DNA of 27,337 nucleotides from a virus (lineage: Duplodnaviria; Caudoviricetes), in the IMG/VR virus record IMGVR_UViG_3300006110_000031, positions 1 through 27,337 of that record; one strand, 5' to 3'. This document shows positions 1 through 27,337 of this stretch, piece by piece. Made by a program: the position numbers and the translations under genes. The notes below the pieces were generated by a model that saw only the letters and a list, made by a program, of their open reading frames with translations, was not told the origin of the DNA and made no database searches. The number at the start of each line of letters is the position of its first letter. Within the stretch, counting starts at the first letter, position 1.

Positions 1-516
1 TGTGTAAGCCCATGGCACTTCTGCCCATACATACATATCAACGGCACGAGTCCATGCGCTTGCAGAGGCTACATAGATGCCGTTTTCAGATGCTGTATTT
101 TGATTTTTTACCAATACTCGGTTACCAGCTAATACTGAATAACCATCAATGGTTTGCAGACCTGACAAAGTAATGTTGGTTAAAGTGCCTACTTTACAAG
201 CAGCTTTAGGATTTAAGCCTTGAGCTACAGTATCAACATAAAGTTTATTAGCAATATCAATAGCATTAACAGGACTATTTGCAATAGTGCCTGTAGTGGT
301 AGCAATACTTGTAAAGTAACCAGCAGCAGGAACAGAACCACCAATAATAGAACTATCAATAGTGCTATTAGTAATGGTTAACCCTGATTGAATAGGATTA
401 ATAGTTGCATAAAAAGGCTTACCTTGGCCTATGAAAGTTTGAAAATTTCCATAAACATCAAAGTAAGCCTGAACAGGCAACAAATTCTGAACTACAGAAT
501 TGGCTGGATTAGCCAT
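1..516 (-). CDS. Fibre-like virion protein, N-terminal part (runs off the left edge; not in ORF track)
   Basis: ATG at 516 opens a frame that continues to position 1: MANPANSVVQNLLPVQAYFD...NKLYVD...NITLSGLQTIDGYSVLAGNRVLVKNQNTASENGIYVASASAWTRA. The ITLSGLQTIDG/RVLVKNQ/ENGIY block is typical of phage fibre proteins. Confidence 0.8.
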   Translation of the reverse strand, partial: MANPANSVVQNLLPVQAYFDVYGNFQTFIGQGKPFYATINPIQSGLTITNSTIDSSIIGGSVPAAGYFTSIATTTGTIANSPVNAIDIANKLYVDTVAQGLNPKAACKVGTLTNITLSGLQTIDGYSVLAGNRVLVKNQNTASENGIYVASASAWTRAVDMYVWAEVPWAYT

Positions 517-525
517 GTTTAAGCC

Positions 526-1014
526 TTAATAAGCGAAACAATTAACTAAAACAACATCTCCAGCAGACATATTTGTAGCAGCACCTGTTGTTACAGAATA
601 GCTTGTAAATGTAACTGAAGTAGTTGAGCTTGCTGTTAACTGCAAGAACAATGAATTACCATTAGTTACATCAGCAGCAAAAGCAAGCCAGCCATTTACT
701 GCAGTTGGCAAAGTAATAGAACCATTGGCTGCGCCACCAGTACCAACAACAATCTTAAAGCACATTGTATTGGCTGCTGTAATAGTTGGACTTGTACCCC
801 ATCCTGAACCAAGACTAGGCAAAGTTGCGCTACTAGCAAGCAAATTACCACCCATTTGAAATACAGAAGGGTTAATGGTATCGCCAGTAAGAGGAGGGCT
901 AAAAAATTGACCTCCTGGGCCTACTAAACCTAAACAAACACCAGCAGAATTAAACTGGGCCTGAACAGGCACATTTTGAACTGTTACTGTAGAAGCTACT
1001 TGATTTGAACTCAT
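526..1014 (-). CDS. Putative virion structural protein (head fibre/decoration)
   Basis: 162 aa, S/T/G/A-rich and beta-rich; downstream of the coat gene; N-terminal motif shared with 1..516. Confidence 0.6.
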   Translation of the reverse strand: MSSNQVASTVTVQNVPVQAQFNSAGVCLGLVGPGGQFFSPPLTGDTINPSVFQMGGNLLASSATLPSLGSGWGTSPTITAANTMCFKIVVGTGGAANGSITLPTAVNGWLAFAADVTNGNSLFLQLTASSTTSVTFTSYSVTTGAATNMSAGDVVLVNCFAY

Positions 1015-1346
1015 TATGCAATTCCTTCACCAGGGGTAATTTCAAGGCTAGTAGCTGTTCCTGCAATAAACCAAGCATTTGGTGGGATACCGCTAAATAC
1101 ACCAACTCCATTAGGCTGAATAGTAAGCACATTAGCTATACCAGTAGCTGTAGGAGTTGTTGCAGCAGGAGTTACTGTAGCATCGCCTGGCTCTTGTGGT
1201 GACCAGCCCACTCGAACCAATCCATTGGTTAAATTGATAATCCGATACCCTGAAGGGTACACATTGTTATTCGACTTAACCTGAACAGGAGAAGTGCTTA
1301 CTAGGTAAGTTGGGCCAAAAGGCGCAAAAGCTGAATCATAAGCCAT
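1014..1346 (-). CDS. Putative virion structural protein
   Basis: 110 aa; AAGGAG RBS upstream; stop overlaps the next start; ends ITPGEG; lies in the head gene cluster. Confidence 0.6.
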   Translation of the reverse strand: MAYDSAFAPFGPTYLVSTSPVQVKSNNNVYPSGYRIINLTNGLVRVGWSPQEPGDATVTPAATTPTATGIANVLTIQPNGVGVFSGIPPNAWFIAGTATSLEITPGEGIA

Positions 1347-1357
1347 GTTTTAACTCC

Positions 1358-1681
1358 TTAAACTACACTAGCTGGGATAGGACTATCTTCGCAAGTAGAA
1401 ATTTTAAGCAATAAATTACCAGCAGTTTGAGTTGCTGAAGAACCAGTAGAGTTTACCAATCGAACAACAACTTGATTTGCTGTATTGGTATAAGCATTTC
1501 CAATAGAAATACCAGTTACCAAAGCAGCATCAAAAGCAGCTTGAACAAAATCATTAGGCTGAACACCAGGAACAGTTAAAGTTACATCTGTTGTTGTGCC
1601 TGAAATAGTTGTTGATGGGAGTGTTACTTGGACAATGGATTGGGCAATGATATTGCCACGACAAACAGTAGTCTTAGACAT
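1358..1681 (-). CDS. Putative capsid decoration/structural protein
   Basis: 107 aa, T/V/S-rich beta-sandwich-like; AAGGA RBS; downstream of the coat gene. Confidence 0.55.
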   Translation of the reverse strand: MSKTTVCRGNIIAQSIVQVTLPSTTISGTTTDVTLTVPGVQPNDFVQAAFDAALVTGISIGNAYTNTANQVVVRLVNSTGSSATQTAGNLLLKISTCEDSPIPASVV

Positions 1682-1722
1682 AATTTTTCCTTTAAATAAG
1701 GTAATTCAATTATAGGTTATTC

Positions 1723-1763
1723 AAGAAAAAAAGCCACACTTTTTGGGCATGGCTTTTTTCTTT
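1723..1763. terminator. Intrinsic terminator, potentially bidirectional
   Basis: AAGAAAAAAAGCCA...TGGCTTTTTTCTT inverted repeat with A/T tracts on both sides, in the 1682-1777 intergenic gap. Confidence 0.7.
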
Positions 1764-1777
1764 TACTTCATGGATTC

Positions 1778-2221
1778 TTAATAGAAACCTGGGCTTAAAT
1801 CATATCCATAAATATACACATCAACAGTCGCAGTAGCGAATGCCGTAGAGATATTTACATATACAGTTTGTGCTGATTGTGCTGTATTAGGATTTGAAGC
1901 TGCTGAAATAGTTACATAAGATGGAGTAGTTTGACCTGTCAAAGCTGCTGCTGTCAAAATACTTGTTGTGCCACCTTTATTAACTGCTGTGTAAACACCT
2001 AAATTAACAGAAGCTACAGATTGTGTTGCGCCAGCATTGTTAGCATTAGCTACCACTACTGAAACAGGAACATAAAGTGCGCTGTTGTTAATTTGAACAG
2101 CAAAGTCTGCTGCTGCTGCGGTTGAAACACCTTTCAACACACCTAAAACTCGCAAAGCCTGTTGGCTATTTAGGTTCGATGGGTGGGTCGAATTTTGGAC
2201 TGCTGGGCCTGGATTTGCCAT
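1778..2221 (-). CDS. Putative capsid decoration protein
   Basis: 147 aa, A/V/T/N-rich, ending DVYIYGYD; immediately after the coat gene; AAGGA RBS. Confidence 0.6.
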   Translation of the reverse strand: MANPGPAVQNSTHPSNLNSQQALRVLGVLKGVSTAAAADFAVQINNSALYVPVSVVVANANNAGATQSVASVNLGVYTAVNKGGTTSILTAAALTGQTTPSYVTISAASNPNTAQSAQTVYVNISTAFATATVDVYIYGYDLSPGFY

Positions 2222-2244
2222 GATTTTATTCCTTAAATTTAGTT

Positions 2245-2269
2245 AAAAGGGAAGGGCTTTCGCCCCTCC
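2245..2269 (-). terminator. Intrinsic terminator after the coat gene
   Basis: Minus strand GGAGGGGC-GAAA-GCCCTTCC hairpin (GNRA loop) followed by CTTTT. Confidence 0.7.
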
Positions 2270-2274
2270 GTTTA

Positions 2275-3549
2275 TTAAGCTGCTACTCGGCAAGCCAACT
2301 CTGGGTAGAGTGGGGCCCAACCATACAGAACATCAACACGAGTCGGAATCGAATCATTGTTAATAGTGTATTGGCGCACGACTCGCATGGACAGACCAAT
2401 TTCTTTGTCTGATGCACGACCAGCAAAATGAACACCTTCAGGCAACTCTAAGTCAGCCATAGCCATTGTGAATGCATTGCGGTGCATTACGATGTTTTGT
2501 GGAGAAACAATACCATTTCCACTTGCATTGTATTGTGATGCAAAGAATGTCACAGCAGCAGTTGCTGATGGGCTAGGGATGCTCACATTCTGGAACTGAC
2601 CACCGCTAATAACAGCAGGAGAAACAGTTACAGAAACAGAAGAACCAGAAGCCACAGAAACAGCAGACTTAACTACAAATGAACGAAGTTTGTTTGTGCC
2701 ATAAGCTTGACGATTTTGTGGGTTAACTGCATACACACCAGCGATTTGGAATGTATCACCAGCATTCAAGTTGATTGTGCCAGTATTAGCAGCAGTCAAA
2801 GTGATTGTGGATTGTGAAGCCCAACCAGAAGTCAAGAAACCAGTTGCAGTTGTAGTTGCAACAGAAGCAGTAACAGTAGAGCTAGAGAAGTTACCAAAAG
2901 TTTGTGACACGATGTTTTGGTCAAGTTTCCAGTTCATACCGCCAGAATCGCGACCCATCAAGCCCTTTTCATACTGCATACCAATCTTGTCATTAGGAAC
3001 AAACAAGCCTTTCAAGCTATCAACAATAGTTGCAGATGTAAATGGCTCAACGATACAGCTTCTACGACCATCACGAGGTGCGCCTTCAGAATCAAGGTAA
3101 GCCTGTGCTGACAAGTATGTATACAAGCCAGTTGGAGGAGTACCAGCAGTACCAACGATGTTTGCTGTGTTCAATGCTGCTGTAGTAGTACCATCAAAGT
3201 CGATTTTGTTGGCAATAGCTGCAACGGCTGGCTTAAGGATGCGGTCAGAGAACATATCCAAAGACAAAGCTAAGTCCTGGGTGGTAAATTGAGTATCCAC
3301 ATGGAACTGAGTGCTTAAAGTTACAGGTACAGAAGTTTCATTCAAATCTTCCACATTCAATGCAGGGCCAGTAGTACCGATGAAACGGCCTGGTCTGCGG
3401 ACATTGACTGTTGCGCCAATTTTTGCGCCAACTACAGCGAACTGGTCATCATAGTTGCGGTCAACTTCAGAAGTGAAAGTTAATTCATTTTCGAGAACCA
3501 TTAAGGCCTCATTAGTAATCTTGCTAATCGTCAATAAAGTATTTGACAT
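2275..3549 (-). CDS. Major capsid protein, P22 coat (gp5) family
   Basis: 424 aa; N-terminal MSNTLLTISKITNEALMVLENEL..VDRNYDDQF..KIGATVNVRRP; C-terminal RVDVLYGW..LYPELACR; follows portal and scaffold. Confidence 0.92.
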   Translation of the reverse strand: MSNTLLTISKITNEALMVLENELTFTSEVDRNYDDQFAVVGAKIGATVNVRRPGRFIGTTGPALNVEDLNETSVPVTLSTQFHVDTQFTTQDLALSLDMFSDRILKPAVAAIANKIDFDGTTTAALNTANIVGTAGTPPTGLYTYLSAQAYLDSEGAPRDGRRSCIVEPFTSATIVDSLKGLFVPNDKIGMQYEKGLMGRDSGGMNWKLDQNIVSQTFGNFSSSTVTASVATTTATGFLTSGWASQSTITLTAANTGTINLNAGDTFQIAGVYAVNPQNRQAYGTNKLRSFVVKSAVSVASGSSVSVTVSPAVISGGQFQNVSIPSPSATAAVTFFASQYNASGNGIVSPQNIVMHRNAFTMAMADLELPEGVHFAGRASDKEIGLSMRVVRQYTINNDSIPTRVDVLYGWAPLYPELACRVAA

Positions 3550-3573
3550 TTTAAATCTCCAAAAAAATTAGGT

Positions 3574-4491
3574 TTATCTAACCTTGCCAGATTGCCTTGC
3601 AGCTTTCCATTGTGCATAAGTCCCATGAAATTCACCATTGGTGTCCACAAGAATATCTGCTCCAACTTTGCCACCACTAAGCGGTCTGATAGGGTCAGGT
3701 GCTTTACTTCCTGAAACAATCGCCTTTACTTTTTCAGCTTTTGGCTTTTCTGCCTTAGCTTCAAACTTAGCCTCAAGTTTGCCAATTTCTTTCAGAGCTT
3801 TAACAGAATCCATTTCTGTTAATTTGCGAGCATAATCTTCATCAGAAGCAAGTGCATATAAGACTTGAGGCCCTACATCACTTTCAAGAATTGCTTTTTT
3901 GATTTCATCGCTAACCACTACATCACTTGATTGAACAATTCGGTCAAAATCAGGCATTTCTTCTTTTGCTTTTTCAAGCTTCTTATTCCAAGATTCTATT
4001 TTCTTGGCTTCAGCTTCTTGAGCTTTGCGACTAGCTTCTTCTGCATCCCTTCGCAATAAAGCATTTTCTGCACTCCATTCCGCTAATGCCTCTGCATATT
4101 CATAAGCATCATTAAACTGGTCTGCTCTAGGTTTACCTTCAACTACAGGTTTTTGTTCCTGTTGCTCAGGGTTTACCCTTGCTTCATAACTCCTTAGCTT
4201 TTCTCTAAGCTCTTGAGCTTCAGCTTCCGCTTGTTTAGCTCTTTGAGTTACCTTATCGAATCGCTTATTTAGCTTATCTTTAGACTTTTCAGGGTCTTGT
4301 TTCTTAGCTTCTTCCTTTGCTTCTGGTTCACTCTGTTCCTGTTCCTGTTCTGGCTCTGAATCTTTCTTTACAGATTCAGCCTCAGCTTGAGGTTCTTGGT
4401 CAGCTAAACCTAATCTTTCTGCATAAAAGGTTGTTGCATTGTCACTTGTTATTACATTTGATGCTTCTCTTACAACTTCTGATTCGGCCAT
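3574..4491 (-). CDS. Capsid scaffolding protein
   Basis: 305 aa, E/K/A-rich coiled coil with acidic N-terminus; KAPDPI motif and basic C-terminus; between portal and coat. Confidence 0.85.
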   Translation of the reverse strand: MAESEVVREASNVITSDNATTFYAERLGLADQEPQAEAESVKKDSEPEQEQEQSEPEAKEEAKKQDPEKSKDKLNKRFDKVTQRAKQAEAEAQELREKLRSYEARVNPEQQEQKPVVEGKPRADQFNDAYEYAEALAEWSAENALLRRDAEEASRKAQEAEAKKIESWNKKLEKAKEEMPDFDRIVQSSDVVVSDEIKKAILESDVGPQVLYALASDEDYARKLTEMDSVKALKEIGKLEAKFEAKAEKPKAEKVKAIVSGSKAPDPIRPLSGGKVGADILVDTNGEFHGTYAQWKAARQSGKVR

Positions 4492-4517
4492 GATTTCTCA
4501 AGCTCCAATTTAAGTTA

Positions 4518-4546
4518 AAAATACTACTAAAAATAATTCTTGTCTA
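4518..4546 (-). promoter_or_regulatory. Candidate sigma70-type promoter for scaffold/coat
   Basis: Minus strand TAGACA-17 bp-TATTTT upstream of the GGAG RBS of the scaffold gene. Confidence 0.4.
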
Positions 4547-4547
4547 T

Positions 4548-4739
4548 TTATTCCGCTTTAGATGCTTTTTTAGTTTCTTTAGCAGCAGACTTTAATAAAG
4601 ATTTTTGTTCTTTCAAAGCCTTTTTATCTAATCCTGCGAATGGATTGACAGGCTGGGCTGGCTCATATTTCTTGCCAGCTCTGCGAGCCATTTCTTTCAT
4701 TTTCCACTCTAATGCATTATCACCTGTAATTGTTGGCAT
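4548..4739 (-). CDS. Small Lys-rich hypothetical protein
   Basis: 63 aa, 13 Lys; GGAGG RBS; between portal and scaffold. Confidence 0.7.
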   Translation of the reverse strand: MPTITGDNALEWKMKEMARRAGKKYEPAQPVNPFAGLDKKALKEQKSLLKSAAKETKKASKAE

Positions 4740-4753
4740 ATTTCCTCCGATTG

Positions 4754-6859
4754 TTAAATGCCTCTTTCGATTGTTTCATCTAATGCTGCTCTTTCACTTC
4801 TTAAATCTAATTGGGCCATGACTAAAGCCAGTTGTGCCTTTAATTGCTCCACTTCTAGCTGAGTTTGAGTCTTAATAACTGTGTCATGGGCCTGAGTATC
4901 GGTTCGCATTCTAGTATCTTCTCTGCGAACTTCCATCTCCATTTGAGTTTTTTGCAGCATAGCTTTGTCTTTTTGCTCTGCAACAGAAGCCCCATATTTC
5001 ATATCCAAGGTCATCTGCTGAATCTGTTGTTGCAACTGTTGGATAACAGATTGAGATTGTTTGAGCTGCATCTGAGCTTGTGGTGGAATATCGGCTTTTT
5101 CATCAATCTGAGCCAATGGATTAGCAGCAGCCAAGCGGTCAGCAATAATGTCAGCACCAGGGAAGTCCATATTTCTAAAGACCAAGTCACCTGCTGTTTG
5201 CATCAAATTAGGGTCAGCAGTCAATAGAGTCATCATAGAATCTACCGCTTCTTGTCGCTTAGAAGCATAGCCAGGGCCAGTTTCCATCACAATGTCATAT
5301 TCACCAGTAGTTACATCATTCAAAACTCGGTCTACACCTTGTTCATCTTGAGTCTTTTGGTTAATGCCCACTAACTCGCCTTTACCATCTGCTCCAATGA
5401 TTCGCATTACTCTTTCTTCAGAATAAATATGAGGAATTAAATCCAAGCAGATTCGACCAGACTGCCTAATTGACCTTGTAAGGTTGTCATAGTAGTGGAA
5501 ATTGGTCATGTCAGTTTGTTGCTGTTGACCATTTAGAGCTTTTCCAGACTGCATACCTTGTGGCAACTGAGCAGGGTCATAAATACCGACAACTGCCATC
5601 AAGTCTGAATTTAAACCTTGGAGAGCTGTAACCATTCCAGTAGGAGGTGGCTCTGGCTGAATCCTTGTAGGAACTGGAGCTGGAGCACCTTCAGAGTCTT
5701 TTTGCTTATAGCGCAATACAGGCATAGACTTAATATTGGCCTGATTCCACTCCATTTCATGACCTTCATCCTGACCTTCTGCAAGGAGGAATTTAGCCTT
5801 TGGAGCAAGGGCAACGGACTCGGTAAGAGCAGTTGACCAGAAGTTATACATTCTTTGTGGGTCTTTAGCCATGCGAGTAAGACCAAACTTCTTCTTCTTA
5901 CTGTCCACAATGAGTTGTTGACCATATACAGGCACAACAGGAATATAGCGACCAGGCCAATCTTTTTGGTCAAGGATTTGCATTCCTGTTAACTTGCACC
6001 ACTTAATCTGTTTTTTAATGGTTTCTCGCTTAGAAACTACATAAACCCCTGCATCTTGCATCATGATTTCGGATGGCTTTTCATCCTCAAAACAAGTTGT
6101 GCCATCAGATAATAGGTAAAGCTTGGTGCGAATATGCTCGGTATAAAAGTATTCAGCAATGCGAATATCTTTTTTGGTAATCCATTCTGATTGTGAATCG
6201 CCTGTGCCACGAGGGTTAAAACCACCGCCATCATCTGCACCAGGGTACATTTTGCGGAATGATTCTTTGCTGATAACCTCGGTAATTAAGCACTTTTCTG
6301 CATCTGAACCATCAGGCTCATTGGAATTAGGGTCAAAATAGACCATGAAAGGGTTCTCAATGCGCTTTACATAGATTTCCTGTTCCATTGAATTAGGTCT
6401 TGGAAAATCATGAACAATGCGCCAGTAACCCCAGCCCATCCGAACTGCAAAGTCAAAAGCATTGTCATAAGCTGCATCAGCATCTGATTGGTTTTCAATA
6501 TGGCGCAATATTCCAGTAATAACTTCGGCTACCTTTTCATCGGATTCGGTATTCATGCCATGAGCTACCATCCGAGGTCTTTGTTGTCTTTGCTGATTGG
6601 CTATTTGTCGGCAATAGGCATCAATCTTGTTGATGGTCAAATATGGTCTAGATTCAAGCAGTCGGCTATTTTGAATCTCTACAGGCCATTGGTCACCACC
6701 AGCGAATTTAAGGTCATCTAAGGCCTCAACTCGATTATTAGAGTCATTTTCAGAACAGAAGCGCAGGAACTGTTTAGCTTCCTCGATTACTCCTGATTCA
6801 TAGTCATCGCCATATTCGGTGGAATAGACACCACCATTGCTTTCTACATTCATTACCAT
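4754..6859 (-). CDS. Portal protein, P22-like
   Basis: 701 aa; DDLKFAGGDQW..RPYLTINKI; DPQRMYNFWS; GEYDIVMETGPGYASKRQEA; Gln-rich C-terminal helical barrel. Confidence 0.93.
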   Translation of the reverse strand: MVMNVESNGGVYSTEYGDDYESGVIEEAKQFLRFCSENDSNNRVEALDDLKFAGGDQWPVEIQNSRLLESRPYLTINKIDAYCRQIANQQRQQRPRMVAHGMNTESDEKVAEVITGILRHIENQSDADAAYDNAFDFAVRMGWGYWRIVHDFPRPNSMEQEIYVKRIENPFMVYFDPNSNEPDGSDAEKCLITEVISKESFRKMYPGADDGGGFNPRGTGDSQSEWITKKDIRIAEYFYTEHIRTKLYLLSDGTTCFEDEKPSEIMMQDAGVYVVSKRETIKKQIKWCKLTGMQILDQKDWPGRYIPVVPVYGQQLIVDSKKKKFGLTRMAKDPQRMYNFWSTALTESVALAPKAKFLLAEGQDEGHEMEWNQANIKSMPVLRYKQKDSEGAPAPVPTRIQPEPPPTGMVTALQGLNSDLMAVVGIYDPAQLPQGMQSGKALNGQQQQTDMTNFHYYDNLTRSIRQSGRICLDLIPHIYSEERVMRIIGADGKGELVGINQKTQDEQGVDRVLNDVTTGEYDIVMETGPGYASKRQEAVDSMMTLLTADPNLMQTAGDLVFRNMDFPGADIIADRLAAANPLAQIDEKADIPPQAQMQLKQSQSVIQQLQQQIQQMTLDMKYGASVAEQKDKAMLQKTQMEMEVRREDTRMRTDTQAHDTVIKTQTQLEVEQLKAQLALVMAQLDLRSERAALDETIERGI

Positions 6860-6871
6860 AATGTTTTCCTA

Positions 6872-8158
6872 TTAGCTCATCCAGCTTGTAACATCATAAT
6901 TCATGGGCTTTCTTTTGACTACTTTCTTTTCTTGAATCATAAGCCCTATGTATCTGAAAGCATCTGCTCCATGCGAATACTGGTCATGGACAGGCTTTTG
7001 ACTAAATGCTTTAGTGTCTGGGTCTACATCATATCTGTAGTGTCTTAAACAATCTAGCCCTGCAGAGGTATTATTCTTGTCAAAATAGCATGAATTAAAT
7101 ATGGTTCTAGCAGCATTGATGGAGTCAACAATAGGCACTCTTTCAATGATTCTGACATTAAATCCTGCAGCTCTGACTATTTCTTCAATACTTCTGCCAT
7201 TACTAGCGATTGTTTTGTTTCTAGCATCATGGGGCAGATATAAGGTGTCATAGACATAACCAAAGGTCTGCATCTTTCCAAGAATCTCACTCATAGTTGT
7301 CTGAGTGGTTTCATAGTATCGAATAAGCCTGGTTTCCATGCCTATGAACTGAACAAACCATATAGCAGTAGCATCGGCCCATCCAATATCAAATACTGCC
7401 ATTACAGGCTTTATAGGGTCATAAGGGACATTGCATATTCTGTTGTCTGCTTCTGCCCTTTGCATCTCTTTAGCAAAGACTGCTCCATCAATGGTAGACC
7501 GAGTAAAGCCTTCCCAGACATTCTGATAAGCCTCAAAGTCCCTATTCATTAGGGATTGCCTCTCTAGGTCTAGGACAGCAGGAAACCAAGGGTTGTCATT
7601 CCAGTTAACTTTTTGCACTACAGCATTATCAGGAGGATTCAAAATGAACCGCTTATAGGTTTCATCGGTAGGCAACTCAGGGTTAAAAGTAACCCAAATC
7701 TCGGAGTTTTCCTTACGGATGGTAGGAATCAGAATATCCCAGCTTAATTTTGAGATGTTATTAGCTTCCTCACACCAACAGTAATCTATGCCCTCGATAG
7801 ACTTTAGGCCATTGATATTGTTCTTAATGCCAGCAAAGATAAACTCTGTGCCATTCTTGCCCCTAATAGTGCTTTGAGTCACCTCATAATGGGCTTCTAG
7901 CTTTAGGTCATAGATTTGGTCTACAAGGAGCTTATGAACAGAATCCTTGATTGAGGTCTGGAACTCACGAGCACATAAGACTCGAATAGTCTTGAGAACT
8001 CCCTTGCATAGCAACATTCGGGCTACAGAGTGCGATTTTCCACCCCCTCTACCGCCATGTAATATTCTGTACCGACTATGTTCTGGTTCAACTAAGCATT
8101 TAAGCTTTTTAGGGAATTGAGGCCAAATAAAGCCTGATGTATCAATCTGGCTTGACAT
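6872..8158 (-). CDS. terL: Terminase large subunit (PBSX-type)
   Basis: Walker A GGRGGGKS, CAREFQ.SIKDS, Walker B WCEEA, TFNP, nuclease DIG..D and SHGADAFRY. Start taken at MSSQID (8158); track start is 8182. Confidence 0.93.
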   Translation of the reverse strand: MSSQIDTSGFIWPQFPKKLKCLVEPEHSRYRILHGGRGGGKSHSVARMLLCKGVLKTIRVLCAREFQTSIKDSVHKLLVDQIYDLKLEAHYEVTQSTIRGKNGTEFIFAGIKNNINGLKSIEGIDYCWCEEANNISKLSWDILIPTIRKENSEIWVTFNPELPTDETYKRFILNPPDNAVVQKVNWNDNPWFPAVLDLERQSLMNRDFEAYQNVWEGFTRSTIDGAVFAKEMQRAEADNRICNVPYDPIKPVMAVFDIGWADATAIWFVQFIGMETRLIRYYETTQTTMSEILGKMQTFGYVYDTLYLPHDARNKTIASNGRSIEEIVRAAGFNVRIIERVPIVDSINAARTIFNSCYFDKNNTSAGLDCLRHYRYDVDPDTKAFSQKPVHDQYSHGADAFRYIGLMIQEKKVVKRKPMNYDVTSWMS

Positions 8159-8465
8159 TGCCATCCACGAACATGAAGCCAATGCCCTTTACAAACTCTG
8201 CTCCATCAGGGCCACTAATCTCTGTAGCTTGGACAGCTTTGCCATCCATTCTGTCAATTACTTCTTTCACAGCCCAAGGTTCTCCCTCTACTGCTGCATC
8301 TACAAGCTTCTCTGTAACCTGTCTTAGCTTTAAAGCATCATTTTGAACAAGAACTTTTCTCAACTGGTCAGAAAAGAGTTTCCCTTTCCTCGCATTCTGA
8401 TTGCCCTTTAAGCTCTCAGCAATCTTCTCATTCTTAGAAATAGTTGTTTCGGTTTCCATGTCCAT
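8142..8465 (-). CDS. terS: Terminase small subunit
   Basis: KGNQNA N-terminal motif; AVKEVIDRMDGKAVQ..EISGPDG; overlaps the terL start. Confidence 0.75.
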   Translation of the reverse strand: MDMETETTISKNEKIAESLKGNQNARKGKLFSDQLRKVLVQNDALKLRQVTEKLVDAAVEGEPWAVKEVIDRMDGKAVQATEISGPDGAEFVKGIGFMFVDGNVKPD

Positions 8466-8513
8466 GATTTAATTAGCTTTAGGTTAATGATTGTTAACTT
8501 TAAGTTAATGGTA

Positions 8514-8714
8514 CTACTCATTGTCCATACTGTCACTATTAGCCTCTGCTTCATTTACATCAGCTTGGAAAGTAGGACTATTAATGAGGTTTGTATATTG
8601 GTCTTGAAGCTCTTGTGGAACTCCTGGTTGTAATACTAAAGCATTCATATCTGCCTGAATTTCTTCAGTAGATTGAGGTACTGGATAAGGAAGGTAAATA
8701 TTAGGAGTTGTCAT
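8514..8714 (-). CDS. Acidic hypothetical protein
   Basis: 66 aa; translationally coupled (TAATG) to the upstream ORF. Confidence 0.65.
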   Translation of the reverse strand: MTTPNIYLPYPVPQSTEEIQADMNALVLQPGVPQELQDQYTNLINSPTFQADVNEAEANSDSMDNE

Positions 8715-8923
8715 TATTCTGGCTCTACTGTAGTTTCTGCTGGTACTTCTGGAGTTGGCTCTACAGGAGTCATTTGCTTTGCTACTTCAGCATTGGCTTT
8801 TAGGATAATCTCATCATGAAGCTTTTGCACCAATTCCATTGGGAGCTTTCTCAATCCAGCAAGAATTAGCTCTAATTCTGCGGTTGTATGCTCAAAAGTG
8901 ATTTTTAGGTCTTTGATATTCAT
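8714..8923 (-). CDS. Hypothetical protein
   Basis: 69 aa; ATGA overlap; ELELILAGLRKLPMELV helical motif. Confidence 0.7.
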   Translation of the reverse strand: MNIKDLKITFEHTTAELELILAGLRKLPMELVQKLHDEIILKANAEVAKQMTPVEPTPEVPAETTVEPE

Positions 8924-9063
8924 TTTTTACCTTTTTTTGCAGCTTCTTTCTTAACGGCATAAGCAATAGCTACTGCCTGCTTTACTGGTTTTTTGCCTTC
9001 TTTGACTTCTTTGGCAATATTCTCTTTAAAAGCCTTTTGGCTGGTTGATTTCTTTAGTGGCAT
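8920..9063 (-). CDS. Small basic protein MPLKK..., in-frame internal start (47 aa)
   Basis: AGGAG lies 8 nt before the ATG at 9063; MPLKKSTSQKAFKENIAKEVKEGKKPVKQAVAIAYA resembles a widespread standalone small phage protein. Confidence 0.65.
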   Translation of the reverse strand: MPLKKSTSQKAFKENIAKEVKEGKKPVKQAVAIAYAVKKEAAKKGKK

Positions 9064-9267
9064 GGTTTTGCTCCTAGTGGTTGCTTTCTTTAAGGCTGGT
9101 TTAGGTTTTGGTGCTTGCTTGTTTAATGCTTTAGCCACATCCTCAGTATTGAAGTTTTTAGGCCACATTTTTGCTATTTGCCTGGCTCTATAGTTGTAAT
9201 AGGCCCATGCGATTACAAAGATTGCAAAGGCTGTAAAGACTAATGACATGACTAACTCATCCGACAT
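8920..9267 (-). CDS. Membrane-anchored Lys-rich protein (long form)
   Basis: Likely start MSDELV at 9267 with GAGG RBS; TM segment LVMSLVFTAFAIFVIAWAYY; continues in frame into the MPLKK peptide. Confidence 0.55.
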   Translation of the reverse strand: MSDELVMSLVFTAFAIFVIAWAYYNYRARQIAKMWPKNFNTEDVAKALNKQAPKPKPALKKATTRSKTMPLKKSTSQKAFKENIAKEVKEGKKPVKQAVAIAYAVKKEAAKKGKK

Positions 9268-9571
9268 TTTGGGCTTCCTCAAAACAAACATCCTGCCAAC
9301 TCATCACCAGATACTTAACCCCATCTTCATAGTAAGGGAAGTATTTGAGATATTCCTCGCCTGGGTCATCATTCATAGTGCCAAAGCGGATTCTTGCTCC
9401 AACTTCAATAGGCATATCTTCTCTGCGACCACCTGAAAGCTTTTTACCAGGGCCAACAGCAATGACTGTACCCATGTTTTCGACTTCTTTGTTATCAACA
9501 ATAATGATGCTAGAAAGCTCTCTAACATCAGGTTTGACTACAATTTTGTCTGCTAATGGCTTGAGTTTCAT
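9257..9571 (-). CDS. groES: Co-chaperonin GroES (Cpn10)-like protein
   Basis: MKLKPLADKIVVK..GTVIAVGPGK..MPIEVGARIRF..DGVKYLVMSWQDV matches the Cpn10 pattern. Confidence 0.88.
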   Translation of the reverse strand: MKLKPLADKIVVKPDVRELSSIIIVDNKEVENMGTVIAVGPGKKLSGGRREDMPIEVGARIRFGTMNDDPGEEYLKYFPYYEDGVKYLVMSWQDVCFEEAQNVG

Positions 9572-9801
9572 GATTTTCTAGGCCTTCCTGGTTTCTTTTT
9601 TGGTTGTTCTTCAGTAAAAGTAACAGTCAATCCAGTTGTTATGGCTTCAATAACATGGTTTTTAATGGGTTGCCATTCCCCACACCAATCTTCATTGGCT
9701 TTGTTTTGTGAAATTGGGTATCTTTTGCAGACTCCCATTCTTTCCCCAAAAGAAAAAAATCGACACAAATTGCAAGTGTCATTATGCTCTTTGTTAGCCA
9801 C
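9568..9801 (-). CDS. Small Cys-rich (metal-binding) protein with AT-hook-like tail
   Basis: GTG start with GGAG RBS; CNLCRFF..GVCKRYP..DWCGEW; C-terminal KKKPGRPRK. Confidence 0.7.
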   Translation of the reverse strand: MANKEHNDTCNLCRFFSFGERMGVCKRYPISQNKANEDWCGEWQPIKNHVIEAITTGLTVTFTEEQPKKKPGRPRKS

Positions 9802-9825
9802 AGTTTCTCCGATTAATTGTGGTTA

Positions 9826-9860
9826 GAAAGCCCTGTTAGCGCACGACTATCAGGGTTTTC
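9826..9860. promoter_or_regulatory. Intergenic stem-loop (attenuator, processing site or plus-strand terminator)
   Basis: GAAAGCCCTG...CAGGGTTTTC with an inner TAG/CTA pair; T6 follows on the plus strand. Confidence 0.5.
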
Positions 9861-9873
9861 GCTTTTTTACTTC

Positions 9874-10131
9874 TTAGTTCTTTTTCTCATACTTATCTTC
9901 CATCGCATAAGTTGTGCGCTTATGGTCATAGCAGATACCAGCAGTACGGCCTGTATTGAACTCTTTGTCAGAGCCAATAGCATCTTCTTTACCCATTGCA
10001 ACACCGCCACGATGAGATTTTTCCATTCTTTCGCCAGACATATCTGCCTTGCCAGCGCCTTTAGGTACAACTACACCCTTGGCAGGAATACCTGCTGTAG
10101 AGTTTGGATTACTTGTTTTGCCCATTGCCAT
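9874..10131 (-). CDS. Hypothetical protein (G/K/M-rich, probably disordered)
   Basis: 85 aa; AAGGA RBS; first gene after the candidate late promoter. Confidence 0.7.
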   Translation of the reverse strand: MAMGKTSNPNSTAGIPAKGVVVPKGAGKADMSGERMEKSHRGGVAMGKEDAIGSDKEFNTGRTAGICYDHKRTTYAMEDKYEKKN

Positions 10132-10146
10132 AATTTTTCCTTTTGC

Positions 10147-10172
10147 AAAAGAAGCTGCAATATCGCAGCTCC
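10147..10172 (-). terminator. Hairpin plus U-tract (terminator or leader attenuator)
   Basis: Minus strand GGAGCTGCG-ATAT-TGCAGCTTC-TTTT just after the 668-aa gene. Confidence 0.55.
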
Positions 10173-10176
10173 TTAT

Positions 10177-10204
10177 ATTTTGCCTTATTGGTTACCCATG
10201 TCAA
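10177..10204 (-). promoter_or_regulatory. Candidate late-operon promoter
   Basis: Minus strand perfect TTGACA (10204-10199), 16 bp spacer, CAAAAT. Confidence 0.4.
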
Positions 10205-12191
10205 GCACTTTAAATACTGGTTGATTTTTAAAAGAAATTGCCATATTTTGAGCTGAATCATGATAGCCAGAATAACCAGCTTCTTTAATCATTCTTTCCC
10301 AATCATTAGCTTTAGTTTCTGCATCAAGAATATTAAATTTATCTCGATTAAATGTATCAGCCATTTTTAATAAATTATCTGGGTCTTTTCTTACATCATA
10401 AGAATTTTCAATATTCGATTTATATTGATTTGGGCCAAGACCAGGCTCTTTCATCTCTGGGTTTAAGTAAAAATGAGTCCTGTCTTTAACAGCTCCAGGG
10501 GCTCTTAGTCTTTCAGCTTCCTGGCCTCTTATACCAAAACCATACTTTTTAACATCAGTCTGGCTTAAATTTGGGCTATTGCTCCAATGAAATCCTTCAA
10601 TAGTTTGACCATTTTCAGGAACTATATGTTCTTTCATATAATTTGGAACACCACCTCTGTAATCTAATTCAAGCATATCAGGGGGTAATGCCAGGCCTGT
10701 TTGTTTAGCATATTCCCATTGACCGCCTAATTCCCTAAGCTTTCTGTCCATTTCTGAGGTATCTTGGCCCATTTTTTCGGCTGCTGTCTTTTCTACCCTC
10801 ATCAAGGCCATTTCTTTTTCAAGGTCTGCATTGATTCCAGAATAATTTACAAAGCTGTTTTGACCTCTGGTTTCAGAAGCAGCAGCTATTTGAGCCAATG
10901 GGCTTAAAGTTTCTTTGTGAGCTCCATAAGCCAATTCTTCACCTTTTCTGCCAAAGGTTGAGCCTGTAGTGCCATGACCAATATAGTCATGAACTGCCCT
11001 AAATTTTTCATTAGTATTTAAGCCATAGTAAGGGTCAAATTCATTGAGAAAAGGATGCTCCTCACCACCTCTAAAAACATACATATGGTTTTTATTAAGG
11101 GCATCATCTAGCATTTCTCTAGAATTAGCATAATTGGCATTGCCACCATGAAAAGAAAAATTAACCCCTTTATTCACTAAATTATCAAATTGCTGGTTTA
11201 CTTCTTGGCGCAAAGCCCCATAGGATTTATGAACCAAATCATCATAATTTTGAATATCATGCTTTGCTAATAGTTCAGGATGCTTTGCTTTGTAATCCTG
11301 ATAAATGGCATCTTTTAAAGCTGGACTTACATCATCCTTAGATAATGTTTCATAAGCCCTGGCAATAGGATGTTGTTTTAAAAGGGATGAGCCTGGCATG
11401 GCTTTGATTTTTTCAATGTCAAAGTCTGGGTTATGTTCTTTGGCTATTTGGATGGCTTTATTTTGTTCCTGACCATTGAATGCACCGCTTCCTTGTGACT
11501 CTCTAAGTTTTCTATTTGCAAAGCTTGTTTGAAGCTTTTCTTGTCCAGAAGTGGCTTGATTCCATGCTTTTTCATTACTCTGAGGTAATCCTGATATTCG
11601 TCTAAATTGTCCTTCATCTTTATATCCTTTTTCTAAATTTTCTGGATTAAATATCTGATAATAAGTTCCTCCTGTCATATCAGTATGTTTTACACCTTGA
11701 TACCCTTGGCTAATTAGCTGATCTGTAAAATATTTGTCTGCCTCATCTCTAGATGCAAGTTTTACTTTTCCTTCATCAATTAACCTTCTTACAACAGCAC
11801 CCTTGCCTGTAGCTGCTACTTCTCCAATATTAGGATTGGTAGTAAACCAAATACTTCCATCAGCAGACTTTGCAATATCAAAACCTGCTTTTTCAATTTG
11901 TTTAGCTGCTTCTTTGCTTGTTCCATGAAATATTGCTGTTGCTCCCATAAAGTTTGGCAAATAATTTTGAGTAAATTCTTGCATTGCTTCTGGGTAATAG
12001 TTTGGATTTGGCTTGCCTAAAAAGTCAGTTTTATACAATCCAGCCATAGTTTTATCCATAGCTCTTTGATTTTTTTCAAAGTTTTCAGGCCATTCTTTCC
12101 AATATTTGTCTAATTTTGTAGACAAAGTTTCTCTTTGATTTTTTAATTTTTTATTATCAAATTGTTTTTGAATTTCATCTGCTAGAGCCAT
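10185..12191 (-). CDS. Multi-domain polyvalent-type protein: ART-like, HDxxGH metallopeptidase-like, second ART-like domain
   Basis: aa ~86-187 IFHGTS..GF..GSIWFTTN..GYQGV..YQIFNP; aa ~395-450 FRAVHDYIGHG..GEELAY..SETRGQNS; aa ~530-660 GFHWS..RTHFY..EAGYSGY. Confidence 0.6.
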   Translation of the reverse strand: MALADEIQKQFDNKKLKNQRETLSTKLDKYWKEWPENFEKNQRAMDKTMAGLYKTDFLGKPNPNYYPEAMQEFTQNYLPNFMGATAIFHGTSKEAAKQIEKAGFDIAKSADGSIWFTTNPNIGEVAATGKGAVVRRLIDEGKVKLASRDEADKYFTDQLISQGYQGVKHTDMTGGTYYQIFNPENLEKGYKDEGQFRRISGLPQSNEKAWNQATSGQEKLQTSFANRKLRESQGSGAFNGQEQNKAIQIAKEHNPDFDIEKIKAMPGSSLLKQHPIARAYETLSKDDVSPALKDAIYQDYKAKHPELLAKHDIQNYDDLVHKSYGALRQEVNQQFDNLVNKGVNFSFHGGNANYANSREMLDDALNKNHMYVFRGGEEHPFLNEFDPYYGLNTNEKFRAVHDYIGHGTTGSTFGRKGEELAYGAHKETLSPLAQIAAASETRGQNSFVNYSGINADLEKEMALMRVEKTAAEKMGQDTSEMDRKLRELGGQWEYAKQTGLALPPDMLELDYRGGVPNYMKEHIVPENGQTIEGFHWSNSPNLSQTDVKKYGFGIRGQEAERLRAPGAVKDRTHFYLNPEMKEPGLGPNQYKSNIENSYDVRKDPDNLLKMADTFNRDKFNILDAETKANDWERMIKEAGYSGYHDSAQNMAISFKNQPVFKVLDMGNQ

Positions 12192-12193
12192 GA

Positions 12194-12481
12194 TTAGTCC
12201 ATATCGAGCATTTTTATAAGGCGAATAGCAGCATCTACCGAATCAATTCGGCTTACTGCCCCTCCCCTCCATTCTTGCATGAATTTGACTTGTGGATCAG
12301 TAAAAGTTGCTTTGGAATCTCGCTTTATTTCTACCAATACAGACTTACCTTTATACCCAATGAGTAAATCAGGACAGCCACGACCAACAGTTGATAAATT
12401 AAGCACAGAAGCTCCAAGCGCAATAAAAGTATGCACAAGTTGCTTTTGGTTTTCATCAACTCGCTTTTTATAGTAAGTCAT
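12194..12481 (-). CDS. VRR-NUC-like PD-(D/E)xK nuclease
   Basis: RVDENQ..GCPDLLIGYKG..LVEIK..TDPQVKFMQEWRG. Confidence 0.85.
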   Translation of the reverse strand: MTYYKKRVDENQKQLVHTFIALGASVLNLSTVGRGCPDLLIGYKGKSVLVEIKRDSKATFTDPQVKFMQEWRGGAVSRIDSVDAAIRLIKMLDMD

Positions 12482-12758
12482 CTAGTAATGCCCTAGTTTT
12501 CTCAATGAGCTGCTCTGGTGAAAACCCCCAATAAGAAGTGAACTTTTTAGCCCCAAGCGAGTGATAACTGGTATCTCCAAGGCGATGGTGGTAAGCGCAG
12601 AGGGGGATTGCAGGAGCAGTATCTCGCTTTCCCCCAAATCTTCTGACATGGTGGATTTCTGTAGGTGTATCGGTTGTTTCAATTCCATGTTGCCTGCACA
12701 ATATGCAGCCCAATCTCGCCAGGCGAGCATATTCATCCTTTTGTTTTTTAGTAGTCAT
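12468..12758 (-). CDS. Ref-like (RecA-dependent) HNH/Zn nuclease
   Basis: LGCILC..EIHHVR..IPLCAYHHR..H..G.KKF. Confidence 0.78.
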   Translation of the reverse strand: MTTKKQKDEYARLARLGCILCRQHGIETTDTPTEIHHVRRFGGKRDTAPAIPLCAYHHRLGDTSYHSLGAKKFTSYWGFSPEQLIEKTRALLDDLL

Positions 12759-12903
12759 GAGCTACATCTTCTAGTTTTAATGCTGCTTCTACAATTTCAT
12801 TGGCTATTTGAGCTGCTTTATCTTTATCCTGTGAAATCATCGCAGAATAATACTGTTCTAAAAGCTTTTTTAGGGTCAAGTATGGCAAGCTGAAGTCTTT
12901 CAT
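12748..12903 (-). CDS. Hypothetical 51-aa helical protein (not in ORF track)
   Basis: AAGGA RBS; MKDFSLPYLTLKKLLEQYYSAMISQDKDKAAQIANEIVEAALKLEDVAHDY*; overlaps the start of the Ref-like gene. Confidence 0.7.
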   Translation of the reverse strand: MKDFSLPYLTLKKLLEQYYSAMISQDKDKAAQIANEIVEAALKLEDVAHDY

Positions 12904-13354
12904 GTTGTGTCCTTAAATTTAAATTTCTATAAATAACCCCATCATGCCATTGCATATCTACCGAATTTTCATATAGCTCAATGATTTTATTGGGTTTTAC
13001 CCAAATAGGGGCTTGTTTTTCTTTAAAACAAAAAGCATAAATCAATGGAGCTTCATCTGAACTAAAGGCTTCCACCATTTTAGGTAACAACTCAAACTCT
13101 TTTTTCTTAAAATTATCTGTTCCCTTTACAGCAATTACATAAGTTTTTCCAAAAGAATTAGTAATTACATAATCTGGAAGGTTTCTAAGAATGGGATTTA
13201 TTCTCCAAAATTTAGGCACATTATTATTTTTTTCATCAAATCCAAGCCTTTGAAATTTTGTATCAAAAACATTGCAATATTTTTCAAATAAAGCTTCTCC
13301 ATCACTTTTAGCAGTAGAAACCCTTTCAATATAAGAATTTCCAGAATGGCTCAT
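12824..13354 (-). CDS. Putative PD-(D/E)xK-fold nuclease-like protein
   Basis: Start MSHSGN in an ATGA overlap at 13354; GEALFE..LPDYVI..VIAVKG motif; AT-rich. Confidence 0.55.
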   Translation of the reverse strand: MSHSGNSYIERVSTAKSDGEALFEKYCNVFDTKFQRLGFDEKNNNVPKFWRINPILRNLPDYVITNSFGKTYVIAVKGTDNFKKKEFELLPKMVEAFSSDEAPLIYAFCFKEKQAPIWVKPNKIIELYENSVDMQWHDGVIYRNLNLRTQHERLQLAILDPKKAFRTVLFCDDFTG

Positions 13355-13689
13355 ATACCACCTTGTCTGCGATTGCTGGATAAAGTGCGCCAAATATCAA
13401 TAATTCGCTGTTCATGCTGCCTTTCATTATCAATTTTCTTAAATTGAACATAAGCTTGTAAATGAGCATCTAGAGCATCGGCATATTTCTGGCTCGCTAT
13501 GGCTTTTTGTTCCCTTTCTGACACTCCCCCCTCAGAAAGTAAAAAAGAATGCGCCTTGGCCTGTTTAATGCCTTCTGCAAGGTAATTTACCTGTCCACCA
13601 AGTGCAGCATGAAGCTCATTGGTTTCAGCAAGCTTAGTTAAAGCCATTTCTACCCTGTTTTCATCCAATTTATCTAAATTCATTTCCAT
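13351..13689 (-). CDS. Helical hypothetical protein, possibly UvsY-like recombination mediator
   Basis: 112 aa; SEREQKAIAS..Y..IDIWRT..SN.R pattern; in the replication operon. Confidence 0.55.
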   Translation of the reverse strand: MEMNLDKLDENRVEMALTKLAETNELHAALGGQVNYLAEGIKQAKAHSFLLSEGGVSEREQKAIASQKYADALDAHLQAYVQFKKIDNERQHEQRIIDIWRTLSSNRRQGGI

Positions 13690-13865
13690 TCTCCATATTC
13701 ATAGGCTCTATTGCCTTTAAGCCATTGTTCTTCAAAATCCCTTACCAACTGCCAATCAAACTTGCTTTTGCTCATGTATTCTCTAAAAGCTTTTAAACCC
13801 CATTGTCTGCGCCACATAATTAGCTGACGAACAGCGCAGCGATGCTTGTGCTTTTGCTCATCCAT
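13680..13865 (-). CDS. Hypothetical protein downstream of the initiator
   Basis: 61 aa; HRCAVRQL..QWLKGNR..GEW; overlaps both neighbours. Confidence 0.7.
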   Translation of the reverse strand: MDEQKHKHRCAVRQLIMWRRQWGLKAFREYMSKSKFDWQLVRDFEEQWLKGNRAYEYGEWK

Positions 13866-14619
13866 TGGCCTTCTTCTTATCCCTAAAATCCAAGATAAAT
13901 TTCTTCATCTCAAAATAGCTGTTAAATCGAGCTTTCGAAGGGTCACCTCCACATTCGACCCTATATGCCTCCTCAATCTGTTTATCGCTTCCTAGGGGCA
14001 TTTCTGTGGCTTTTTGGGCTGCTTGATGAATCCAAGTAGCATCGAATGACCTCCAGCCCTTAAAAATGATGGTTTCTAGCACTTGGTCTAGTGGCATCTT
14101 GGCTAATTCAGCTTCTTTGATAAGCCTTGTAAGAACTCGGTCTGTAACTGGTGCTTTTAATCTTTTTCTATAAACCAAAAAATCAGACCATAAATCATCA
14201 CTCACTCCGACAGGAGTGGGTATAGTTTTTATATGGTTCTTGGTTATTGGTTCTTGGTTCTTGGTTGGCATTGGGGGGTGTTTAAGGGGGGTAATAGGGG
14301 GGCTATCGCTACCCTTATGCCACCTTAATGCTGCACCTTTGCGACCCCCATCCTTCATAGCTTTGTATTTAGCTATTTCTTCATCAGCTCGCTTTAAATG
14401 CCAGGCATTATCTTGATAAATAAAAAATTCGGTAAGAATTGCGCCAACAATTTCAAAGCTAGACCTAACCTTGCGAGCCAGTTTTGATGTATCGGTAAAG
14501 GGTTCTTCAGTCTGATAGTAAAGGTCTATCATGCGCCTATAAGCTAAATCTTCCTCATCGGTCAAATGGCTTGTATGGCTCAAATAATCCCCAATATGGA
14601 ATGGGTAAAAGTTCATCAC
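13858..14619 (-). CDS. Replication initiator-like protein, YdaU/DUF1376 family
   Basis: MNFYPFHIGDY..HT.HL..EEDLAYRRMIDLYY..E; KNQEPITKN linker; W.DFL.YRK..KAP.T C-terminal domain. Confidence 0.85.
   Translation of the reverse strand: MMNFYPFHIGDYLSHTSHLTDEEDLAYRRMIDLYYQTEEPFTDTSKLARKVRSSFEIVGAILTEFFIYQDNAWHLKRADEEIAKYKAMKDGGRKGAALRWHKGSDSPPITPLKHPPMPTKNQEPITKNHIKTIPTPVGVSDDLWSDFLVYRKRLKAPVTDRVLTRLIKEAELAKMPLDQVLETIIFKGWRSFDATWIHQAAQKATEMPLGSDKQIEEAYRVECGGDPSKARFNSYFEMKKFILDFRDKKKANG
14234..14302. repeat. Tandem 7-mers and G6 tracts inside the initiator gene (candidate origin)
   Basis: TGGTT(C/A)T x4 plus TGGTT at 14234-14266; GGGGGG at 14273, 14286 and 14297. Confidence 0.6.
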
Positions 14620-14817
14620 TTAATCCTTTTTAAATAGGTCTGGTCTTAGCATCTCTCTGGTCAATTTGTAATTTGAAAGCTCCTCAATAGTCTTTAAATA
14701 CTTAAATGGGATGTTGCTTTGACCCCACAAATATATGGTATTGGGCTTTACATCCAGCTTTTCAGCCAAGTCTTTGAGTGAGCCAAATTCAATCTTTAAT
14801 AAATCCATTGGGTTCAT
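14620..14817 (-). CDS. Cro/YdaS-like HTH regulator
   Basis: FGSLKDLAEKLDVKPNTIYLW..IP..IEELS..LTREMLRPDLF. Confidence 0.85.
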   Translation of the reverse strand: MNPMDLLKIEFGSLKDLAEKLDVKPNTIYLWGQSNIPFKYLKTIEELSNYKLTREMLRPDLFKKD

Positions 14818-14841
14818 ATGATTCCTTTCTTAGTTTTGGGA

Positions 14842-14850
14842 ACTATACCA
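14842..14850 (-). promoter_or_regulatory. Leftward promoter, extended -10
   Basis: Minus strand TGGTATAGT (TGn plus TATAGT), about 25 nt upstream of the Cro-like ATG. Confidence 0.55.
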
Positions 14851-14884
14851 TAAATCTTTTAAAAACATTAAAAAAATGTTGTAT

Positions 14885-14899
14885 TAGGGAAACTCCCTA
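14885..14899. promoter_or_regulatory. Palindromic operator candidate
   Basis: TAGGGA-AAC-TCCCTA between the divergent promoters. Confidence 0.55.
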
Positions 14900-14907
14900 T
14901 AAAAAAG

Positions 14908-14937
14908 TTGTTGCAATCTGTTTTTTTCATGTATAGT
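14908..14937 (+). promoter_or_regulatory. Rightward early promoter
   Basis: TTGTTGCAA (-35 candidates) and TATAGT at 14932-14937, with an upstream A-tract. Confidence 0.5.
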
Positions 14938-14985
14938 TACACCTATGCAATAAATTTTTTTAACAAGTGATGAAGGGAAGTAAAA

Positions 14986-15063
14986 ATGAAACTACTAGAT
15001 GCAATCGGTGTAATTCTTTTAGGTGTATTGCTAGCTGCAATGTTTATCTACGGAGGGTTTTAA
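14986..15063 (+). CDS. 25-aa single-TM micropeptide (not in ORF track)
   Basis: AAGGGAAG RBS; MKLLDAIGVILLGVLLAAMFIYGGF*; its 3' end carries the GGAGG RBS of the next gene. Confidence 0.7.
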   Translation: MKLLDAIGVILLGVLLAAMFIYGGF

Positions 15064-15065
15064 TC

Positions 15066-15359
15066 ATGGGTATGTCTAGACACGATGCTTACTATGAGCC
15101 TGATGACTACGATGATCGCACCGATGAGATCGAGGCAAGAGCTTGGGAACTAATGAAAGTTGGTGGCAAGTTTGATTACAGAACTTCAGGTGCAATATCA
15201 GAAGCCCTTGGTGACATGGGAGTAAAAGATTCTGAAAATTTACAAGCTGTGATTGATTCAGGTGACCATGAAGCCTTGGGTCGAAAACTAATATCAATGG
15301 CTTGTGAATACATGGAAGGCCATGCCAAATCTGTAGCAGAATTTGAAATTATTGATTGA
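15066..15359 (+). CDS. Acidic hypothetical early protein
   Basis: Start reassigned to MGMSRHDAYYEPDDY using the GGAGG RBS; 97 aa. Confidence 0.75.
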   Translation: MGMSRHDAYYEPDDYDDRTDEIEARAWELMKVGGKFDYRTSGAISEALGDMGVKDSENLQAVIDSGDHEALGRKLISMACEYMEGHAKSVAEFEIID

Positions 15360-15369
15360 GGAGAAAGTG

Positions 15370-15597
15370 ATGACTACAAAACCTACAAAACCAGCAGCAA
15401 TAGATTACAAAGAAGATGCAATTTGGAATCGATTTAATAAAGATGAGGCCCTGATTTCTCAGCTAATCATTCTTAAAAAGTATCTTGAAAATGAAGATTC
15501 CATCAAAGGCCATGCAGTATCAATGCTTGATGGATTGGTCGATAAATTGATTTGCGACCAGATTGATATGATTTCTGAAGCCAAAATACCATACTAA
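15370..15597 (+). CDS. Hypothetical early protein
   Basis: GAGGAG RBS before the ATG at 15370 (track start 15343). Confidence 0.7.
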   Translation: MTTKPTKPAAIDYKEDAIWNRFNKDEALISQLIILKKYLENEDSIKGHAVSMLDGLVDKLICDQIDMISEAKIPY

Positions 15598-15607
15598 GGA
15601 GTAAGTG

Positions 15608-16156
15608 ATGAAAACTTTTAATGAATTAAGACTTATCAATGTCAATGAACATACAGAAAGAAAAGGTAAATTTACCTACCTTTCTTGGACTTGGGCAGTA
15701 GACCAGCTTCTACAAAATGACCCATCAGCCACTTGGACTTTTGGTGACCCTGTTTACTTCAATGAATCAGTAATGGTTTTTTGCACAGTAACCGCTATGG
15801 GTAAGTCTATGACTTGCCAAATGCCTGTTATTAACAATATGAACAAGGCCATCTCCAACCCTAATGCAATGGATGTCAATACCGCTATGATGCGCTGTTT
15901 GGTTAAGTGCATTAGCTTGTTTGGCATTGGTCTATACATTTATGCTGGTGAAGATTTGCCTGATGAAGAAATGCTTGATTTAACAGCAGAGGCCGACAAA
16001 TGGGTTTTAGCTATTAGTGGAACTAAGACTATGGATGAGCTTAAAGAAATCTATGGCGCAGCTTATAAAGCTCTCAGCAAAGACAAAACAGCAGTAGAAA
16101 AGATTGCTAGTGCCAAAGACCTTCAAAAAGGCACTTTAATGGCATTGCAAGCATGA
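15608..16156 (+). CDS. sak: Sak-type (DUF1071, Rad52-like) single-strand annealing protein
   Basis: INVNEHTERKGKFTYLSWTWA..DVNTAMMRCLVKCISLFGIGLYIYAGEDLP. Confidence 0.88.
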   Translation: MKTFNELRLINVNEHTERKGKFTYLSWTWAVDQLLQNDPSATWTFGDPVYFNESVMVFCTVTAMGKSMTCQMPVINNMNKAISNPNAMDVNTAMMRCLVKCISLFGIGLYIYAGEDLPDEEMLDLTAEADKWVLAISGTKTMDELKEIYGAAYKALSKDKTAVEKIASAKDLQKGTLMALQA

Positions 16157-16251
16157 GCTGGGCCGATAAAGTAGCCATTACAACAGTTGCAATAACTGCT
16201 GTAATTTTGATGACAATGATTAGATTAGCGATTAGATTGGGGGGTATATGA
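16153..16251 (+). CDS. 32-aa single-TM micropeptide (not in ORF track)
   Basis: MSWADKVAITTVAITAVILMTMIRLAIRLGGI*; ATGA overlaps at both ends. Confidence 0.72.
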   Translation: MSWADKVAITTVAITAVILMTMIRLAIRLGGI

Positions 16252-16898
16252 CTACTTTTACTACTGAAGATAGGGTTGCTGTTGAACAAGGCACAGATGC
16301 CTGGCATCAACTTAGATTGGGCAAGGTTACAGCTTCTAGAGTAGCCGACATATTGGCTAAGACTAAAACAGGGCCATCCGCATCAAGACAGAATTACCTT
16401 ATTGAATTAGCTTTACAGCGCACTACAGGCATCATTCAAGAATCTTACACCAATGCAAGCATGGAATGGGGTGTTCAAAATGAGGGAAATGCAAGGGTTT
16501 TATATGAAATCACTACCAATAATTTTGTCGATAGAATCGCTTTCATTGACCATCCTAGTATTAAGTGGTTTGGTTGTAGCCCTGATGGTCTTGTGTCTAA
16601 TGGGGGGCTTGTGGAAATTAAGTGTCCTAATAGCACAACTCATTGGGAGTATTTCAAATTTAATAGACCGCCTCAAAAATATGTAATTCAGATGCAAGCG
16701 CAGATGGCCTGCACAGGCAGACAATGGTGCGACTTTGTAAGCTTTGACCCCAGGATGCCTGACCGAAGCCAGTTGCTAATTGTTCGAGTTGATAGGGATG
16801 AGGCTTTTATTGCTGAAATGGAAGCAGAAATTAAGAAGTTTTTAGATGAAGTGCAAACCGAAGTAAATTTGATGAAGGGAATTAAAGATGGGAATTGA
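16248..16898 (+). CDS. YqaJ/lambda-exonuclease family protein
   Basis: QGTDAW..RLGKVTAS..GCSPDGLV..GLVEIKCP..QMQAQM..WCDFVSFDPR. Confidence 0.92.
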   Translation: MTTFTTEDRVAVEQGTDAWHQLRLGKVTASRVADILAKTKTGPSASRQNYLIELALQRTTGIIQESYTNASMEWGVQNEGNARVLYEITTNNFVDRIAFIDHPSIKWFGCSPDGLVSNGGLVEIKCPNSTTHWEYFKFNRPPQKYVIQMQAQMACTGRQWCDFVSFDPRMPDRSQLLIVRVDRDEAFIAEMEAEIKKFLDEVQTEVNLMKGIKDGN

Positions 16899-17139
16899 AT
16901 ATTATTTAAAAGCTGCTGTATCTGAATATACCGACAAAGATGGGCAACAAAAAAAGCGGTATCAAACTGTTGGCATAGTTACCAAAACTAAAAAAGGTGA
17001 CCTTATGGCTAAAATTGAAATGTTGCCTTTATTGGGTATGAAAGAAGGCGCATTTTGGTGTTATTTAAATGTCCCTGAAGATAAACCTGATACCAAAACT
17101 AATAACTTGGCTGACATGGAATCTGATATTCCTTTTTAA
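16888..17139 (+). CDS. Small single-stranded DNA-binding-like protein
   Basis: EYTDKDGQQKKRYQTVG beta strands; acidic ESDIPF C-terminal tail; next to Sak and exonuclease. Confidence 0.65.
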   Translation: MGIEYYLKAAVSEYTDKDGQQKKRYQTVGIVTKTKKGDLMAKIEMLPLLGMKEGAFWCYLNVPEDKPDTKTNNLADMESDIPF

Positions 17140-17148
17140 GGAGGCATT

Positions 17149-17352
17149 ATGAATGAACATATATGGACTGCATCAGGAACAGATATTACAATTCGGTGGA
17201 AACTTCATGGTTGGATTCCACCATCAGAATTGCAAGAATATAAAGATAAATGGAAGTATTACCAAAATTTACCTTTAAGAAATCTAGATGATGCAGCTAA
17301 AGAACAGTATGAACAAGTAATGCGAAAAGCTAAAGTATTGAGGATTAAATAA
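17149..17352 (+). CDS. Hypothetical protein
   Basis: 67 aa; AAGGAGG RBS; TDITIRWK.HGWIPPSE. Confidence 0.75.
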   Translation: MNEHIWTASGTDITIRWKLHGWIPPSELQEYKDKWKYYQNLPLRNLDDAAKEQYEQVMRKAKVLRIK

Positions 17353-17636
17353 TGGCAACTAAATTAAAGGTACTTGTACCTGCTATAAAAGAAAAATCTG
17401 GCAAAGTGATAGTGGCTAAGTCAAAAGCTTATAGCCATGATGAACTTAAAAAGATGGTTGGTAAAGCAGCCAAAGGCGCAAAGCATGAATTTGAGCTTTC
17501 TAATGGTCGAATTGTGACTCGCAAAGTTGCAGCTAAAGTAGCTGAAAAAGCTGGCGAAGTACCTAAGTCTGTTGGAAAAAAACTTCACAGCCATGATTTG
17601 CGAAGGGCTGAAGGCATTAAAAAGAAAAAGATGTAA
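17352..17636 (+). CDS. Very basic (Lys-rich) hypothetical protein
   Basis: 94 aa, 22 Lys; TAATG coupling on both sides. Confidence 0.75.
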   Translation: MATKLKVLVPAIKEKSGKVIVAKSKAYSHDELKKMVGKAAKGAKHEFELSNGRIVTRKVAAKVAEKAGEVPKSVGKKLHSHDLRRAEGIKKKKM

Positions 17637-17731
17637 TGACAGATGACCAATGCCTTATGTTTGGCCTTGCCATAATATTTGGCTTTGGCATCATTATTTT
17701 GTATTTAATCGGACAAGACTATGACAGATGA
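17636..17731 (+). CDS. 31-aa single-TM micropeptide (not in ORF track)
   Basis: MTDDQCLMFGLAIIFGFGIIILYLIGQDYDR*; coupled to the upstream stop and overlapping the next start. Confidence 0.68.
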   Translation: MTDDQCLMFGLAIIFGFGIIILYLIGQDYDR

Positions 17732-17909
17732 ACCAGTTCCATTTGGAGGGAACTTAAAGACTCCATCAGATGATTGTGAAGAGGCATTCTTTGCGCTTTA
17801 CCCAGACTTTTTCTATGAAGGCTCTACGGCCCTTAATTTATGGACTCAGGCTTGGTTTAATGCATTAGATTGGGTTGAAGATAATAAAAAACTAATTCAG
17901 CTTATATGA
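17721..17909 (+). CDS. Hypothetical protein
   Basis: 62 aa; CEEAF..LWTQAW motif. Confidence 0.68.
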   Translation: MTDEPVPFGGNLKTPSDDCEEAFFALYPDFFYEGSTALNLWTQAWFNALDWVEDNKKLIQLI

Positions 17910-18079
17910 GAAAGAAAAAAATTCGAGTTACCTATGAATCTAGGTATAAAGAATTACTTAAAGATTATCAAAATGTATTAGATAAAATGGGAAAACAAAC
18001 TGTCAGAATTATTAAGCTTCAAAAGCTAATTCGAGAAGCCCATTCTATTATGATGAATCATATAGACTTCAAAGAATAA
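17906..18079 (+). CDS. 57-aa basic coiled-coil protein (not in ORF track)
   Basis: ATGA overlap; MRKKKIRVTYESRYKELLKDYQNVLDKMGKQ...HIDFKE*. Confidence 0.62.
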   Translation: MRKKKIRVTYESRYKELLKDYQNVLDKMGKQTVRIIKLQKLIREAHSIMMNHIDFKE

Positions 18080-18170
18080 AGGCAGTTAAGCCTACACTCA
18101 AGGATGCAACAAGTAAGGGCTTTTTAGGCTTTCGACCTTACAGTTAGTAGTTGCCAAATTGATGCCTTTA
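18077..18170. ncRNA. Candidate structured RNA with pseudoknot (strand undetermined)
   Basis: Three nested helices (8, 5 and 6 bp) plus a 7-bp crossing pair AAGCCTA/TAGGCTT fill the convergent intergenic gap. Confidence 0.55.
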
Positions 18171-18764
18171 TGCCCCTAATATATCCATAGCTTTATGGAT
18201 TTTATTAATTCGGTCATCTAGGCCTAAAGTACCACCATTGATGCGCTTGGTCATAGTATTCCAATCTTCAGCCTCAGCAAGGGCATTTAAGCCCTTTTTG
18301 TTCCAAAACCAGCCAGCAGATAGGCAAGCCCACTCAGGCTCTAAAAGAAGGCTTGGTTCGCTTGTAAAAGGCTGTCCTAAGGCATCGCCACATACTTGGT
18401 AATTAGACCGCCCTGTTAGCTGTATAACCCCTCTGCCATGAAACTTCCAGCCATCGCCATCTTGGGTATTGCCAAGGTCGGCTCTACCGCCATAAACCTT
18501 GTTTGCAATCATTTCAGGGTTGTTTGCATACTTTTCGGCAGTATTGGCATCAGGGAATCGAGAGGGCCATACTCGCATCAAAGCCCCTGCGCTGTAATGA
18601 AGGTTTTCTTCTAAGGTTTTAAAGTTATTAGATTCATGCTGACATTGTCCAATAAAGGCAGCTTGTCGCTTTGGAGTATCTATGCCATATTTGGAAAAAG
18701 TATCATTTAAAGGTTTAAGCCATTTTTGGTCTATGCCAAGGGCTTGTAATTGCTCATTCGTCAT
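18168..18764 (-). CDS. Endolysin, glycoside hydrolase family 19
   Basis: AAFIGQCQHES..LEENLHYS..GDGWKFHGRGVIQLTGRSNY..SAGWFW..TKRINGG..GL.DR. Confidence 0.93.
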   Translation of the reverse strand: MTNEQLQALGIDQKWLKPLNDTFSKYGIDTPKRQAAFIGQCQHESNNFKTLEENLHYSAGALMRVWPSRFPDANTAEKYANNPEMIANKVYGGRADLGNTQDGDGWKFHGRGVIQLTGRSNYQVCGDALGQPFTSEPSLLLEPEWACLSAGWFWNKKGLNALAEAEDWNTMTKRINGGTLGLDDRINKIHKAMDILGA

Positions 18765-18978
18765 TATCTGCTTGCCCTATTTTCACACCAGCTACCAACC
18801 CTACGAATGCACCAACCACCATTTGAAAGGCTGGTGTAATAGCTTCAAAAATTTTAGTATTGTCTATTTTATCGACAAAAAGACCTACAAGTAACACTCC
18901 CACCATAGACACAAGGATGAGAGTAAGTGTAATGGTAGCAAGTAAAGTGACATAAGCACTAAGTTCTTCTTTTTTCAT
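18754..18978 (-). CDS. Two-TM membrane protein (holin candidate)
   Basis: Two hydrophobic segments; directly upstream of the endolysin. Confidence 0.6.
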   Translation of the reverse strand: MKKEELSAYVTLLATITLTLILVSMVGVLLVGLFVDKIDNTKIFEAITPAFQMVVGAFVGLVAGVKIGQADNDE

Positions 18979-19382
18979 TTGATTGCATCATATTGTTTAT
19001 AACAAGCATCTAACCCTGCTCTTATTGTGTCTGCTCTGGCAGCTTCCCTGATAAGAAATTTTGCATCCTCGGCATAAAGGGTTGCCCCAGTTCCACCTTG
19101 TCCATTGCTGGCTTGGTCGGTGCGACTACTGCGCTTCCGCAGCTCGCTAATAGCATCGACAAGCTGGTTATTAATAGAATTGATTTGAGCATCTTTTGCC
19201 TTTCTAATTTCATCGGTAGCAAGCTGGGCTTCTCTTTCTTTCTTTTGAGTTTCTGCTATTTGGTCTGCTTTGTATTGAGCAAACCGACTAGCTTCAAAAC
19301 TATAGCCCATATACCAAGAGCCAACTAATGCAATAACTGCTGCGCCAATCTTTATCCAAGTGAAAATGGGCAAAGGAAACAT
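18975..19382 (-). CDS. Rz-like inner-membrane spanin
   Basis: N-terminal TM, coiled coil, C-terminal A.RAD..L.AC..QY. Confidence 0.8.
   Translation of the reverse strand: MFPLPIFTWIKIGAAVIALVGSWYMGYSFEASRFAQYKADQIAETQKKEREAQLATDEIRKAKDAQINSINNQLVDAISELRKRSSRTDQASNGQGGTGATLYAEDAKFLIREAARADTIRAGLDACYKQYDAIK
19022..19192 (-). CDS. Rz1-like outer-membrane lipoprotein spanin, fully embedded in Rz
   Basis: MLKSILLITSLSMLLAS/CG lipobox followed by a Pro-rich mature part, in an alternative frame. Confidence 0.75.
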   Translation of the reverse strand: MLKSILLITSLSMLLASCGSAVVAPTKPAMDKVELGQPFMPRMQNFLSGKLPEQTQ

Positions 19383-19936
19383 TACACAAGCCTTGGGCTA
19401 AAAGCAAAAGTAGCAGGGTAATCTTTGATTAGCTCTGTATTGTCATGCCATTGGTCAGGGGTAATAAAGCCAGGCTCAACTAAAGCTTTAATGTTCCATC
19501 CAAAGTTTAAATATAGAGTTTTGCCAAACATAGGCTTGTATAAGACCCATTGCCATAAACCATGACCTTTGACCAGTATGCTTCCAGGCTTAGTTGGGCT
19601 GCAATCTAAATCGCCTGTGTAACTCATGCCTGTAGAACCATCAAAGGTTTTAACTGCAAAGCCATAAAAAGGATTGCGCCAAAGCCAATGAACTTCTGAC
19701 CACCAACAAGGAGGAAAGTTAACTTTAAATCCATCATCACCCCATAAACTATTGTCAGGGGTTTGAAACCAACTTAACCAGCTAAACAGTCTTGGCTCTG
19801 TAGCTTTTGCGGTTGCATTGTTAATCCAGCCATATTCGCCCTTACAAAATATAGGCAAAATGAAAGCCAATGGGTAAGTTAAAACTGTGCCAATAAGATT
19901 AATAATGACTAAGAATGGATAAAGTATGTAGCTCAT
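19382..19936 (-). CDS. Trp-rich membrane-associated phage protein
   Basis: N-terminal hydrophobic segment; WFQTPDNSL.GD and WLWRNP.YGF motifs; located in the lysis region. Confidence 0.65.
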   Translation of the reverse strand: MSYILYPFLVIINLIGTVLTYPLAFILPIFCKGEYGWINNATAKATEPRLFSWLSWFQTPDNSLWGDDGFKVNFPPCWWSEVHWLWRNPFYGFAVKTFDGSTGMSYTGDLDCSPTKPGSILVKGHGLWQWVLYKPMFGKTLYLNFGWNIKALVEPGFITPDQWHDNTELIKDYPATFAFSPRLV

Positions 19937-20118
19937 TGAATACCTTCGCTGGTTTTAAATCTAAGAATAGCAACAACTATTCCAATTAATACCAAAACTA
20001 AACCATAGTATTTATCAGAAATAATATTTTGAAGGTTTGAAAAGTTATCATACAAAGCCCCAAATATAACAAGGGCCAAAGAAAACCACATAGTTTTAGA
20101 ACTATGAACTCTTTTCAT
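19933..20118 (-). CDS. Small two-TM protein (holin candidate)
   Basis: SKTMWFSLALVIFG..GLVLVLIGIVVAILRFKT. Confidence 0.65.
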   Translation of the reverse strand: MKRVHSSKTMWFSLALVIFGALYDNFSNLQNIISDKYYGLVLVLIGIVVAILRFKTSEGIQ

Positions 20119-20333
20119 TTTCTAACAAAAAATATATCTGTTAAAAAGCTAATTACAGCACCAACAACAGAGGCTACACCCATTAAAGCCCAAAGACTGC
20201 CTTTAGACCTTTCAGCCATAACTAACAGTTCTTTTAAATCTTTTCTAATTTCAGTAAGTTCTGATTCCATAGACTCAACTTTGTTCCATAGAACACCATA
20301 GCGCACTAAATCAATAGAGCCTCGGTCATCCAT
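20115..20333 (-). CDS. Coiled-coil protein with C-terminal TM (holin/antiholin-like)
   Basis: Likely start MDDRG coupled to the upstream stop; heptad region then LWALMGVASVVGAVISFL. Confidence 0.6.
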   Translation of the reverse strand: MDDRGSIDLVRYGVLWNKVESMESELTEIRKDLKELLVMAERSKGSLWALMGVASVVGAVISFLTDIFFVRK

Positions 20334-20707
20334 TATGAACTCCATGTAGCAATCGGTTGTTTTGGGAATACAGGATTAGCTACAGGATTAACAGCATAAC
20401 CTCTAACAATATTGCGATAAGCAATAAATTCAGCTTGATTAGTCAAATAAGGGTTATTTGTAGTGCTGGCAACATCAGGAATAGTGGCCCAATCTGTTGC
20501 ATATAGCAAGGCACTAGCTTGTTGTTGGCAAGCAGCATTAGCAGCATTAGCATTCAAAATAGCTATTTCTGCATCACAAGCAGCTTTTGTAGGCTCTGCA
20601 ATATCGGTGGAATACCATGACAAAGTTTCAAAATCATTGTCATTGGTCATGCTCCATTTAGCATTAGGGGTCAATGCTGTAATAGCATCTGCATAAGTAG
20701 CACTCAT
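20333..20707 (-). CDS. Tail-fibre assembly chaperone-like protein
   Basis: AITALTPNAKW..L.ATDW..PDV..YR..R..FP..P..W; directly after the fibre gene. Confidence 0.65.
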   Translation of the reverse strand: MSATYADAITALTPNAKWSMTNDNDFETLSWYSTDIAEPTKAACDAEIAILNANAANAACQQQASALLYATDWATIPDVASTTNNPYLTNQAEFIAYRNIVRGYAVNPVANPVFPKQPIATWSS

Positions 20708-21501
20708 GATTCGTAAATCTCCAATAATGTAATGACAGCAGTTGCACCTAAACCAATATTACCTAAGTTTTTATTATAAGTAAGAGTTCCACCGCCTGCT
20801 GCCATATAAACTGTATAAGTTGTAGAAGCAGTAGTATTAGGAGTATCTAAATAAGAAAAAGAATTAGATGCTAATGTTTCGCCACCACTAATACTTCCCA
20901 TAGTTGTAAAGACTGAGCCTGAACCAGCAAGGTTTGTAGTATTGCGATAAAGAGTAAATCCACTAAAGTTACCTGTAGAGCTATCAGCCCCAAAGCTAAC
21001 TAAAGCTAATATTTTGCTATTTAAAGAGCTAGGAGTAATAGTAGCTGTATGGCCTGTAGTTACCAATGAGTTAGAAGTAGTGGATGCAGTTGTTGTAAAT
21101 GTTTGCTGAACCATCTGAACAATGACTCCAGGGGCAGTTAATGCTCCTGTTACCGCCAATGTTCCTGAAACTGTAGCATTACCTATAACAGGCAAAGTAC
21201 CACCTACTACATTCAAAATGCCATATAAATTGTCATAGGTAGCAATTTGATTATTGCCTGAATCAGTCAATACAAATTTATATGAATTTCCATTTGTTAA
21301 CCAAATCTCTTGTGGAGGCCTGCCATCTGTTCCTAAAACAATAGGATTAGCATTTGCTGTGCTTCCTGAAGAAGTTGTATAAGTTGCTAAAGGAGTGCTT
21401 GAACCAGCTTGGTATGTATATAAAAGACCGCCAGCTAAAGGTAATCCTGTAGTTGTAAAAAATTGAAATCCATTACCAATGGGAGATAGTAAGACTGACA
21501 T
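20704..21501 (-). CDS. Short tail fibre / receptor-binding protein
   Basis: N-terminal anchor GLPLAGGLLYTYQAG..NANPIVL..GRPP..YKFVL; T/S-rich C-terminal domain ending ITLLEI. Confidence 0.78.
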   Translation of the reverse strand: MSVLLSPIGNGFQFFTTTGLPLAGGLLYTYQAGSSTPLATYTTSSGSTANANPIVLGTDGRPPQEIWLTNGNSYKFVLTDSGNNQIATYDNLYGILNVVGGTLPVIGNATVSGTLAVTGALTAPGVIVQMVQQTFTTTASTTSNSLVTTGHTATITPSSLNSKILALVSFGADSSTGNFSGFTLYRNTTNLAGSGSVFTTMGSISGGETLASNSFSYLDTPNTTASTTYTVYMAAGGGTLTYNKNLGNIGLGATAVITLLEIYES

Positions 21502-23468
21502 TATTGTTCCTTATATGTTGGATTTCCAGATAATAAGCCTCTAAGAGCTGTAGCTGGAACATTTTTAGTTCTAGATTCAAATTTAGGTATTTCACCCAAT
21601 CTCATCATATCGGCAAGTTTAGCTACAGAATTATTCTTATTAATATTAGCAATTTGTTTTGCGCCAAAAGTGCTTCCAGATAACAAAGCAGCAGATAGAT
21701 TTCCGCTTAAAGCATGAGTTCCTACTGTGCTTAAAACACCCATTACAGTATCAGGAGCAAATTTAGAAATAAGGTCTAAAGTTTTTTGAGTTGCGCTTCC
21801 TTTAGCAACTTGTTTTATTGCTTCTTGTTCTTCAGGTGTAAAAAGCCTCATGCGCTTATCATTTTTTGCCAAACTGTTCATTTGGTTTTTTAATGATGTT
21901 GATAAACTTTGATTAGTAAATTGAGCATCATTTACCATGTCATCAAAAATTTCAGCTTTTTTAAGTCTGGAATATTGAGTTCTAGCATCTTTCCATGCTT
22001 GAGCACCTTGAGGATTTCCAGCAGTTAAGTGTTGGTCTGGCGCATTTAAAACATAATCATCAAATTCATCTTTTAATTTTGAAGCCAACATTCTCACTTT
22101 AGGATTGCTAGAAACTTGCTCTCCAGCAATAATTTCTCTTAAAGCTTGTAACTCTAAATAATCTTTTGGCCTAGATGTATTTTTTAATTCATCTAATGCG
22201 CCTTTAATTCCTGAATAAGTGCTTGAATTTTCAGCATATCCAAATTGCCTTAAATCTTTACCAACTTGGTCCATATGAGCCGCGAATTTATCTGGAGCAA
22301 ATTGAATGCCTGATTTTTCAGCTTGGCTATAAAGATTTTTTGCGGTAGCAGCAAGTTGTTCTTGAGAAGGCGCATTTAAAGACCTTTGCTTTAATGAAAC
22401 TCCAAAAGGTGCGCCAACAGTAGCCCCAGCAAGCATAGCCAAATAGGGGTTGTCAGTTTTTTCATAAACAGCTTGTCCTGCCACAGCAGAAGGAATTGCA
22501 GCAGCAATTTGTGATTTAGGTGCAGCAGCAGCAGATTCAGCAACTCCTCTTACAAAAGGAGAAGCTGCTGTAGTAGCTAATCTAGTAACAGCAGGTAGTT
22601 CTGCAGCAGTTCCACCCATTGCACTACCAGCAGTTTCAATCATTCTTTCTGGGCCAGTTTGCGCTACAGGCAAACCAAGTCTAGTCATGTATTGTTGGAT
22701 TAAATCGCTTGGCATTCCTAATTTAGGAATATTAGTGCCTGCAAATTTGTTTATGCCACCTGTAACAGCATTAATACCAGTATTTAATACATCACCAACA
22801 GGAAGTGCAACAGAGCCTACAAGAGCACCAGCAGGGCCTGCCAAAGTTCCACCAACAGCAGCACCAGTTACAGCAGGAGTAGCACCTCTAGCAAACAATC
22901 CAGCAGCTCTAGGCAAAGTTAAATTAGGCTTTGGTTGTAGTTCTGATTCTGGAATATTGGTACTTCCAGGCAAAGATTCTGGGCTTACAAAAAGTTTATT
23001 GTTTTCAGCAAGGTTTACACCTTCTAAAACTTTATCAAGATACTTTTCTGGGTCTTTAGTTTTAAATCCACCATAAGCTTTCATGGCCTTTACATAATCG
23101 CCACCATGCTCTTTATGCAGTTGGCTAATGTAATAGTCCATTGCAGCTCTAGCTTCATCTTTATTGAATGGATTAAACTCCACTCCTTGTTTGTGAAGCA
23201 TGGCTACAGTTTCAGGCATAAATTGGCCTAAACCCATCGCACCAGAAGTAGGATTTACAGCAAGCGGATTGCCAGAACTTTCGGTTTGAATAACATTTTC
23301 CAAAAGCTTTGCTGGAGTTCCATAGCTTTTTTTAGTATCAAATTTGTTTGATTCTGGAGGTGTATAACCAGAAACTTGAACACCAGGTTTACCTGTTCCA
23401 GTTTTACCAGAACCAGGTAAAAGCGCAGGTGCTGCTAATGAATCTGGGTCTACAAAATCTAAAGCCAT
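21501..23468 (-). CDS. Ejection (internal virion) protein with lytic transglycosylase domain
   Basis: IQTESSGNP.AVNPTSGAMGLGQFMPET..AY SLT motifs; G/A-rich hydrophobic middle; helical C-terminus. Confidence 0.82.
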   Translation of the reverse strand: MALDFVDPDSLAAPALLPGSGKTGTGKPGVQVSGYTPPESNKFDTKKSYGTPAKLLENVIQTESSGNPLAVNPTSGAMGLGQFMPETVAMLHKQGVEFNPFNKDEARAAMDYYISQLHKEHGGDYVKAMKAYGGFKTKDPEKYLDKVLEGVNLAENNKLFVSPESLPGSTNIPESELQPKPNLTLPRAAGLFARGATPAVTGAAVGGTLAGPAGALVGSVALPVGDVLNTGINAVTGGINKFAGTNIPKLGMPSDLIQQYMTRLGLPVAQTGPERMIETAGSAMGGTAAELPAVTRLATTAASPFVRGVAESAAAAPKSQIAAAIPSAVAGQAVYEKTDNPYLAMLAGATVGAPFGVSLKQRSLNAPSQEQLAATAKNLYSQAEKSGIQFAPDKFAAHMDQVGKDLRQFGYAENSSTYSGIKGALDELKNTSRPKDYLELQALREIIAGEQVSSNPKVRMLASKLKDEFDDYVLNAPDQHLTAGNPQGAQAWKDARTQYSRLKKAEIFDDMVNDAQFTNQSLSTSLKNQMNSLAKNDKRMRLFTPEEQEAIKQVAKGSATQKTLDLISKFAPDTVMGVLSTVGTHALSGNLSAALLSGSTFGAKQIANINKNNSVAKLADMMRLGEIPKFESRTKNVPATALRGLLSGNPTYKEQ

Positions 23469-24928
23469 TATTTGCCCCTAGTAGCAATACCATTAATAAC
23501 TCGCAAATCTTCTTGAGCTTTTTTATATCTTTCTGATTTTTCCCCACCAAGTTCTTTGGTAATTTGAGTCAATCCTTGTGGGTCAATGCCAGCATTTCTC
23601 TTGGCATCAGCCAATCTAATAGAGTCTAAATTTAAATTAGAGTTCCATTTTTGCTGATAATCATTCGCATAGATAGGGTTGTTATTGCTAATTGTTTGTG
23701 ACTTGTCTACACCATGATTAAACATCTGAACACCATAAGCCAATGCTCTGTTATATCTAGAAGTATATTGAATGGCATCTGGATTCCAAGTAGTCTTACC
23801 TGCTGTTTGAACAGCTTGTTCAATTTGCTTCTGAGTACCGCCAGTAACACCCATTTTTCCTGCGCCATAAGCAGGATTTTGTGACAACAAATTGGTTTCA
23901 TTGGTCAATACATGGCCCAAAATATCATAGTTTGCTGCAGGATTTCTAGTATTAAATTCAGGAATGCCAACATAGTTTCCTTTAAGAGCATTCCATAATT
24001 GAGCACCTTGACCAGTATCGGTAACTTGAGATAGTTGAATAGCTTGATTAGCAGCAGATTCAATCTGAACAGCTTTACCAGCTTGCTCTCTTGAAGTATT
24101 TACTAAATTATTACCAATTTCTAAATTGGTTGAAGTTTGAGGTGAAAGAGCAGAAACTGCTGGTCTTTGCTGATTTGCAGGTTTATTCATTTGGTCAGGT
24201 GTAACACCGCCTTGACCACCACCGCCTACAGCAGAACCACCTACTTGACCGCCACCACCTACTAAATACTTTGTGCCTGGAGGCAAGCCAGAATTGTCCC
24301 CAGGTTGAGCAACAAGCTCTGTGCCTGGTGTTAAACCTAATGCAGTTGCTTGGCCAGCTTGAGTTCCTGGTGTTTGAGAGGAAAGTAATTGATTTCCTGT
24401 AGCCAAAGGAGCAGTAACACCACCAAGATTGGTTTGAGATGCTTTTGGATAAAGTGCATCTAATTGACCTTGTGCATTTAAAGACCTAGCCATACTTTGT
24501 GCAAGCCAAGCTTTTAATTGAGATAAATTTCCACTTGCAGGAAGCCCTGCTAAAGCTTGTTGAACAGCAGCATCAGGAGTTCCTGCATTTTTTGCATGAA
24601 CTTTTACTGAATCAATAATATCTTGAGCTGTTAAATCAGGCTTATTAATGAGCCTTTGTTGGTCTTGAATAGTATTGGTTAAATGAGCCTGAAAGTTTTG
24701 TAATTGCGAAGTATTTGCTTCAGCAGTTGCCTTTCTAGCATTGGCTTGCCCTTGTTCAATTTCAGAAGGCAATAAAGCTTTCTTTTTTTGAACTTCAAGA
24801 TTTTTTCCAGTAAGGTCAAGAATATCTCCCAAAGAAGTAGCTTTAGGAGCATTTTGATTTCCATAAATACTAGGGTCAATAGTTTGACCTAATTGTGGAA
24901 CTGAAACTCCGCTTGTGCTGATTGCCAT
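23468..24928 (-). CDS. Ejection / DNA-transfer protein
   Basis: 486 aa, Q/A/G/N-rich; position equivalent to P22 gp20. Confidence 0.65.
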   Translation of the reverse strand: MAISTSGVSVPQLGQTIDPSIYGNQNAPKATSLGDILDLTGKNLEVQKKKALLPSEIEQGQANARKATAEANTSQLQNFQAHLTNTIQDQQRLINKPDLTAQDIIDSVKVHAKNAGTPDAAVQQALAGLPASGNLSQLKAWLAQSMARSLNAQGQLDALYPKASQTNLGGVTAPLATGNQLLSSQTPGTQAGQATALGLTPGTELVAQPGDNSGLPPGTKYLVGGGGQVGGSAVGGGGQGGVTPDQMNKPANQQRPAVSALSPQTSTNLEIGNNLVNTSREQAGKAVQIESAANQAIQLSQVTDTGQGAQLWNALKGNYVGIPEFNTRNPAANYDILGHVLTNETNLLSQNPAYGAGKMGVTGGTQKQIEQAVQTAGKTTWNPDAIQYTSRYNRALAYGVQMFNHGVDKSQTISNNNPIYANDYQQKWNSNLNLDSIRLADAKRNAGIDPQGLTQITKELGGEKSERYKKAQEDLRVINGIATRGK

Positions 24929-24937
24929 AATTTATTC

Positions 24938-25726
24938 CTAAGCTATTTGAATTGGTGTAGATGGAGCTTGAATACCAAATCCACCACCTGTTCCACCAGA
25001 ACCATAATAATTTGGGCTTGAATTACCAATGGTGTTTAAACTTGTTCCACCGCTAGGTATAGAAATTGGTGCATTATTACCACTATTCATTGCGCTATAA
25101 GCACCCATAGTGCCTATTGTATTGGCTGTGCTACCATAAATATTGCCTTGAGCAATTTGAGAAGCAGCAGTAGCATTGGCTGAACCTATTCCAAGATTTG
25201 CCACATTAGTTGCTGTTCCTAATTGAGCATTAGACTGTCCAGTTGTACCTGCAAGACCTAAATTAGCATTTGCCAAATCAATAGCAGCAATATTGCCTCT
25301 TTGAGCTTGAAAATTATTAAATGCATTTTGATAAGCATTTTGAGCATAATTTTGGGTATAGTCACTTAGTGACTTTAAAGCATTTCCACCTATAGCACCG
25401 CCAGAAGCATTGCTGGCATTTAAATTGGTCTTTTGTCCAATATCTAATCCAAAAGCATAATTAGGAGCTAAATTAGCATTTAAATCTTGATTGCTAAATT
25501 GTTCATTAAAATAAGGATTGCCAGAAGTAAGGCTTGCTAATGGAGTTGCGCCATAATTAGCATAAGGAATAAAATTTTGAGATGCTGTATTTCCAGCAGC
25601 AAGTATATTACTTTGCTGTTGTGTAGCAGCATTTGCTTGAGTTTGAGCAGCATTTTGTTGCCCTTGACTAGACAAATAACCTGCTGCAACTGAACCTACA
25701 ACTACTGCTGTTGCGACTCCTGACAT
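24938..25726 (-). CDS. DNA-transfer (pilot) protein, P22 gp7-like
   Basis: Hydrophobic A/V/G N-terminus, AAQTQANAA, PY..G, P.YAF, GGNALK.L.DY.Q.YA. Confidence 0.78.
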   Translation of the reverse strand: MSGVATAVVVGSVAAGYLSSQGQQNAAQTQANAATQQQSNILAAGNTASQNFIPYANYGATPLASLTSGNPYFNEQFSNQDLNANLAPNYAFGLDIGQKTNLNASNASGGAIGGNALKSLSDYTQNYAQNAYQNAFNNFQAQRGNIAAIDLANANLGLAGTTGQSNAQLGTATNVANLGIGSANATAASQIAQGNIYGSTANTIGTMGAYSAMNSGNNAPISIPSGGTSLNTIGNSSPNYYGSGGTGGGFGIQAPSTPIQIA

Positions 25727-26560
25727 TTAATTTCTCCTTATTGCAAGATTTAGGGCTTGACGATAATCAATAGTAATTTCTTCCCCCAAATTACCGCCTT
25801 GGCATCCATTTATAGCCTTATTTGCCACTAAATCAATATTGCCATTATCCCTCAAAACCATAATTCCATTAGCATTTTTTGCATGATTTGTATATCTTCC
25901 TACAGGGGTTCTTTTGCCATCTATGCGAGCTGGAGCAATTACCTCTCCTTGAGCAATATTTCCTGTAGCAAATACACCTTTTCCATCAATTCTTGAATTA
26001 GCAATCATCATTTTGTAATTGCCAAAAGGCATGGGAATTTGGTCATCCATGTTTTCTGTCTGTTTTCTAACAGTTTCATGGTCAAAACCATATTCAGCAA
26101 TAGCTAAATAATAATCAGCTACATCAGAAGAATGGTCTAAAGTTAATAATAAATTTTGAGCTTTTTGATTTTCTTGCCAAGTTATGCTTTTTTCAAGAAA
26201 CATAGATTCAAGCTTTTCTACATCGGTTTCCAAAGTCGCATAAACATTTTGCCAAACCATTTTTTCATGAATATATCCAATTTTTCGACCTGGCTTTGAA
26301 ACAAAAACTTGAGGAGCAATTAATTCATTTTTTGAGCCATCCTCATTGACCATTGTTACTCTACCAGAAATCATTATGTTTAAATGTTCGGTTTTTTGAT
26401 AATGACCTATGGACAATGTACCAGCAGGAATGGTGACTTCTCGGATGTAGATATTAGGGCCAAAGCGATGCACTACAGGACAATCTACTTGTTCATGCTT
26501 TAAAAATTCAGCTTCTAATTGCTGAACTTTTTCTTCAGTTATAACTTGTAAACTAGACAT
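25727..26560 (-). CDS. Cupin-like domain fused to SET-domain methyltransferase
   Basis: Likely start MSSLQ at 26560. N-terminal HRFGPNIYIREVTIPAGT..GHYQKTEH cupin. C-terminal SRIDGKGVFA..I..GEVI, RYTNHA, GEEITIDY SET motifs. Confidence 0.82.
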   Translation of the reverse strand: MSSLQVITEEKVQQLEAEFLKHEQVDCPVVHRFGPNIYIREVTIPAGTLSIGHYQKTEHLNIMISGRVTMVNEDGSKNELIAPQVFVSKPGRKIGYIHEKMVWQNVYATLETDVEKLESMFLEKSITWQENQKAQNLLLTLDHSSDVADYYLAIAEYGFDHETVRKQTENMDDQIPMPFGNYKMMIANSRIDGKGVFATGNIAQGEVIAPARIDGKRTPVGRYTNHAKNANGIMVLRDNGNIDLVANKAINGCQGGNLGEEITIDYRQALNLAIRRN

Positions 26561-26789
26561 TGTAATAAGGAACTTTATAAGGCTTACCAGCAACAGTAAT
26601 ATTGATAAATCCAGCAGGGTTAGTAGGCAATACTGCTGCGCCTTTGGAAGCATTAGGCGAGCTACTAAAATTTAGTAAATTCAAAAAATACTGTTGCCAA
26701 GACCTAGTTGGCATCTTTGTAGACTCATCTAGCAAAGGGGTCTGTGGATAAGGATTTAATTGAGAATTGCCATAAATCTGATTTGCCAT
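26553..26789 (-). CDS. Small tail-associated protein
   Basis: 78 aa; P..PLLD..TRSWQQYF..LP.NPAGFI..KVPYY; coupled to the gp10-like gene. Confidence 0.68.
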   Translation of the reverse strand: MANQIYGNSQLNPYPQTPLLDESTKMPTRSWQQYFLNLLNFSSSPNASKGAAVLPTNPAGFINITVAGKPYKVPYYNV

Positions 26790-27337
26790 TAGTTTTCCCC
26801 TTCTGTAGCTTTAAGGTTAGCTGACACAATTACAGCCTTAATAGGGTCAGAAACCGATACCTCAAAGATTCTATCCCTAGACCAGCCTAATCTGCGCCAA
26901 ATAGCTCGATTTTGATATTTGCCAATTTTGCCAATACTGACCCAATGTTCATTAGACCAAGTAGAACCGCCATCATTTGACCATCTGAGCATTGCTTGTG
27001 GGTTTTTTCCTTGCCCTGTAGATAAGCCTACACCAGGCTGAAACTGAATTTGCATTTCATCAAAATATTGCCTTTGCAAGTCAGTTACTAAATGAGGGCA
27101 TCTTCGCAATCTGCGAATTTCACCGCCATTGTCTGTGTAGTTATTAGGGTCTAACTCATAAATATTGCCATTTTGCCAATCCCCTACAAGAACCATATCT
27201 TGAAAGTTTGCTTGGCAATTTGACCGATGGCGATGGTAAACATTATTGGAGTCTACCCATAACCACTTATGCCACATTTGAGTGGATAAGTCATAGCACC
27301 AAGTCAAATCAAGGGTTGGGAAAGAAAGAACATAAAC
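26789..27337 (-). CDS. P22 gp10-like tail hub / DNA-stabilisation protein, C-terminal part (enters from the right edge)
   Basis: LSFPTLDLTWCYD..WH..LVGDWQNG.IY..PQAMLRWSNDGG.TWS..GKIGKY..RAIWRRLG..RDRIFEV..SDP. Confidence 0.88.
   Translation of the reverse strand, partial: VYVLSFPTLDLTWCYDLSTQMWHKWLWVDSNNVYHRHRSNCQANFQDMVLVGDWQNGNIYELDPNNYTDNGGEIRRLRRCPHLVTDLQRQYFDEMQIQFQPGVGLSTGQGKNPQAMLRWSNDGGSTWSNEHWVSIGKIGKYQNRAIWRRLGWSRDRIFEVSVSDPIKAVIVSANLKATEGEN

Follow-up and report, generated by a model that had tools for sequence, protein, structure and literature searches.

A predicted pseudoknotted RNA of uncultured phages is a compact relative of the At1 and Ti2 RNAs

We analyzed a stretch of DNA of 27,337 nt (hereafter the window) from a phage with a P22-like coat and portal, and found that it carries, next to its endolysin gene, a predicted pseudoknotted RNA structure of ~95 bases that is conserved in many uncultured phages. 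Reciprocal model searches indicate that this element is a compact member, a shortened relative, of the At1/Ti2 RNA class, to which two small RNAs of Agrobacterium, At1 and Ti2, belong. The class itself is already known as an Rfam entry, and the compact form is a variant of a family without an explained function. As to its role, we favor, with a probability of roughly 0.4, a nuclease-resistant RNA processed from the early transcript, with a presumed role in trans as a decoy for a protein.

The positions of the element and of its parts are listed in Table 1. The RNA strand is +, the same orientation as that of the At1 and Ti2 transcripts; the Sak-like and exonuclease genes run on the + strand toward the element, and the endolysin gene ends on the – strand at it. 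A sequence-only reading of this junction had proposed four pairings (P1, P2, P3 and a pseudoknot), all of which are perfect Watson–Crick helices where they had been placed, and P1 extends by one further outer pair (18076/18171). As had been noted, P1 includes both flanking stop codons, TAA at 18077-79 (+) of the upstream ORF and TAA at 18168-70 (–) of the endolysin gene, the latter overlapped by the 3΄ strand of P1, and our scan found no simple hairpin-U terminator at the junction. However, four helices alone are an incomplete description: P1b, the pair G18085-C18095, the GGAU/CAAA internal loop and the UUUU and UC flanks are also conserved. The 9-nt loop closed by the lone pair consists of UU and the 5΄ pseudoknot strand AAGCCUA (18088-94), and the loop of P3 contains UUUU (18121-24), the 3΄ pseudoknot strand UAGGCUU (18125-31) and UC (18132-33). 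The upstream ORF is likely to provide the source transcript of the element; it is not a fixed partner, because other copies follow unrelated genes.

Table 1. Positions of the RNA element, its structural parts and the flanking genes in the window
Feature	Position	Strand	Basis
Whole element, compact At1/Ti2-like kissing-loop RNA	18076..18171	+	R1 match 18072-18174
P1, 5΄ strand; holds stop codon of upstream ORF	18076..18084	+	pairing, covariation in A1
Lone pair G18085-C18095; closes 9-nt loop	18085..18095	+	pair counts, compact and long copies
P1b, 5΄ strand; pairs with 18159-62, predicted to stack on P1	18098..18101	+	pair variants
Internal loop, 5΄ side GGAU; opposite CAAA 18155-58	18102..18105	+	conservation
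P2, 5΄ strand; pairs with 18150-54	18106..18110	+	pairing, covariation
P3 hairpin (18113-18/18136-41)	18113..18141	+	covariation, unbiased pairing test
Joiner J3/2, 8 nt; site of extra hairpin P4 in long copies and At1/Ti2	18142..18149	+	
3΄ strands: P2 18150-54, internal loop 18155-58, P1b 18159-62, P1 18163-71	18150..18171	+	
57-aa ORF; ends + strand run including Sak-like and exonuclease genes	17906..18079	+	
Endolysin; last gene of convergent late operon	18168..18764	–	phrog_181, E 6e-81

The 26 base pairs over four helices were reached by none of 2000 dinucleotide shuffles (best 25) and by 1 of 2725 94-nt tiles of the window, on a tiling grid that missed the element itself; from the single sequence alone, the four-helix fold is suggestive. 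The folding energy was ordinary compared with shuffles (z = 0.08 for the + strand and –0.78 for the – strand), so that the proof of the element is comparative, not thermodynamic, and the energy did not discriminate between the strands (+ lower in 44/126). Rfam searches of the whole window and of 161 nt gave no relevant match; the weak matches in the window came from terminator-like hairpins with A/U tracts in the capsid region (1723-1790, – strand; 2250-2275, + strand). An attP site was also considered, and no integrase was evident among the 15 ORFs scanned in the window, which covers 27 of ~36 kb. Elsewhere in the window, a 668-aa ORF (10185-12191, – strand) separates the small early genes from the terminase region. 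Small, very lysine-rich ORFs are found near operon ends in these phages (window 17352-17636 and 8920-9291; L406:1279-1425); that of L406 is phrog_16028, and window 17352-17636 matches no family.

Relatives were collected by pattern searches. One compact pattern matched ~260 stored stretches in IMG/VR, some of them by chance, and a second matched 24; metagenomes yielded ~170 pattern matches, and the long-form pattern ~230. The 246 distinct cores collected contained 57 different pseudoknot heptamers. The distance from the conserved G to the 3΄ pseudoknot strand was 39-41 nt in 226 of these cores under a descriptor that allowed 35-55 nt, and the spacing between the pseudoknot strands was nearly fixed in compact and long forms alike. 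For an unbiased test of the compact form we used the first compact pattern, which fixed neither pseudoknot strand; after 23 of its 88 distinct matches, which lacked the flanking letters, had been dropped, all 65 remaining matches paired 7/7 in the pseudoknot. In the long form, where the best of 1-3 candidate 5΄ strands was taken, 90 of 94 distinct cores paired at all five central pseudoknot positions (39 heptamers), and 38 of 42 distinct strand pairs fit, compared with a mean of 2.0 and a maximum of 8 for shuffled partners.

Covariation was scored in two sequence-only alignments, A1 (58 compact rows, chosen from 79 pre-filtered for pairing by a descriptor) and A2 (50 long rows, hand-picked). 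The scores were 0.62 versus 0.19 shuffled in A1 and 0.70 versus 0.21 shuffled in A2, with slid controls below 0.2 in both, these controls ignoring the kinship of the rows. Both sides had changed in 8/8 P1 pairs, 6/6 P3 pairs and 6/7 pseudoknot pairs of A1. Compensatory changes among homologues, which had been named as the check on the proposed structured noncoding RNA, were thus present, including in the 7-bp pseudoknot, where they affected 6/7 pairs in both alignments; the pseudoknot is real. The lone pair was G-C in 64 and A-U in 1 of 65 compact copies, and G-C in 85, A-U in 5, G-U in 2 and U-A in 2 of 94 long copies, and P1b (UCAA/UUGA) varied to UCGA/UCGA, ACAA/UUGU, CAAA/UUUG and UAGA/UCUA. 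The GGAY internal loop was retained in 86 of 92 distinct matches of a pattern without GGAY; in bacterial long copies the GGAU side varies. Pseudoknot pair 1 was always A-U and pair 2 was A-U or G-C in both alignments, the other five pairs varying freely, with the UUUU and A-U columns partly fixed by the search patterns. P4 can be absent, and many long phage copies have a weak P1, with 68.8% of its cells paired in A2. Divergent copies with other inserts were also seen (L280:1145-1263, – strand; L182:283-384, + strand, with an extra hairpin before the U-tract), and there may be further subclasses beside the compact and long ones.

We linked the two forms with models built from one form alone, R1 from A2 and R2 from A1. 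On the window, R1 gave a single strong match of 32.3 bits (E 1.9e-7, rough calibration; next 9.8), and it recovered 26 of 27 compact or divergent loci at E ≤ 0.015. Conversely, R2 found At1 (23.3 bits, E 6e-4), which ranked first among 17 long loci, although just 8 of the 17 were recovered at E < 0.1. The family model RF02496 (Atu_At1) did not report the window copy at E ≤ 10, and its gathering cut-off of 60 bits was not reached; some longer relatives matched below the cut-off, long phage copies at 7 of 16 loci scored above it (L470, L504, L402, L416, L422, L400, L415), and Ti2 scored 80.5 bits. The window copy itself stays unmatched in Rfam, but its novelty is reduced, the reciprocal models making it a homologue of RF02496. 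It carries the core letters G-U-Y-A-A...C and UUUU...UU-UC together with P1b, P2 and P3; the P4 hairpin with its conserved loop is absent, an 8-nt joiner standing in its place, and Ti2 is also without the conserved P4 letters. The structure line of RF02496 has no pseudoknot and draws a small hairpin where the pseudoknot strand lies.

RF02496 matched 11 of 151 genomes of one alphaproteobacterial order, and R1 matched 5 of 151 genomes across the phylum; with strict filters, R1 had no match on pSymA or pSymB of S. meliloti 1021. Genome searches with R1 miss known compact copies (2/5), and the compact genome tests therefore used R2, which recovered no copy beyond the one already known in 151 genomes of one class. 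The exact pattern matched 2 of 401 genomes, and a GTDB pattern scan gave 21 matches, of which 4 were true by eye, on MAG contigs with phage-like neighbors. All 9 positive phage records had one match each. Against 50,697 deposited phages, the sole blastn match of the window copy was a chance one of 19 nt; four other copies had no match. With At1 as the query, blastn returned 199 plasmid records, including the Ti plasmid at the coordinates of Ti2. A. fabrum C58 has two copies, Ti2 being located at L520:2171-2284 (NC_003065.3 173670-173783).

The kinship of At1 and Ti2 is not stated in the accessible text of Wilms 2012 (PMC3384568) or Lee 2013 (PMC3738593), and the largely open-access literature searched yielded no account of the compact form, of the family's distribution among phages, of the pseudoknot or of the Ti2-At1 identity. 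A search for 'Atu_At1' found no paper, and the text matches to 'RF02496' (PMC13599478, PMC9218633) were gene numbers, not the family. The family is not mentioned in the accessible text and supplements of the CaCoFold paper (PMC7657543), the accessible parts of PMC3616915 and PMC4814048 contain nothing on it, and the motif words are absent from the readable supplements of Eckert 2023 (PMC10085705) and Fremin 2023 (PMC10690425); the motif may be among the 8,495 candidates of the latter.

In the accessible text of Wilms 2012 (PMC3384568), At1 is 113 nt long (115 by Northern) and strongest at high density, whereas Ti2, also of 113 nt, is made from the atu6155-virK promoter in a VirA/VirG-dependent manner and is the most abundant Ti-plasmid transcript; its deletion left tumor formation unchanged. 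According to the part of Lee 2013 (PMC3738593) that was available, At1 was validated by RACE and Northern (one band of about 140) with RPKM values of 45 in log phase, 866 in stationary phase and 3597 in minimal medium, that is, rises of ~19-fold and 80-fold, and Ti2 was tentatively assigned to a 207-nt 5΄ UTR rather than an sRNA. The published 3΄ ends of At1 and Ti2 fall 0-4 nt beyond P1, and no U-tract follows, in keeping with trimming by exonucleases. GGAAC was present 38-53 nt before the conserved G in 13 of 19 bacterial copies versus 154 of 8766 background tiles; this word is the –35 box of the EcfG stress promoter, as described in the accessible part of PMC7083833. Bacterial neighbors included ligD, Ku, CsbD, otsAB and DUF982, and the annotated neighbors were stress genes in five bacterial regions and not in three or four others, three further regions being without annotation. 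Some bacterial copies stand alone between a promoter and a terminator or convergent gene (L394, L390, L396); others lead an operon. One Rhizobium plasmid (NZ_CP044127.1) has three copies (L526, L541, L542): one precedes ligD, one is at a distance of ~1 kb from two Ku genes, and one adjoins fragments of an AbiEi antitoxin.

The convergent early and lysis operons that the sequence-only reading had emphasized did not prove to be a general setting: copies are found within operons, too, and some come after tRNAs or have promoters of their own. In 111 compact contexts, assigned with a crude ORF caller, the upstream gene was co-oriented in 104, and the downstream gene was co-oriented in 58 and convergent in 51-52. 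The upstream genes were unrelated (terminase, SSB, exonuclease, HNH, endolysin, RNR, Dps-like), and no neighbor or partner gene recurred among the 38 of 107 upstream proteins scanned. Many long phage copies follow a Dps/ferritin-like gene (L225:1071-1505, many of L400-L519). These contexts bear on the idea of an aptamer for a small stress metabolite or ion, bound in a predicted triple helix, which would serve as a riboswitch in bacterial leaders or as a sponge in phages. Triplex-containing pseudoknots do bind ligands in the SAM-II and preQ1-II riboswitches, and the link to a stress regulon and the leader position in several bacteria would suit such a role. We nevertheless consider it very unlikely, given that a convergent gene follows some half of the compact copies, that the downstream genes share no pathway, and that the structure does not include the Shine-Dalgarno sequence, for which no alternative pairing is apparent (L395, L399, L528).

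At loci fetched by their endolysin gene, the element was at the junction in 35/80 and not in 45/80, the latter count including one carrier cut by a contig end (L042). Near-complete genomes of close relatives were without the element in 4/4 cases (R2 search, positive control working), and some relatives have abutting genes with nothing between (L015, L018, L067, L073). An Rfam search of 20 junction loci, the majority of which do not have the element, showed no other RNA family in its place. On a tree of 45 endolysin genes, its presence needs 9 changes, of which 5 are forced by well-supported branches (8 and 4 with L042 counted as a carrier), and variants with and without the extra hairpin are sisters. 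On the evidence of these loci and this tree, the phage element is accessory cargo that has been moved by recombination. Such gain, loss and swapping would agree with a neutral passenger spread by recombination, and two loops far apart in the secondary structure, together with copies adjoining terminase genes, would agree with intermolecular kissing into dimers or rings like those of phi29 pRNA. We give these ideas little chance of being right: strict compensation and dedicated promoters argue for selection, most copies lie away from terminase genes, the bacterial copies have no packaging role, and the fixed spacing suits an intramolecular fold.

In-frame stop codons were found within –12 to 25 nt of the conserved G in 121/186 compact copies (control 23) and 75/95 long phage copies (control 19); in 25/95 long copies the UAA inside the conserved GUUAA serves as the stop codon. 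This tight position could indicate a cis element at transcript ends that blocks exonucleases or ends transcription, the discrete RNA being a decay leftover; it would stabilize the upstream mRNA in phages and the downstream mRNA in bacterial leaders, and At1 and Ti2 are indeed in the leaders of ligD and atu6155-virK. A U-rich tail (at least 5 U in 8 nt) after P1, present in 31/69 convergent versus 2/16 operon-internal copies (related rows), and the lack of another terminator at the window junction are in line with such a role. However, the window copy has just 4 U in 8 nt past the last G-C pair of P1 and At1 and Ti2 end without a U-tract, the relatives with abutting genes manage with nothing between them, the stand-alone bacterial copies do not fit, and a plain hairpin would presumably suffice, so that we regard a cis role as rather unlikely. 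A hairpin followed by a U-run also occurs 110 nt past the element, antisense to the endolysin 3΄ end (18279-18296, + strand); it is not conserved, similar ones being found in 7/35 carriers and 3/45 non-carriers.

The 3΄ end of a tRNA-Met lies directly before three co-oriented long copies (L470:1972-2086, L552:1188-1302, L554:499-613), and another long copy (L420:1976-2085, – strand) is antisense in an array of 14 tRNAs, between tRNA-Val and tRNA-Glu. Two distinct copies start 0-4 nt past the tRNA-Met 3΄ end (L470/L552; L554). This spacing would fit a new self-cleaving or cofactor-dependent ribozyme that cuts at the conserved G-U-Y or immediately 5΄ of it and so serves to process tRNA trailers or polycistronic phage RNA. 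The weak P1 of many long copies would likewise make the sequence 5΄ of the G dispensable, as the sequence 5΄ of the cut is in HDV-like ribozymes. A ribozyme is nonetheless improbable, because At1 and Ti2 accumulate uncut as single bands in the accessible reports, conservation is confined to a small number of letters, chiefly U and A, and the cores of known classes are absent. In its size, pseudoknot and multi-stem junction the element agrees with the criteria for candidates in the available text of Eckert 2023 (PMC10085705), and self-cleaving ribozymes lie near phage genes according to that of PMC6765202; conversely, terminators follow some copies, a feature counted against self-cleavage in the accessible part of Weinberg 2017 (PMC5737381).

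Among the functions that the sequence-only reading had put forward (ribozyme, nuclease-blocking 3΄ structure, protein decoy and antitoxin mimic), constitutive self-cleavage is less well supported than either a stable trans-acting RNA or an end protector, and no toxin partner gene for an antitoxin mimic recurs among the upstream proteins scanned. The secondary structure, the pseudoknot, the homology to At1 and Ti2, the independence from neighboring genes and the accessory distribution are established here. If the RNA is a trans-acting decoy, as we prefer, the element would be transcribed at the end of the phage early run and fold, and host RNases would trim its flanks back to P1, yielding a stable RNA of ~95 nt. 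Two stacks, P1-P1b-P2 and G-C/pseudoknot/P3, would be packed side by side and locked by the kissing helix, and the U-tract would cross the major groove, forming U-A-U triples with the nearly fixed A-U pairs; we infer both the triples, from conservation only, and the side-by-side stacks. The kissing face, held in a fixed geometry, might then bind a host protein and aid the infection of starved or stressed cells. A discrete RNA ending at P1 and induced in stationary phase (At1) or by VirG (Ti2) is described for the homologues only, in the accessible reports, and would apply to the phage copies by analogy.

A stable RNA acting in trans is suggested because the fold is kept regardless of neighbors, is discrete in bacteria and stands alone there behind a stress promoter, and a purely cis role does not explain the stand-alone bacterial copies. 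Base-pairing targets are unlikely because the variable loops pair with each other, which makes a protein decoy the best guess. The structure retained under sequence drift, with its many pseudoknot heptamers, speaks for a decoy. Against it stand the lack of a recurring partner gene, the close relatives without the element, the unchanged tumors on Ti2 deletion, the view of Ti2 as part of a 5΄ UTR in the accessible text of Lee 2013, the U-tails at convergent copies, which favor a transcript-end role, and the antisense copy in the tRNA array. It is doubtful, though conceivable, that At1, Ti2 and the phage copies form a class of small triple-helical kissing-loop RNAs that has its own biochemical activity and might inhibit a host RNase or defense protein, or cleave RNA under stress only; bacteria would then have wired the class to the general stress response and Agrobacterium to the vir regulon, with phages carrying it as cargo.

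These results show that what had been catalogued as a Rhizobiales sRNA belongs to an RNA class widespread in phages and bacteria, and give the family a corrected, pseudoknotted structure and a minimal form of ~95 nt. They also join At1 with Ti2, which under induction is the most abundant Ti-plasmid transcript and to which the available text of 2012 assigned no function; redundancy of the two in one strain could explain the null Ti2 deletion. Since both occur in one cultured strain, the class can be tested without culturing phage, and the 5-bp kissing core, which can be exchanged freely, lends itself to clean compensatory tests.

Hammerhead, twister, pistol and HDV-like/theta ribozymes are similar to the element in size, in having a pseudoknot and in their position between phage genes or after tRNAs. 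The hammerhead core, CUGANGA, was found in 2/58 (A1) and 0/50 (A2) sense-strand rows, and twister and pistol core words (loose patterns) in at most 1 of 58 or 50 rows; none of the three had an Rfam match, in agreement with the earlier failure to recognize them here. HDV-like and theta ribozymes form a nested double pseudoknot with a CC/GG P1.1, and this strand order differs from that of the covarying helices, again with no Rfam match; a loose HDV L3 word occurred in 10/58 and 15/50 rows, and in 9/50 on the opposite strand. More generally, the strand order of small self-cleaving ribozymes is unlike that of the window element, and the At1/Ti2 homologues were seen uncut in vivo in the accessible reports.

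Type III toxin-antitoxin RNAs consist of tandem repeats upstream of a toxin gene and were rejected, the element being single copy with no recurring neighbor (38/107 upstream proteins scanned). A conserved peptide or read-through across the element was rejected as well, as was a CsrA/RsmA decoy: CAAGGAUG, which we take to be the CsrA/RsmA binding word, is a single site inside the internal loop of compact copies, is absent from 49/50 long copies and appears exactly in 24/85 compact copies found without fixing it. The internal loop presumably resembles the UAA/GAN motif, on which our literature search found no paper. ROOL and GOLLD RNAs are several times longer than the ~95-nt element and matched in none of the Rfam searches; they also occur in phages and bacteria, sometimes beside tRNAs, according to the accessible text of Weinberg 2017 (PMC5737381).

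At1 shows the same order as the window copy (P1, G-U-Y-A-A-N5-C, P1b, GAU/CAA loop, P2, P3, UUUU-N5-UU-UC) and the same 7-bp cross pairing. At 113 nt, At1 has P4, whereas the window copy of ~95 nt is without P4 and has a 4-bp P1b and a 4x4 internal loop. Ti2 shares the pseudoknot strands of At1 and differs in its own P4 sequence, a vir box promoter and its place in the leader of atu6155-virK. The setting differs as well, since the window copy follows a phage gene, whereas the bacterial relatives mostly follow a stress promoter.

What the first reader, a model, noticed from the sequence alone, without database searches (positions are those of the whole stretch)
25727..26560. Cupin-SET lysine methyltransferase fusion inside the tail/ejection module
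Seen: a 277-aa ORF joining a cupin-like barrel to a minimal SET domain carrying the three SET signatures (GKGVFA, RYTNHA, EEITIDY), placed between the gp10-like hub genes and the gp7-like pilot gene. Known: SET domains are SAM-dependent lysine methyltransferases, and in P22-like phages this slot holds a small assembly factor (gp14). Inference: the phage carries a two-activity protein-modifying enzyme that may act on ejection or tail proteins during assembly, or be injected to methylate host proteins. The cupin metal motif reads HYQKTEH, so that half may be non-catalytic.
Basis: partly seen in the sequence, partly recalled or inferred. Interest (0 to 1): 0.8.

Follow-up and report, generated by a model that had tools for sequence, protein, structure and literature searches.

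The report
Phage SET enzyme targeting ejection protein
A short-tailed freshwater phage encodes a two-domain protein, a cupin barrel joined to a stripped-down SET methyltransferase fold, that is predicted to grip the front end of the neighbouring DNA-ejection protein and likely methylates its first residue, a serine, which would be a new reaction for SET enzymes and an unstudied step in building phage particles.

Summary
The ORF is on the minus strand (25727-26560, 277 aa) between the tail-hub genes and the gp7-like ejection gene. Cupin and SET folds are supported by profile and structure searches. SET motifs are over 90% conserved in a large uncharacterised phage family. The scan had already found this family on two other genomes.

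New here is a candidate substrate. Residue 2 of the downstream ejection protein is Ser in 82 of 84 cupin-SET loci, against 54 of 103 cupin-only loci. On a tree only that position is frozen when SET is present (p 0.004; 0.012 after de-duplication). A complex model docks that N-terminus on the protein (0.87, best control 0.20). The window's gp7 has no lysine before residue 99.

Best reading: the cupin binds the ejection protein's N-terminus and the SET methylates the Ser alpha-amine during assembly (about 40%). Against it: the model places the peptide on the cupin, not in the SET active site; the independent-pairs test is underpowered; nothing was assayed. Injection into the host has no support.

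The parts
25727..26560 (-). Cupin-SET fusion ORF, 277 aa (P0001; phrog_34170)
26186..26536 (-). Cupin domain (about aa 9-125); conserved H31, F33, Y38, R40, K93, W103; metal ligands decayed (Q55, Y107); predicted docking site of the ejection-protein N-terminus
26024..26185 (-). Helical linker (aa 126-179); its second half resembles the N-terminus of stand-alone phage SET proteins
   Evidence: by eye; L150 matches phrog_34170 positions 157-280
25751..26023 (-). Minimal SET domain (aa 180-270): G193-x-G195, N225-H226, E261/Y266; SET-I insert almost absent; no post-SET
25793..25807 (-). GCxGG insert (aa 252-256) in the SET; glycines kept in 110-119 of 135 fused homologues, seen in 0 of 19 stand-alone SETs; touches the docked peptide in the complex model
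24938..25726 (-). gp7-like first ejection protein, 262 aa, hydrophobic N-terminus; proposed client and substrate
25721..25723 (-). Ser2 codon (TCA) of the gp7-like gene: the residue that co-varies with SET presence
26553..26789 (-). 78-aa ORF between hub and cupin-SET; no family hit
26789..27337 (-). 3' part of the gp10-like tail hub gene, cut by the window end
23468..24928 (-). 486-aa ORF, second ejection protein by position only
21501..23468 (-). 655-aa third ejection protein with an SLT transglycosylase domain

Best explanation
This gene encodes a cupin-plus-mini-SET protein in the phage's ejection-gene block, which likely acts during assembly by gripping the hydrophobic N-terminus of the neighbouring first ejection protein through its cupin (predicted) and likely methylating the free alpha-amine of that protein's N-terminal serine with SAM (inferred, untested). 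Steps and their basis: (1) two folds and conserved SET motifs: shown by sequence, profile and model. (2) The gene sits directly before the first ejection gene: shown. (3) The cupin binds residues 2-13 of that protein by strand pairing: model only. (4) Host enzymes remove the formyl-Met and expose Ser2: recalled general rule. (5) The SET transfers methyl groups to the Ser amine: inferred from the Ser2 constraint and the lack of nearby Lys. (6) The cap tunes packaging, stability or membrane insertion of the ejection protein: speculation. The cupin is the ancient, widespread part; the SET is an add-on that was gained or lost repeatedly.
For: Ser2 in 82 of 84 fused against 54 of 103 cupin-only loci; 39 of 41 against 17 of 48 where the genes do not overlap; both TCN and AGY codons are used. 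On a cupin tree, position 2 changes 2 times in 22.1 length units with SET and 26 times in 47.7 without (p 0.0037); positions 3-12 show no difference (p 0.13-0.89). Repeated on 118 rows de-duplicated at 70% with IQ-TREE: 2 against 20, p 0.012. All 22 fused rows outside the main clade have Ser. The next ejection gene shows no Ser bias (4 of 66 against 2 of 88). Complex model: score 0.87, best of 3 controls 0.20; the mark was reached by 116 of 157 solved and 2 of 215 mismatched pairs; runs agree in at least 44% of contacts; partner pLDDT at least 49. The SET's GCxGG loop is in that interface. The window's gp7 has no Lys, Arg or His before residue 99. SET pN/pS 0.06-0.20 in 8 relatives. The same slot holds GNAT and Asp/Asn-hydroxylase-family genes in related phages.
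Against: In the complex model the peptide touches the cupin and the SET loop 253-256, but the SET catalytic residues N225, H226 and Y266 are not in the interface list. One of three runs scored 0.56, and the job lies outside the tool's calibration (own alignment, ligand present). The independent-pairs test found only 6 supported pairs and was not significant (median p 1 and 0.5). The Ser2 pattern was noticed in data that were then used in the test, and p 0.012 does not survive correction for 11 positions. Two fused loci with intact-looking SET motifs have Ala2 or Thr2. The SET lacks most of SET-I (7 residues against 42 in MLL1) and any post-SET, which shape the substrate channel in known SETs (recalled). 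A review lists only seven-beta-strand enzymes as N-alpha methyltransferases (PMC10293735). Mature P22 gp7 gave a readable N-terminal sequence (PMC8402733), so the slot's factor need not block the N-terminus. gp13-like or GNAT genes occur beside the cupin in some loci, so the slot's enzymes are not simple substitutes.
Confidence: 0.4

Rival explanations
1. The SET is an ordinary lysine methyltransferase acting on a Lys further along gp7 or on another virion protein; Ser2 is fixed only because the cupin pocket or Met removal needs it.
For: Closest solved relatives are lysine methyltransferases. 59 of 84 partners have a Lys in residues 2-40. The model does not put the N-terminus in the SET site.
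Against: No Lys enrichment next to SET, and 25 of 84 partners have none in that stretch. Ser2 is fixed beside several unrelated cupin pocket types once SET is fused (22 of 22 outside the main clade), while the same pocket types tolerate Ala or Thr without SET (for example the L094/L044 clade).
Confidence: 0.22
2. The cupin performs the chemistry on the N-terminus (an oxidation or other processing) and the SET methylates its product or a small molecule.
For: The peptide's first residues lie near cupin pocket residues R40, E41, H53, Q55, R92, W103 and N105. Cupin-only forms keep H55, H59 and H107 (99%, 77%, 81%), and one clade has a 4-His-like set. The cupin-only profile matches metal cupins (best E 3.4e-7).
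Against: In the main fused clade, including this protein, two of those histidines are Gln and Tyr. Cupin-only partners begin with S, A, T, P, F or W, which no single side-chain reaction fits.
Confidence: 0.15
3. The protein is a pure assembly chaperone that shields the hydrophobic N-terminus; the SET half is structural and does not transfer methyl groups.
For: Most family members lack SET altogether (6 of 80 cupin-pattern loci are fused). SET-I and post-SET are missing. The T7 counterpart gp14 is water-insoluble (PMC8954989).
Against: G193, G195, N225, H226 and Y266 are kept in 129-133 of 135 diverse homologues. The SET module also exists as a stand-alone gene (19 of 80 SET-pattern loci). This reading does not explain Ser2.
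Confidence: 0.12
4. The protein is packaged and injected, or expressed late, to methylate host proteins.
For: It lies among genes for injected proteins. Its closest minimal relative, vSET, is a viral histone methyltransferase.
Against: It co-varies with, and is modelled to bind, a phage protein. No virion proteomics placing it in particles was found.
Confidence: 0.07
5. The cupin half is a short tail fibre or adhesin, as databases label it.
For: PHROG 12032 and 24280 labels and RefSeq names of cupin-only homologues.
Against: The fold is a compact cupin, and the gene sits in the gp13/gp14 slot of both T7-like and P22-like phages. The label looks like a propagated mis-annotation (inference).
Confidence: 0.02

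Closest known systems
PBCV-1 vSET (A612L) and SET cores of MLL1, EZH2 and SETD8
   Same: SET fold with GxG, NHxxxPN-type and GEEITxDY motifs; profile E 7e-7 (vSET) to 1e-10 (MLL1); structural matches to EZH2 and SETD8.
   Different: SET-I cut to about 7 residues; no post-SET; fused to a cupin through a helical linker; extra GCxGG loop; encoded by a bacterial virus; the inferred acceptor is an N-terminal Ser amine, not a histone Lys.
T7 gp13 / P22 gp14 slot factors and slot GNATs
   Same: Same gene position just before the first ejection protein. Cobaviruses have a GNAT there (PMC6775973, passages). GNATs fill the slot in relatives of this phage.
   Different: Unrelated fold; gp13-like or GNAT genes can sit beside the cupin or cupin-SET in one locus. 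I did not establish the fold of P22 gp14 (Pfam gives only DUF2824).
N-alpha methyltransferases NTMT1/2, METTL13, PrmA
   Same: The proposed reaction. PrmA also pairs a substrate-recognition domain with a catalytic domain (PMC10293735, section 6).
   Different: All of those are seven-beta-strand enzymes; this is a SET fold, and the X-P-K/R motif is absent from the partner.
TM1459-type small cupins
   Same: Best structural match of the N-terminal half (8awp, E 7.7e-5).
   Different: The histidine set is incomplete here (H53, Q55, H59, K93), and a protein N-terminus is the predicted ligand.

Membership tests
SET-domain superfamily | SET fold | tested here: met
   Model pLDDT 95.6; Foldseek hits EZH2 and SETD8 with prob 1.00; profile E 1.2e-10 to MLL1. 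Single-sequence Pfam score 21.3 is under the 22.4 cut-off, but homologues pass.
SET-domain superfamily | SAM-binding GxG and NH motifs and the motif-IV Tyr | tested here: met
   G193 129/135, G195 133/135, N225 131/135, H226 129/135, Y266 130/135. The query has Ala where 127/135 have Pro230.
Canonical SET lysine methyltransferases | SET-I insert, YxG motif and post-SET forming the lysine channel (features recalled) | tested here: not met
   7 residues against 42 in MLL1 between the aligned blocks; no Tyr at the YxG position; the chain ends 11 residues after Y266.
Canonical SET lysine methyltransferases | SAM-dependent methyl transfer to a lysine epsilon-amine | not testable with these tools
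   Needs an assay. Indirect evidence points away from Lys on gp7.
Cupin superfamily | Double-stranded beta-helix barrel | tested here: met
Metal-dependent cupins | Full His/Glu metal-ligand set | tested here: not met
   H53 and H59 are present, but Q55, K93 and Y107 replace histidines found in cupin-only or 4-His forms.
N-alpha methyltransferases (NTMT/PrmA type) | Seven-beta-strand fold | tested here: not met
   The fold is SET; it may work like them without being a member.
N-alpha methyltransferases (NTMT/PrmA type) | Methylates a protein alpha-amine | tested here: inconclusive
   Ser2 co-variation is for; the peptide pose outside the SET site is against.
T7 gp13 / P22 gp14 families | Match to PF11090 or PF11039 | tested here: not met
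   No such hit; only the position is shared.

The most novel reading that the evidence does not exclude
Tailed phages carry a dedicated N-terminal maturation station for their first, membrane-piercing ejection protein: a cupin reader that docks the N-terminus, plus exchangeable writers matched to residue 2 (SET with Ser, GNAT with Gly, a 2OG hydroxylase with Pro). The SET here would be the first SET-fold protein alpha-N-methyltransferase.
Probability: 0.3. Interest if true: 0.85.

Novelty: new variant of a known kind. Interest (0 to 1): 0.64.

Why it matters
The gene before the first ejection protein (T7 gp13, P22 gp14) is a long-standing blank in podophage assembly. This locus gives a named candidate substrate and residue, so the question becomes a one-step mass-spectrometry test in E. 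coli or in cultured phage P26218. If right, SET folds can methylate protein N-termini, phage ejection proteins are chemically matured, and a cupin family with over a thousand clusters now labelled 'short tail fibre' needs re-annotation.

Tried and rejected
The + strand reading is closed. A single-sequence PDB search gave only two weak cupin hits, E 0.4-0.6. The diverse alignment could not seed a locus search, so degenerate DNA patterns were used. The prokaryote genome scan gave one cupin-only locus.

Gene-overlap constraint as the cause of Ser2 is rejected: the bias is strongest without overlap. A general Ser2 preference of these phages is rejected by the next-gene control. A conserved Lys target near the gp7 N-terminus was not found. 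A strict one-for-one swap of GNAT and cupin is rejected because they co-occur. A single origin of the fusion is not supported: 13 changes on the best tree, at least 6 forced by starred branches, with a short alignment and long branches. The independent-pairs test is uninformative.

VIA-align searches never ran, and the cupin-only fold had not finished, so the cupin's nearest structural family is not resolved beyond. The fold of P22 gp14 remains open. No coordinates were available, so the distance from Ser2 to the SET site was not measured.

Ten literature searches found no study of this family; supplements were not read.

Full report
OBSERVATION. The window is a whole linear virus record of 27,337 bases, estimated 79% complete, with P22-like gene order. 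It lies after a gp10-like hub (phrog_578) and a 78-aa ORF, and directly before a gp7-like 'DNA ejection' gene (phrog_598). Its stop abuts that gene's ATG. A 73%-identical homologue is recorded in Polynucleobacter asymbioticus and a 52%-identical one in Rhodoferax phage P26218, so a freshwater betaproteobacterial host is likely (inference).

FOLDS. Pfam SET alone is borderline (E 3.6e-4, under the cut-off). A profile of 139 homologues finds MLL1 at E 1.2e-10 and vSET at 7.2e-7. The AlphaFold2 model has pLDDT 95.6 and pTM 0.91, and Foldseek returns small cupins, EZH2 and SETD8. Among 135 diverse homologues, G193, G195, N225, H226, E261 and Y266 are kept in 129-133. SET pN/pS against 8 relatives is 0.06-0.20. 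The SET is unusually bare: 7 residues replace the 42 of MLL1 between the aligned blocks, and there is no post-SET. In the cupin, H55 and H107, kept in 99% and 81% of cupin-only rows, are mostly Gln and Tyr in fused rows, which fits loss of a metal site in this clade.

FAMILY AND SLOT. 1443 of 1862 candidates were homologues; 285 clusters at 50% identity reach E 1e-30. Cupin-only forms fill the same slot in P22-like phages (RSK1, BA3, X14, a Vibrio phage) and in T7-like phiAp1, where T7 has gp13; they are often labelled 'short tail fiber'. Of 80 loci picked by hub similarity alone, 13 ended before gp7. Of the other 67, 14 held cupin-SET, 31 cupin alone, 4 cupin plus an Asp/Asn-hydroxylase-like gene, 16 a non-cupin protein, and 2 nothing at my thresholds; these include near copies. 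Three of the four hydroxylase-like proteins pass the Pfam cut-off. Three representatives of the eleven 148-151-aa non-cupin proteins pass the GNAT cut-off, and the four tested of the five 122-135-aa ones give weak or no hits. A GNAT at the T7 gp13 position was noted for cobaviruses (PMC6775973, passages). gp13-like or GNAT genes also occur beside cupin or cupin-SET (L156, L261, L286, L308). Of the first 80 SET-pattern loci, 61 were fused and 19 stand-alone; of the first 80 cupin-pattern loci, 6 were fused. SET presence changes 13 times on the cupin tree, at least 6 forced by starred branches.

THE SUBSTRATE CLUE. From 222 cupin loci, 15 (5 fused, 10 cupin-only) were dropped because my filter found no downstream ORF with a hydrophobic N-terminus; one start was corrected by hand; 187 non-identical rows remained. 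Residue 2 of the first ejection protein is Ser in 82 of 84 fused and 54 of 103 cupin-only rows; without gene overlap it is 39 of 41 against 17 of 48; both TCN and AGY codons are used. With three doubtful cupin-only starts left out, position 2 changes 2 times in 22.1 branch units with SET and 26 times in 47.7 without (p 0.0037), while positions 3-12 do not differ. After de-duplication at 70% and a new tree the counts are 2 and 20 (p 0.012). All 22 fused rows outside the main clade have Ser, and the next ejection gene shows no such bias (4 of 66 against 2 of 88). Limits: the pattern was seen in these data before it was tested; the second p does not survive correction for 11 positions; independent pairs were too few (6 supported; none or almost none against; not significant). 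The window's gp7 has Lys only at 99 and 118, and Lys in residues 2-40 is not enriched next to SET (59 of 84 against 71 of 103).

COMPLEX MODEL. Cupin-SET with SAH and gp7 residues 2-46 scored 0.87 (runs 0.87, 0.87, 0.56), best of 3 controls 0.20. The mark was reached by 116 of 157 solved and 2 of 215 mismatched pairs, counts that hold only roughly for this job. Runs agree in at least 44% of contacts; partner pLDDT is at least 49. The first 12 peptide residues contact the cupin (16-29, 40-55, 92, 96, 103-105, 122-128) and the SET's GCxGG loop, which is typical of fused forms and absent from the 19 stand-alone SETs. The catalytic N225, H226 and Y266 are not listed. So the model supports binding through the cupin; it neither shows nor excludes that Ser2 reaches the SET site.

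MECHANISM. Most likely the cupin docks the newly made ejection protein by its hydrophobic N-terminus (about 70%), the SET is an active SAM-dependent enzyme (about 80%), and its acceptor is the Ser2 alpha-amine exposed after Met removal (about 40% overall; the Met-removal rule is recalled). What the cap would do is not shown. Rivals are Lys methylation elsewhere, cupin catalysis, a pure chaperone, and a host-directed effector. One caution from the literature: mature P22 gp7, cut by host OpdA, gave a readable N-terminal sequence, and its first 20 residues are nearly dispensable (PMC8402733, passages), so N-terminal capping is not universal in this slot.

COMPARISON AND NOVELTY. It is a SET-superfamily member by fold and motifs, but it fails the canonical channel features and its acceptor is untested. 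A review names only seven-beta-strand enzymes as N-alpha methyltransferases (PMC10293735, passages and section 6). Ten searches found no study of this family. Papers seen as passages only, none read whole, supplements unseen: PMC9728967, PMC8954989, PMC6775973, PMC12407071, PMC3765740, PMC2938197, PMC10172136, PMC10293735, PMC11482910, PMC8402733, PMC10975493, PMC9022992, PMC13552765. PMC2938197 proposes that hydroxylase and sulfotransferase genes modify co-encoded tail-collar proteins, a parallel idea. Two earlier scan reports describe the same fusion on other genomes; word searches for the Ser2 or slot idea found nothing. Verdict: a real and common phage family, a new variant of a known kind, made interesting by a specific and cheaply testable substrate prediction. 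Interest 0.64.

Noticed in passing
L046, L050, L061, L062, L065, L071, L073, L075 (slot after hub): All 8 loci with a 148/150-aa GNAT-type slot gene and gp7 in view have gp7 starting Met-Gly; L102, L103 and L116 (151-aa GNAT) have a long leader ending in a Gly run, recalling the cleaved leader of P22 gp7. Few independent lineages.
   Followed up: partly
L042, L048, L060, L069: All 4 loci with cupin plus an Asp/Asn-hydroxylase-family gene have Pro at gp7 residue 2, and their cupins keep a 4-His-like set; related loci without the hydroxylase have Pro, Phe or Ile.
   Followed up: partly
L129, L138, L140, L141, L150, L166, L171 and others: Stand-alone mini-SET genes (121-223 aa, with the helical N-terminus, no GCxGG loop) occur in other phages, some apparently beside portal, scaffold or terminase genes.
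   Followed up: partly
L139, L181 (fused), L289 (cupin only): The cupin or cupin-SET also follows baseplate-hub or tail genes of long-tailed phages (phrog_2048 for L181 and L289); in L139 and L289 the next gene again starts with a hydrophobic stretch.
   Followed up: partly
L023:5519-5965; L133:5316-6062; L135:2460-3332: Further enzyme-like genes directly upstream of cupin-SET: a sulfotransferase-like protein (by eye; PHROG calls it hydrolase), a glycosyltransferase (phrog_12406, E 5e-6) and a 290-aa protein with no hit.
   Followed up: partly
L044, L057, L074, L081, L094, L110, L115: Cupin-only clade (173-177 aa) nested with fused forms at 100% support; it keeps a stub after the cupin and its gp7 starts with Ala, while the fused sisters have Ser.
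   Followed up: yes
window 10185-12191 (-): 668-aa ORF between the Nin-like region and the terminase genes; only hit is phrog_3170, unknown function.
   Followed up: no
window 9257-9571 (-): 104-aa ORF that looks like GroES by eye, upstream of the terminase genes; not scanned.
   Followed up: no
window 18168-18764 (-): GH19 endolysin at the end of the late operon.
   Followed up: no
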